Positions 1 through 64,000 of a stretch of 64,000 nucleotides of DNA are shown one piece after another (the first letter of the stretch is position 1; each line of letters begins with the position of its first letter). This stretch comes from Podarcis cretensis (taxonomy: Eukaryota). The translations under genes and the position numbers were made by a program. Location of the stretch: assembly GCA_951804945.1 (NCBI GenBank), contig OX638151.1, positions 29,512,001 through 29,576,000 of the forward strand. Direction: 5' to 3'. A model generated the notes under the pieces. That model saw nothing but the letters and a program-made list of their open reading frames with translations. It ran no database searches and was not told the origin of the DNA.

Positions 1-447
1 AAAGGGAATATCCTTATTCTAGTTTTCCTTCAACGTGGGCTCACTGACTGTGGTATGCAGGTACAATAATTTAAACAAGCACACATAAGTGCCACCTATA
101 CTGCCAATATATTGATTACATTTGCTTACTGACTAATTGGAATCTAAGGAGGAAAACTTTCTACTTCATGACTCACTATGAGAATGACTGTGAAATTCTG
201 AAGTGACACATCTGGAAGGAGACAGCTGCACCTATTTTGACCTAAAGAGCTTGGAAATCAAAGCTATGCTGATTTTCCCACTTTTTCAATGACTGCATTA
301 TTGTGGTTTGTTATGAAAACAAAGCTCATGTGCACATCCTAATGACACCTTCTTGGCTCCTTCCCTGGTGTGAATAAGAAACAACCTGGTTACCCACAAT
401 GAAGCTTGACTTCCCATGATGTTGGAAGCCAGGATCCTAGTTTGCAA

Positions 448-554
448 AACCAGAACAGCGCACGGAAACACCGTTTACCTTCCCGCTGGAGCGGTACCTA
501 TTTATCTACTTGCACTCTGACGTGCTTTCGAACTGCTAGGTTGGCAGGAACTGG
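448..554 (-). mobile_element. Sauria SINE internal fragment
   Basis: Near-identical to the middle of the full copies at 35350 and 60404 (GTTTACCTTCCCGCTGG...CTATTTATCTACTTGCAC...GAACTGCTAGGTTGGCAGG). Confidence 0.85.
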
Positions 555-1110
555 TATAATAGGGAGCAACAAATCAGGATCCCAGGTTCAGAAAGCACAA
601 GAAGCCAATCTCAATGGTGGCTTCAACTGGTTTGTTTGTCCTACTCACACAAGGGGAGAATTGAAAGAGGGAGAAATCAGGCAACATGAATTAGCACAAT
701 ATTTATTCACAATGAACCTGCAAAAGCAACCTAAAATTTGAGGACTGGACAAATTACCAGCATTTCAACCCCCATAGAAACTTTAGTAAGTGAGGTGGGA
801 AGAGATTCAGGATACTGTCTGCTGCACAAGTTGCCCAATTGAGGAAAAGCTTTTTTGGCATCAAGAAACAGTAGCTAACATCTAAGCCAATAGTCTAATG
901 TTTCGCAGAATTACTGCTCAGTATCTGAGTGGTGTAACCAAGAAAAACTGAAGAGCAGTATGGTTGGGTTACAATTTAGAAATATCAGCATACTGAATTA
1001 AGTTGTCTATGATGGAAAATCTGTATGAATTGAAAATTGAAAAATATTTTCAGGGAATGCAATACAGGGAATGCTATATTGAAGTATAGCCTTATTCATT
1101 AGTTCTAATA

Positions 1111-1335
1111 CAGTGGTACCTCGGGTTACATACGCTTCAGGTTACAGACTCCGCTAACCCAGAAATAGTACCTTGGGTTAAGAACTTTGCTTCAGGATGA
1201 GAACAGAAATCGTGCTCCGGCGGTGCGGCGGCAGCAGGAGGCCCCATTAGCTAAAGTGGTGCTTCAGGTTAAGAACAGTTTCAAGTTAAGAACGGCCCTT
1301 GGAACGAATTAAGTACTTAACCCGAGGTACCACTG
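1111..1335 (+). mobile_element. Tc1/mariner (Tigger-like) MITE, family A
   Basis: TIRs CAGTGGTACCTCGGGTTA / TAACCCGAGGTACCACTG, TA on both sides; further copies at 24942 and 43062. Confidence 0.9.
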
Positions 1336-2200
1336 TATATACCTCCAAGAATCTGAATGTAATGGCAGCATTTTATTTTAAAGTGAGGCACATGGATCTT
1401 AAAGATAGGACAAGAAGCAAATTATTCCATCCCATATTGTTCTTTCCAGTCTATCTCTGAAGAAAGTCTTTTAAGGTGCCCCCCTGAAAACATTTTATTG
1501 TAGGTACAGGAACCACTTACGGTAGATTGCCTTCACCCTCTGTTCAAGAAGGAGAAACTTATACCACACTACCATTGTGCAGTCAAAAGAAAAACATCAT
1601 AAGGATGCAGATTTGCAAAGGAGGGTGATATTTGAAGAAACTGTTACTGAAAGTAGTTATGAAGACACTTGTAAACATTCACCAGAGACTAAGTTTTCAG
1701 TTCCTTTACTTGCTCTTTTCCTAAAATGTAGAACAAAGCAAGTTAATCTCTACTGTATTTTCCTACTAAGCCACCTTAAGTAGGTATCTATTCATCTTAT
1801 TTCAGAAATTATGATATATTTAAACAGAAAATTAAACCCATGCAAGCAGCATTCAAAAATTGCAACTTGTAATATTAGCAAAACAAATATTTAAGTCTTA
1901 TGATAGTATGAGTTGTACCTACTGAACTTCTCTCAAGCATTTAATATCTCACATTCAGTGTTTTACATCGCATAGCGAAGACAATTACAGGAACGCCCCT
2001 CAGCTAGTGATAAAATCTACTTCTTGTCTCAAAGAAGACATTAAGCTAAAGAAATTGTAGTTTGCCTGCAGTGACCTTTACATTCAGCTATAACAATAAA
2101 GTTTACTAAATGTTGACCTCTCTACGCACTACTAGAAGCAATATAGTTTGAAGCAATCACACTGTAACGCTGTTTAAGGTTGTAATCTTAAACCCAGTTA

Positions 2201-2550
2201 CCGTATTGGCCTGAATAAAAGCCTCACTTTCCCCCCAAATTCCGAATGTGAAAAGTTTAAGTGTGGCTTATATTTGCGACCTTACAGTATGCAGCCAGAA
2301 GCGCGGGGCAAACAGGAGCACAGCAAAGCGGGCGCCTGCCCCATGCGTAGTCCCCATCCTCTCCCCCCAGGCCAAGAAGGGAGAGAGCTGGAAGGGGAAA
2401 GGCCGCTGGCAATGCAGTGTGTCCCTCCCCCCTATGCAGCCAAGAGAAGAGGAATGGAACGGCTTATATTCAGGTATTTTTTCTTTTTTTCTCCTCCAAT
2501 TTTAAAGGTGTGGCTTATATTCGAGTCAGCTTATATTCAGGCCAATACAG
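2201..2550. mobile_element. Tc1/mariner (Tc2/pogo-like) MITE
   Basis: TIRs CCGTATTGGCCTGAATA / TATTCAGGCCAATACAG, TA flanks. Confidence 0.8.
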
Positions 2551-2970
2551 TACGTACGCTTATATCTTCCTGAATCTGGTGGGGTTACTGTGCATAGAAC
2601 TGAAGACTGGCAATCCAGGGCAAATAACAGCCAGAGATTTTTCAATCCTGTGCATGTTTACACAACTTGATCATAACAATGAGAAGCCAATCTCACTTTG
2701 GTCAAATGGACTTTACTTTCAAAATGTGTGCATGGGCATTCTTAGTCATCAAGTGATGTTGCTTGTATGTTTATTGAGAGCCAAACAGAAAGCTCTCTCT
2801 TCTTTATTGGCAAGTGCCTGTGGCATGATACCTCTGACAGTGGAGGTAAAACATTTCCATTGTGGCTAGTAGCCATTGATAGCTTTGTCCTCTATTGCTT
2901 CCTATTTTAAAACTTCAAATTGGTAGTGAATACCTCCTCCTGTGCGAGAAAGTTCCATAGTTAACTATGT

Positions 2971-3309
2971 GCCCAGACACTGAGGACGTTCTGCCCAGAC
3001 ACTGAGGTCCAGCTCCGAGGGCCTTCTGGCGGTTCCCTCACTGCGAGAGGCCAAGTTACAGGGAACCAGGCAGAGGGCCTTCTCGGTAGTGGCGCCCGCC
3101 CTGTGGAACGCCCTCCCATCAGATGTCAAAGCGATAAACAACTACCTGACATTCAGAAGACATCTGAAGGCAGCCCTGTTCAGGGAAGTTTTTAATATGT
3201 GACATTTTAGTGTACTTTTCATCTTTGTTGGAAGCCGCCCAGAGTGGCTGGGGAAACCCAGCCAGATGGGCGGGGTACAAATAATAAATTATTATTATTA
3301 TTATTATTA
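2971..3309 (+). mobile_element. 5'-truncated LINE (L2/CR1 group) 3' end with (ATT)n tail
   Basis: AGGGCCTTCTCGGTAGTGGCGCCCGCCCTGTGGAAC...GGAAGCCGCCCAGAGTGGCTGGGG...ATAATAAATTATTATT; CpGs intact; decayed sibling near 31500-31615. Confidence 0.8.
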
Positions 3310-4864
3310 CTCACCATTTAAGCTGTTTAAAATGTGTCCCTGTCCTTAACATCTGTGCCCTCAACCCTTATAGCCATGAGAAAAGGAAGCACTATTATTT
3401 CCTATATCACTGATGTGAGAGACAGCTTGCTAGAGGATGGAGGTGGCTTTATCCTCTTCCAACAGGTACAAATGTCCATTCATTTTCATATTAGCTGTTT
3501 AGATGGGAGGGGGCTAAGGTTAAATTGGCATATGGAAATGGCCAATATTTATTAGCCACTTCATTCCAGAAGCAAGTGCTTCTTCATGTAAACATCATAC
3601 TGTCATTGTTGGCTCCATATACTGTACCTGCTGCTTCCCTCCCTCCACCCTTTTGCATATTTCTGCCTCCACAATACTAGGCCATAAGCTCTCACTCCTT
3701 GGTTCTATTTACCATGGACTACATGAAAGCAAGCTTTCTTTCAGTGGCTTACAAGCATTCTCAGCTATTGACAAATATGACATGAATTTCTTGTTTTTAT
3801 AGTGATTGTGTATATATTATTACTTCATACTACTTTTTAAACTTTATTTTTGTACCCTTCAGGAAATTAATACAAAAGCAGTAATTCTCAGTTCGCAGTG
3901 CAGTTCTCAGAAGTTACATCTTTACAAGTATCATCCTGGGAATCATCATCCCAGTTGTGGACAACATTCTGGCCAACTCAGCTATATAGGAAAAAGAAAA
4001 AGTCACTCTGTAGCTCCATTAATATCTTCTTGATAGCCAAAGCGTCAATACCCCAGTCTGCTCTAGATGGCTTGCCTCCTTATTCTCACTACCATTGCAC
4101 TTTATGGAGACTGTGTGCTAGAGCATCACTTTCCCAACTGTAGCCTGCAGACCACCAGCGATCTGCGAGCTTCATCTGGATAGCCCACGTTGTGGGCCTG
4201 TGGCTTTGCTGTTGAAGACTGGAGATGGCACATCCATTGCGTTAAACATACTGATTTGATTTTATTGCCTCTTTAGAGTTCTTCAATTGCATTTGCCATT
4301 GTCATATGCCAATTTATTTATTTCAGTCTGAATTCTACTGTGTCCTGAAACAAAATGCAACACACAAGCCATAAAGGAAGCAATAATAACACAATTAAAA
4401 ATCATATAGCGCCCAGCACAAGGCATTAACAATTATTACAGCAAGTAGGAAACCGTGTGTGTGTTGTGTGTGCATTAGGTCCTCCATCCAGACCCTCAGC
4501 AATGTTCAAGTGGTTCGTGGGGAGGAAAGTTTGGGAGCCGCTCCATTTCTTTTCCAATCCAAACCCTGCACCCCGTTAGCACACGTTTCACAGCCAGGGG
4601 TTGCTAACCTTCAGCGACCCCCCCTGCAGCCAGCAGGTCACTACGGGGGCGTCCATGCTGCAGCTTCTTCACCTGCCTGTTTCTGAACGCGGAGATGCTG
4701 CTCAAAGCCCAGCAGCGGAGCGGAGCAGCCCCCCAGTCCGCCACCCCCGTTCAGCTGACAGGGCCGCCTGCCCCCCGCCCACAAGCCGCCCCCACCCTGG
4801 AGCCAGGCCTCACCCTCCACCTCCTTCCTCCACCCCTTCCTCCTGCCCCAGCCCTGCCCCTCAC

Positions 4865-4920
4865 CAGCTCTTCCGGGCGGCCGGAGGTCTGCTCGGGTTG
4901 GGCTCAGCCCCCCGGAACAT
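4865..4920 (-). CDS. GPATCH2: G-patch domain-containing protein 2, coding exon 1 (MFRGAEPNPSRPPAARKSW...)
   Basis: ATG at 4920 on the minus strand, 56 coding nt, ending TG|GTGAG at a canonical donor. The peptide resembles the human GPATCH2 N-terminus as I recall it (MFGAAGRQPIGAPAAGNSW). Head-to-head arrangement with SPATA17 is the known synteny. Confidence 0.85.
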
Positions 4921-5364
4921 GTACCCGGCGCCCGCCGTCGGCCGCTCCCTGGGGAGGCGGGTGCCGCTTCGCAGAGACTCGGGGGAAGGTGGCCGTCCAC
5001 CGGGCCAGCTCTGGGGCTGCTGCGCTTCCTCAGTCCCCCATGATGGAATCCCGGAAGCAGCCGCGGCGCTGGGAGGAAACCGGGCCCGACCATTCCTCCC
5101 TTGGTGGGGGTCGCCGAAGCAGCAGCAGCTGTAGGAGCGGCGGCGGCAGCAGCAGCAGCGGGGCGTCTTCGTCCTCGCCGCGACCACCACTCGACCCGCT
5201 TCGTCCTGCCTTCCTCTACGCCCTCCCCGCCGTCAGGCTTAACGCGCCTTCCCTCTGGTCCCTTTCCCCCACCCCCACCCCCCGCTCTGTCTCGGGTGGT
5301 ACGTCCCGGTTGCCATGCCGACTCCTTGTACACCATCAATGGGAGCTGGCTGGGAGGGGGGAAG

Positions 5365-5432
5365 ATGGCCACTCTGGCCAGGCTGCAAGAGAGGCTGCCG
5401 CTCTTCAAGGGGGAGTATTACTCTAGGAACAG
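5365..5432 (+). CDS. SPATA17: Spermatogenesis-associated protein 17, exon 1 (MATLARLQERLPLFKGEYYSRN)
   Basis: Good Kozak context (AAGATGG); MATLARLQ matches the SPATA17 N-terminus; 68 nt ending AG|GTAAAG. Confidence 0.95.
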
Positions 5433-5903
5433 GTAAAGCTTCCTCTCGCCCTCACGCTCGCGCCGCACTCCCCAGCCTGCCCACGGAGCAGCCACTCCCT
5501 CCCCCCCCGGAAAGTTCCCAGGTTTGCTGCGGGGGGGGGGGGGAAGGGGGGGAGAGATAATTTCTTCTTTTGTTTTGACCTCGGAGCAGCAGCAGCAGAA
5601 GCTGCTCTTTCCCTCTCTTCCTCTGCTCCCAGTAGCATAAAATTCACAGGTGAACCAGTGGATTGTGCAAAAAAAAAATCGAAAGGGGAGACCTTGCCCC
5701 CCCCCCCAGTTCATTTCTGGGAGGGGGAGCAGGGGCATGGGGTGGGCAAAAGAAAAGTGAGGGGTTTGGTTTGCTGCTGCACCTTTAGCAACTGCTTCCA
5801 AGATTTTGGGAGGGGCAGCTCAGGCTTGTTGAAATCTCTCCCTATTGTTAAAGGTGTGAGAGACCTATCCACATTGCACCTGGCTATCCAAACTAGCATG
5901 GTA

Positions 5904-5948
5904 AAAAAGGTGAAGGTAAAGGACCCCTGGATGGTTAAGTCCAGTTAA
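5904..5948 (-). mobile_element. Short Sauria SINE 3' tail
   Basis: AAAGGTGAAGGTAAAGGACCCCTGGATGGTTAAGTCCAG resembles the tail of the full copies. Confidence 0.6.
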
Positions 5949-6059
5949 GGGGGCTCATGCCACTACGCTAGTGGAATACTCTTACAGTGCTTCCCTTTGC
6001 TTGTGAGACTTCCTGGTCCTACAAAGATGCCAAGTTATGGTTTGAAGGTAACAAGTGGC

Positions 6060-6223
6060 CATCCTGGCAAAACTAAGCAGGTCTAGGGCTGGTCAGTGCC
6101 TCCAGTGAGCGACTTCCTTGGAACCACATCTATGTTGTGCCTTGATTTCAATGATGGGAGAAAAGTGGGATATAAATGTTTAAAAAACAAACAAATAAAT
6201 AAAATGTTCCCCCTACCCAGGAT
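6060..6223 (+). mobile_element. Decayed 5S rRNA-derived SINE with A-rich tail
   Basis: AACTAAGCAGGTCTAGGGCTGGTCAGTGCC resembles 5S rRNA AAGCTAAGCAGGGTCGGGCCTGGTTAGTAC; ends GGGATATAAATGTTTAAAAAACAAACAAATAAATAAA. Confidence 0.55.
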
Positions 6224-7039
6224 ATCAAGAGGCATGGGTATCTCTCAAAGAAATAAAATAAATAGACAAGCCCCAGGTAGACCTGGCATCTCAGAAACTT
6301 GTAATCCAGGACTATCCTTGGGTTGATTATGAGTTGTAGATGTGGCATCCAGACATCTTTCCACTCACCACTGAAACTCTCTGTTCCCACACTGTTTTCT
6401 TTCCCTCTTAATTAATTGCACTGCTACCACAGTCAACTTCAGAGTCTACCACTCCACTGCATTTCCCTCAAAAACAAAACAAAACACAACCCAAAGCAAT
6501 CCACCAGGTTGATAACTTTCCTAGGTTGTCATATGCTATTCAAACTCTTTCCTTTCCCAGCAAAAAAAGTTACAGCAGCACCATGCTACTTTGCAGGGCT
6601 AACATAACATACACACGCACAGTCCCACCCACCCCATCTTGTTCAATATGGATTCAATAATGATTGGCATTAGAGTAATTTTAAAAATATTTATGATTTC
6701 AGGGAATAACCCTACCCCAATTCCTGTCTTTTCTGCTTTTTTTGTTTTTGAGTTAGCATAATACACCGTAATTACAGCTACACTAACATTGTTTTCTGTG
6801 ATGCAGCAATCATTTCTCCATCAGGAAAGACTGCAAGGATGTTGGACACCACTCTTTATTTACTTCCTATCAGTTATAAGACAAAATTGTTTTACTAGGT
6901 TTAATAAAAGAATGTGATCTTACTCAGATAATATATTGTTTGTTTATTCTGCTCTTGAATCATTTGTTTATTTATATGTCACTTAATTGTATGGCTGACC
7001 AAATTGCAAATTGTGAAAAACCATTTCTTGTGTTTTCAG

Positions 7040-7129
7040 ATGCGTAGATGAATATAGAAAAACAGAATATTATGCTGCTGTAAAAATTCAGAGTTGGTTT
7101 CGAGGATGCAAAGTCCGAGCGTATATCCG
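7040..7129 (+). CDS. SPATA17: SPATA17 exon 2 (IQ motif 1: AAVKIQSWFRGCKVRAYIR)
   Basis: ttttcag acceptor, CG|GTAATT donor, 90 nt, frame continuous with exon 1. Confidence 0.95.
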
Positions 7130-7241
7130 GTAATTTGATCTGCATCCAAATTGTAGACATGCATACTTGGAACTCACCCCAACTGATAACATAAGTGTTT
7201 ATTTCTTGGCAAAATGACTTTAGGTTACACCCTAAATCTGT

Positions 7242-7446
7242 ATAAAAAAATTCCTTCCAGTAGCGCCTTAAAGACCACCTAAGTTAGTTCTTGGTATGAG
7301 CTTTCGTGTGCATGCACACTTCTTCAGATACAGCTCATACCAAGCTCATACCAAGAACTAACTTAGTTGGTCTTTAAGGTGCTACTGGAAGGATTTTTTT
7401 TATTTTGTTTTGACTATGGCAGACCAACACGGCTACCTATCTGTAA
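7242..7446. mobile_element. Penelope-like element remnant with inverted pseudo-LTR
   Basis: About 60-bp inverted arms (7244-7303 / 7342-7400); terminal GGCAGACCAACACGGCTACC as I recall from squamate PLE ends; flanking direct repeat CCTAAATCTGT at 7231-7241 and 7447-7457. Confidence 0.8.
7294..7331 (-). ncRNA. Minimal type I hammerhead ribozyme motif
   Basis: Minus strand reads GUAU-CUGAAGA-A-GUGUGC-AU-GCACAC-GAA-AGCU-C-AUAC: stem I, catalytic core, stem II, GAAA, palindromic stem III, UC cleavage site. Confidence 0.7.
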
Positions 7447-7764
7447 CCTAAATCTGTTTGTTATTTACCACTTTGCCAAGTCTCGCTGAAGTTAAGAACT
7501 TGCTTTGCACATGGAACCCCCTTATTTTTCAAATGAGAAAAATTAATAGCTTTCGGCTATTTTGAAATTTTCTTCTTATTTTCTTGTTTATTTTATTTAA
7601 AATTGCTAGGCTAAATAAGCTGGAGGAAATAATTTAAATCCCTTTAGTCATTTATTTGTGAATGTCAGTCATGTGGCATTCACTTGACAAGATGTCTCTC
7701 AAGAGATAAGTTTTTTAAACTTGGCTTCTCTAGACATTTGCAAAGTATCTAAATTAACAAAAGA

Positions 7765-7905
7765 CTGCACATATAGTTCAGTTGGTAGAGACCCTTAATC
7801 TCAGAGTCATGAGTTCAAGCCTCACATTGGGCAAAAGATTCCTGCATTGCAGGAGTTGGACTAGTTGACCCTTGTAGTCCCATCCAACTCTACAATTCTG
7901 TGATC
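7765..7905 (+). mobile_element. tRNA-Lys-derived SINE with CR1-like tail (Squam3-like)
   Basis: TAGTTCAGTTGGTAGAG...CTTAATCTCAGAGTCATGAGTTCAAGCC (A/B boxes), then TTGGACTAGTTGACC...TCCAACTCTACAATTCT. Confidence 0.8.
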
Positions 7906-9165
7906 ATATCTGTTGTATCTGTGGGATGCAGTGTGGAGCTCGTGGTAGTACCAGACTGCATCCTGGAAATGTCCCCTTTACTTAAAAATCTGTTGCTGAA
8001 TCTGGCAGCTGCAGTTTCTCCTGCCTGCTTGTTTCCTCTAATCTGCTCCTCCCTGTTTGTTGTGAGGACATACTTCTCATTATAGCAGGCTGGGTGAAGA
8101 TGTTAGAAACAGCTCGTAAGAGATGGTAGAAACCACCATCTCTAAATGTAGCTGCAGACTTAAAAGCTAAGAAGTTTTCCAGGTTACCACCTGGCAATCA
8201 CTAATAGTTGGGGCTTTGTGTAGAGAAGCATGTGGGTTTGCAAGCCTTTTTATACCCTGTGCAGCAGGCTTGTGGATTGAGGAATATGTGTAGAGAACTG
8301 TACCATTTTTTTCATTATTTGAATGTTTCCACCTTGCAGAGGAGCACATGAAATGGTCTAGTACAGACTTAATGTTCCTGACTTTATAGACAGAAATTAT
8401 TAAGTCAAGAACAACCACTGGGGCGGTGCTTTCCACTGTCATCCATTCCCCCCCCCCCCCCCCCGTTCTCTTCCTGCATGCCAGCTTCAGTCAAACCAAA
8501 GATTACCATTATGTCTGGAACAGGAAACTGTGGCTTAATGTGGCTGTTAACCAAGATCTGAAAACAGACCAAGCAGTTCTTTGTTTTGGATGTAACAGGG
8601 ATCTGGTGCAGAAGCTGGTGTACAAGTGGAAGAAGGATGGAGAGGAAGGAAGAGGAAGAGTGTGGGCCCATCGCTTGCTCCCACTTGGATAAACTATGGT
8701 TTATTAAGCCAACAATGTTATGTCCAAACCAGCCTAGTGAAATTTGGTACTATTCTTCTAAGGCTCAAAGTTCAGACAAGCCTAAAGTGGAAAGCAGCCA
8801 GAGATGATTATATTTTTGCCAGCTTATCCTTGTCAGAAGCTGACACTGACTTAAAACTGTTAACGCTTCACATCCTCTTCCCTATTCCTTTTGTGGCTCC
8901 ATAAGAAGTTACATTGGAAAGGGTCCATGATTCAGGCAAGACTTTAGTGCTTTTAATCCCAAATTGATACCATGTATTCAAAAAAATTGGATGAAAGCAT
9001 CAAGATTTAAGCTGCCACCTCAAATTTAGGATGCATATTGATATAAAAAGTCTCCAAATTTTAATTGTCAAGCTAGACTGCTGCATGCACTGGATTTTAA
9101 AAAAAATGGTTCAACTTTTCACTATTTCCAGGGGGAAAAAATCTTACCAAGGTATTTTGTTTCAG

Positions 9166-9247
9166 GTATCTGAACAAAATGATGGTTTTTATTCAGAAAT
9201 GGTGGCGGGGTTATCAAGGAAGACAAAAATTCAGAGAAATGGTGGAG
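9166..9247 (+). CDS. SPATA17: SPATA17 exon 3 (IQ motif 2: YLNKMMVFIQKWWRGYQGRQKFREMVE)
   Basis: tttcag acceptor, GAG|GTAAAA donor, 82 nt, IQKWWR motif. Confidence 0.95.
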
Positions 9248-11244
9248 GTAAAAACTAAATTTGTAATTAAAAATTATTGTAAGCTTTCCATAAGACTGTA
9301 CGCAAATACAAAGTAGGTGAAATCTCTTCAGTTTGGTGCCAAGTACTTGCTAGCTTTTAAATTCACATGCTGTTGATCGGGTATAAATGTTTCAGGATTA
9401 AAGAGGGGGAAATAAATTACCAGCAGGTCTTGTTAACTTTTCTAAGCTGGTTGTAGACTCACAGGTTCTGTTGCTCTTAGAAAAAAGAATAGAGTATTAA
9501 ATATCTGAATTCAAGGGAACAATGAGAGGGAATATCCTTGGCTTCATTGGCCTTATCTCTACCAGATGGGGCTGCACTCCTACTAAAGTTGGCATGGGGA
9601 ACCTCTGATTTGCAAGCCAGATTAGGCCTGCCAAGGGGCCTAATTTGACTTGCAAGGACATTTCCCCACAACTGGCCACCTGCCCCACATCTGAGACATC
9701 AAGTGTGGGGCAGATAAAGCCACAGTTAGGAAGGGACAACTGGGAGCCTTGGTGCGCACACACCTTTCCAGTTGTTCCTCTGCAAGCAGAGCTTGCATTC
9801 AGTGCCTTTTAAATTTGGTGCTTAACGCAAGCCTCATTGAGAATAGTCCTACTCAGGAGTTCTCAAAAGGAGAGTGAATCCTACTCGCAACCTAATAAGC
9901 TGTTCCAAGGCTTTAAAACAACAGATTTTCAGTTTTTTTGGTTTTTAAAAAGCTCTCCCTTCCCTGTGATATTTTTTTGCTATATTAGAAAGGAAGTAAT
10001 ATAATATTAAAGCCAGCATTTTAAGACCTCCTTTAATTAAATGAAAGGAATTATGCCTGGCCTAATGTAATGAAGAAAGCGAATTTTAAAATGAAGTAGC
10101 ATCATTGTGTTCATTTGTAAATAACATATTGCAGCCAACTGTTTCTTAATTGCCCAGACTGTTGATAAATAATCCGGTCCTGCTGCTCTCCACAGACAAT
10201 TTGCTTTGGATCAGACTAGGCAATTCAAATAACACTAATTACAGTGAAACCCTTTTACGGTGAATTCTTCTTTGCCAGGGAGGGTGAGGGGAGTAGTGAG
10301 AGAAAAGGAAACCACATATCACTTTTCCCTCTGATTTGTAGTCCCCCTCCCCTCCAAGTCTGCAACTTATGCTGAATAAAGGACATCTTCTGCCTTGAAA
10401 GTACTTATTTTACTTTTTATGATGCAGTTGTGAATTATGTTCATTTTGCATTTGTAATTAGAGGGCGGAACAGATGTGAAAGCTTAGTGTAAAGTGATGT
10501 ATCCATTAAAATAACCTATCCTGCCAACTGAGTGTTTGCTATAACAGGGGATTCTTTCACTCAGAGTGGGATTCGCCTTTATTGGAAGGGAACCAGGAAA
10601 TGTTTTCTATATCAGGGGATTCACTGTAACATGTTATCATTGTATTTATGATTTTATGATGTTGGAATGAATATTAAATGAAACAAAATTCCCAAGAATT
10701 ACTCAGGAGGCAACTAAGTACATAANNNNNNNNNNNNNNNNNNNNNNNNNNNNNNNNNNNNNNNNNNNNNNNNNNNNNNNNNNNNNNNNNNNNNNNNNNN
10801 NNNNNNNNNNNNNNNNNNNNNNNNNNNNNNNNNNNNNNNNNNNNNNNNNNNNNNNNNNNNNNNNNNNNNNNNNNNNNNNNNNNNNNNNNNNNNNNNNNNN
10901 NNNNNNNNNNNNNNNNNNNNNNNNNNNNNNNNNNNNNNNNNNNNNNNNNNNNNNNNNNNNNNNNNNNNNNNNNNNNNNNNNNNNNNNNNNNNNNNNNNNN
11001 NNNNNNNNNNNNNNNNNNNNNNNNNNNNNNNNNGACTACCATAGATTTTTCTGGTTAAGCCTGCATTATGTATTAGGAAGCCTATCTCTTCAATACAAAG
11101 TTTGATTTTATTCTCTCTAAGCCTAGAACTCTTATTATGTATTATGTATAAAGATTCTTATCTTTTATATGTAAAAATAGGAGTACTGTCTTTGTGTAAC
11201 TGAAATGTATGCCATCTTTCCCCCCACCCCTCCTTGATTCACAG

Positions 11245-11295
11245 ACAGCATATTTTATTATGAAGATGAATTTCTACAATGAAATGGCTGTCAGG
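11245..11295 (+). CDS. SPATA17: SPATA17 exon 4 (TAYFIMKMNFYNEMAVR)
   Basis: ttcacag acceptor, AGG|GTAAAT donor, 51 nt; similar to recalled human VAYYTMMMNLYNAMAVR. Confidence 0.93.
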
Positions 11296-12094
11296 GTAAA
11301 TATTTCTTCACTTGTTAAACAAATGAAAAGTCAATTGTGCTCTGAATTTGCTTTTAATAAAATGAGCAACCCAGAATAATATACACTTGATTGATATGCT
11401 GATGGTAAAGTGAGGAAATGGTACATAGTTACAAATTTAAAGTTACACCAAGTAATCTAAGTTGCATTTTTGAAAATTTCTGTTTGATTTAAGATATTGA
11501 TGTGTGAATTCTTCTCTATTCCAAATGTTGGGGCGCTTTGTCATAGCTATTAAAATATTCTTCATTTATATATGTGTACACCCACCCACCCACCAATTTT
11601 CTTCTATCATGGACTCAAAGCAGCTTACACAGAGTTCACTGGTAACCTTCCATTCAGACTACTCAGACCCAGACCTGCTTACCTTCAGCTTACCTTGCTG
11701 TATCATGTGACTCAGACCAGAAGTGAAACCTGTTTAATTTCTGCCCTAGTTCTGCTAGGATCAAACATGTACACAGGCAGTTTTCATCCATGGTAATGGT
11801 TGATGCATGTATAATTTTCAGTTGTGCAAAGTGTCTTCCCGCAGCTTGGGTGTATGTGCATTGCCCTTACAAGATTTTTAAAATCTGTGGTTGTTTTTAA
11901 AAAATTGAATAATATCATTCGATATCACACTGATCATTGTTCAAGAGGTGGGGACAGATAACTGGTGCAGCCCCCCCCCCCCAATACCGACCAGTGCTAT
12001 TTCTGAGGAAGTGCATGTGCAGCCCTGCATTGTTGTGTTGAAGTCTATGATTGAGTGCATTTTCTCCACCTTTCCTCTTAGGGCGGTCTAGATG

Positions 12095-12227
12095 ATTCTT
12101 TTCATTCCCCCTTTATCTTCACAACAGTCCTATGAGGTAGGTTAGATTAAGTGAGAATGACTGGTTCAGAGTCATGGCTGGATTTGAACCCATGTCTCTC
12201 TTGTATGACACCATAACCACACTGGCC
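12095..12227 (-). mobile_element. CORE/MIR-like SINE remnant
   Basis: TTTATCTTCACAACAGTCCTATGAGGTAGG core motif and reversed B-box GGATTTGAACCC. Confidence 0.65.
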
Positions 12228-14553
12228 TTGACCACGTGGAAGTACACACATGCACCCAGTCCCTCATTTGCAGACATTCTTCCTGTATTTCACATGCACG
12301 CCTTCTGTCAGCCTCAGCTTACTTGTGCAGAGTACTAAGGATGAAAATCAAAGTATGACTTCTTCTGCCCATCCCTTAGAAACCATGTATCTGGATTACC
12401 TGAGATGACATTCTGGGTAATCTAGATCAGTGACGGTATAGATACTCTGTAGGAAGCCTAGTGTCAAGCTAAGGGGTGGGGGATACCTAGGTCTCAACAT
12501 TCCAGACTCTGAAATCCATAGGATTGGATCAAAAGTTGCATGGAGTGGAACTCCGCAAACTGGATGCTCTCACCTGCAGAAGAGGCTAGGCAATTTTTGC
12601 CGATTCCCCATACCCCCGTGGTTGAAATATGTTTCAGGGAGTTGAGAGACCCTCTGGAACAGAATGGGAGATGGCACTGGCGGTTGCAGAAGGGAGAGGA
12701 GATCTGTGGAAAATGCCTTCCCTCCTTCCTGATGTGGCAACATCCCGTTTGCTGAATGGAAGCCTCTTCTGCATTTGACTCACTTCTACAAATGGGAGGC
12801 AGTCTTCCGTTTTCATAACAGCGTATCTTGATTCAACCCTTAAACCTCCCAATTTTAATGCATTTAGCAATGTTTCTTTAATTTAAGTGAGATTGTGCTT
12901 GGTGTTCAGCAGAGGACGGCCACCATAATTGTCGTGATGCTTGCATTTATATCGCCATAAGCCCTGTAAAATCATTGGCATAAATATTGGCATAAAACTG
13001 GAGCATAATACCTGAAAATTAATCTGCTGGTGTAAAGACAGGAAATAAAAAGTTGTACGCTGTATCCAGCCTATCAGTGTTTTCCTTTTCCTTATGCAGC
13101 CCCATGCTGCTAAATTGCTGAATCTTGCCCATAGGCTAATGCCTTCAGGTGAAAGGGGAGGGAAAAAGTGCTGTGTGTGTGTGTGTAAGTAAAAAAATAA
13201 AAAATAAAAGCCTTGGGTAGCCTGATATGGCTTCATTGTACCAGTGCAGCATATCTTCCGTTTTGAAAAACAGTTTTAAAATTAGATTCGGGCAGAAAGG
13301 CAAAACACCTGGTTGGTGTAATGGCTTTTGTGTCACTGTGCATTCTTTAAAGCTGTCCCTTAATTATATCTAACCCACTACTGTCAAACTCTCACCTTTA
13401 GAACAAGAAAAAGCACAAAGAAAGCAATTATTATAATGCATAATTTTCCATGAATCAGATTTACTTATAGTATAGTGGGTTGTTATATATTCATCCTTTT
13501 CATTTGGAAGATTTAAGGGTTGCTGTGAATTTTCAACAACAAAAGTAATCCATGTTTTTTAAAGGAACAATCTTTGTGTGAGNNNNNNNNNNNNNNNNNN
13601 NNNNNNNNNNNNNNNNNNNNNNNNNNNNNNNNNNNNNNNNNNNNNNNNNNNNNNNNNNNNNNNNNNNNNNNNNNNNNNNNNNNNNNNNNNNNNNNNNNNN
13701 NNNNNNNNNNNNNNNNNNNNNNNNNNNNNNNNNNNNNNNNNNNNNNNNNNNNNNNNNNNNNNNNNNNNNNNNNNNNNNNNNNNNNNNNNNNNNNATCAAT
13801 GACAATAATTGTTTGGTACCAATCACCATTGAAACTTGCTAATTACTTTGAAGGGCATACACACTCGCCTTTTGTAGGAGTGTGTAAATATTCACCTTGG
13901 AATTGTAAGATACGGTGGTGGAAGTATTACATTTTTAAACCAATTCAGCAAAGTCAGGTAGGTAGTTGTGTGTCCTGCACTATGTTGGGAAACACCAGAA
14001 AAAAGTTCTGGCATATGGAGAGACTAAAATGGCTAGGACTCTTCAGCTGTACTATGGCTGTACTGGAAAAGCTATTAATGACAATGTGTGTGCCATTTGG
14101 GATAGTACTAGTACTGGAAAACATCCAATGAGATGTAAGGATTAAAAATGTTTAGGGTGTTGCATACACAGGTGTCTCAAAAGATGCATGCTGTCCGCTT
14201 AAGATTTCAACAACAGTTGACCCATAAAGCTAAATGTGGTTTGCGAGTCTTGTGCTGTATAGCATTCCATAATAAGTTCAGTTAACCTCCTGAGTTTGCT
14301 GCCTGCCTGGGGCTGCCAGAACAGGGTTTGTCAAGCACTTCTGATGACACATCCATCTTTGTGGATCACTATTTGTTCAGGCCTGCTCTATGTCCTGTTC
14401 AAGACTTAGACCTGAAAGGGAGGACCAGTGAAGCACAGCAGGAGTCCAGCCAGAGTATGATTGGCACATAAAGCATAAAATCACCTGATTTTATAATAAT
14501 ATTTCATTTTTTTACTGCTGTGTAATAAAGAGCTATCTGCTTGTTTTCTGCAT

Positions 14554-14926
14554 GTTGTTTAGTTCTTTAGTCGTGTCTGACTCTTTGTGACCCCATGGAC
14601 CAGAGCATGCCAGGCACTTCTGTCTTCCACTGCCTCCCACAGTTTAGTCAAACTCATGCTGGTAGCTTCAACAACACTGTCCAACCTCTGTCCAACCTCC
14701 ATCCTCTGTCGTCCCCTTCTCCTTGTGCCCTCCATCTTTCCCCAACATCAGGGTCTTTTCCAGGGAGTCTTCTCTTCTCATGAGGTGGCCAAAGTATTGG
14801 AGTCTCAGCTTCAGGATCTGTCCTTCCAGTGAGCACTCAGGGCTGATTTCCTTAAGAATGGAGAGGTTTGATCTTCTTGCAGTTCATGGGACTCTCAAGA
14901 GTCTTCTCCAGCACCATAATTCAAAA
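14554..14926 (-). mobile_element. RTE-BovB LINE, 5'-truncated 3' end
   Basis: CATCAGGGTCTTTTCCAGGGAGTC...GGTGGCCAAAGTATTGGAG and a (CAA)n-type tail; 12-bp TSD TGTTTTCTGCAT at 14542 and 14927. Confidence 0.92.
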
Positions 14927-15211
14927 TGTTTTCTGCATAGCTAAAGGCAATTCAGAACCATCACTGTATGTGTATTTTAAGTCTTATCTGACACCACTAC
15001 GAATGTCAGCTGCTTCTTTCTTGGCCTACCATCCAGTTTGGAGTCAGCCTTCTGGAATACTTTTACAACCTCCTAGAATACTTCAGAGTTCACTTTGATA
15101 CATCAAACCCATTGCTGTGCTCTGCAAAGTTTTTCACCCCTCTGTATAGTTTATGTTTAAGAGTGCCAGTCACGATATACTGATTTTACTTCAGGTGGAT
15201 TGCCAACAAAT

Positions 15212-15246
15212 AAACAAACAAACAAACAAACAAACAAACAAACAAA
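15212..15246 (+). repeat. (AAAC)n microsatellite
   Basis: Direct inspection. Confidence 0.95.
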
Positions 15247-15569
15247 TAGAAAGCGGGCGAGAGACAGTTTCTTACCAGGCTTTGGAGGCTATTGCAAGAT
15301 TTTGCAGGGCTGTCTGAGATCTCATGGGAGCCTCCAGAGCCCTCACACGGCCAACCCAGAGCTGAAGAGAAGGGTGGAGGACTTAAAAGCTCTTTCCGCA
15401 AAGCGTTTTCCCACCCTGGAAAGTGTTTTTAAGCCCTCTGCCTTGCTTGCTGGGCTCTGGGAAGGCTGTACACAGGCTCTGGAACTCTTCGTAAGACCTC
15501 AGGCGATAAAAGAGTCTAGACAAATTTATGAATGATATGCCATCAGTGGCTAGGAGTCATGATGGCTGT

Positions 15570-15745
15570 GTACTACCTTCCGTATTGGAGTCAGTGTGCC
15601 TCTGAATACCTGATGCTGGGCAACTGAGTGGAAGATGTCTGTTGCCCTCATGTTTTGCTCGTGGGCTTCTCCTTGGCTGGCCATTGTGGAAACAGTATGC
15701 TGGACGAAATGGATCTTTTGTTTGATCCTTCAGAGCTGTCTTTTG
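15570..15745 (+). mobile_element. CR1-type 3' end remnant
   Basis: CCTCTGAATACC..TGCTGG...GGCCATTGTGG.AACAG.ATGCTGGAC...TGATCC pattern. Confidence 0.55.
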
Positions 15746-16420
15746 AAATAGCCACAGCTTATCTTTCCTGCATTGCCCCATCCCACCAGGCAGGAAAGTT
15801 TAACCCTCCGGGAGATAATACAGCAGCACCTCCTTCCTTGTGAATATAGCTCAGCAATCACTTCCCTCGACATTCAGAATCACGTGTTTTGTGGCCAAGC
15901 ATCTCCACCTAGCATACCTTAGTTGTAGGGAAAGAGCCTTTAAAGTTCTAAACAGACAGAGACAGATAGCCTTATATGTGATAAAATACAGACCAATTCT
16001 TAAGGTAATAGCTTTAGTGAAATTTGAAATGTAGAGAATCTAGATGTTAATTTACATGATACTCTGTAATTAACTTAAACATGGCTAACTGCTTTGACTT
16101 GAATATAATACTTATTTCTTTTGGTACTGCTTTGAAAAGCAGGTGAATGCATTTCATTCTAAATAGCCTCAAAATTCGTTGGTATATGCAAAATATCTTG
16201 CACAATCATTGTAAGCTCATGTTTACTTTAGCATTCCTTGATCAATAAGTACTATTTCAATATATTACTTTTTCCTCATACCTGAAATTATGTATACATG
16301 CATGCTTGATGCTAAAGCAATATTATCTCTCATAAAACTAGATTTTTAATATAAATTGACAACGTGATCTCTCTTGCAAAAAAAGTATTGAAGCAAATAT
16401 ATGTGCTTTTTCTCCACTAG

Positions 16421-16524
16421 ATTCAGAAAAGATGGCGAGGCTATTACGTGCGAAAGTATATCCATAATTATTATGCGCTGAAGAAGTACCTGGAAGCTAT
16501 TGCTTTGAATAATGAGCTGGTCAG
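16421..16524 (+). CDS. SPATA17: SPATA17 exon 5 (IQ motif 3: IQKRWRGYYVRKYIHNYYALKKYLEAIALNNELVR)
   Basis: ctccactag acceptor, AG|GTAAAG donor, 104 nt. Confidence 0.95.
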
Positions 16525-17196
16525 GTAAAGATAAAAATACTGAGTAGTGAAACTTTAAATTTCTTTTTTTATATATTTCTAAATAGTTTATGGTGCTAAT
16601 TAAATTATTTCTTCATGGAAAGAATCGCCTCCATTATCCAATATATAAAGTAGTCTTCTTCTTTCTCTTACCTAAGCATGTGGTGCAAATTATGATCTCG
16701 TTTATACCAGTATGCATGCAGTTATGATTCTACTGAATCCACTGGAGTGAGCCCAAAGCTGAAATGCATACAACACAGAATGTATCTCTTTCCATCTGCT
16801 CAGGAGAAAAATACTCTGGACTTTCTATATTAACAAGTCTGTAGAATAATGAAGTAGTGCTAGAGGCTTAAGACCGCAGTTGCAACATGTATGTGGGCCC
16901 TAATTCTGGTGGAATGGGTGCTGAGACAAGGCACATGCTGCTAGGTCATGATAGTTTTCCAGTGCCTGCACCAGATAATGGCTCTCAGGGGTCAAGGAGC
17001 TGGAGATGGTTAAGAAGAGAATATTGCCACCACTGTCCACCATGTGCACTAAGCGTGTTTATAGAGTCATCCAGCCTTGAGTTAGACTCAACTCCATCAC
17101 CCAGTGGTGCAGTGAACATTCTGTCCCTTGGGCCTCACTGCTTCCTTACGGTCTGTAGGTCAAGACACCAAGAGAGTTTCACTATCCCTTTAAAAT

Positions 17197-17450
17197 AGGT
17201 GTGGGGAACCTGGGATCCTCCAGATGTGGCTGGAATACAACTTGTCCCAGGCTTGTGCCGCAGAGAGGACACTTCAGTCCTGCTAACTCAGTGGCTTGAC
17301 TTCATTCCCAGAGGCACACTCCACTGTCTCTCGAGACAGACTGATGCCAACAACAACAGCTTCCATCATGACTGACCATTGGGCATTCTAAATGGGGCTG
17401 ATGGGAGTTGGTATCCACAAACATCCTCAAGGCCGCAGGTTCCCTAGTCT
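17197..17450. mobile_element. hAT hairpin MITE interrupted by an RTE 3' end (about 17243-17360)
   Basis: MITE halves GGGAACCTG..CCTCCAGATGT and GATGGGAGTTG...CAGGTTCCC flank CACTCCACTGTCTCTCGAGACAGACTGATGCCAACAACAAC. Confidence 0.65.
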
Positions 17451-17857
17451 GAGAATTGCTCACAAACGACAATTTCACTTGATGTGATTTTTGCTATCAT
17501 GAGTCTTCTCCCATCGCTTCAGCCCTGTTTGACAGATTATTTCATTTTTAGCAACTCAGAAAGGGAAATCATAATCTTCTGTGGAAGAAATAATTCGTGT
17601 TACAGCTCCAGTCAAGATGCATCAATCCTTAGTTCTTGTAAATTTACAAAAAAAGGCATTTGTGCACGTTTTTGTTATTCTTGTAAACACAAATACTGTA
17701 GTAAAAATGCAGCAGAATTTTTTAAAAATTTAATTTGTATATTACCCTTCATACGAAGATTACAGGGTGGTTTATAGTATAAAAACAAAGTACATAACAT
17801 AAAAACAAAACAATAACACCAAATCAAGCAGTACTTGGAAACAAAAATCTTCTATGA

Positions 17858-17972
17858 GTGGTATTCAGCTAAGCTTTACTCAGAGGCAACCCATTGAAAT
17901 TAATATATCTACCCTAGTTGTGCTTATTAATGTTAGTGAATCTACATGGAGTAAAGCTTAGCTGAATACCAC
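17858..17972. repeat. Palindromic MITE-like element; relatives at 26267-26384 and 42203-42310
   Basis: Perfect 24-bp inverted arms GTGGTATTCAGCTAAGCTTTACTC / GAGTAAAGCTTAGCTGAATACCAC. Confidence 0.8.
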
Positions 17973-20900
17973 CATATGTGTCTGGATAGCCCCTTTTGTC
18001 CTTATGTTTATATAACACATATGTAAGATTATGTTTTCACAGCCTTCCTCTTACAAAGATAAATTGGTTTGATTAATTTAAAGACTGAGTATGCATTTTC
18101 TAGATGTGTCCACTTATAACCTATAGCCCCATATGCAAAAACTGCCCTAGGTTATGAACAAGAAAATGATATCATGAAATTAAAAACTAGCCTCAGGGAT
18201 ACAGATTGGCAGCGTTAATAAAAATCATAATGCTGTTAATGGTGAAACTTACAATACACCGAGTTTCTCTTCTAATTTTAGTTTCAGATATACATTGACT
18301 TTATCTGTTACTTAATGTTTTGCAGCATTAAAGGTGGGATGCAATCAACTGAGAAAATGAGCTAATTTCAGGAATAGATTGAATTCATTAGAACTGTTAT
18401 CCACAAGCCCTTTGCTATTGCTTATGGCTTTAAGCTTCATTTGAAATAGGTTTAACTGGCGACCCTTTGGCTTGAACTGCAAGCTATGAGACAAATGTGG
18501 GATCCCCGTGTTTGCCTTGTAACACTAAAGCAAGAAAGAGTTAGGCAGGATAGGGCGCCTAAGCCATTATTCCTTCCAAATCCACCCTGGCCATTTTAAC
18601 CCTACATTTCTCAGCCAAGCTCTGAGATTCGAATAAGCACAATTGGGGGATAAAGAGCTGGAGGGTACATCTTCAGGGGAGAATCAATGGAATAGGGGGA
18701 GCCAAGCATTTTAATCCCACCAGCTGTTTCTGTGCTACTTACGCAGCCCCAGCCTTTATAGGAATCTGGCAGAGATGGTGTTGGGAACCTGTGTTTGCCT
18801 GTGTAATAAATGCATTGTTCTTCAGTTTTCTGATCCTAAAGGAAGTAGTTTGGACAGGTTTGGACAGAGACAGATCACTGTCCCGTCTCAAATTTAGGAG
18901 ATGTTGTAGAGCTATAATCGGTATAAAAATAGCCCATTTTTAAACCCAAGAGCCTGGGTTAAATGTTCATTTCAAATCCAAACGGGAACTTAACTACTCA
19001 GATTTAGTATTCCACCAAATGTTTAATAATGCCTCCAGTAAGGAGAGTTGGTTTGTCCAGCTTGGGAACAAAACCGAGTGTTTCAGTAGGTCTGACCAGC
19101 ATATCGCAGCATTGTAAACAAATATTGCCTAATGCCCTTGTAGATGTCTTTATTTTATTTTGACCATTTATATCCTATCTTTATTAGTAAGTAAATTCAG
19201 GGTGACTCACAAGAAAGTTATTGCAAAAGCCTGTTTCCCCCTTCATATGACATAATGATATCATGTGATTGACAGGTGGGGGTCCTGCCCATCTGCCAGA
19301 TTTGGCCCCTTGATGCAGATCCTAATAAGGATCTGTCCCATGGGGCCAAAAAGTCTCCACACCCTATTCTGTTCCTCAAGAGGACTCTGGAAACTGAGCA
19401 CAAACAGTATGAGTAGTTCACTAGACTGCCCAAAGGAAACCTGTCGGCTCTTAGGACTAGGCAGTTTTAATGGAGCAAGAGGAGTTGGAACAGAAAAATA
19501 TTCTGCTGAAAGCAAGTAATTTGAAACTGTGTGTGTGTGTGATTCATAGGATGGGTGAATTCCCATGTATAATAGGGAAACAATTTGCTGAGTAGGATCA
19601 AAGGCGGATCTAGGGGAACACAACTGGTGCAGCTGCACTGGACACGGAGCTTCTGAGGCACTGCAACTATGACATCCAACGGAAGGCGAGAGGTTGAGGG
19701 GACACCCACCCACCCACCAGATTTTGGTGTCAAACAGGGCACCACTGAAAGTTGAGACACCAAGGTCTGCTGCTAGCAGAATCTAGCTTTTCCTTGACAG
19801 TTATCAAGTCCAAAATACACATGGGAATTCTCTGTATCTGATCAAGATCTGATACCATAATTAGTCTTTCTTAACATGAACATCAGTTAATTGTGCAAAC
19901 TCTCTGTGACTACTTTTGAGCACTGTTTGGAGATTTCCTTTGGGGAGAAGATGGTGTCCTACCTCTTAACAGGATTAGGTAAATGGCAGCATATTACATT
20001 GATATGGCTGCCGATTACCTTCCAGGCAAAAATTAAAGTGTTGGCCAAATTTGAATCTGTTTCTTCAAAAACTTGGCAACTAATTTCATTGTACCACTTT
20101 TTTTAATTGAACAATTCACCGTAGAGCCGGGATGAAACTTAAAGCTGTTCCAGAGCAGTGATAAAGTAATTATGGGACATTTTGGCTGCTGAACTACCTT
20201 TATTAAGGTTACTTATGGACTTTAGTATCTTCTGTAGATTGATTCTGCTGTTAAAACCTGAGCCGCAGTGTGTATCACACACTTTTATATAGTCTCAACT
20301 GCAACAGATTTCACAGTCTCCTATTTTATCTAAAGTGGGATCTTAACTGTAAAGTAAGTAGAAAAGAAGGAANNNNNNNNNNNNNNNNNNNNNNNNNNNN
20401 NNNNNNNNNNNNNNNNNNNNNNNNNNNNNNNNNNNNNNNNNNNNNNNNNNNNNNNNNNNNNNNNNNNNNNNNNNNNNNNNNNNNNNNNNNNNNNNNNNNN
20501 NNNNNNNNNNNNNNNNNNNNNNNNNNNNNNNNNNNNNNNNNNNNNNNNNNNNNNNNNNNNNNNNNNNNNNNNNNNNNNNNNNNNNNNNNNNNNNNNNNNN
20601 NNNNNNNNNNNNNNNNNNNNNNNNNNNNNNNNNNNNNNNNNNNNNNNNNNNNNNNNNNNNNNNNNNNNNNNNNNNNNNNNNNNNNNNNNNNNNNNNNNNN
20701 NNNNNNNNNNNNNNNNNNNNNNNNNNNNNNNNNNNNNNNNNNNNNNNNNNNNNNNNNNNNNNNNNNNNNNNNNNNNNNNNNNNNNNNNNNNNNNNNNNNN
20801 NNNNNNNNGCCACTTTTTCATAGTATACTGTCCCTATTTCAAGGACACATATAGCATTATAAATATTCCATAAATTAGGAGGGTAAATATGATTACCTAA

Positions 20901-21279
20901 AGATTATATATTAATAAATGAGATTTTTGAAAACACAATTCTCGGGTTGTAATTGATTAAATTATATCACTCCTGCTCTATGCAGTTGTAGGCATCTGAC
21001 AGGGTATCTGCGGTTCAGGGTAAAAGAACCAGGCACCAAGATTGGAAGTAAAATTATCTGGGAGAGAAACACCAGAGGAGAGGGGTGTTTGCTCTGTTCA
21101 TGTTAAGAGACTTGTAACTCTTCTTTCATACGCATGAAATGTTAGGTGGGATTTTAGATGGGGGGAATGTAGTGGGCCATTAAAACAGTACCTTATCTTG
21201 CTTTTTAATCATTGTGTTATAATTATTCTTTCTAGAGACAAACTGAATTTACTGGTGACTAATTGACTGATACGGTTAA

Positions 21280-21405
21280 CAGGGATAGCCAATGTGGTGC
21301 CCTCCCGATGTTGTGATCTACAATTGCCAGCAGCCCCAGACAGCATGGTCAGTAGTCAGGGGTGTTGGGAATTGTAGTCCAAAACATCTGGAGGACCCCA
21401 CACTT
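21280..21405. mobile_element. hAT hairpin MITE (decayed)
   Basis: CAGGGATAGCCAA...GGGAATTGTAGTCCAAAACATCTGGAGG, same family as 22884. Confidence 0.7.
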
Positions 21406-21773
21406 TCAGTTCTGTGGCTAGTTGTACCCACACATTTTTGTTTGTCCCCAGGACATGTTATCTGTTTTATTCTGGCTTGGTTTTAGTTTTTTTATAGGGT
21501 TTGGACTATGAGACTTCACTGGACCCTTCTAAAAGGGAAAAGGCATTAAGTGAAGAAGGGAAAGTGTAAGAACAGGAACAGTTTGCAAGGAGCTAGCTCT
21601 CTAAACTGGGTGAATGGGCATTAAATGTGATTCAGTGCAATCAAGTGTAAAGTTATACACACTGGGTTAAGTAATTCTAACTTTTTATGGGGGCTGATGG
21701 GAGTTATAGTTCAGCAACATCCTGAGGGCCAAGGGTTCTTCACGCCTGACTTAAAAAGAATATGGCCATAGTA

Positions 21774-22014
21774 TAGTGTTGCCATACATCCAGAAATTCC
21801 CAGGCATAGCTGGAATACTGCAGTTGGAAGCAGTGTCTGACGGAAATTGCTGAAATGTCCAGAAAAATCCGGACATGTGGCAACCTATGTTGGTAGTGTT
21901 GTTTTTGGCGATTTTCCTTAAAAATAGATCAATTTTTGTGTGTGTGGTCCTTTTGGCAATTTTGCCAAACAAGCTCAACAATTCTGGCCCATATTTTGAA
22001 ACATGGCAACCCTA
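21774..22014. mobile_element. hAT non-autonomous element (TAGGGTTGCCA-type TIR)
   Basis: TAGTGTTGCCA...TGGCAACCCTA with 8-bp TSD CCATAGTA / CCATAGTG. Confidence 0.8.
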
Positions 22015-22883
22015 CCATAGTGTTATTTCTCACAAAGCTTATACACACTCTCCTTGTTACATTTTGGGAGGTTCTCAGAGTGAGTAAGTAGAAAACTACT
22101 GTATCTTTCTGCAGTAAAACTCCTGAAGCCTCATTTAATTGTAACTCCACTCCCTCCCTCATCTTAAATGTACATATAACTTCTTGGTGGTTTTTCGTAG
22201 ACTCCTGTGTCTCATCTCCTCTCTACTTAGCATAGCTCTGCTAGTGAAAGTAAATATTGGGGCAGGAAGGCAGTAATCAGAGGAATCATTGCTGATGCAC
22301 TACTGACTGTGATCCCCAGAAATTGATGTAGTGCCAATTCATGTTGAAAGCTCTTTTATCGACTTTGAGGCTCAGAGAGCTGATGTAAGTGTATTGGTAT
22401 CTTTTTAAAAATACTTTTACATAAATAAATGCTTACTACATGTGTTGTAAAAAAACTTTTACTGAAGATTATTGGTACAATCAAATAACCAATTGATAGC
22501 CAGAAACAAATTTTACACTTCATTGGCCACGTGGAGACATCATGGTAATCATAAACCATAGTTTACCATGCAAGAGTGTGTTGTGTCCATTTCACGCTTC
22601 CCTACCACTGCTTGGGAAAAACAAAGTGCAGTCCTTGGCTTAACATCATGGCTGCGTTGGGGATTGTGATTCGTTTTGGTGAAACCAGGATTGCTAAACC
22701 CAGAACAAAGCTTAGATTTGCCTACAAGCTAGGATACTTCATTTGAACGCAGCAATAATTTTATAGGAAAGGAAGAAGCAATGACTTAGATCCCAAATCA
22801 TAAAGACCAGCAATAGATTATCTTGGCATGAAATATGCAAACCTCTATAATTTTTACCTTTCTAGTAGATCTAAAGAATAGAG

Positions 22884-23019
22884 CAGGCATAGGCAAACTC
22901 CAGCCCTCCAGATGTTTGGGACTACAATTCCCATCATCCCTAGCTAACAGGACCAGTGGTCAGGGATGGTGGGAATTGTAGTCCCAAACATCTGGAGGGC
23001 TGGAGTTTTCCTATGCCTG
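22884..23019. mobile_element. hAT hairpin MITE, near-perfect palindrome
   Basis: CAGGCATAGG...CCTATGCCTG with perfect 8-bp TSD GAATAGAG. Confidence 0.92.
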
Positions 23020-24270
23020 GAATAGAGAGTTGGAAATGTGGTCATGAGATCAACAGACTAGTTTGATACTGTATCCCTCCTGATATGATGACTCCATCAG
23101 AGTAAACTACAGTTTTATTTTGTTTTTATTAATGTTTTACTGTGAATATGCCCTATCTTGACTGTTCTCTCTACCCTTTCCTATACAAATTATACACTAT
23201 TTTGATTTGTCTGAAATGCCCTTTGCTTTCCTTAATGCTACATATTTATAGTTATACAGTCACAAGATCACAAACTTCTTATTAAAATGCAAAACAAAAT
23301 GCAATATTTTGATCAAGTTCAATGAAAGTATGTCAGTATAAATCTGCAAGATCTTAGTGTTGAGTGCATCACCATTACGGTCTGAATACGGCTGTAATCA
23401 TCATTTAAAGACATCTACTAAAGTGCTAGGAAAACATTATATATGTATTTTTAACATTTATAGAAACAGAAGGAGCACTGTCAACCAAATTTGCATCTCA
23501 TAGCTGGAACCAACACCACTGCACACTGCATAAATGAAAACTCAGAATAACAATAAGTTACCTTGGCACATGAATGAGTTTTATTTTTAATACCTAACCA
23601 AAAGTGAAAAATTCACAGTCTCAGACAGTTGTTGCATATAATCTTAGTTGAATCATGATGACAAGTGTTCCTAAGTGCATTACTTCTAAAATATGAATGC
23701 ATTTAACTAGTGAAAGGATTTAAATTATTGTGGCATTTTACCATAAAAAGATTCTATTCCTTTTTCTCCAACTTTCCCAAAGCTTTATTAGGCCTTCGTT
23801 CTCGCTTTTGCTGACTTTTACCATTTTGTAGGGCATTTGGGGGCAGAATGTCAGGCACAGGTTCACATATTCATTTTTCTTTGTAACTTCACTAATATCC
23901 TATGCATAGGGTAGGAACATAAGAAGAGCCAAGCCAAGTTTATATAGGATTACATGACAGACAACATTTTAGAAGAGGAATTCCTCGTTCATCCTCATGC
24001 TGAAGGGCTTTTCTAAGATGGTGCCATCTGAAACCAAAATGTATGCCACGTTCTTCTAACCAATTTTTATTCATATGTAGATTTACATAATTCAATCAAT
24101 TAATTTAGCACTTATGAATGATAACTCATAGGATAAAGGAATATTCGTTTATTTGGGTTGACAAAAAAAAAAATGTAACATCCTTAATCTGAATGGTCAA
24201 ATTATGGGGCCCTGATTCCCCCTTCAGATTCAACTGATTTTTGCTGCATTGTGATTTCAAGAGGGTGATA

Positions 24271-24512
24271 CACTGGTACCTCTGGTTACGAACTTAATTT
24301 GTTCCGGAGGTCCGTTCTTAAGCTGAAACCGTTCTTATCCTGAGGCGCGCTTTCGCTAATGGGGCCTCCCGCTGTGCGCGTGTCTTTGGCGCGCGATTTC
24401 CGTTCGCATCCTGGAGCAAAGTTCGCAACTGGGAGCAGCTACTTCCGGGTTAGCAGAGCTTGTAACCTGAAGTGTTTGTAACCAGAAACATTTGTAACCA
24501 GAGGTACCACTG
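24271..24512 (-). mobile_element. Tigger-like MITE related to family A, inverted orientation
   Basis: CACTGGTACCTCTGGTTAC...GTAACCAGAGGTACCACTG, TA flanks; interior resembles the reverse complement of family A. Confidence 0.85.
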
Positions 24513-24941
24513 TACTGAAGTCTAGGGGAAAGATTCAGTTAAAGGGTCCCACTAATGGAAGCCCACACAAGGACTTCTTGCTCAGTGGGGCTAATGTTGT
24601 ATGATTTCATCAGCATTATGTTTAATTTTCTTTGTAATTGTTTCTCTTTCAAAGGGTTCCCTTTATTGTTTTTATTATGCAGGGCATGTTAATGGCTATA
24701 TTTTAAAGTGGTTTGGGGTTCTTATTAATTTTTTTGTATTTTTTTAACAATTTAATTTAAAAGTTTTCAGGAAAAGTAAAGGAAAATGTGCATGTGCTTT
24801 CACCTGGAGTGATCATTTTGTTCCTTCAGTATTTTCCTTCAGGGCCTAACCTTTGGTAGAGACTGTCTCCCTTTTTTTCCTTCCCTCACCTTTGAGTCCC
24901 AAGCATGTCTGCCCATGAGAGACCCACTGCAGAAACATATA

Positions 24942-25175
24942 CAGTGGTACCTCGGGTTACAGACGCTTCAGGTTACAGACGCTTCAGGTTACAGACTCCA
25001 CTAACCCAGAAATAGTACCTCGGGGTAAGAACTTTGCTTCAGGATGAGAACAGAAATCGTGTGGTGGCAGCAGCGGGAGGCCCCATTAGCTAAAGTGGTG
25101 CTTCAGGTTAAGTACAGTTTCAGGTTAAGAACAGACCTCCGGAATGAATTAAGTACTTAACCCGAGGTACCACTG
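24942..25175 (+). mobile_element. Tigger-like MITE, family A
   Basis: Same TIRs as 1111-1335, TA flanks. Confidence 0.9.
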
Positions 25176-25376
25176 TACTAGATGCACTGAATTAGAATAT
25201 TCACTGCCCTCTAATTTGCTTGCACCAGTTCAGGATGATACTTAATTCCTATCAGATCTTGCTACCTGGGAACATACATTTATTTTCTGATATCATTGGA
25301 CTTCCCTTAAGAATCTGCAGACAGTTGGGGGTGCCTTCTGCTTGGGAATTGGTACCACTCTAGAGGCACTGTTATA

Positions 25377-25697
25377 CAGTGGTGCCTCGCAAGACGAAAT
25401 TAATCCGTTCCGTGAGGCTCTTCGTATAGCGGTTTTTTCGTCTTGCGAAGCAAGCCCATTGACAGCTTAGCGGATTAGCGCTATTAGCGGTTTAGCGGCT
25501 TTTAGCGGATCAGCTGATAAGCGGCTTAGGGCTTAGGAAAAGGGGGAGGGAAACCCCGCAGGAACTCGCAAAACATTTTTGTCTTGCAAAGCAAGCCCAT
25601 AGGGAAATTCGTTTTGCGAAGCGCCTCCAAAACAGAAAACCCTTTCGGCTAGCGGGTTTTCCGTCTTGCGAGGCGTTCGTCTTGCGGGGCAGCACTG
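25377..25697. mobile_element. Tigger-like MITE, family B
   Basis: CAGTGGTGCCTCGCAAGACG / CGTCTTGCGGGGCAGCACTG, TA flanks, internal TTAGCGG repeats. Confidence 0.85.
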
Positions 25698-28509
25698 TAG
25701 TAGGGCATAAATAACATATAATTCTTTGTTAAAATAGTTCCTTGTTTTTAGGTTCCCTATTCAGTCTTAGATTCCTACTTATATGCCTCTTTGAATCACT
25801 GCTTACTTATACGTAGGACTCTGTGTGAACCCATTTGAGGAAGAAATGCTGTTGTTGTAACTATTGTCCTTAAAAATGTGCTCATTCATCACATTCCTGC
25901 ACTCATCCCAACTCAAACCCTGTTTTTCCTTCTATAGGTGTGTGCTAGAGAGCTTAGAACTCTCTCTTCCCACCTATTCATTGTTCTAGATCACTAGCCA
26001 CCTAGTGTTGAACTAGGGTCTAACAACCACATCATGTTTTTATACGTATAATTCATTCATATACATAAATTATAGTGTTTCCATTAAATATTATATAAGA
26101 TACAAGTTCAACAAAAAAACCATCTTACAAGTTCAACAAAAGATACCATCTTAGCTTTTTCTCTGTTGCCAGTTTAGCATTGATATATATTGTGAAGAAA
26201 ATGAGCTCTAAAAATGTAGGCTGCCTGTTCACATAAAAAAGAATTATATCTGCTCTTCAATTCTGTGAGTAATATTCAACTAAGTTTTACTTAGAGTAGA
26301 CCTATTGAAATGATTGAAAATGACTAAACTAGGTCCATTAATTGCAGTGGGTCTAGTCTGAGTAAAATATAGTTGAATACCACCCTATAACTCCCAGGGC
26401 GGTTATTGGACTAGCATTGGAGATTAAAGAAGAAAGGAAATACTTGTTACTGATATAGCCTTTATGCTGCAGTGATTGTTCATAATAAAATTATTTGCTG
26501 CCAAGTTCTGCATTTTTTGACAAATATAATTTAATTTTACCAAATTACTATAGTTAATAGTGAATCATCCATTCAAAATAATAATACTCAACTTTCATTG
26601 ATGAAACAAAATTGTTTTATTGTTTCATTGTTTCATTGATGTTTCATTGATGAAACAAAATTGTTTCAATTAATTAAATTGAATATATATTTGTATGTAA
26701 ATGCTTTTCTTCTGTGTTGTCCAGCACTTACTCGTTTTTGGACAATTCTAGCTTTTACCATTGTTGACAAGAAGTTGGATGGAAATGAAGAACTTGTAAA
26801 AATTCATTCGTAGGCATTTTATTCTCTGCGGTTCATAGATACTGAGGCTGACCAGACAAATCTGCAATAAAAAAAGAGTAATTACTAAATAGGAAACATA
26901 TGTACTAACGTTGACAGGTGTAATTGCTTTTAAAAATCTGAGAATGTATGTTTATATATTTTTATTAATGTTATTGTAAAAATGCTTATTTACTCACATT
27001 TCTCGGCTCTGAGATCTGTTCCTTGAGGACAAAGAAAGGTCACCAGTCTCTTCAAGTCCTAGTTCTTTGTCAAAAGTGGACACAGTTAATGAGGTTGGTT
27101 TGGTACGGCACAAATTCTCAGACACAGATAGAGATCCTTTCAATGGAAACAAATTTGTTTGGCTTTACCAGGTTACTTAGCGATTAATAATAGCCTTGAG
27201 ATGCAGGTCAGAAAGGTCAGTGTACCCGCTTGCCAATACAATCTAAAATGTACAGCAAGTCCAGGTCTCCAGGCTTGGAGGCCTCCAAACACTATGCATA
27301 AAGTAAAACAGGCTATTTTCCAACATCTTTTTTCATATTAATAAGCAATTTTCAAGAGAAGTGTGGCAAAATGGGGGCCATGCCACTCTAAGTAATTCAT
27401 TTATTTTGCAATTTAATCTTATGTTGGAAAAAAATTACACTGCTGCAAAAGCATAGCATGGTGATTTTTAAACGTCAGTATGTTTCATAAGTAACCTTGT
27501 ATGAAATATTGTATTAGAAGCCTTTAACAGTAAAAGGCAACAAAAAGAAAAAAGAAAACATTCCAGGGATTGAAACAGAATAATACATCTTCTCCTATCT
27601 TTAATTTATTTCTGTTTTGTTCTACTTTTGCCTTGTACATTTGAAAGAAAAACATGTGTGATTTACTTAATATTTTACTCTACATGTTATGGATTAATAT
27701 TTTGATGGAAAAGTAAAAAATGACATAGCATATAGATTTTTGTAACAGAGTTTTCTATATCTATGGTAAAAATATTGCCAGATTGCATGTTTTAAAAAGT
27801 TATGACCCATTATACTGAAAATATTATTTATTTGTTTTGTATCCTGCCATTCATCAACAAGCAATCTCAGCATGGGTTACATCATAAAAAAGGGGGGGAA
27901 ATACATCCATTGTAATAGAATGCAGTAGCATTACAAACAACATCAAAACGTTCCATATCTACATATTTATAGATAGCGAGAAACTGAAAATATCTATAAT
28001 TGTAATGGAGTGAAAATGCTCTGGTTTTGTGATGGACAGAGTCAACTGATTGTTGCATGATCATCATAGTTTTCTGAATAGCTATGTAATGCAATGAAAT
28101 CCACAGTCCTACACTTCACACAGGTTTAACTCTGATTATTTTTCAAAGCAAACCTTTAAAGTGCTTCTTGCGTTCAGCCTTTATTTCAGGAGACTCCCAC
28201 TGTGCCAAGACCACAGTACTGTAGTAAGTAACTGATGATGTAAAAGAGAGAACTTGTAAGAACTTATAACTCTGGAGGTGAATTCTAGGGGTAGGAAGCC
28301 TGAATAAACCTAGTTTTCAGTTCATGTCCTAGCTGGGAAGCTTGAGGGCCCATAGCAAATTAGATGAAACTCCAATTTTGGATAAGGAAACTCTGCTGAT
28401 AAAAGTGGTTCCACACCACATGGACATCTTCAGGAGAAGAAAAAGCTAAGGAATGAACCCTACACAAATCTGGAGTGGAGTCTCTAAGGTAGTTGAATGG
28501 TGTCTTGTG

Positions 28510-29585
28510 GGCCATCATTGACCATGGGCTAAAAATGATCAGCATTGACCTTGCTGCTCTACAGGAGACCAAACTTGCTTCAAATGACAGCCTCCAAGAG
28601 ATGAGTGACACCTTTTTCTGGCAAGGAGGGCATCCAGAAGAACCACATACTCACGGTGTAGGCTTCACAGTGTGGAACCCTCTTCTGTCTGCAATAGAAC
28701 CGCTGACCAAGGGCTCAGAATGCTTGCTTTCCCTCACCTTTCAACCACCTCCAGTCCAGTTAACATATTGAATGTCTACACTCCCACTAGACCAGGCTCT
28801 CAGGAGGGGCCCAGCCTGCGAACACCTGGGAGATTTCAATGCTAGAGTTGGAGATGATCATCACACGTGGGGCAACTTCATAGGCCCCTTTAGTATTGGC
28901 AGGATGAACAAGAATGGACAACAGCTGCTAGATCTGTGTTCATATCACAGCCTCTGAACCATGAACAGTTTCTTCTCTACCAAGGCAAAACAGCAAGTGT
29001 CATGGAGATGTCCAAGGTTGGGGCACTGGCACCGGCACCGGCTGCACTTGATTGTCACCAGGTGATTGGCACTGAACTGTGATCATGTCACCTGGAGCTA
29101 CCACAGTGCCAACTGTGACACAGATCACTCACTAGTGATGAGCAAGATCCTTCTCCAATTCTGTCAAAGAAGCTCTACTGAACTGCCCCAGAGACAGCGT
29201 CAAAGCAAAGTGGAACTACCTACAACACAGCTATGTGTTTGGCAAAAGAGAGCAGCAGATCCCTGACTGAGCCTGGCATTAGGAACATGGAGCCTCTTTG
29301 GCATATTCTTCTCCTTGTTGCTCTCCTATGTCTTCAGCTCGACTGAAGACGGTGTCTACATCCATTCAAGGAGTGGCGGGGGACTATTTAACCTGACACG
29401 TCTGCACACCAAGACAAAAGTGTGGTGGGTCCATATCTGAGAGAGGTTCTTTGCAGATGAGGCAGCCTTGATTGTGCACTCCAAGGAAGCTCTAGAGTCT
29501 CACCAACCAATTTGCCCAAACCTGTATGGGATTCGGCTTTGCCATCAGCCTGACAAAGACCAACATCCTGGGTCAGGACGCTGCC
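28510..29585 (+). mobile_element. Degenerate, internally deleted RTE-clade LINE (APE endonuclease plus RT fragments)
   Basis: IDLAALQETKL, TFFWQG, HGVGF, GDFNARVG and NGQQLL (APE), then GLFNL.RL and FADEAAL (RT FADD motif), with stops and frameshifts. Confidence 0.85.
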
Positions 29586-31969
29586 TGGGTTTGTCTAAGT
29601 GCCACCAGCTCCTCTTTGAGAACACGTGCACGGTCCTTCACATATGTATTGGGGATTTTTTCATATGTATTGAAGCTTCCCATTTATAGGTAGGCAATCG
29701 GTGTACCCCTTGAATGCATGCAAAAGTGCCCTGCATGTGCCCTTTGTATCTACATGGGGGTCTTTGAATTAATTGTAATATTTAATTACATGCATCCAAA
29801 CCAGTGCCATTAAAATCAATGGGAGTTTTGCTATTAACTTTACTGTGCTGTGGATTGCACTCCCTGATATTTAATTGATATGGAATATGTTGAAGTATTA
29901 TAAATATTTACCCTACAGGAACTGAATTATTTTCAGTGCTGTATTTTACATAAGATGCCCAGAAAAAGGTCAGAACTTACCTAATTAACATTTATTAAAT
30001 CTACATACATCGCTGAACAAAATTTATGTCTTTCACACACAAGGTTAATTTGAATTAGTGTTTCTTAATACCAATAACAACAAATGTTAATCAAGCTAAC
30101 TTCTACTCTGGGTATATGTTAGTGAGGGTGATACTGTAATGCGTTGTTATAAATATATTATGCAATCACATTTTATCTATGAAATGTTTTAAGGGTTCAA
30201 TAATTGGCAATAGGATTAGTAATTTATTAGAAAAATCATAGAAACAAATTCACAGGGTAGAAAATTCCTGCAAGAGTTCTCTTAACTAATTACTTAATCT
30301 TCTGTGTCTTAATACTGAATCAGACCATTTGTTCATGTAACCCAACACTATCTACCGGTACTCAGACTAGAAGCAGAAGTCCAAGGCAGAAGGATAATGG
30401 TCTGGGGTTGTGTGGAGGTCAAATACACATTACTATTTCTGAAGCAGGGTCCCCCCAGTGTCCTTGCCTCCAGCATCCTGGAGCCAACCAGTCAGAATAA
30501 AAGGGGAGATTTTAGCCAAAAAGTATTTTCACCCTTTCTGTTGATTTGAGCCAATCCGAGTTGAAGGAGGTGAGTCAACCACTGAGGATTGACTTGTAGG
30601 GACACTCTGGTGTCAGATGCGCAAGAACAACATCAATGAGTTGTTCTGTGTATTCCATATAAAAACACAGGCTGCTTCACTTTCAAAAAACTGATGTTAA
30701 AGTTCTGCTACAGACAATGGAACTTCAGGGAAAACACAACTCAATTCACTCCAAAATAATATATTGGAGCACTCCAAATCATATACCCATGTACATGCAC
30801 AGAAAATAGTAGATCTAGCTGAAAGGCAACACATAGAGAACTGCACTAATTGTTGCAATGCCTCCCTAATTATTATTGCTGTATAATCTTACAAGGTTGT
30901 ATAAACTTGGAAAGGGACATGGCTGTGAGGAGGTCTGGTTGTGAGGGGGCATAGCTGTGACTATTATGCAGGGACCCTGCATTTATGAATTTGCTAGTAC
31001 ACGTACCCTCCTGGTCCCAGGTCCATTGGGGAGGAGTTTCCACTTCTGTCACCTGAGATATACCACTGGTGCATGGCCCCTTTCCCAATAAATATGCAGT
31101 AATGAGCAATCTCTATAGGACCCTCTCTGTCAGTCTCTTTATACCTGTAACCTTGTGACTCAGAAAGGGAGACAAATGCTTATTCAACAGCAAAAACACA
31201 GGATAGTTCCTTATTTACAACCTCCCCATGCTTACTGAGCTCTGTTAGTAAGCAGAATGTTGAACTTAGAAAGACCATTGGTCTAACTAAGCATGGCACT
31301 ACACAGTCATCCATAAATATCTATTCTAGGGAGGCTACAAATTTTCATGTGGCATCTAACTCGCATAACCAACTACACGTTTCCTTCATGCTCCGGTACA
31401 ATATGGAGAAGTTTATTCCTTTATCTTTAACTCCTGCCCCAACATTAAAATATCATGCCGTGTTTAGGGAAGCTTAAGTTTCACAGCTCTGTATTGGGAA
31501 GCTTTTGATGTCTGATGTATCTTGGTTTTTTATATTCTGTTGGAAGCCTCCCAAAGTGGCTGGGGCAACCCAGTCAGATGGATGGGGTACAAATAATTAT
31601 TTTAATGTTATTATTAAAACTAAAACCAGTCATTTCTAAACAATTTGTAAGCTGATTTTGTTCTAAAAACATAGATACAAGGATACATAATAGTTTACCT
31701 ATGAATCTTTAAACTCTTGTTTACATGAAGCTGGATCTCCCAGAATGGTTGAGAATCTTAGTGCATTGGCTGAATGTCTCTTGAATTCCTTTGTTCTAAC
31801 AGTACTAGCCAGGCATTGCTGAATGTAGCCAGTCCTGATGTTGTCGATTTCAGTAAACAGTGGACGATGCCAGCATATCATCACTAGGGAAGATGGGCTG
31901 GGAAAGACTTTTTAAAGCACTGATGCCTTTTTACATTGGCCCAGTAATCATTTAAATGTTTTCATGCAG

Positions 31970-32093
31970 GAAAGAACTGGAAGAGTTTGCAGAGATGAAG
32001 GAGAAAGAGGAACAGAAAAAAGCCCTCGAAAGAGAAAAAAGGAAAAAGGATTACCTCGCCCAAAAGATGCATTACCTCCTTAGCACTGTGCAG
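31970..32093 (+). CDS. SPATA17: SPATA17 exon 6 (KELEEFAEMKEKEEQKKALEREKRKKDYLAQKMHYLLSTVQ; coiled-coil-like)
   Basis: catgcag acceptor, CAG|GTTGGT donor, 124 nt; overlaps track ORF 31956-32147; KMHYLLST motif. Confidence 0.95.
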
Positions 32094-35000
32094 GTTGGTG
32101 TACCTGTCCCTGACAGCTCATGCAAACCACTGAGGCCCCTAGCTTGACAGAGATAAACTAGCAGGCTGAATGGGACATGACTTGTTGAAAAGATATCACA
32201 AAGACACTACTTCGAGTTCAATTTAGTGCATTTCTATAGGCGAAAGCAGGTACCATGACTGCTGCGTGACACGACAGCAGCTTCATAGAGGCGGCATCAG
32301 CGCGGCTGGCAGAAAGAGTCCAAGTCAGCAGTTTGATCTGCCATTGTGATAACACAACACAAAGGGCATAACCTCACTTTAAAAACTCATTTTGACTGGC
32401 TTATTGTTGTGGTTGTTTCACTTGTCAAGGACTAACCAGTTATTAAGCTGAGGAGGGGTTTCATATTTTTTCTGTTTTAATTGAGCTAATGCTTTGATCA
32501 GAATTACATTGCTCCACTATGTTTCAAAATAGGTGGTTAAGAATAGATTATCTGTTTAAAAAAACAACAAAAAACTTTCCAGAGTGATCTTCTTGGGTCA
32601 GCAAATTTACCTTGATTACCTTCTTGTAGACAGTACTCTTGAATATATTCCAACAGATCTATTTACTCTTCTTAGAAGGTTTGCTGGAATTCTGAAGAGC
32701 TATTTGGTATGACAGATGTTCCCCTCTTTAATCCCTGCTTAAGTTCATCAGTGCAAATAAGTCTTTTCCTGCCTGCGATAAGTGCTTATTTATATGAACA
32801 TCCATACTGGAAATGCAAGCACAATTGTTTCAGTCTTAAATGGGTATCTGTTATTGATGATTAGACTTTTTATTTAGTCATGCTCACTTTTTGCTTAACA
32901 AGTGTCTTTCTTCCAATCAGGGATCGAAGACAACAGCATAAGATTTTGCCATAGAAAATTTAGCTCCCTTCTTTTGTGTCACATCAATCATGAATAAGCA
33001 ATGTTGGAGTTTGTTTACCTAAGCTGCATAGCAATTAATTATGGGAAAGTGAACTGATTAGTGGAAATTAGTTATTTTAATTGTAAATTTAGTGAAATCA
33101 AGGTTTGTTTGTGAAGAAACAGAAGAAAGGACTAATTAGTAAATCAATATTATTAAAAATGAATTATTCATCTGCTCCTTGAAAGAAAAAAATCTCTCTG
33201 GGAAAGGACTTTTCATTGTTTAAAACTTTAATTTAGATATATAAATACATCCAAATATTTCAAAGAGTGGACAAACCGCATCTCAATGAAGACAGTGCGT
33301 AGGGGTATTTATGGTTAATTTGGAAATTTAAGATTTCTCATCCTCATAATTTCAAGACAATCTACAAACATGCTAATCAAATGGTGCAATATGTAGCAAC
33401 ATGTGAAAATCACACTTGTCTCTGAAGTGTAATGCACTTATTGAAATATTACTTAACAATTTAAGAACTAGCACTTCAGGTCCCAGCCCCCAAATGCGCC
33501 AATGTCATTGCAGAATTGCGGTGTATCTTACATTCCCTGTGATTCGATATGCAGCAGGTTAATGCAAATATGCAAATTATACACACACACACACATTAAA
33601 ATATACAGATTTGTTGCATCCTTATATATTACCTTCTCAGGGTGTCTAATGCTGGTATAAACTTAGCATACAAAGAAGTTAAAAATAGAATTGGAACTGT
33701 ATTTTGATTAAAACTGAGGTTGCTAGAAGACAATGCCTGGAGAAATAAATGACAAGCTCTAAAACTTTATCCTTATGAAATATTGAGCTTTTAATCAACG
33801 TTCTTCGTTTATTGGTGGTTTCAATAACTAGTCAAGTAACACCTAACACATCTAAGCCTTCCTTTGTTTGAAGAAAATTCTTTCTTCATCATCCCTATAA
33901 TTATGAAGAAACTTGCCATAGAATCTATGCCAGTGTTTTCAAGTCATAAATTATGTTATCTGCTCCACCTACTGGTTGCCTTGTGGAAGAGATCCAACTG
34001 CGTACTACAGTTAGAAATACACTGAGATAGTGTTAAGATCTATCCAATTTTCGTATTCATAACATTTCTGTTGAGACTGAGATTTTAAAGAGGGAATTTT
34101 GAGTTTGCTTTTCAGAGAAAGCCATGGAATCCTTATTTTATTTCTTTAAATGGTGCCTGCTTTTCTTCGTGTTATTCTTTCTCAGGTTTGTAGTGCCAGC
34201 ACAAAGCTTTTACAAAGACCGAACAACATCATTGTAGTTTTTTATGCTGAACATCTTTTCTATCTGTAAGACAAATCAGTAAGAGCAGAGCAGGAAACTT
34301 TTATCATCATTTAATATTTGTAAGACACACTACAATTGACAGTGGTTAATTTTTATAATAACAATTCTACATTGTAACCCTTCCCAGAGTGGCTTAAAAT
34401 ATGAACTTAAGCAATGTGTGTCTCCTTGTGTATGTATTTTTAAAATGTAATTTTGTCGCTCAACTTCAGCAAGAAAAAGAAGAATGTGCTGAAACAGTGA
34501 AAGCCAACCAAATTATTACATATATTGTTCCTGTGTTTTGGAAGATTTTGAATCTTCAAGTGACAAGAACTATAAATATACCTGTTTTCTGCCTCTCATA
34601 TTATTGCACCAAAATAGCTACTAACATCCTCTTCCTCCTCTTAAAAGCGACTTGCTATGACAGAGCTTGCATTCATCAGTAATTTGGCTAAAACAACAAA
34701 TGGTAGCATTAAAATCAGTAGTGGAATTATAAAATTAATTTTTTTTAGTTAGTATGCCATGGTAAATGGCTTCTATTGCAGCTTGGCCTGCTGTCTCTGG
34801 TGTTTTGGTTTGTAAAGCGATGATATTTGCAGTATTATTAATTTGCATGTGTTTATTTCTATTTTGGCTCGGCATGTAATGCCTCAGGCTTATATTATTG
34901 ATTCAAAAAGAGCTAAGTAGTCCGTTGTAGCAGTGTTGGCTGCTGTGGCTTTTCGGGATCTGCAGACAAAGATGATGTGCCCACACTGTTTTCTGCTTTT

Positions 35001-35349
35001 TAAACAACTCAATAAAAATAATGATGACATTGTCCTTGAAATGCAACTTGGTGGTACAGTTTTACGGTATGGAGCAAAATCTTACCAATTTTGAAGATAG
35101 TTCTAAATCTTGTGCTATAGCATATTTCCTTCAGATAAATAAATTCGCTGGAGAATTTGAGAGAAAATGGCGAGTAGCGGTCCGTGATCTGGCTTTAGCT
35201 GTCCATATTGTGTGCAGTGAGTTAGTTTTTAATAATAGCCAAACAGAACGTAGAAAAAAAATACTTTCATCATAGTCAGATATAAGATAAAGGAAAGAAG
35301 TCTACTGCATGGAGAAGATCCATTTAAAACATAATACTTTACATTAAAG

Positions 35350-35704
35350 GTAAAGGTACCCCTGCCCGTACGGGCCAGTCTTGACAGACTCTGGGGTTGT
35401 GCGCCCATCTCACTTAAGAGGCCAGGGGCCAGCGCTGTCCGGAGACACTTCCGGGTCACGTGGCCAGCGTGACATCGCTGCTCTGGCGAGCCAGAGCCGC
35501 ACACGGAAACGCCGTTTACCTTCCCGCTGGTAAGCGGTCCCTATTTATCTACTTGCACCCGGAGGTGCTTTCGAACTGCTAGGTTGGCAGGCGCTGGGAC
35601 CGAGCAGCGGGAGCGCACCCCGCCGCAGGGATTCGAACCGCCGACCTTTCGATCGGCAAGCCCTAGGCGCTGAGGCTTTAACCCACAGCGCCACCTGTGT
35701 CCCC
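35350..35704 (-). mobile_element. Full-length Sauria SINE, young
   Basis: tRNA-like head, (ACCTTT)n tail, perfect 16-bp TSD ATACTTTACATTAAAG at 35334 and 35705, CpGs retained. Confidence 0.95.
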
Positions 35705-35805
35705 ATACTTTACATTAAAGATTGCTTAAAATCTTGGTTTTGTGTCATGATCAGTGCAGTTTTCGGGCAATGTCCTCCAGGGAAGAAACACTTGCTTTGG
35801 GGGGG

Positions 35806-36159
35806 GGGACATGGCTAGCACTGTGGGCTAAACCACAGATCCTAGGGCTTGCCGATCAGAAGGTCGGTGGTTTGAATCCCCGCGCAGGGGTGAGCTCCCG
35901 TTGCTTGGTCCCTGCTCCTGCCAACCTAGCAGTTCAAAGCATGTCAAAGTGCAAGTAGATAAAAAGGGACCGCTCCAGCGGGAAGGTAAACAGCATTTCT
36001 GTGTGCTGCTCTGGTTCGCCAGAAGCAGCTTAGTCACGCTAGCCTCATGACCCAGAAGCTGTACGCCGGCTCCCTCAGCCAGTAAAGCGAGATGAGCACC
36101 GCAACCCCAGAGTCATCCACGACTGGACCTAATGGTCAGGGGTCCCTTTACCTTTACCT
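35806..36159 (+). mobile_element. Full-length Sauria SINE (second subfamily)
   Basis: GGGAC...CTGTGGGCTAAACC head, B-box GGTTTGAATCCC, tail GGTCCCTTTACCTTTACC. Confidence 0.92.
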
Positions 36160-38463
36160 GGCCAGATGACACAGCCCTGCCACCATAACTCTTTTTCAGA
36201 TGATTTATTTATTTTGTTTGTAAAATTTATTTCCTACCTCTCATCCCCAAACAATTCCAGGATGGATCACAATAATAAAAATATACCATAAAGTCAGCAT
36301 AAAGTCAGATTTAAAAATTCCCTATTAACACTAGCATGACAATAGGCAGCTCACGTCATCTGTCCCATTTTAGACAATCCAGGTCTCTCTGGATGCCTGC
36401 ATGCATCACACACTATCCCCAAAGTCTTGGTGAAAAAGATAGGTTTCCAGCTGGCACTAAAAACTGTAAGTGTCAGCACCAGCCACATTATGGGGGAAGG
36501 ATATTTCCACAGTTGGGGTGCCATCATTGAGAAAGCCTGATCTTTGCAGGATTCTTAAATCAAAGGACCAACAATACAGAGAGGGGTACTCCTTGAGATA
36601 ACTTGGTCCTAAGATATTAATGGCTGAGCCCCCTGGAAGACCACTATCTGCAAAATAAGAGGACCACCCAGCCAGCTCTTTCAGAGAGATGGCACCTACC
36701 ACAAACCAACTCTAGTTAGCCTACATGAGGCTTCAGTTGGCTATAAATCCCTTTAGAGACAAGAACTTCTGCAGTTGTCTTGACAACTCTTAGAGCTGTC
36801 CAAAGGCCTGGTCCAATCTGCTTTGACTGAATACTACCCGATTGTCCTGTTAGCATCAAGCTCCCATAAAACTTGGTGTCTTGAAAGCACTGTCATTCGC
36901 TTTTGGGAGAAAGAACAAGTGGTGAGTCCATAAAGTAAGGGGAAATCCCAGAGCAAGGAGTTCCAGTGAATGAGTCATATTAAAGGCTTAGTTTAATAAT
37001 TTAAAATGAACACTGCTAAATTAGTTATTAAACAAATGGAGATATATAAATGCCTAGCTAAAATGGAGATACTTTAGGAATAATGCTGGACCTCAGTTAC
37101 AGCATTTCATCAATGAATAAGTAAAACATCACAGATACTGTATACATACAGACTTGCAGATTATAAGTTAGCGTTTCCTGCCTCTTGTTCAAGCAAAATT
37201 ATTATTAAATTCAAGAGGACTTTTCACACTGCAAGATTCTTGCACATAAGAAATCAGTTTTCCATCTACATCTCAACCCAGTTAAGCCAAACCTTTTGAA
37301 TTTAGGATGTTGACACACCACAATTCTAAGACAACTGACTTGGGACTTAGGTCCAAGTACGTGAATTGAGTGTGTGAATTAGAAATCTGATGCAGGTGTC
37401 AGCCTTCCTTGCAACTCACAGCTACACTGAAGTTCTAGAAGGCAAAATCTTAACAAAAGGCTCTCCTTTGTGGGTTCTTTAAATCTTTGAATAATATTTA
37501 GAAATTCTACAGTGAAGTATGAACTTTTTTCTTTGAGGCTAATCTATAATAGATCCTTGGTTATGCCGTTTCAAAATGCATATATACATCTGATTGCAGT
37601 TAAAAGAAATTGGTATTATTTTTAACAAAGAGATTACACTGTATGGAATCATTCACTTCTTTATTTTTGCAATATTTTCAAAGTATGTGTATGCATATTT
37701 AAATTTCCAAATCATTCTTTCACCTCTTGACAGAGAGAGAGGCCACCAGAGCTCTCCCCTCCGTCTGGACATTACCAGGAATGTTCACTGGAATTCTTAA
37801 GGAAGCATTAACTGCAGTACCTGGAAAAATATCATGTTTCTTTTCAGTTTCCCACAAGAGTAATTGAATGTTGAATATCTTACTAAATGCTGGACTGTGA
37901 CAGTGTGTTAACACTCTTGACTATCTCCTAACAGCAGGGCAATTATTTGCTGAGTGGGATTTTTATAAATCCCCTGGCAGTAGTATGTTCTGATAATTAT
38001 GATGAAGTGCATTGGTCAGTGTTGATTCAGCAATTCCGTTTCCAGCAAATATTTCTTTCACACCTCTCCTTCATGCTTCTACATTTATGGTTTCTTTTTT
38101 CAAGAAATGCGCTCTCTGTTTCTCCGTCTCTGTGTGTTTAACAAAGAAAGTAGAATAGATTACATGCACACAAAAAGTTTTAAGGAAAACGCTAGTGCTT
38201 TGCAAGGGAAGGATCTAGGGATCAGGCTGTCATGCAATGTCGTTGACGACTTACCCATTTTGGACAGAGTAATATTGTTTGCCTTTTGGGGTTACCTGTG
38301 TGCCCAACATTGATCTTGAATCTCAGGTTGAACTCTGTCTTTCTTCCAAATTCACTATATATACCAACTGCACCCTTCCTGGATTTGTGAGGTCTAACCA
38401 CCATTATACATGCCTTGGTAAGTTTTCAACTAGATTTTATCAGTGCATTGTATGTGCAACTAC

Positions 38464-38570
38464 AAACATGAGTCTGACCAAACTGCGGGAGGCAGTGGAA
38501 GACAGGAGTGCCTGTCGTGCTCTGGTCCATGGGGTAACAAAGAGTCGGACACGACTAAACAACAACAACA
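38464..38570 (+). mobile_element. RTE-BovB extreme 3' end
   Basis: GACAGGAGTGCCTG...GAGTCGGACACGACTAAACAACAAC; 12-bp TSD ATGTGCAACTAC at 38452 and 38571. Confidence 0.9.
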
Positions 38571-39250
38571 ATGTGCAACTACGCTTGAACATAGTTGAGA
38601 AAATAAGGGTCCAGAATGCAGCTGCAGAGCTATTGGCAGGAGTTAATCTACAGGGAGCATTTTAATTTGGGGATTGATTTCAAAAGCATTGGAAAGGGAT
38701 TACTTGTAGTTTGGAAAACTGTTTTAGGTGGGTGCCTGATACCATTTGTAGATGGTGTATCTGACAGCAGGAATCTGTAAAAAAAATAATGCAACAGTAG
38801 CAATTCACCTTAAGTGATGACACTGGATTATTATCAAAAGAAAATTGTGGATGACTGCTCAATGTAGAAAAAAATACCAGGTTTTGTTTTTTTTAAAAAT
38901 GTGATATTTATATAATTCACAAACTTGATCCTTCCTAGCAAAACCTTTCTCTTTGCCCTCTGCATGCCATTTTCAATTACCAAGATTAAAAATTATATGA
39001 AGAAAGCAAAATGATACATTGTTAGAAATGAAAATGATTCAAAATATTAATGTAATGCTAAGGGTGGCTGGGTAACAAATGGCACATGCACTCCTATGCT
39101 TGGGATCTGGCAAAATTAATAATACTTCTGGGTCATGCATGGGTTTCCCTGGTGGAAGGCCTGATGAAGAAAAGAATTCCAGGGCAAGAGAGCAGAGAAA
39201 GTTTGTGGAGCTCAGTTTTCCTTTTTACAGCAAGTCAGAATCATAGCCTT

Positions 39251-39253
<3 letters not shown>

Positions 39254-39313
<60 letters not shown>
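39254..39313 (+). repeat. Compound (CA)n(GA)n microsatellite
   Basis: Direct inspection. Confidence 0.95.
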
Positions 39314-39316
<3 letters not shown>

Positions 39317-40609
39317 TCACACCTCATTTGCCATATTCACCACTGGGCCACTATTCAGCAGAAGGGCGTATTGCAAGGAGGTCAGTAAGAAGCTATTAGC
39401 AGAGTCTCCCCCAGAGGTTTCTTGGGTCTTATTGAGTTGGAAGTTAGCATGACAGTACTGCAAATAACTCAGTTGTAGGTTTTTTAACAGTTAGCACAGA
39501 TTTCCCTATAGTGTTTGTCACTTCAGAAAATTGTTCCTGAAAATGAAGTCCCAGAAAGCCAGCTTTGACAGAGGCCCTTGCGAGAGACGCTTGCGAAGAA
39601 CATGGATACAGAAAAATGTGTCATGCTCTCCATAGACTAGATGTGATTTGAAAGGGGGTTGGGGTTGGGAATAACCTATAGTACTATTTAGAAATAAAGC
39701 TGGAAAGCACACTTTAGCATTGGATACCCTGCTAAAGTAACACTGATGACTTTCTAACTGGTTATACTGGGTGATGAAAATGAACGAACAGGATGTTGGG
39801 AATGACCCTGGGGTTTTTGAGAGCATAAACGCCAGTCGGTTTATGCCCAACTCTTTTTCTATATGGATGGATGGGGTTGGGGAGCAGAGATGGGCGGATG
39901 GCAAGGAAACTGGTTATGTATTGTCACCATAGATTAAACCAAAGGGGGGATATTTACAGAGGAACGCATAGGTCTGTTCATTTATACATGTTTTTATATG
40001 TTCAGATAAAACTATTCAGTTTACTGTTCTGCAGAATAGGAGCTGAGGATGGAGCATGATGATTGCTCTGCTAATGCAGTATAAACAAGGGTAACATCCA
40101 GCTACTGTTGAGTACTTTTAAGTCTTACTGGTTTCAGCAGAATAACTCTCCCATTGAATTAAACGTGAGCAAAGGCTGCCATATTTTGGCTGGTCATGTC
40201 TCAAAACATTAACACCAGTGTTGGCAAGACACCATACCACTACTACTGTATATACCTTTGTAGCTGTGTGGGAGGTGAAAGTAAATACAGGTTAAAGCCA
40301 AGGATCACTTAGAAGAAACCAGTTTGCCTATTATCATCCTGTATTCTTGTTGCTTTTTAAAAAATATACTTATTTTTAACCCAAACCCCAACTTTTCTGG
40401 GCAGAATATGAACTGCACAATAAGATCACCGTTAAACAATTATTTAATCAGTTTTGCACAGGTAGAGGATATGAGTAGGGAAGTATCTTGTTTGGGGTGA
40501 TTTTTCCCAGAGATTTTTTAAGGATGATGACCTAAGTGTTTCATGATATTCAGGTGGTAACAGGATAGAACTTGGAAATGAATGTACAGAAATAGAAATA
40601 TAAAGCTAG

Positions 40610-41450
40610 GTTTCTTAAATATAGAAGAACAAGCTTTGCTGATGAAGAATGAGCATGGCTTTTGCAAAGGAAATCCCTGCCTCATAAACCTTCTGGAGTT
40701 CTTTGAGAATTTCACTTAGCATTTAGTGATAGAAATTGTCCGATTGACACTTTTACTCAGTCTTCTAAATACCTTTTGACAATGCCACTAACCAGAGTCT
40801 GCTGAGCAACGTTAACAGTCATTATATATGAGGATTGGCACTTTGATGGATTGGCAGTTAGTTAAAGAACAGAAAATAGATTAAATAGACAGACTAGGAT
40901 TAAATAGACAGTTTTTCACAGTGGTGCAAAGTAAACAGGAGAATCTGTAGTGGGACTGGCACTGTTTAAATTATTAGTTCATTATCTGGAGTCAAGTGTG
41001 AACAATGAGATATCCACAACTGCCAGATGATGGTGGAAACCCAAGAAGGGCTCCAAAAGGACTTCTCTAAACTTCATGAATGGACAATAAAATGGGTAAT
41101 TAGGTTGAGTGTAAGCAAACCGATGCACATTGAGACAAAATACTCCTGATTTAGTATATACATTGATGGTGTGTCAACTGGTAATGACTAACCCAAGAAG
41201 AAAGTACTTTATGTCATTCAATGAAAGCATCAGTGCAGTTTGTGGCAGCAGTAAAGAAGGCAAATTCCTTGCTATATCTAGGTTATTAGGAAATGGACTG
41301 AAAATAAAACGGCCAGAATTATATACAAATCTACAACTATTTTTAGAATGTAGCATAGAGTTCTGGTCAGCCAATCGCAAAAAGGGTATCATAGGACTCA
41401 AAAAGAGGCCGGAAAAGAGAAAATGATCCAAAAGTTGGAGCATTTCCCCC
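40610..41450 (+). mobile_element. Decayed CR1 LINE RT region
   Basis: EHGFCKGNPCLINLLEFFE (CR1 QHGF...LTNLLEFFE motif) plus downstream CR1-like segments. Confidence 0.8.
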
Positions 41451-42725
41451 TTAATTAAAAGCTAACAAATTTATGCCCTTACCATTCAATAAACAGCCAA
41501 TCTTCCAGTCCAATTATCTCTCTGCATATAGGAGTCTTCTATACATTTGAACAGCAATATATAGATATAGATAAATAAAAGCTTGCTTAACTTTTTGACA
41601 CTAAGAGTTTGAATTTTCCTGTGGGACACACTAATGAAAAATGCATTACAGCTAATTGAGGAGCACTCAATCCTCTCACTCCCAAGAGGTTAATACATTA
41701 TGAGAAGCTGGACTCTTAAGTTTCCCTAGGAGCCAGAAATCAGCAGCAGATGCAACAATATAAACATTGACTCTACATCTGCTTCAGCTCAGTTCTAACG
41801 CTTTCTTCATTTCTCTTATTCAACAGTGCTTAACAGTTAAAAAGATAATTATGCTACCTGCATAAATCTTGTTTCAACAGGCCGATACGCTTGTTCTAAA
41901 ATGGCTCTTTTGGAACAACATATCAATAATCCTTTTTTAAATTTTTCTTTGCGCTGATTAGATGACTTACACATCCCACAGCTCTCCCAACCCATTGAGG
42001 TGGCATGTGTAGATGCAGGTTTTTGGGTGTGCTTGTAGTGCCATATGAAGAACCACATGGAAGCAGCATCCCCCGCTGTATTGAAAACTGAATGTACAGA
42101 AGCAGTGCTGTGCATGCAGTTCCTGGGACGGCATCCAGCATTCAGGATATATTTGTGGTTCTGTGTCAATAATTCAGAGCATACAACAGTTGGTGTACCA
42201 ATGAGTGATATCCAACCAAGTCAAATTCAGGCTAGTATTCTTACTCAATGAAACCTGAGTCAATTATGTCCATCGATTTCAGAGGGTCTATTCTAACATT
42301 GGATATCACCCAAGAATGTCTTGTTTGAATCTACAACGCATTTCGATGAGCTTTACAGGTGTTCTATGGCAAATAACATGGGAAAGGTTCTCTGCAGGAA
42401 GAAATGTGAAAATCAAACAAAACTCTACATACACATACATAAAACCCCCAAGTGATTTATTTATTTATAACAGTAATTCTATACCACCATCATGTAAAAT
42501 ATGAGTGCAGTGTACAATAGATGAACAATAAAAGAAATATTTAAGTAGTATGTATAATATGTATTATACTTCCATCATCTTCAGATTTCTTGGTGAGCTT
42601 GTCTTCTGAAAGCATGTAATAACTAATTTATAATAAATAATATAAATAAATGATACATTGTTTGATTTGCTATCTAAACTAGAGAAATTTTGAAGCAATG
42701 CACATAAATGGTGGTGTGTCTTTAG

Positions 42726-42923
42726 ATTGCAGGAATATACAACTCGCCCTACAGGAAATCACCAGATCCAATGGAATTGGAATTAAGGAAAGCAAAACCT
42801 TTGAGGCCCAAGAAGAAAAAGGTCAAAAAGGATGCTGTTGATCTCCACTGGAATGCTTATTCTGATTTGTTTGGCTTCCAACGAGAGCCAGCTCTTCCTC
42901 CTATTGGGAGACAAAAACCTCAG
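42726..42923 (+). CDS. SPATA17: SPATA17 exon 7 (IAGIYNSPYRKSPDPMELELRKAKPL...LPPIGRQKPQ)
   Basis: tctttag acceptor, CAG|GTATTG donor, 198 nt, no stop, GIYNSP motif. Confidence 0.93.
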
Positions 42924-43061
42924 GTATTGTGTATCAATAACTCCCAATAACAGCCACAGCTACATTCATGAAATGACTGAAAGGTTTTTGTTTCCATCTT
43001 TATGAGAGACCATGTGTTTTAAATGGCCACATAAAATGAAAGATGTTAGCCATACCCTGTA

Positions 43062-43262
43062 CAGTGGTACCTCGGGTTATAGACACTTCAGGTTACAGAC
43101 ACTTCAGGTCACGGGCTCCGCTAACCTGAGAACAGAAAATGGCACAACGGCGGCACGGCAGCGGGAGGCCCCATTAGCTAAAGTGCTACCTCAGGTTAAG
43201 AACAGTTTCAGGTTAAGAACGGACCTCCAGAACGAATTAAGTTCTTAACCTGAGGTACCACT
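43062..43262 (+). mobile_element. Tigger-like MITE, family A (damaged right end)
   Basis: CAGTGGTACCTCGGGTTA...TAACCTGAGGTACCACT. Confidence 0.85.
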
Positions 43263-43440
43263 CTCAGGCTGCAATTGTTGTTTTATTCAGAAGATCTGGT
43301 TTAATCAACCTTAATGGGAATGGAACTTTACATTCATTTCATTGTGGGAGAAAGTTCCACATACTTAAACCACAGAACTTTCCCGAGCATTGAAGAGAAT
43401 GGAATATCCCTGTCCCTGCTCACAGAGATGGCTGTGAGTA

Positions 43441-43682
43441 CAGTGGAATCTTGGTTCTCGAACTTAATCCGTTCCAGGAGTCCATTCGACTCCTGAAACT
43501 GTTCAAAAACCAAGGCACGGCTCCCGATTGGCTGCAGGAACTTCCTGCACTCAATCGGAAGCCGCATCGGACGTTCGGCTTCTGAAAAATGTTTGCAAAC
43601 TGGAACACTCACTTCTGGGTTTGCGGCGTTCGGGAGCCAATTTGTTCAGGAGCCAAGCCATTCGGGAACCAAGGTACCACTG
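43441..43682 (+). mobile_element. Tigger-like MITE, family C
   Basis: CAGTGGAATCTTGGTTC...GAACCAAGGTACCACTG, TA flanks. Confidence 0.85.
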
Positions 43683-45359
43683 TACATTCTTTGGTGGGGC
43701 ATTCCATAGCACAGAAGAGAATAAGACAGTCCCTTCATACCCTGAGCTCTGCATGCCCTGTGAAGGTTTCACAAAACGTTGAGTTATCTCCAGTACCTAG
43801 AAGGAGTCCCATCAGTGTTTCAAATTGTTTTTGCCCAGTACCATTTTCAATCTCCGAATCAAAATAACAGAAGTGATGACAATTTCATCTTTCCCTTTTT
43901 CCTCCCACTCACCCAATGTTCACTTGGAATGTCATTTGCTGCTGATCCAACTGAGTTGCAGTGTTAATTTCCACTGACTAAAAGATCAATTTACCAGGGG
44001 TAGAAGAATGAACAGGCAACATACATTTCTAAGGCGTACATATTTCCCTATATTGTGTAAAGATCTCCTTAATATTTTTAAATCAAAGTGGAAATTTTAC
44101 TGTTTCCGTAACTACTTCCTGCTGCAAACTTGAACTCACTGAAATTGGTTATAACAGTTAATGGCCATTTAAAATCAATTAGTCTCTTCCCTAGAGTAGA
44201 TGGAGTATCTCCACTAGCCTACAATTTGCCAAAATACAGTTATACTACGTGTTGATTTGCTAAGTTTCTCTTGTTTAGGCTACTTTGGAGCATTTCCCCC
44301 CCAGTTTAGACACAGACAAAGAAACTTACACAAGAAAGCCTTTCAGAACAAAGAGAAGACTTCTACTTATTTCCCTGCACATTGAAGAGGGAATTTACTG
44401 TATAATACTTTAATCCTTTCAGTGCCCTGGGATGTACACTGTGGAGTAAATTTTCAAAGTACAGTGCATGGATTTAACTGTGCGACTCTCATTGATGTTA
44501 ATGGGAGTCACACGGCTAAATCCCTGGACAACACAATTTAGAGGTGTATGTTTGGGAAAGGACATTGGTCTGAGCTGATGAAACAGCTGGAATGAAAATC
44601 CAACAGAATGCACTGTTCTTAAAGTGGTCTGGTGGTGTGGCAATGAGGGATTTATAATTGCTAGCCATCCTTGTGACTTAGTACTCAGTGACAGCAGCAT
44701 TTGACATTAAACTTGTGTACCTTCCACATTAGGCCCCATGTGAGTGTTAAGATACCAAAATGTGCTCAAGGAGAGTGTTAAAACAAGAGTTTGTATTCAT
44801 GTCAATTTTCAGACTAAACATTTAACTATCTGTTGGCTTTCTCAGGCAGTATATGGGAAAATATTGTGTGTGTGTAACACACACACACATATATATATTC
44901 ATACTGTTGATATATATTCTGTCAGATCTCTGACTTTTATCACAGAATTAACTAGAATTACAGAACGCTGGAAACAAAGATAGTGAAATTAGTTGTCACA
45001 AAGGAAATTAAGAACATCTACATTGCTTTATTTTTTCTCTCCTTTCCCCCTTGTAGCCTGCTATGCAAGGCAAACAGGATAGGATCAGATGCTAAGGTTC
45101 TTGCCTCATTTGAGTTATCATCCATAAATGCAGTGAACCATTCAGGATAGTGCACTCATCTGGTGTGCAAGAAGTTGTATGAATCAGATACTGTTGTTAG
45201 ACCTCAGGTTGAGTTACCTAAATTGGCCCTTCAAACCATAATTGGAGCCTTTCTGGATGAAACCATATTCCAAAATCTTGTTCATACAGTGACCAATAGC
45301 AAGTAGCCATTGATTGTCTTATCCTCTAGGTCAATGGTTCCCAATTGGTAGTTTTATGA

Positions 45360-45780
45360 GAGGCGGAGAAAAACCTTTCTCTACCTATTTTCTCCACACC
45401 ATGAAAAATCATTTAGAACTTTATTGATAATTTTGGTTACTCTTTTCTGAAACTTTACCTTATCTGTTTTGAGGTGAGGCAACCACAACTGTACACAGCA
45501 CTCCACATATGGTTATATCATAGCTTGGAGTAATGGCATTATGATATTAGCTGTTGGTTTTTTAATGACCCCCAAAGTGAGATTTCACAGCTGTAGGGTT
45601 GACATCATCATGCTATCAGCTATGATCCCAAAGTCCCATCCTTTCCATCCAATGCATGTGTAGAGGCAAATTGCTTTAAAGTGGAATGCCACTGTATGCA
45701 ACATTTACATCATGTAAATTGTATGCAACATTTACACATCAAAAGCTACTGTAAGCATGGACTTCCCCATTCATTCCGGT
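45360..45780 (-). mobile_element. Decayed CR1 fragment
   Basis: TTTTGAGGTGAGGCAACCACAACTGTACACAGCACTCCA pattern of CR1 ORF2 read antisense. Confidence 0.55.
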
Positions 45781-47503
45781 GGAGAGCACTCTGCATTCTT
45801 TTTCTGTCTGTGTATAGAGCTTCCCTTTTTCATAATATTAAGGGGAAAGAACTTACAGGTTTGTGCACATCAGATCCCTGACTCATAAGGAGATGTCTGT
45901 ATTTTGATGACAGAATGCAATTCCGCATGCACTTAAATGCCTCTGCAGTAAAGCATGGTCTTATCTATGTTGGCTTGTGCCCACGACAGCAAAACATAGC
46001 AGGGGTGCAAGATGGTAGGAATTAAGTGAGAACTTTGAAATGGAAAACAACGTAGGCCTTCTATTTTCCTGTTTACACTGAATCCCCATTCTGTGCTTTA
46101 AGGACTATCGTCACCTAGATAAGATCATGGTTAATTCTTTTCCCCATTTTATGTTTTTAACTGCAAATTTCTAGATAACATAAGCAAATAATGTGCATTA
46201 TTTTTAGTCAATTACTTGATTGCACTCATTACTCCTGTGAAACCTAATAAACTTTTTAATTTCTTTTTCACACCTTTAAAAGCTCTGTAGTGGTCCCAAT
46301 AAAATAAATTTATTCTTGGCGTAACCCTTCTGGAAGTGAAGGAGGGGGGTTCTGGCACAATGAATAACTGCTACGATCACTTGCTTCCTTCTTTTCAGGA
46401 GACCTGGCAATTGGGGCGCTGTGCCTTTAAAAAGTAAAGTTCCAATAAAAATCCATTAACAACTTTCAAATNNNNNNNNNNNNNNNNNNNNNNNNNNNNN
46501 NNNNNNNNNNNNNNNNNNNNNNNNNNNNNNNNNNNNNNNNNNNNNNNNNNNNNNNNNNNNNNNNNNNNNNNNNNNNNNNNNNNNNNNNNNNNNNNNNNNN
46601 NNNNNNNNNNNNNNNNNNNNNNNNNNNNNNNNNNNNNNNNNNNNNNNNNNNCTCAGTTCTTGCAGTAACTCCAGCTGTGGCTTGTTAGTGATAACCTATT
46701 TAAAGAAAGAGATCCTTCAGAATAAGAGGCATGATTAGGATTGTTGCCCCCACCTCCTTTTCTTGGGTGAGATTGTTTCACTACTTCAGTGTTAGAACAA
46801 CAGTGGTAAAAAGGAAAACAAGCTGTAATTGGCAACTCAGCAATAGTCAGCTGCCTGTAAATTGTATTGAGTTACAGTGCTAATGATATTTACGGTACGT
46901 TCATACTTACTACCTAAAGGCAAGAGGTGGGGTAACCTTTTTAAAAAACACTGGATAGGTTTTTCCTTTGCCAAATATCTATGGTCTGGGTTCCCACAAA
47001 CATAGGGTTAGCTTGTCAACATTTCTATGTCTGGAGCACTTTAGGCTGTTGATGGCAGATCATATAGCAAATTCTGCCCACACAGCACCCAATTTATTTA
47101 TCCACATAAGAAACTAACATAGAAAAGGCTCTTCTCCCTCACATGATTGTGTGTGTTTGCTATAATTTGGAGGCATATTCAATCATACAAGCCCCTGCTA
47201 AGTCTAGAATGGTATAGTTCAGAAATGATTCATCACTTCTTCCACTGTTTGTGATAACTCAGCAAATGTGTAATTATATTCATATAATTACAGCCTGATA
47301 AAAGCTCACTTATTAATCTATAGAAAATTATCACAAGATTAGGTAAGGACCCAAAACTATTAAATTTAGCTTTTCACCAAGATTCGAGAAAGAAACAAGC
47401 CTCCTCTTAGATGCAGAGACATCAGTGCTAGGCTGCTAATAAAAATCAAAGCAAAGAGGAACAGCCCCAGTGCAGAACGCATGTCTTCTCCTGTACCTTT
47501 CAG

Positions 47504-47652
47504 GGCCCATTTCGTGATCCTGTTGAAGTGTTGCAGCAACGCTATAAGCCTTTGGAACCGTCTGTGCAGGTGGCAGCTTCAAACGTTTCACTGGAGCTCG
47601 CCAGAGAAAAAATTAAACAAGAAGAGTGGAGAAACCGTGTACATGATGAAGT
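47504..47652 (+). CDS. SPATA17: SPATA17 exon 8 (GPFRDPVEVLQQRYKPLEPSVQVAASNVSLELAREKIKQEEWRNRVHDEV)
   Basis: ctttcag acceptor, GT|GTAAGT donor, 149 nt, GPFRD...QRY.PLEP motif. Confidence 0.95.
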
Positions 47653-50507
47653 GTAAGTTGCTTGCTTTCCCCTCCTATTTTCGCTTCACTGTGCCTCTTC
47701 TTTTTATATCTTTTACTGTTGCTCGATACTCAAAAAAGCTGTTGATTCTGAAAAGTTGAAAAGCAACCATTAAGCATAAGTCTATCTAAGCATCATATTT
47801 CATGGACCAAGATTTTCAAATGTCTTAGGCCCTGATCTATTCACCCAGGAAAGCCGAAATACTTGGATTTAAGCTTGTTTAGCTGAGTTGAGGTCAATGG
47901 GGCTAAATCGGTTTAAAACCAAGTCCATTTCATCTTGATTGATTTGTGGATTGGGCTATTATTCTGTAATAATCCCACTTAAGTAGTTAGGTTAGCCGCT
48001 TCAGATGACAAGCCACTGAACAGCCCTGATCTTAGTCAAGCAAATCAGACACTCCTGGCCAGAAGAGAACTCCACTGCTTCGTACTTCTTCACCAAATAC
48101 GTGCAAGCTTTCACAGCAGGCTGTACCTGCCCAACCCCACTCCAGCATAGTTCAATAATAGCTTCCTTACTGTGGCTGCATCTGAGAAATAATTAAGGTA
48201 ATTCCACACCACCTGGAACAGTGAAACTTGGTATGCTTGTAGGCCAAGGCAACTTGCCTATTTGAAAAGTACTTGAAAACTGGAATGTGTTCCTTTAACA
48301 GACTAAACTCTGAATGTAAAGATTATCTGATAAGATTGGGCTGAGGGCGTTTAATAGACCCTTCATATACTCACGTCAGCATGGATGGCCGAGACTTCCA
48401 ACAACAGTTTTGCAAGCACAGATGCAAGTTTCATTTACTAAACTGAAATAAACATGCATTAGTAACTTAAACAGGAGCTGTGCAGGCAAAGTACCAGGCT
48501 TGGAAGTGCGGGAATTTAACTTTGCATCATTCTCTCTTTTATGACTATATGGTAATGGAAGAATTTTAAGGTTTTACAGCACCCAAATTGCTTGATAGGT
48601 AACCTACCTACATACAGATTCATGTGTGTGCTCAGCAACTCAAAATATTATTGACACTGTTACTTTTGATAATACAGTTGACCTCAAGGTGTATGAAACC
48701 TAAATCTACCCATGGGGCTTTCTTGACCTGGATTTCATCCACCAGCCCTCCAGAACAGGAAATCAGTGTTGTCAAATCACTGTGCCAGTGACTTCTAACC
48801 CAGTGTAGGGAACTATATACATCCAGTTCTGGGAATCATATGCACTGAACCCCTTTACCTGCACTGTGCCCAATATAGCAAAAGATGCATTTATGGAAAC
48901 TAGCTTCTGGTTATGTGTTGCCCTCACTTAATCAGGGTGTTTGAGGTTTGGAATGTTCATTTACAAGTTTGAAGAGCACGGGCAGTTATGAAAACAGGCA
49001 CTGAATGTTATTCCTTGCAAATCTAACACATCTAAAACTTTTTTCAAGTTATGTCTAGTTTGTCAGATGCTTTGCAACTTTAGCAATTTGCATATTTTCT
49101 GGACTATTATTGTATTATGATAAACAGGGATTATCATATATTTTCAGATAATGTTTTCTTAACANNNNNNNNNNNNNNNNNNNNNNNNNNNNNNNNNNNN
49201 NNNNNNNNNNNNNNNNNNNNNNNNNNNNNNNNNNNNNNNNNNNNNNNNNNNNNNNNNNNNNNNNNNNNNNNNNNNNNNNNNNNNNNNNNNNNNNNNNNNN
49301 NNNNNNNNNNNNNNNNNNNNNNNNNNNNNNNNNNNNNNNNNNNNNNNNNNNNNNNNNNNNNNNNNNNNNNNNNNNNNNNNNNNNNNNNNNNNNNNNNNNN
49401 NNNNNNNNNNNNNNNNNNNNNNNNNNNNNNNNNNNNNNNNNNNNNNNNNNNNNNNNNNNNNNNNNNNNNNNNNNNNNNNNNNNNNNNNNNNNNNNNNNNN
49501 NNNNNNNNNNNNNNNNNNNNNNNNNNNNAGAAGTTCTAGAATGTGTCCGCAAAGAAGAGGTCTCATTACTTTTGCTTTATACGAGAAGTGGGCTAGCATT
49601 TGTCTGCTGCTTTTACTTCTACTGCAGACTGGGATTAAAACCAAAACAGCCCAATGATTATTCGTGTTATATCAGAAAACATAATGCAGGCAGCGCAAAA
49701 ACAACCCTTGTAACGGAAATATAGCCAGTGTAAGACTATGCAAAGTTTTTAAATAATAATTCTTAAAGATATGACTTCTTGAGAGGCACTTTAAGCACAA
49801 CCTAACTCGTTTTCTCTTTTCTTTTTTTAGCCTTCAGTTGTTACACATAAAATTATATCTAGCACAGGAGGGGAGTTGACTGAAAACAACTATTGACTTA
49901 GACCTGTTGTCTTGGAAGGGATGGGAATTAAATAATGTTTAATACATGCTTTCATAAATCAGGCACTTTTTATAGTTTAGTGCATGTGCTGCAGCAGCTA
50001 ATGCAGTACCATTTCATTAATGTGCTCTTATCTTGTGCTCTTCTTAAAAGATTTGCAGGGCTCAACACAGTTCCTTCTAGCATTGGTTGCAAAACTTTCA
50101 ACCCATGGAATGAATACAGGTCCATGGGCCATACTTAGCAGCCTACCAGGGTGCTCAGCAAGAACATTTGATTCTTCTACCCCTTGGGGTGACAGTTTGC
50201 CTTCTGGCCAAGTGTCGAAGAATACCTGATACTCAAATGACTGCATGTAATAAACCTAACAGACATACAAGCCAAATAGCAGAGAAAACACATAACATTG
50301 CACAGTGCATGCTTCACTCTGGACTGTTAATGTGCTCATTCATTTGACATATGTATATATCGGCCAGTAGTGGGTGGGCCTTGGTGTTGTCCTCATGCCC
50401 CCTAAGGAACATCCTTCAGGTGAGGACAATGGTCCCATCAGTAAATGAGTGTCATTAATCTAGACAAAGAAATTATTTATCAGAATGCTAGTTCTTAGCT
50501 TCTAAAC

Positions 50508-50643
50508 CAGCCTTTCTTAACTTGGGTCTCCAGCTGTCATTGGACTACAACTCCCATCATCCCTGACCACTGGCTATGCTGGCTAGGAATGATGGGAGTT
50601 ATAGCCCAACAACATGTTGGAGACCCAAGGTTGAGAAGGGCTG
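50508..50643. mobile_element. hAT hairpin MITE
   Basis: CAGCCTTTCTTAAC...GTTGAGAAGGGCTG; TSD TTCTAAAC / TTCCAAAC. Confidence 0.85.
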
Positions 50644-53245
50644 TTCCAAACAGTTGGGTTCTGGGACCCAGGAGAATTTGGCTGTCAATCCAAGTGGGTC
50701 AGAAGCAGAGAGGCAGTCCAAAGCAGGTGGTGGTTCATGGGCCAAACTAGGGGACTGACCGTTAGGCAGAATCCTCACACAATGAGACCAGTTGTCAAAC
50801 TAACCAGCAAGCTTTGTGACTCTGGCTTTATAGGGCCTGATGGACAAGGATTGACTTTTTGGATCAGCTGGTGGTACTCAGGCCTTGGCTTGTACATCCA
50901 CCAAGTTCAGTCTTCCAGTCTTGCACTGGAAAGTGAGCACTGGTAGAGCAGGAGGTATAATGCTGGAGTCTCACTTGCTCTCTCACACAAAACTGAACTT
51001 CTCTCTTTGAGGGCCACTAAGTAAACCCTATAACCTTCCATCTTAGCTTGTTTCCTTGAGGTCCATCTTATTATGACCACAAAACACACTGCTAGGCCAC
51101 AAATGACGCTGTACACCATCACCAGAATTGTTTATATTTGATTTCTCTTGTGTTGCAATTTTCAAGCCGTTTTGTTTCTAAAATGACAGGAGCTCACTGT
51201 GTCCTACCTTGAGAACTTGAGGTTAGTCACAAATCCTCTACAGGAAGATCTGAATTCTTTATGGTCGTCTAAAGCCTAGTTTGGGTTAATGACTTTATCT
51301 CAAGGTTTAAATACAGTTCCTGTGCTATTTTGCTCTGGCAATCCAATATTAAGACCCTAGTACATCTGCCAAGATGCAAGCCATTTCATTACATATTTTA
51401 ATGCAAGTCACAATATATAATTAGATCATGAAATCCTTCACTTTCTGTAAACATTTGTGTTTTGAATCGGGGTTATTCTCAATGTCTTTTATTATCAAGA
51501 TGCAAGGCTTTCCTGGGTTATAAAATTAAGAATTTCTACTAATAAATGCCAAATGAAAGAATCCTATAAACAAAGGTATCTGCATATATTTCTATTATAA
51601 ACCAGGCATATTGTCTTTGATGTTTTACAGCACTTAACAATGTATTCCTTATTATAGAAAGTTATTTTTACATACACCTTGTTCTGAGCATTAAGACCAC
51701 CCTAAATTCCATGCATTCGTGGGCAAATTCCTTTGCTACTAGCCTTGTCTTTCAGTCATCATCCAATCCCTGGAGAGAGCCAATTTTCTTTCATGTCTGA
51801 ACAAAAGAAAAATGTACTATTAAAATGCAATTCAGAAGTGATAAAAACTGTAAGTGGAGCAGCCGGCTTCCAGCAACTCCTATGTATACTCAGGGACATT
51901 GGGGCCACATTAATTTTTTTTGTGTGTGATGTCCATCCCATGTGCAAATTAGCCCTAGAAGTGCTATAATCTGTCTTATATGAAAGCCACCTGCCCCATG
52001 AGTATATACATGCTTCTGTAGCTTTGTATAATTTAAAGCTCTGCTACTTCTGTGCTTTTGTTTTGTTAATTTTCAAGAGCCCTTGGTTTTGAATTCTTTA
52101 TGGGCAATTTGACTGGCCAGATGCTAATAAAGACCAATTTGTTTCCCCACAAGGAAGGTTTATTGATATAATTTACTGTTGATGAAATATTAAATCCTTT
52201 CAGTAAAGGATTTAAAAATAGAATTCAGCAGTTAAAATAAGAAAATCAGGGTTTTTTTCAGATGGCATCACAAAAAGTAGTACGCAACCATTAAAAACTT
52301 TCTATTGGAAGCTTTTCAAAAAGAAAAAATAAATAAATCTTTTTTAAAGGGCCTCTTCTTTTTTCATTTTACACTGTTCAGTATAGCATCTGGGGGAAAT
52401 GAAAACTTGATTTAGCCTTCTGATATCTGGGCACAATAACATTTTGCCTCGTGGTATAGACAGTGATCTAATAATTTAGGGTATGATCCACAGAGTTTTT
52501 TTCATAAATGACTTTACTCTCAGGGAGCACCATAATTACCCTTTCTTACTACCAGGGGTGCCAACTTAAATAAATTATTTTGGAGGCCCAGGTAAGCCCT
52601 GCCCCGCATAACCGATCACATGACACAATGCGTAATTGATCACATGACACAATCCCACATATACTATTTGAATGGAAATGCCCATCAACTTTGTGGGGGC
52701 CCTTCCCCCTCAAATATTTTATTGTGGGGGCCAAAGCCCCCACAGCCCCTAGGAGTTGGCTTCTATTCTCACTACAGTATTATGGTATCCTATTTGATGC
52801 CTCACCTAATGAGCAAACAACCAACTTTTTCCCCTTAGCAAGAACTTCTCTTGATGTCAAATTGCTTTCCTGCACCTCCGCACCTGAAGACAAGGGGTAG
52901 TTACATTGCTTACCACTGTTGCTTTATTGGAGTTTGATACAAAATGAATTCTGTTCATGTCTCCACAACCCGTAGATGAGGTACAGGAGAAATCCCCACC
53001 AGGACCTAGTTCCTAGTGAAGGAAATGGGGAGATGCGTGGGGGCCTGTTGCTTTGGATCAGTATTGTCTGCACTGACTGGCTCTCCAAGGTTTCAGGCAG
53101 GAGTCCTATCCAGCAGTGCCAGGGATTGAACCTGTGACCTTCTGCATCCTAAGCCACTGAGTTGCATCCCTTCTCAGCCAGCTCACCCTCCCCACCTCCA
53201 TTCTGCCTCTGATGCACTCAGGAACAGTGTGCAGGATTCATAATA

Positions 53246-53468
53246 CAATGGCACCTTGGTTCCCAAACGGCTTAGTTGTCAAACAAATCAGCTCCCAAAC
53301 GCCACAAACCTGGAAGTATGTGTCCAGTTTGCGAACATTATTTGGAAGCCAAATGTCTTCTGCGGCTTCTACAGCTTCCGATTGAGTACAGGAAGCTCCT
53401 GCAGCCAATCGGAAGCCGTGCCTTGGTTTTTGAATGGTTTTGGGAGTTGAAGAGCCAAGGTACCACTG
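53246..53468 (-). mobile_element. Tigger-like MITE, family C, inverted relative to 43441
   Basis: CCTGCAGCCAATCGGAAGCCGTGCCTTGGTTTTTGAA is the near reverse complement of 43503-43540; TA flanks. Confidence 0.85.
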
Positions 53469-53489
53469 TAGTCATCATCATCATCATCA

Positions 53490-53760
53490 GAATTTCGGCG
53501 GCAGCATTTTGAACCAGCTGAAGTTGGGAACACTTTCCAAGGGCTGGCTCATGACCAGCATAGTGCAGTAGTCCAAACCAGAAGTAACTGAAGCACATGG
53601 CGCATAGCCAGATTAGCTCTCTCTAGTGATTGATCTGAAGCTTTAGAAAACGAAATACCTGAAGCTGTCCCTAAGTTTGCAAAGGGTGATATTTTAATCC
53701 CGGTCTCTCTTTTGGTTGTTGAAGAATTATTTGGCCCCAGAATAGGCTGTACAGGCAATG
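53490..53760 (-). mobile_element. L2-type LINE RT C-terminal fragment
   Basis: Minus-strand QLQLVQNAAA motif. Confidence 0.6.
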
Positions 53761-54179
53761 GCTGATTTACACACATCGTGGTGACCCGGAAGCGGCCATA
53801 AAAGAGAGCAGAATGGGGGTGGGGCAGAGCAGGCTTATGCGCACTCTACTGGCACACGTGGGAGTCAGGAGTGTAATCCCTGCACAAATTGGTCATTGCC
53901 TGTACTGCCATCATTTCTGTTGAGATGGTGAAGTTTTTATAAAGCAGCTCCTGTGTAATTTACTTTCAGCTGTACTATGCAAAATGAAAGGCATAGGGGA
54001 GAGGTAAAGGGGGGCATTCATTAACTATGTAACAGCAATGATAGACTATGGCTGTATAAAATGGTTGTGCACTGAAACAAATGCTTTCCACATTGTACAG
54101 TTCCCTTGTGATTTATATGACCTGTACTAGTAGAATGAAAAAATATATTAAATAAACATATATGTGTTTCACCTTTCAG

Positions 54180-54312
54180 GTTTTTGCCATTTTCAGGCCA
54201 CAGAGTTGATAAGTATGTCCCATCAATCCAAACAGCTAGTAAATATGGTCAATCGAGTTACGGGCTCAAACACTTCCGGGAAGAACACCCAGAGAAATGG
54301 ATAACAAATAAG
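54180..54312 (+). CDS. SPATA17: SPATA17 exon 9 (FLPFSGHRVDKYVPSIQTASKYGQSSYGLKHFREEHPEKWITNK); terminal coding exon not in visible sequence
   Basis: ctttcag acceptor, AAG|GTGAGT donor, 133 nt; cumulative CDS is 999 nt and still open. Confidence 0.93.
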
Positions 54313-56658
54313 GTGAGTTATGTTGGGAAACCAAAGCAAAGTTACAGCTTTGTAGACTTCTTAAAAATATCAAAATCAATCAGATCCACTCCACTAAATC
54401 AATTTCTACTGAAATGACATTAAAGCTCACTGAATTGGGAAACTATACAGTGCTTTCATGAGAATAAAATATGAACTGAAACTCCTCTGCTGTATATCGA
54501 AGAAAAAGGAAAAAATGGAAATTGTTAAAAAGAATAAGCTTTTACTTTTTTAAAAATCAGGTAAATATGAAGCTATAGAAATATTGCCCTAATTATTGAA
54601 ATCTGATGCTTAAAAATTACTCTTCCTCTTCCTCCTCCTCAAGGCAATAAGGAACATAATAAGTGCAGGAATTGTACACAATAATTAAGAACATCACAAC
54701 ACACACGCACACACACACACACACACACGGTGGTTTGGCATAATGAAATTAAAACTTTCACTTACCAATAATGTATTTTAAAAAGTATTATTCTTAGGGC
54801 TGCATTTTGTGAGACAGGTAGTTTCCCTTTTCTGCGCTGAAGAACATTCAAAGATGAGGGTGCTCCAACGCTTTATACCAGTTCTTGAGATTGTACCAGA
54901 AGGATTAACATTTCACTGCATTGAAATGAACAGGGAAGTCTAGCAAGAGAACGGACTCAATGCGTGCACACACAGCATAAGTGATTATTGGATAAAAGTC
55001 CAGTTCCCCAAATTATATGCAACAACGTTACCCTGGTTTTTGTTGTGTGTTTTTGTATTTCTATTAAGAGTTTCAAACATATTTTGTTAATACATTAAAG
55101 AAAACAGGCATAGGACAATCACAGTTGTTGATAACATTGCCATAGTGTGATCAGTGTGATTAAGTTGACAAGAAGTTGGGGGTCAGATGAAGAGGAGAAT
55201 TATGGTTGTGTTTCTTTCTGGCCTAGGTGAGCAAGGAAGAAGAGGTGGAGATATTAGGGTTTTTTTGTGTGTTGTTCTTGATTATATTCAGGGTTAGAAT
55301 AACCCACCTCCTCAAATGGCAGCAAAGTTCAACACACACACCTGAAAAAATGGCGAACTCACACCTCTGTTTGGGGACCTAAATTTGCTTCCTTTCCCTG
55401 TGAGGATCACATAAAATAAGGGTGACCTTTCCCCCCCAACCCTGTTTGTATTGCAAAGAAGGAGAAAATAATGGTGGAATCTTTCAGTAACAACAAGAGA
55501 AGAAAATAGTTTTTCTGTTACTTTCTCTTTTCATGACTAAATATGACTGGAAATGTATTGCTGTTTTCAGTCATTTCCAGAATTGTCTGATTTGCTAAAA
55601 TCTCATTTCAGAATTTCTTGCTAAAGGCCTCGATGTTTCTCAAAACTTTTAACATTGTATAAATAGCTGTTCAGTGGAAGGAATTCAATATGGGATAGGA
55701 TGTCAAAAGTTTAAAAACGGAACTAATATAGATCATCAGTCACAAAGCATGAAATGGAAAGAAAACAATTGAACAATTGCTTCTCGGCTGCTTTTCTGAG
55801 TTCTTGTCAGTTTGGGGAAGCAAAAAAATTCTGATTTTATGTAAGCTCCCTGTAGACTCAAGTTAAAAGAGACTACATAGAAATTGCTCTGCACACTTGG
55901 GTTCTGCTACCTTGGCACATGATTTTGTCTGTAGCATCCTGAGGTGGGGATTACAGCCTACTAGATACGCTAACAGTTTACAGTGTCAGATGATAAAATT
56001 CAAATAATTGCTGCCCAAGATACTGACCTTTTGACCCACTCTAGTTCATAGCTGCATTAATCTATAGCAGCAAAACACGTATTTGGGCTGCAGTTCTGCA
56101 GCTCAAATCCCATAGAAATCAATGTGACTTAAGCAACCTTAATGTGAACTGAACTGCAGCTTTTGTTACCTAATTGATAGTGGCTTCATTCAGATGCCAT
56201 GCTAAATCATGGTTTGATGCTGTAGGAAAGAGCAGCGGTTACGTGCTCCCTCCCCACCATGCATATGCTGTACTTCAGTTGTAATTTGGCTAGAATAAAC
56301 CATATTTTGATGTTTCACTGGTAAAACTGTTTTGTACTTGCCCTCCAAACTAACATCACAAAACATGGTTTGAAGCTGAAGCTGTTTTGCAGTCTTGGTT
56401 TGGAGGGCATGTGTAACCCATGTTTTGTCAGTTTGACATAAAAGCAAACTATGCTTTGATCATATTAGGAAATAACTAATTGAAGAGGAGCTTGTGGGAC
56501 CAGGAGAGAGGAAAGGGGCATGCACACACAGAGAGACACAGAACTCATTCCTACAGTGTCAAACCATAATTTGAGAACCAACACAATAATAATTGTAGCC
56601 AAAGGATTAAGTTAATTTTATAAGAACATTGGTTTTGGAAAACTGTTAACATGATATA

Positions 56659-57144
56659 CCGTATTTTTCGCACTATAGGACGCACTTTTTCCCCTCCAAA
56701 AATGAAGGGGAAATGTGTGTGCGTCCTATGGGGCGAATGCAGGCTTTCGCTGAAGCCTGGAGAGCGAGAGGGGTCGGTGTGCTCTCCCTCTCCAGGCTTC
56801 TCCCCTCTCCCTCTCCAGGCTTCAGGAAACTATCCGCAAGCCGTGGGAGCCCGCGGGAGTTCCCCCCGGGCTCCCCCGGCTTGCGCAGCGCTGCCTCTTA
56901 TCCCAAAGCCCCGGCGCGCTCAGCAGTCGTGCCGGGGCTTCAGGTAGCTCTGTGCAAGCCGCGGGAGGGCTCCCTCGGCTTGCGGAGAGCAGCCTGTTCT
57001 GGGGGCTGAGGTCGGGGGAAGCTCGGGCTTCCCCCGCCCCAGCCTCATGCCTTGGGGGGGAAATAATTTTTTTTTCTTTATTTCCCCCCCAAAAAACTAG
57101 GTGCGCCTTATGGGCCGGTGTGCCCTATGGGGCGAAAAATACGG
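56659..57144. mobile_element. Tc2/pogo-like MITE with GC-rich interior
   Basis: TIRs CCGTATTTTTCGC.CTATAGG.CGCAC / GTGTGCCCTATGGGGCGAAAAATACGG, TA flanks. Confidence 0.88.
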
Positions 57145-57511
57145 TACATTGAAATTCAACCAGCGGGATACGGGGAAGTCACTTAACAATGTTACTAAGA
57201 TTAGTTTAAATAGGCTGAGATTTATGTTTGTTTGTGTATTTGTTTGTTTGTTTGTTTTAAAAAAAATTAAAAAATTAATCAAAAAATTTGAAAAAATAAA
57301 TAAATAATAATTGTAGCCTAAGAAGAGATTAAGCACACTTTGGTTCAGTTCAGACGTAACAGATACCATGGTTTCCTGCCATGCTGAGACCTGTACTTCC
57401 CCCTCTCCCTTATTTCCACCTACAATGAGAAAATTGAAAGCCACTTTTGCGCTTAAGCTAGCCGTGGTTCCCCATTTTGTCCAGACTTGGAGAACTGTGG
57501 TTTGTTTAAAC

Positions 57512-57636
57512 CAGGAGCAGGGAACCTTTGGCCCTCTGGATGTTGCTGAACTACAACTCCCATCAGCACCAGCAAGCATGGTCAGTGGCTAGGGATGATG
57601 GGCAACATCTGATAGGCCAAAAGTTCCCCATGCCTG
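57512..57636. mobile_element. hAT hairpin MITE (decayed)
   Basis: CAGGAGCAGGGAACCTTTGGCC...GGCCAAAAGTTCCCCATGCCTG. Confidence 0.75.
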
Positions 57637-59399
57637 TGGTTCTGACATAATGGGAAATTGTGATTAAGTTAAAAGCTATAGCTTTATATTTCTTTTTCAA
57701 TTTTTTAATATAGCATTGTGAGCTTCTTTGTGAACCCAAGCAGAAATTTTAAAGTAGGACGTGAGCCTGAGTCACAGGTCTGATTTAGGATAGAAATGAT
57801 CTACCAAATCCATGTTCGCAACTTTGTCTATTGAACCAAAATGAACATAGAGCCACAATGTCTTTAAAAATGGAGGCAATGGAGGCTTTTATTTCTCTAT
57901 CGCCATTTGAGTACCTGGTGCACATGCAGAGAGCAACTAGCGGTACGACCATACTAGTGGTTGCTGCTAAGGTGGTGGCAGTTCTAGGTTCAGTATTTGT
58001 TGCCTATTTTGGCATAGTTCAGATGGAGGGGATAGTATTGCTGTGTCCATGCAGCAAAGTTGATAGCAGACCACTGGCAAAGATCATATATTCATATTTC
58101 CAAGGCACTAGCAGAATTATTACATGGTAGATTACAAAAATCACCATAAATCAACTTAAAACTTAGATGAACCAACAACTTTATATATATCTGAAAGATT
58201 TAAGGTAAAATAATGTGCTTTGTTCAGACATTACGCTTGACGAAAGTATTTTCCTTGGTTCAAAGCTTGGTTCAAATGACTAATACTGCCTTTACAACTG
58301 CGAAGTTTCAGGATTCAGAAACCACTAGATGCCATGAATTTAATCAACACTGATAGATCCTATGAAACTGGACAGACAAGCGATCAGATATACTAACTAA
58401 TCTTTCAGTTGTCAGAACACTTGCACTCTCTCAATATTCACTGAAGCAGAAATTATAGCCTACAGCCTTTAATCTGAAGTGGAATTAGTTTTCGTATGCG
58501 TTTTAAGACATCTGGCTTTTAATGGCAGTAATTTTTGGTATGTCCTTGTTTTGCAAACAAGGAAGTGGCATTCTTTGTAGAGCTTTCTGCTGTTTGCCTT
58601 ATTATAGGTGACTTACAACACAGATGCGTGCCTCTTTCCTTATTTGCGCATGCATATTTGGCCCTAAATAGAATTTTATTATCTACAAAGCATAAAAATA
58701 GCCAGTACTCCAAAGAATTGATTTAGAGAACCTAAGCATATTGCATAGAACATAAAGTTGACCTTTACCGTCTGCAGCTTTTGAAATGGAGTGGGATGTG
58801 GAACACATCATAGGCTTAATGTGGCACAACGCTGTCTGCAGAAACTTGGGTGGGACTGTGACTGCCTGNNNNNNNNNNNNNNNNNNNNNNNNNNNNNNNN
58901 NNNNNNNNNNNNNNNNNNNNNNNNNNNNNNNNNNNNNNNNNNNNNNNNNNNNNNNNNNNNNNNNNNNNNNNNNNNNNNNNNNNNNNNNNNNNNNNNNNNN
59001 NNNNNNNNAGAGAAACATGGCTTAGTTATGGATAATTTTACTTTTGCACACTGATTGGGATAAAATATGCTTTTCAAGCTCAACAGTCCATCCTACTGCA
59101 ATTTCAGGAAGAAGTCTGTATATGTGAATTGATGATCCAAGCATGCTGCAAAACAGCCAGTCTAGCTGTTTGTTTAAAATGGTTTCATTTCATTAATATT
59201 GGCAATTAATTAGGTATCAAGAAAGGGGAAACCTCTTCTGAGTTGCCAGTTGCATTAATCAGATACCAAGTTCCTTGCATAGGCTGAAAAGAAAAATATT
59301 TAGCTATGCACAACTGGTGCAGTTCCATTGATAATGGCAAAGACGTTTTACCTTGGTATTGTCAGTGCCAAACTAAAATAACATTTATCTGTTTTCATA

Positions 59400-59609
59400 A
59401 TGTCTTGGGAAAACGGGCGGAAAATATTATAAAGATAAAACCGCCAAGCATATAGAAGAACAAGCCTGGCTGAAGCAGAACCAGCATGGCTTCTGCGAGG
59501 GTAAGTCCTGTCTCAATAGGCTTTGGGAACTAACTGCTTTTAATGAAAGGACTGGTGCCATGCTGTTTTTATTGTAATTATTTGGATGGTTTTAGTAGAT
59601 TGTTTATGC

Positions 59610-59654
<45 letters not shown>

Positions 59655-60305
59655 TTTTAATTCTATCAGTGTTTAATTGTTTTTAATGATCCTCTTGTGG
59701 ATCAGGAACTGGTTAAGTAACAGGAAATAGAGAGCAGAGATAAATGGACAATTCTCCCAATGGAGGGCTGCAGAAATGGAAGTTCCCCAAGGATCGGTAT
59801 TGGGACCTGTGTGTTTCAACCTGTTCATAAGCAATTTAGAGTAAGGAGTGACGTGGCCAAGTTTGCAGATGATCCTTAACTGTTCAGGGTTGTTAAAAAG
59901 GGATTGTGAAGAGGTCCAAAGGGACTTCTCCAAACTGAGTCATTGGGTGGTAAAATGGCAGATGCAATTCAGTATAAACAAGTATAAAGTGATGCATGTT
60001 GGCAGGGTGGAATCTCAATTTCACACGTATGCTCATGGGGTCTAAACTGGTGGTCACTTAGAAGGAACAAGACCTTGGGGTCGTAGTGGCTAGCCTGATA
60101 AAGTTGCAGACCCAGTGTGCATCAGCTGTGAAGACTGCAGCTTCCATGGTAGGGATCATTAAGAAAGAAATGGAAAATCAAACTGCCAGTATCATAATGC
60201 TGTTATACAAATCTGTGGTGCAACTGCATTTGGAATACAGTACTGTGTGCAGTTTTTCTCACCTCACTTTGGAAAAGATACTGTAGAGTTGGAAAAATCA
60301 CAGAA
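59400..60305 (+). mobile_element. Decayed CR1 LINE RT region, interrupted by (GATA)n at 59611-59652
   Basis: QHGFCEGKSCL, VPQGSVLGP and KFADD motifs with stops and frameshifts. Confidence 0.85.
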
Positions 60306-60403
60306 ACAGGTGGTTGTAGGTTAAATCCTTGTATGGGAGAGCTGCATATGCCTGCATTGCAGGGGATTGGACTAGATGATACTCAGGGTCTCTTCCAACT
60401 CTA

Positions 60404-60752
60404 AAAAGGTAAAGGGACCCCTGACCATTAGGTCCAGTTGTGACTGACTCTGGGGTTGCGGCGCTCATCTCGCTTTATTGGCCGAGGGAGCCAGCGTACA
60501 GCTTCCGGGTCATGTGGCCAGCATGACTAAGCCGCTTCTGGTGAACCAGAGCCGTGCACGGAAACGCCATTTACCTTCCCGCTGGAGCGGTACCTATTTA
60601 TCTACTTGCACTTCGTGCTTTTGAACTGCTAGGTGGGCAGAAGCAGGGATCGAGCAACGGGAGCTCACCCCATCGCAGGGATTCAAACCGCCGACCTTCT
60701 GATCGGCAAGTCCTAGGCTCTGTGGTTTAACCCACAGTGCCACCCGCGTCCC
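60404..60752 (-). mobile_element. Full-length Sauria SINE nested in a Squam3/CR1-type tail
   Basis: 14-bp TSD CTCTTCCAACTCTA at 60390 and 60753; same subfamily as 35806. Confidence 0.93.
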
Positions 60753-63700
60753 CTCTTCCAACTCTACAACTCTACAATTATTGTTCCCTGAGCCACTGAA
60801 AAGCATTTCAAGAGGGTTGGGAGACCCTTTGTATTGGAATGGGATGTGGCACAGTGGATTTATATAGCTGCAAGGAAGAATCAACAAACATCATACACAT
60901 TTTATTACACTGCTTGGGGAAACCTTGAACATAGGGCAATTAATTCATTCTGAAATAAAATAAGTACACACATGCCGATAAAAGCAGAAGTGCCTTTCAC
61001 ATGTGCAGTGGCACCTTTGGATTTCTGTCTGTGTGAACGGGCAACAAGATCCATGTAACAATACTCCTTTGAAGGTGGCTCAGAGAAAATAATTCAGAAG
61101 GAATGATTTCAAGTAGTGACTAAAAATTTTTTGAGCCATTCAGTGAAGTTATTTACATGAGAAAAGGCACTGTCAGCACTTTCTAATGTATTTGAATAGG
61201 GATTGTCAAGCAACCAGTTCTATATTTTGTAAAACCTTATTTTTAGTTCTATAATTTCTCAGTGGGAAAATGCCATGCTTTGATAATGTTATTGGACTTT
61301 GAAGAATAAATATGAAGAGAAAAATTAGATGGCACTTATTAAACTGTCTAACTAGCAATCCTGTGTCGTTCATCTGTTGCATGATAAATGTCTTGTGTTA
61401 CCTATCTTCTATGTTTAATCAGGCAAATAGCTTGTTTCGGCAGGGGAAGAAAATCTACCTTTTAATAACTGCTAAGTTAAGTCAAAGAGTCTGCAGATTT
61501 TCCACACAATTCTTTACAGAGATTACAGGATAGCAGAATTTATGTATAGTTAACAAGACTGATGCTCTGTTAACAAACAAGAAATTTTTGGGAGACCTCC
61601 CAAAAGAGAGAGACTGCAAACTCTTTCTCACCTCTTCCCAAAGTTATTCAGATTTGTTCTTTGGGTGCTGCTGGTTGCACCAAAATGTGCTAAAGCTTGT
61701 TGTCATCTGTGAACAATCAGGATACAAGTTAACCAGAAAGAGGAAAACCTATAGTGGCTTAGGGGGGAAATGCGGTTTTAGCCAGCAAAACTTTGGCCCA
61801 TCCTTCTAGCTATGGTCTCCAGCCAGTTTTGCCCCAGGGTAGCTGCCCATAAACTACTATGCAGTTGTGCTTGTTGTAGGTAGAAAGATATCCGTCACTA
61901 TTTCTTTGAATGCTACAAAAAGTGCACTGTGCTAAAATTAAATTGATCTAATAGCTTCAAATATGTGATTGTCAATGAATGAAGGATTTGTAATTTACAG
62001 CTTACAGAAGTAGCAAGATGCAATATAAAAGCGATATACAAAAAGAACAGGCGCCAACAAAGACCAGCGATAAAACATTTTTAAAATAACCACAGTAAGA
62101 GGCACCATGAACTATAATAAAAACAAAAGGCAGAATAAAAACAAGGTAAAAAGACAAAGAGGGAGATCATAAATAATTATGGCTGGCAAGCACTAACATC
62201 TATCTGCTGGAGACCAATGTCATCCTAAACAGGAAAGTTTTAATGCTAAGTCAGAAGGCCAGCAAGAAGGGACAAGATGAACCCTCCCCAGTGAAGAAGG
62301 TCCACATTCTGGGCCCAGCAACAGAGAAGGGAGACATGACTGGGTGTGTTGTGGTCTGGATTGCAGGGCTAGTAGCAGTTACTACTATTGTTTGCTCTAA
62401 ATAATAGGTAGAAAATTGCAATTACATATATTCTTTAACCCTGCTGGTTAGAGGCAGGTTCACTGAAGTGGGTGGTGCTTCCAAGCTATGCAGAAAGGGT
62501 AGCTCATCACCAAGGCTGAGTTAATAATAACTCCAGACTTCAACTTAGATGGTACCTTTTAGGTTCAGGCTCCACAAAAAGCCAGACAAGCGATCAAATT
62601 GGAACGGTCAGAATAAAGTACCCAAATTTCTGTCGAGTCTTTGTGACTTTCCAGAATGCAAAGGCGTGCAAAATCGAGTCAGTTAATGAACGTTTGTATC
62701 TGTGAAGATGGCTTTGTGCTACATTAGAAAGGATTATCCTAGCATAAATTGCTTGCCCCGCTCTGTAAAAAATACTACATTTTTCCAGGACTGGAGATTA
62801 TATTTTTGTCATTTTACGCAGAGCAGGACAAGTAAAGTATTAATAAGGAACGGGGTGTGTGTGTGAGAGAGTATTATACCTGCCCTGCATGCCACTGTAT
62901 AACCTGCTGTTCTGTTGGTACAATCTAGTTGGTGACAGAACTCGGGACCTGGAGAAGTAGAGAACAAGTCAATCAAACAATACAAGACCATGCATATTAA
63001 AACAGACTTGGTGCCCTGATGTGAAGCTGCTTGATTGAGCAGCGCAGTGTCAACCATGTCTTTCTTCTAATGCTAAAAGTAATGTACATAGACAGAGTGA
63101 CAATCAGAGTACAGCCTCCCATCAGCTGTAATTAATCTTTTCGTTAACAGAAAGACTAGAAAGCCTCTCATCAGCCACTTCTGAAGTCGGAGAGACCCTG
63201 CTTTTTGATGTNNNNNNNNNNNNNNNNNNNNNNNNNNNNNNNNNNNNNNNNNNNNNNNNNNNNNNNNNNNNNNNNNNNNNNNNNNNNNNNNNNNNNNNNN
63301 NNNNNNNNNNNNNNNNNNNNNNNNNNNNNNNNNNNNNNNNNNNNNNNNNNNNNNNNNNNNNNNNNNNNNNNNNNNNNNNNNNNNNNNNNNNNNNNNNNNN
63401 NNNNNNNNNNNNNNNNNNNNNNNNNNNNNNNNNNNNNNNGGCTGTTTTTTGAAATATTACATTCTTAAGATAGAACACGCAAATGCAGACTCCAGTCTGT
63501 GTGGATATGTGTGTTTGTGTGTGTGTGTGTGCGTGTTCATTATTGCTTCTATCAGCTGATCAAGTGGTAAGAAGCTAATAAAAGGAGCACAATTGTAAAA
63601 TTTGATATACTGCTTTTAATCCCGCTAAAGGTAGCAATAAAGCATATACACATATATGGATATGAATCGTTATTACTGGGGTTTGATGTATACTGGCATA

Positions 63701-64000
63701 ATCACATGAGATACAGTGTGTGCGGATGGATGTCTTAAATCTCACCAGAGGTTTTAAATTAAATGAATGATTCGGATTGTATTCCTCTGTATATCATTCA
63801 GCAAAATTGGGTGTAATTTGTTGTTTCTGCAAATGTCAAACCTCCTGGCAATGGAAGTTCAAAATATATTAGTAGCCCAAGAATAGAAACATTTCAGCTT
63901 GAATCCCAAGCCCTTGGGATCACGTTGGGAATTTTCACGGTGCCTCTTATTTCCTTAAGGTAGAAAGGTGCACAATTGTTAAAATCCCAAGTTCTTGCTA

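Follow-up and report, generated by a model that had tools for sequence, protein, structure and literature searches.

In the window (the entire 64-kb stretch of Podarcis cretensis DNA analyzed here), two plus-strand matches mark exons of SPATA17, and the intron following exon 2 contains a 205-bp insertion (7242-7446) that consists of two head-to-head arms flanked by an 11-bp target-site duplication (Table 1). The minus strand of the insertion carries a minimal type I hammerhead motif, antisense to the gene and 165 nt into the intron (7294-7129 = 165), in agreement with the orientation and the distance from exon 2 given in an earlier, sequence-only reading of this DNA. The SPATA17 pre-mRNA contains just the 3' half of the motif and the 62-bp hairpin, and in one RNA run, the depth over the SPATA17 exons was zero. 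No empty allele of the insertion was seen; one contig of run X15 (6208-7270) enters the insertion by 29 nt.

Table 1. SPATA17 exon matches and components of the fold-back insertion, in window coordinates
Feature	Position	Strand	Details
SPATA17 first coding exon	5365..5432	+	weak colinear match to residues 17-38, E 0.25
SPATA17 exon 2 (IQ motif)	7040..7129	+	match to PDB 9ijj_3B residues 41-68, E 5.9e-8
Left target-site duplication, 11 bp	7231..7241	.	identical to 7447-7457
Short arm	7242..7332	-	pLTR offsets -1 to +89; whole hammerhead, no tail; 89/91 nt identical to the L048 pLTR
Minimal type I hammerhead motif	7294..7331	-	helix I, CUGAAGA, extra A, helix II, GAAA, AGCU palindrome, C17
Predicted cleavage site	7297..7298	-	between C17 (7298) and A (7297); hammerhead numbering as described in PMC4209133
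Junction	7332..7342	+	11-nt duplication of the long-arm start; 7332 is a 1-nt overlap of the arms
Long arm	7343..7446	+	pLTR offsets +29 to ~+133, Penelope tail end; 102/104 nt identical to L048
One-sided tail	7404..7446	+	part of the long arm unpaired with the short arm; tail concept as described in PMC11167929 and PMC8557442
Right target-site duplication, 11 bp	7447..7457	.	first C also continues the tail

Read from 7331 to 7294 on the minus strand, the motif is GUAU CUGAAGA A GUGUGC AU GCACAC GAA AGCU C AUAC, exactly as previously noted. Helix I comprises 4 bp (7331-7328/7297-7294), and the CUGAAGA core (7327-7321) is followed by an extra A (7320), located between nucleotides 9 and 10.1, and by the G10.1-C11.1 pair (G7319-C7306); GAAA occupies 7305-7302, and U16.1 and C17 correspond to 7299 and 7298, respectively. 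The core elements CUGAnGA, GAAA and UH are all present, helix I is short, and an AGCU palindrome at 15.2-16.2 replaces a stable helix III. The helix II region (7319-7306) is a perfect 14-nt palindrome that is predicted to form 5 bp with a CAUG loop; the stem I, core and extra A of the sequence-only reading hold, whereas its 6-bp stem II with a 2-nt loop does not. Hereafter, offset 0 denotes the first G of helix I (7331, minus strand), which places the predicted cut between +33 and +34. Of the model and motif searches suggested with that reading, the minimal-hammerhead descriptor gave a single match in the window and none in 30 shuffles (pattern control, 0 matches in 100 shuffles), whereas an Rfam scan of 5000-10000 returned no hammerhead model among 33 matches up to E 10. 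The lack of an Rfam match limits only the claim of Rfam membership because such motifs are defined by descriptors (as described in PMC4209133). The scan yielded nothing but microRNA hairpins below threshold. The Rfam match to mir-559 has the same score on both strands and reflects the palindrome; a microRNA precursor was rejected given that this score, 56.1 bits, misses the gathering score of 95. By itself, the 38-mer folds no better than shuffled sequences (z -0.44).

The motif is not a stand-alone element. The sequence-only reading overlooked the inverted repeat with its target-site duplication and took for a 5' boundary what is simply the end point of the reverse transcript of the SPATA17 copy. 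The inverted arms (7242-7303 and 7342-7403) extend over 62 bp with 95% complementarity, and the long arm is 5'-truncated within the ribozyme and lacks the core; the window copy has no RT/GIY-YIG frame. Tandem pLTRs, an inverted 5'-truncated copy, a one-sided tail and a target-site duplication, the features of EN+ Penelope-like elements, were all found, and such anatomy is described as standard for endonuclease-bearing Penelope-like elements (PMC3846280, PMC8557442). Head-to-head pLTRs and a one-sided tail are likewise described for Adineta Pen2a (PMC3846280; PMC8557442, Fig. 2), and Pen2a-type insertions are also similar in their duplications of 8-10 bp and in the TATA and Inr-like motifs of the pLTR, but the SPATA17 insertion consists of the pLTR only, 205 bp in all. 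The SPATA17 motif is the hammerhead of a Penelope-like retrotransposon pLTR that was brought in by a head-to-head insertion and is likely inert.

A search of the genome (1.5 Gb, 51 contigs) for the motif, suggested in the same reading, yielded 6,322 exact copies of the 38-mer and none of the reversed control. In longer copies, the end of a GIY-YIG frame lies upstream of the motif. Regions were fetched for four full-length frames, and all four contain an 897-aa frame between two pLTRs that are 3,011-3,016 bp apart (a 3,011-bp unit), with an identical 38-mer in each pLTR, which bears out the assignment to minimal type I hammerheads with a palindromic helix III site in Penelope pLTRs; two of the four also contain an inverted pLTR. 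The L229 protein combines RVT_1 (425-573) and GIY-YIG (795-841) in a single frame, and no solved structure matching the 897-aa protein was found in the PDB. In these masters, an Inr-like TCAGT occupies -5 to -1, and TATATAG is located farther upstream, at -33. Intact frames are present in L229 (G000:C14:51054500-51064000), L230, L231 and L232. The two tandem units of L229 are identical across 2,850 bp; likely, the family was recently active, or else the L229 repeat is an assembly duplicate.

Minimal type I hammerheads of Penelope-like elements, by the account of Cervera and de la Pena (2014, PMC4209133), share with the Podarcis motif the core, the extra nucleotide after A9, the G10.1-C11.1 pair, a palindrome in place of helix III, a 4-bp helix I and the location in the pLTR, and likewise occur as thousands of scattered single copies derived from truncated elements; reptiles (turtle, snakes) are named among their hosts. 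The Podarcis family differs in its highly uniform motif sequence and in the SPATA17 copy being blocked by the inverted arm, and also differs from the Schistosoma hammerheads, for which a helix II of 7-8 bp is given there, by the short helix with a 4-nt loop inside a perfect palindrome. Non-LTR retrozymes are described as similarly non-coding, with a type I hammerhead derived from a Penelope pLTR (bioRxiv 10.64898/2026.07.22.740005, PMC7229834), but form tandem head-to-tail arrays with at least two complete motifs; the SPATA17 insert, with one motif and a head-to-head pair of arms, was accordingly rejected as a retrozyme. The SPATA17 motif is a new member of the known minimal hammerheads of Penelope-like elements, with an inverted, tailed structure that was already known.

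Covariation, another check suggested earlier, was not found within the focal family, whereas in older families of the same genome, the hammerhead fold is maintained through compensatory changes, with modest statistical support. Among 26 distinct core-matched motifs, helix I pair 3 is U-A in 7, C-G in 9 and A-U in 2, and pair 2 is A-U in 14 and G-C in 5; in the 16 motifs from other families, 44/64 and 37/64 cells are paired, values reached by 26 and 31 of 2,000 shuffles, respectively, with kinship ignored. This genome contains two or more older hammerhead families of Penelope type whose helices are different (L233, L238, L240, L242, L250-L260). Five identical variant hammerheads 39-50 kb apart (L245-L249; G000:C3:120.55-120.73 Mb), followed by a second CGAAAGCTT, likely represent a segmental tandem array.

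For the motif alone, the predicted probability of helix I is 0.64-0.73, but it drops to 0.000 in a 62-, 205- or 500-nt context, where forcing the hammerhead fold costs a predicted 16.5-17.4 kcal/mol above the minimum; the SPATA17 hammerhead is thus predicted to be blocked, its cleavage strand being taken up in pairing with the inverted arm. The insert lacks a TATA promoter because it begins at the likely start site of the element, and the descriptor search found no partner ribozyme for a dimer in the 64-kb window. When two motifs are cofolded, they pair through the helix II palindrome (-30.6 kcal/mol), such that a 14-bp helix II duplex is favored and no helix III is supplied. According to the sequence-only reading, the motif would cut antisense SPATA17 transcripts, alone or as a dimer. 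Its core, helix I and helix II are indeed intact and identical to those of the intact masters, and the related anole ribozyme is reported to cleave when the element's protein, which it requires, is added (PMC11167929). Nevertheless, a working cis ribozyme at this locus appears extremely improbable: the upstream inverted arm sequesters the cleavage strand (17.4 kcal/mol), and the insert has no promoter, which both argue against cutting of antisense transcripts; a dimer would lack its partner within 64 kb; minimal hammerhead monomers are reported not to cleave in vitro (PMC4209133); and, as one copy of 6,322, the locus is in no way singled out. Trans cleavage of the SPATA17 pre-mRNA at the two AGCUC/AUAC halves was also considered; it would rely on pairing of ~7-8 bp, with one half locked in the hairpin. 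By these fold predictions, the SPATA17 copy probably does not work and is a passenger folded shut, likely without effect on the host gene, and many of the copies that enter hammerhead counts in vertebrate genomes are likely shut by folding as well.

We then compared the 5' ends of the copies with the start of the ribozyme and with its cleavage site. Contig C1 provided, in its first 9.3 Mb, 99 arms anchored downstream of the cut: offsets -2 to 0 account for 25 of the ends and +1 to +36 for another 39, no arm ends at the cleavage site (+34), and the remaining 35 continue upstream; a few of these calls are indels rather than true ends. Genome-wide, the first base of the ribozyme (offset 0), 33 nt below the TATA box, is the end point of at least 1,590 of the 6,322 copies. 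The base before offset 0, where the masters have T, is G in 1,024 of these and A or C in 566, a G share of 64% versus 33%, even with a pattern for A or C that is 4 nt shorter than that for G and hence favors the A-or-C counts; 2 of 30 inspected G copies are substitutions. By comparison, a non-master base precedes the cleavage product in 50 copies, against 33 one base upstream (p 0.08 for the difference), and 9 of 30 inspected copies of this type are plain substitutions; at most 50 copies end at the cleavage site. The 30 best look-alikes had given the impression that arms stop at helix I without exception, but this proved to be a selection effect: in an unbiased set, 46 of 79 full-motif arms run upstream.

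When a cDNA carries an extra G at its 5' end, this has been attributed to a copied cap (as described in PMC4038843), but the G could also stem from an untemplated C that is added at any RNA end. A second class of ends, for which a cap at offset -2 does not account, has T before GTGTATC (13/13); it may reflect a start at -1 with a cap and an added base, or a 2-nt slippage on GUGU. The same end clusters were detected in DNA-like runs of three other organisms. In four RNA runs, read starts did not accumulate either at offset 0 or at the cleavage site; of the RNA reads on the pLTR, 86-91% continue into host sequence, mostly as read-through. The pile-up of copy ends could, alternatively, mark a splice acceptor (TTTCAG|TGTATC) rather than a transcription start, because the masters carry TTCTGTTTCAG immediately before offset -1 and the intron of Drosophila virilis Penelope is reported to end at helix I (PMC4209133). 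However, a spliced template would give many copies the same upstream exon, whereas the 28 inspected end-type junctions of the G class share at most 1-2 bases; the ends of this class are displaced from the AG by one base, and the TATA box is at the expected distance, so that we see hardly any room for splicing as the source of these ends. The insertions L091, L093 and L096 each link a fragment of the coding start to G and the ribozyme start, with the extra G in all three; these are template jumps from the RNA 5' end.

These ends also bear on the published proposal that the ribozyme processes the element RNA and that cleaved, circular RNA serves as the insertion template (as described in PMC4209133). 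Compensatory changes keep the fold across the older families of this genome, the two motifs of the masters, 3,011 nt apart, could pair as a dimer, and, in the arms that run upstream (35/99), a re-ligated circle would be indistinguishable from uncut RNA. Yet, cleavage-site ends are missing among the 99 arms and, genome-wide, barely exceed the neighboring position (50 vs 33) next to 1,590 at offset 0. Furthermore, the short copies begin 34 nt upstream of the cut, the model already fails for the short class, to which the SPATA17 copy belongs, and catalytic mutants are reported to insert normally in vitro (PMC11167929). A cleaved or circularized template is, accordingly, very improbable. The absence of cut-site ends does not prove that the ribozyme never cleaves because cut RNA may be lost.

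The 3' ends of the arms are equally regular. Of 51 arm pairs, 48 consist of one long arm, which ends at ~+135, and one short arm, which ends at +66 to +102, the three exceptions being nested or spurious pairings, and the same holds for 101 of 103 pairs in a larger set, biased in part, whose pairs had to have adjacent arms and 90% identity; all these samples combine query-biased sets with copies that are young, match exactly and lie within the first 9.3 Mb of one contig. Target-site duplications of 10-15 bp flank 40 of the 51 pairs. The two arms of a long/short pair tend to agree on whether they pass the start: of 44 such pairs, 16 have both arms beyond it, 26 have neither, and only 2 are mixed, compared to ~21 expected. 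Similarly, with 18 of 20 variant alleles scored, the +39 variant is common to both arms in 8 pairs (1.1 expected) and split in 2 (17.6 expected). There is no general homogenization of the arms, which show 61 one-arm differences, including some alignment noise, and the extra G occurs on either arm.

We infer from these ends and arms that the family inserts by twin priming on capped, uncleaved sense RNA. Under this scheme, the element's protein would nick both DNA strands ~11-13 bp apart, and two cDNAs would be primed, one at the tail end (~+135) and the other in a U-rich stretch (~+85 to +102), with the 5' pLTR of a single capped, uncleaved sense RNA as the template for both. Synthesis would proceed toward the RNA 5' end at the helix I start, and the cDNAs would be joined head to head through short overlaps, with one template or one source for both arms. 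Priming on the 5' pLTR of the RNA, with run-off at the cap, would yield short fold-backs like the SPATA17 copy, and priming on the 3' pLTR would yield copies that extend into the coding region. Being located between the priming sites and the cap, the ribozyme would ride along uncut. Overlapping arms on one RNA presuppose strand displacement, which is assumed here, and two RNAs from one source locus would look identical to a single template. We are reasonably confident in the overall reading of the SPATA17 insertion as a fold-back in intron 2 that carries a likely inert hammerhead and that would have arisen by such twin priming on capped, uncleaved RNA. The generalization that Penelope-like elements insert by asymmetric twin priming, with long- and short-site cDNAs made on the same pLTR of one capped, uncleaved RNA, and with this lizard-type family as their genome-wide fossil record, is one toward which we lean only slightly.

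In L1 twin priming, both nicked strands prime cDNA synthesis, resulting in an inversion inside the target-site duplication, and the two arms cover different parts of the RNA. By contrast, the Podarcis arms overlap, and both priming sites are internal. A close parallel is the anole element Poseidon PAc of Anolis carolinensis (Frangieh et al. 2024, PMC11167929), which, by its published description, likewise has a hammerhead upstream of two tail ends and a single RT-GIY-YIG frame, and which, in vitro, nicks and extends both strands from two internal start sites on uncleaved RNA. The two 3' ends of the Podarcis family match these two start sites. The PAc frame is described as starting inside helix II, whereas in Podarcis the AUG at that site opens only 9 codons before a stop, and the start of the 897-aa frame lies behind the tail; head-to-head products, capped ends and paired long and short arms do not figure in the available parts of that account.

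Published proposals explain the inversion by self-priming on antisense RNA (PMC3846280), and they derive the tail from an intermediate that is resolved by the endonuclease (PMC8557442), as described in these sources. Taken together, head-to-head copies would arise by fold-back self-priming on an antisense template and the tail by resolution, and both components are in print. In its favor, a number of junctions (L067, L139, L144) either are palindromic or show an overlap of 12-16 nt that runs through the helix II palindrome, and the shared variants and similar arm lengths fit a copy-back equally well. However, in 8 of 44 unbiased pairs, only the short arm reaches the start, with a G or TGT mark, and the long, tail-bearing arm stops earlier, an arrangement that copy-back from the long arm cannot produce, whereas copy-back from the short arm cannot yield the tail. 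In addition, the extra G marks the 5' end of sense RNA, and both tail ends are described as reverse-transcription start sites of the anole element in vitro (PMC11167929). This combination therefore seems unlikely, if less so than a cleaved template.

If asymmetric twin priming is correct, it would produce the inverted pLTR and the one-sided tail in a single step, replacing both the antisense self-priming and the endonuclease-resolution proposals, and the conserved ribozyme would not define the insertion template. The formation of the inverted repeat and of the tail and the purpose of the ribozyme are stated as open questions in the literature (PMC3846280, PMC8557442, PMC11167929, as described there). 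Our literature search, with most subscription journals outside its coverage, found no account of Penelope insertions that deals with capped ends, with twin priming or with a strict pairing of long and short arms. With its thousands of young copies and intact masters, the family gives sharp predictions for the existing in vitro system, namely, that the template is capped and uncut, that each event pairs a long with a short arm, and that both arms come from the same template.

Three pairs of neighboring insertions share an identical complex junction within each pair: L040/L041 (G000:C1, 44 kb apart), L175/L176 (68 kb) and L107/L122 (868 kb). In all three, the long and short arms are swapped, and each insertion has its own target-site duplication. 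These twins likely result from ectopic conversion of palindrome centers, with paired synchronous insertion being less likely; an origin through a bridge between two sites was rejected because L040/L041 and L175/L176 each include one insertion with its own outer variant on both arms. Palindrome centers are thus sometimes rewritten after insertion, which could blur the junction statistics.

Two other features of the window were noted in passing. On the minus strand at 4920-4864, there is a frame starting with MFRGAEP, which we take to be the start of GPATCH2 as a candidate name; this frame and SPATA17 are arranged head to head on either side of a GC-rich island. At ~5850-5945, there is a fragment of another very high-copy repeat with extreme read depth, presumably the end of a Sauria-type SINE.
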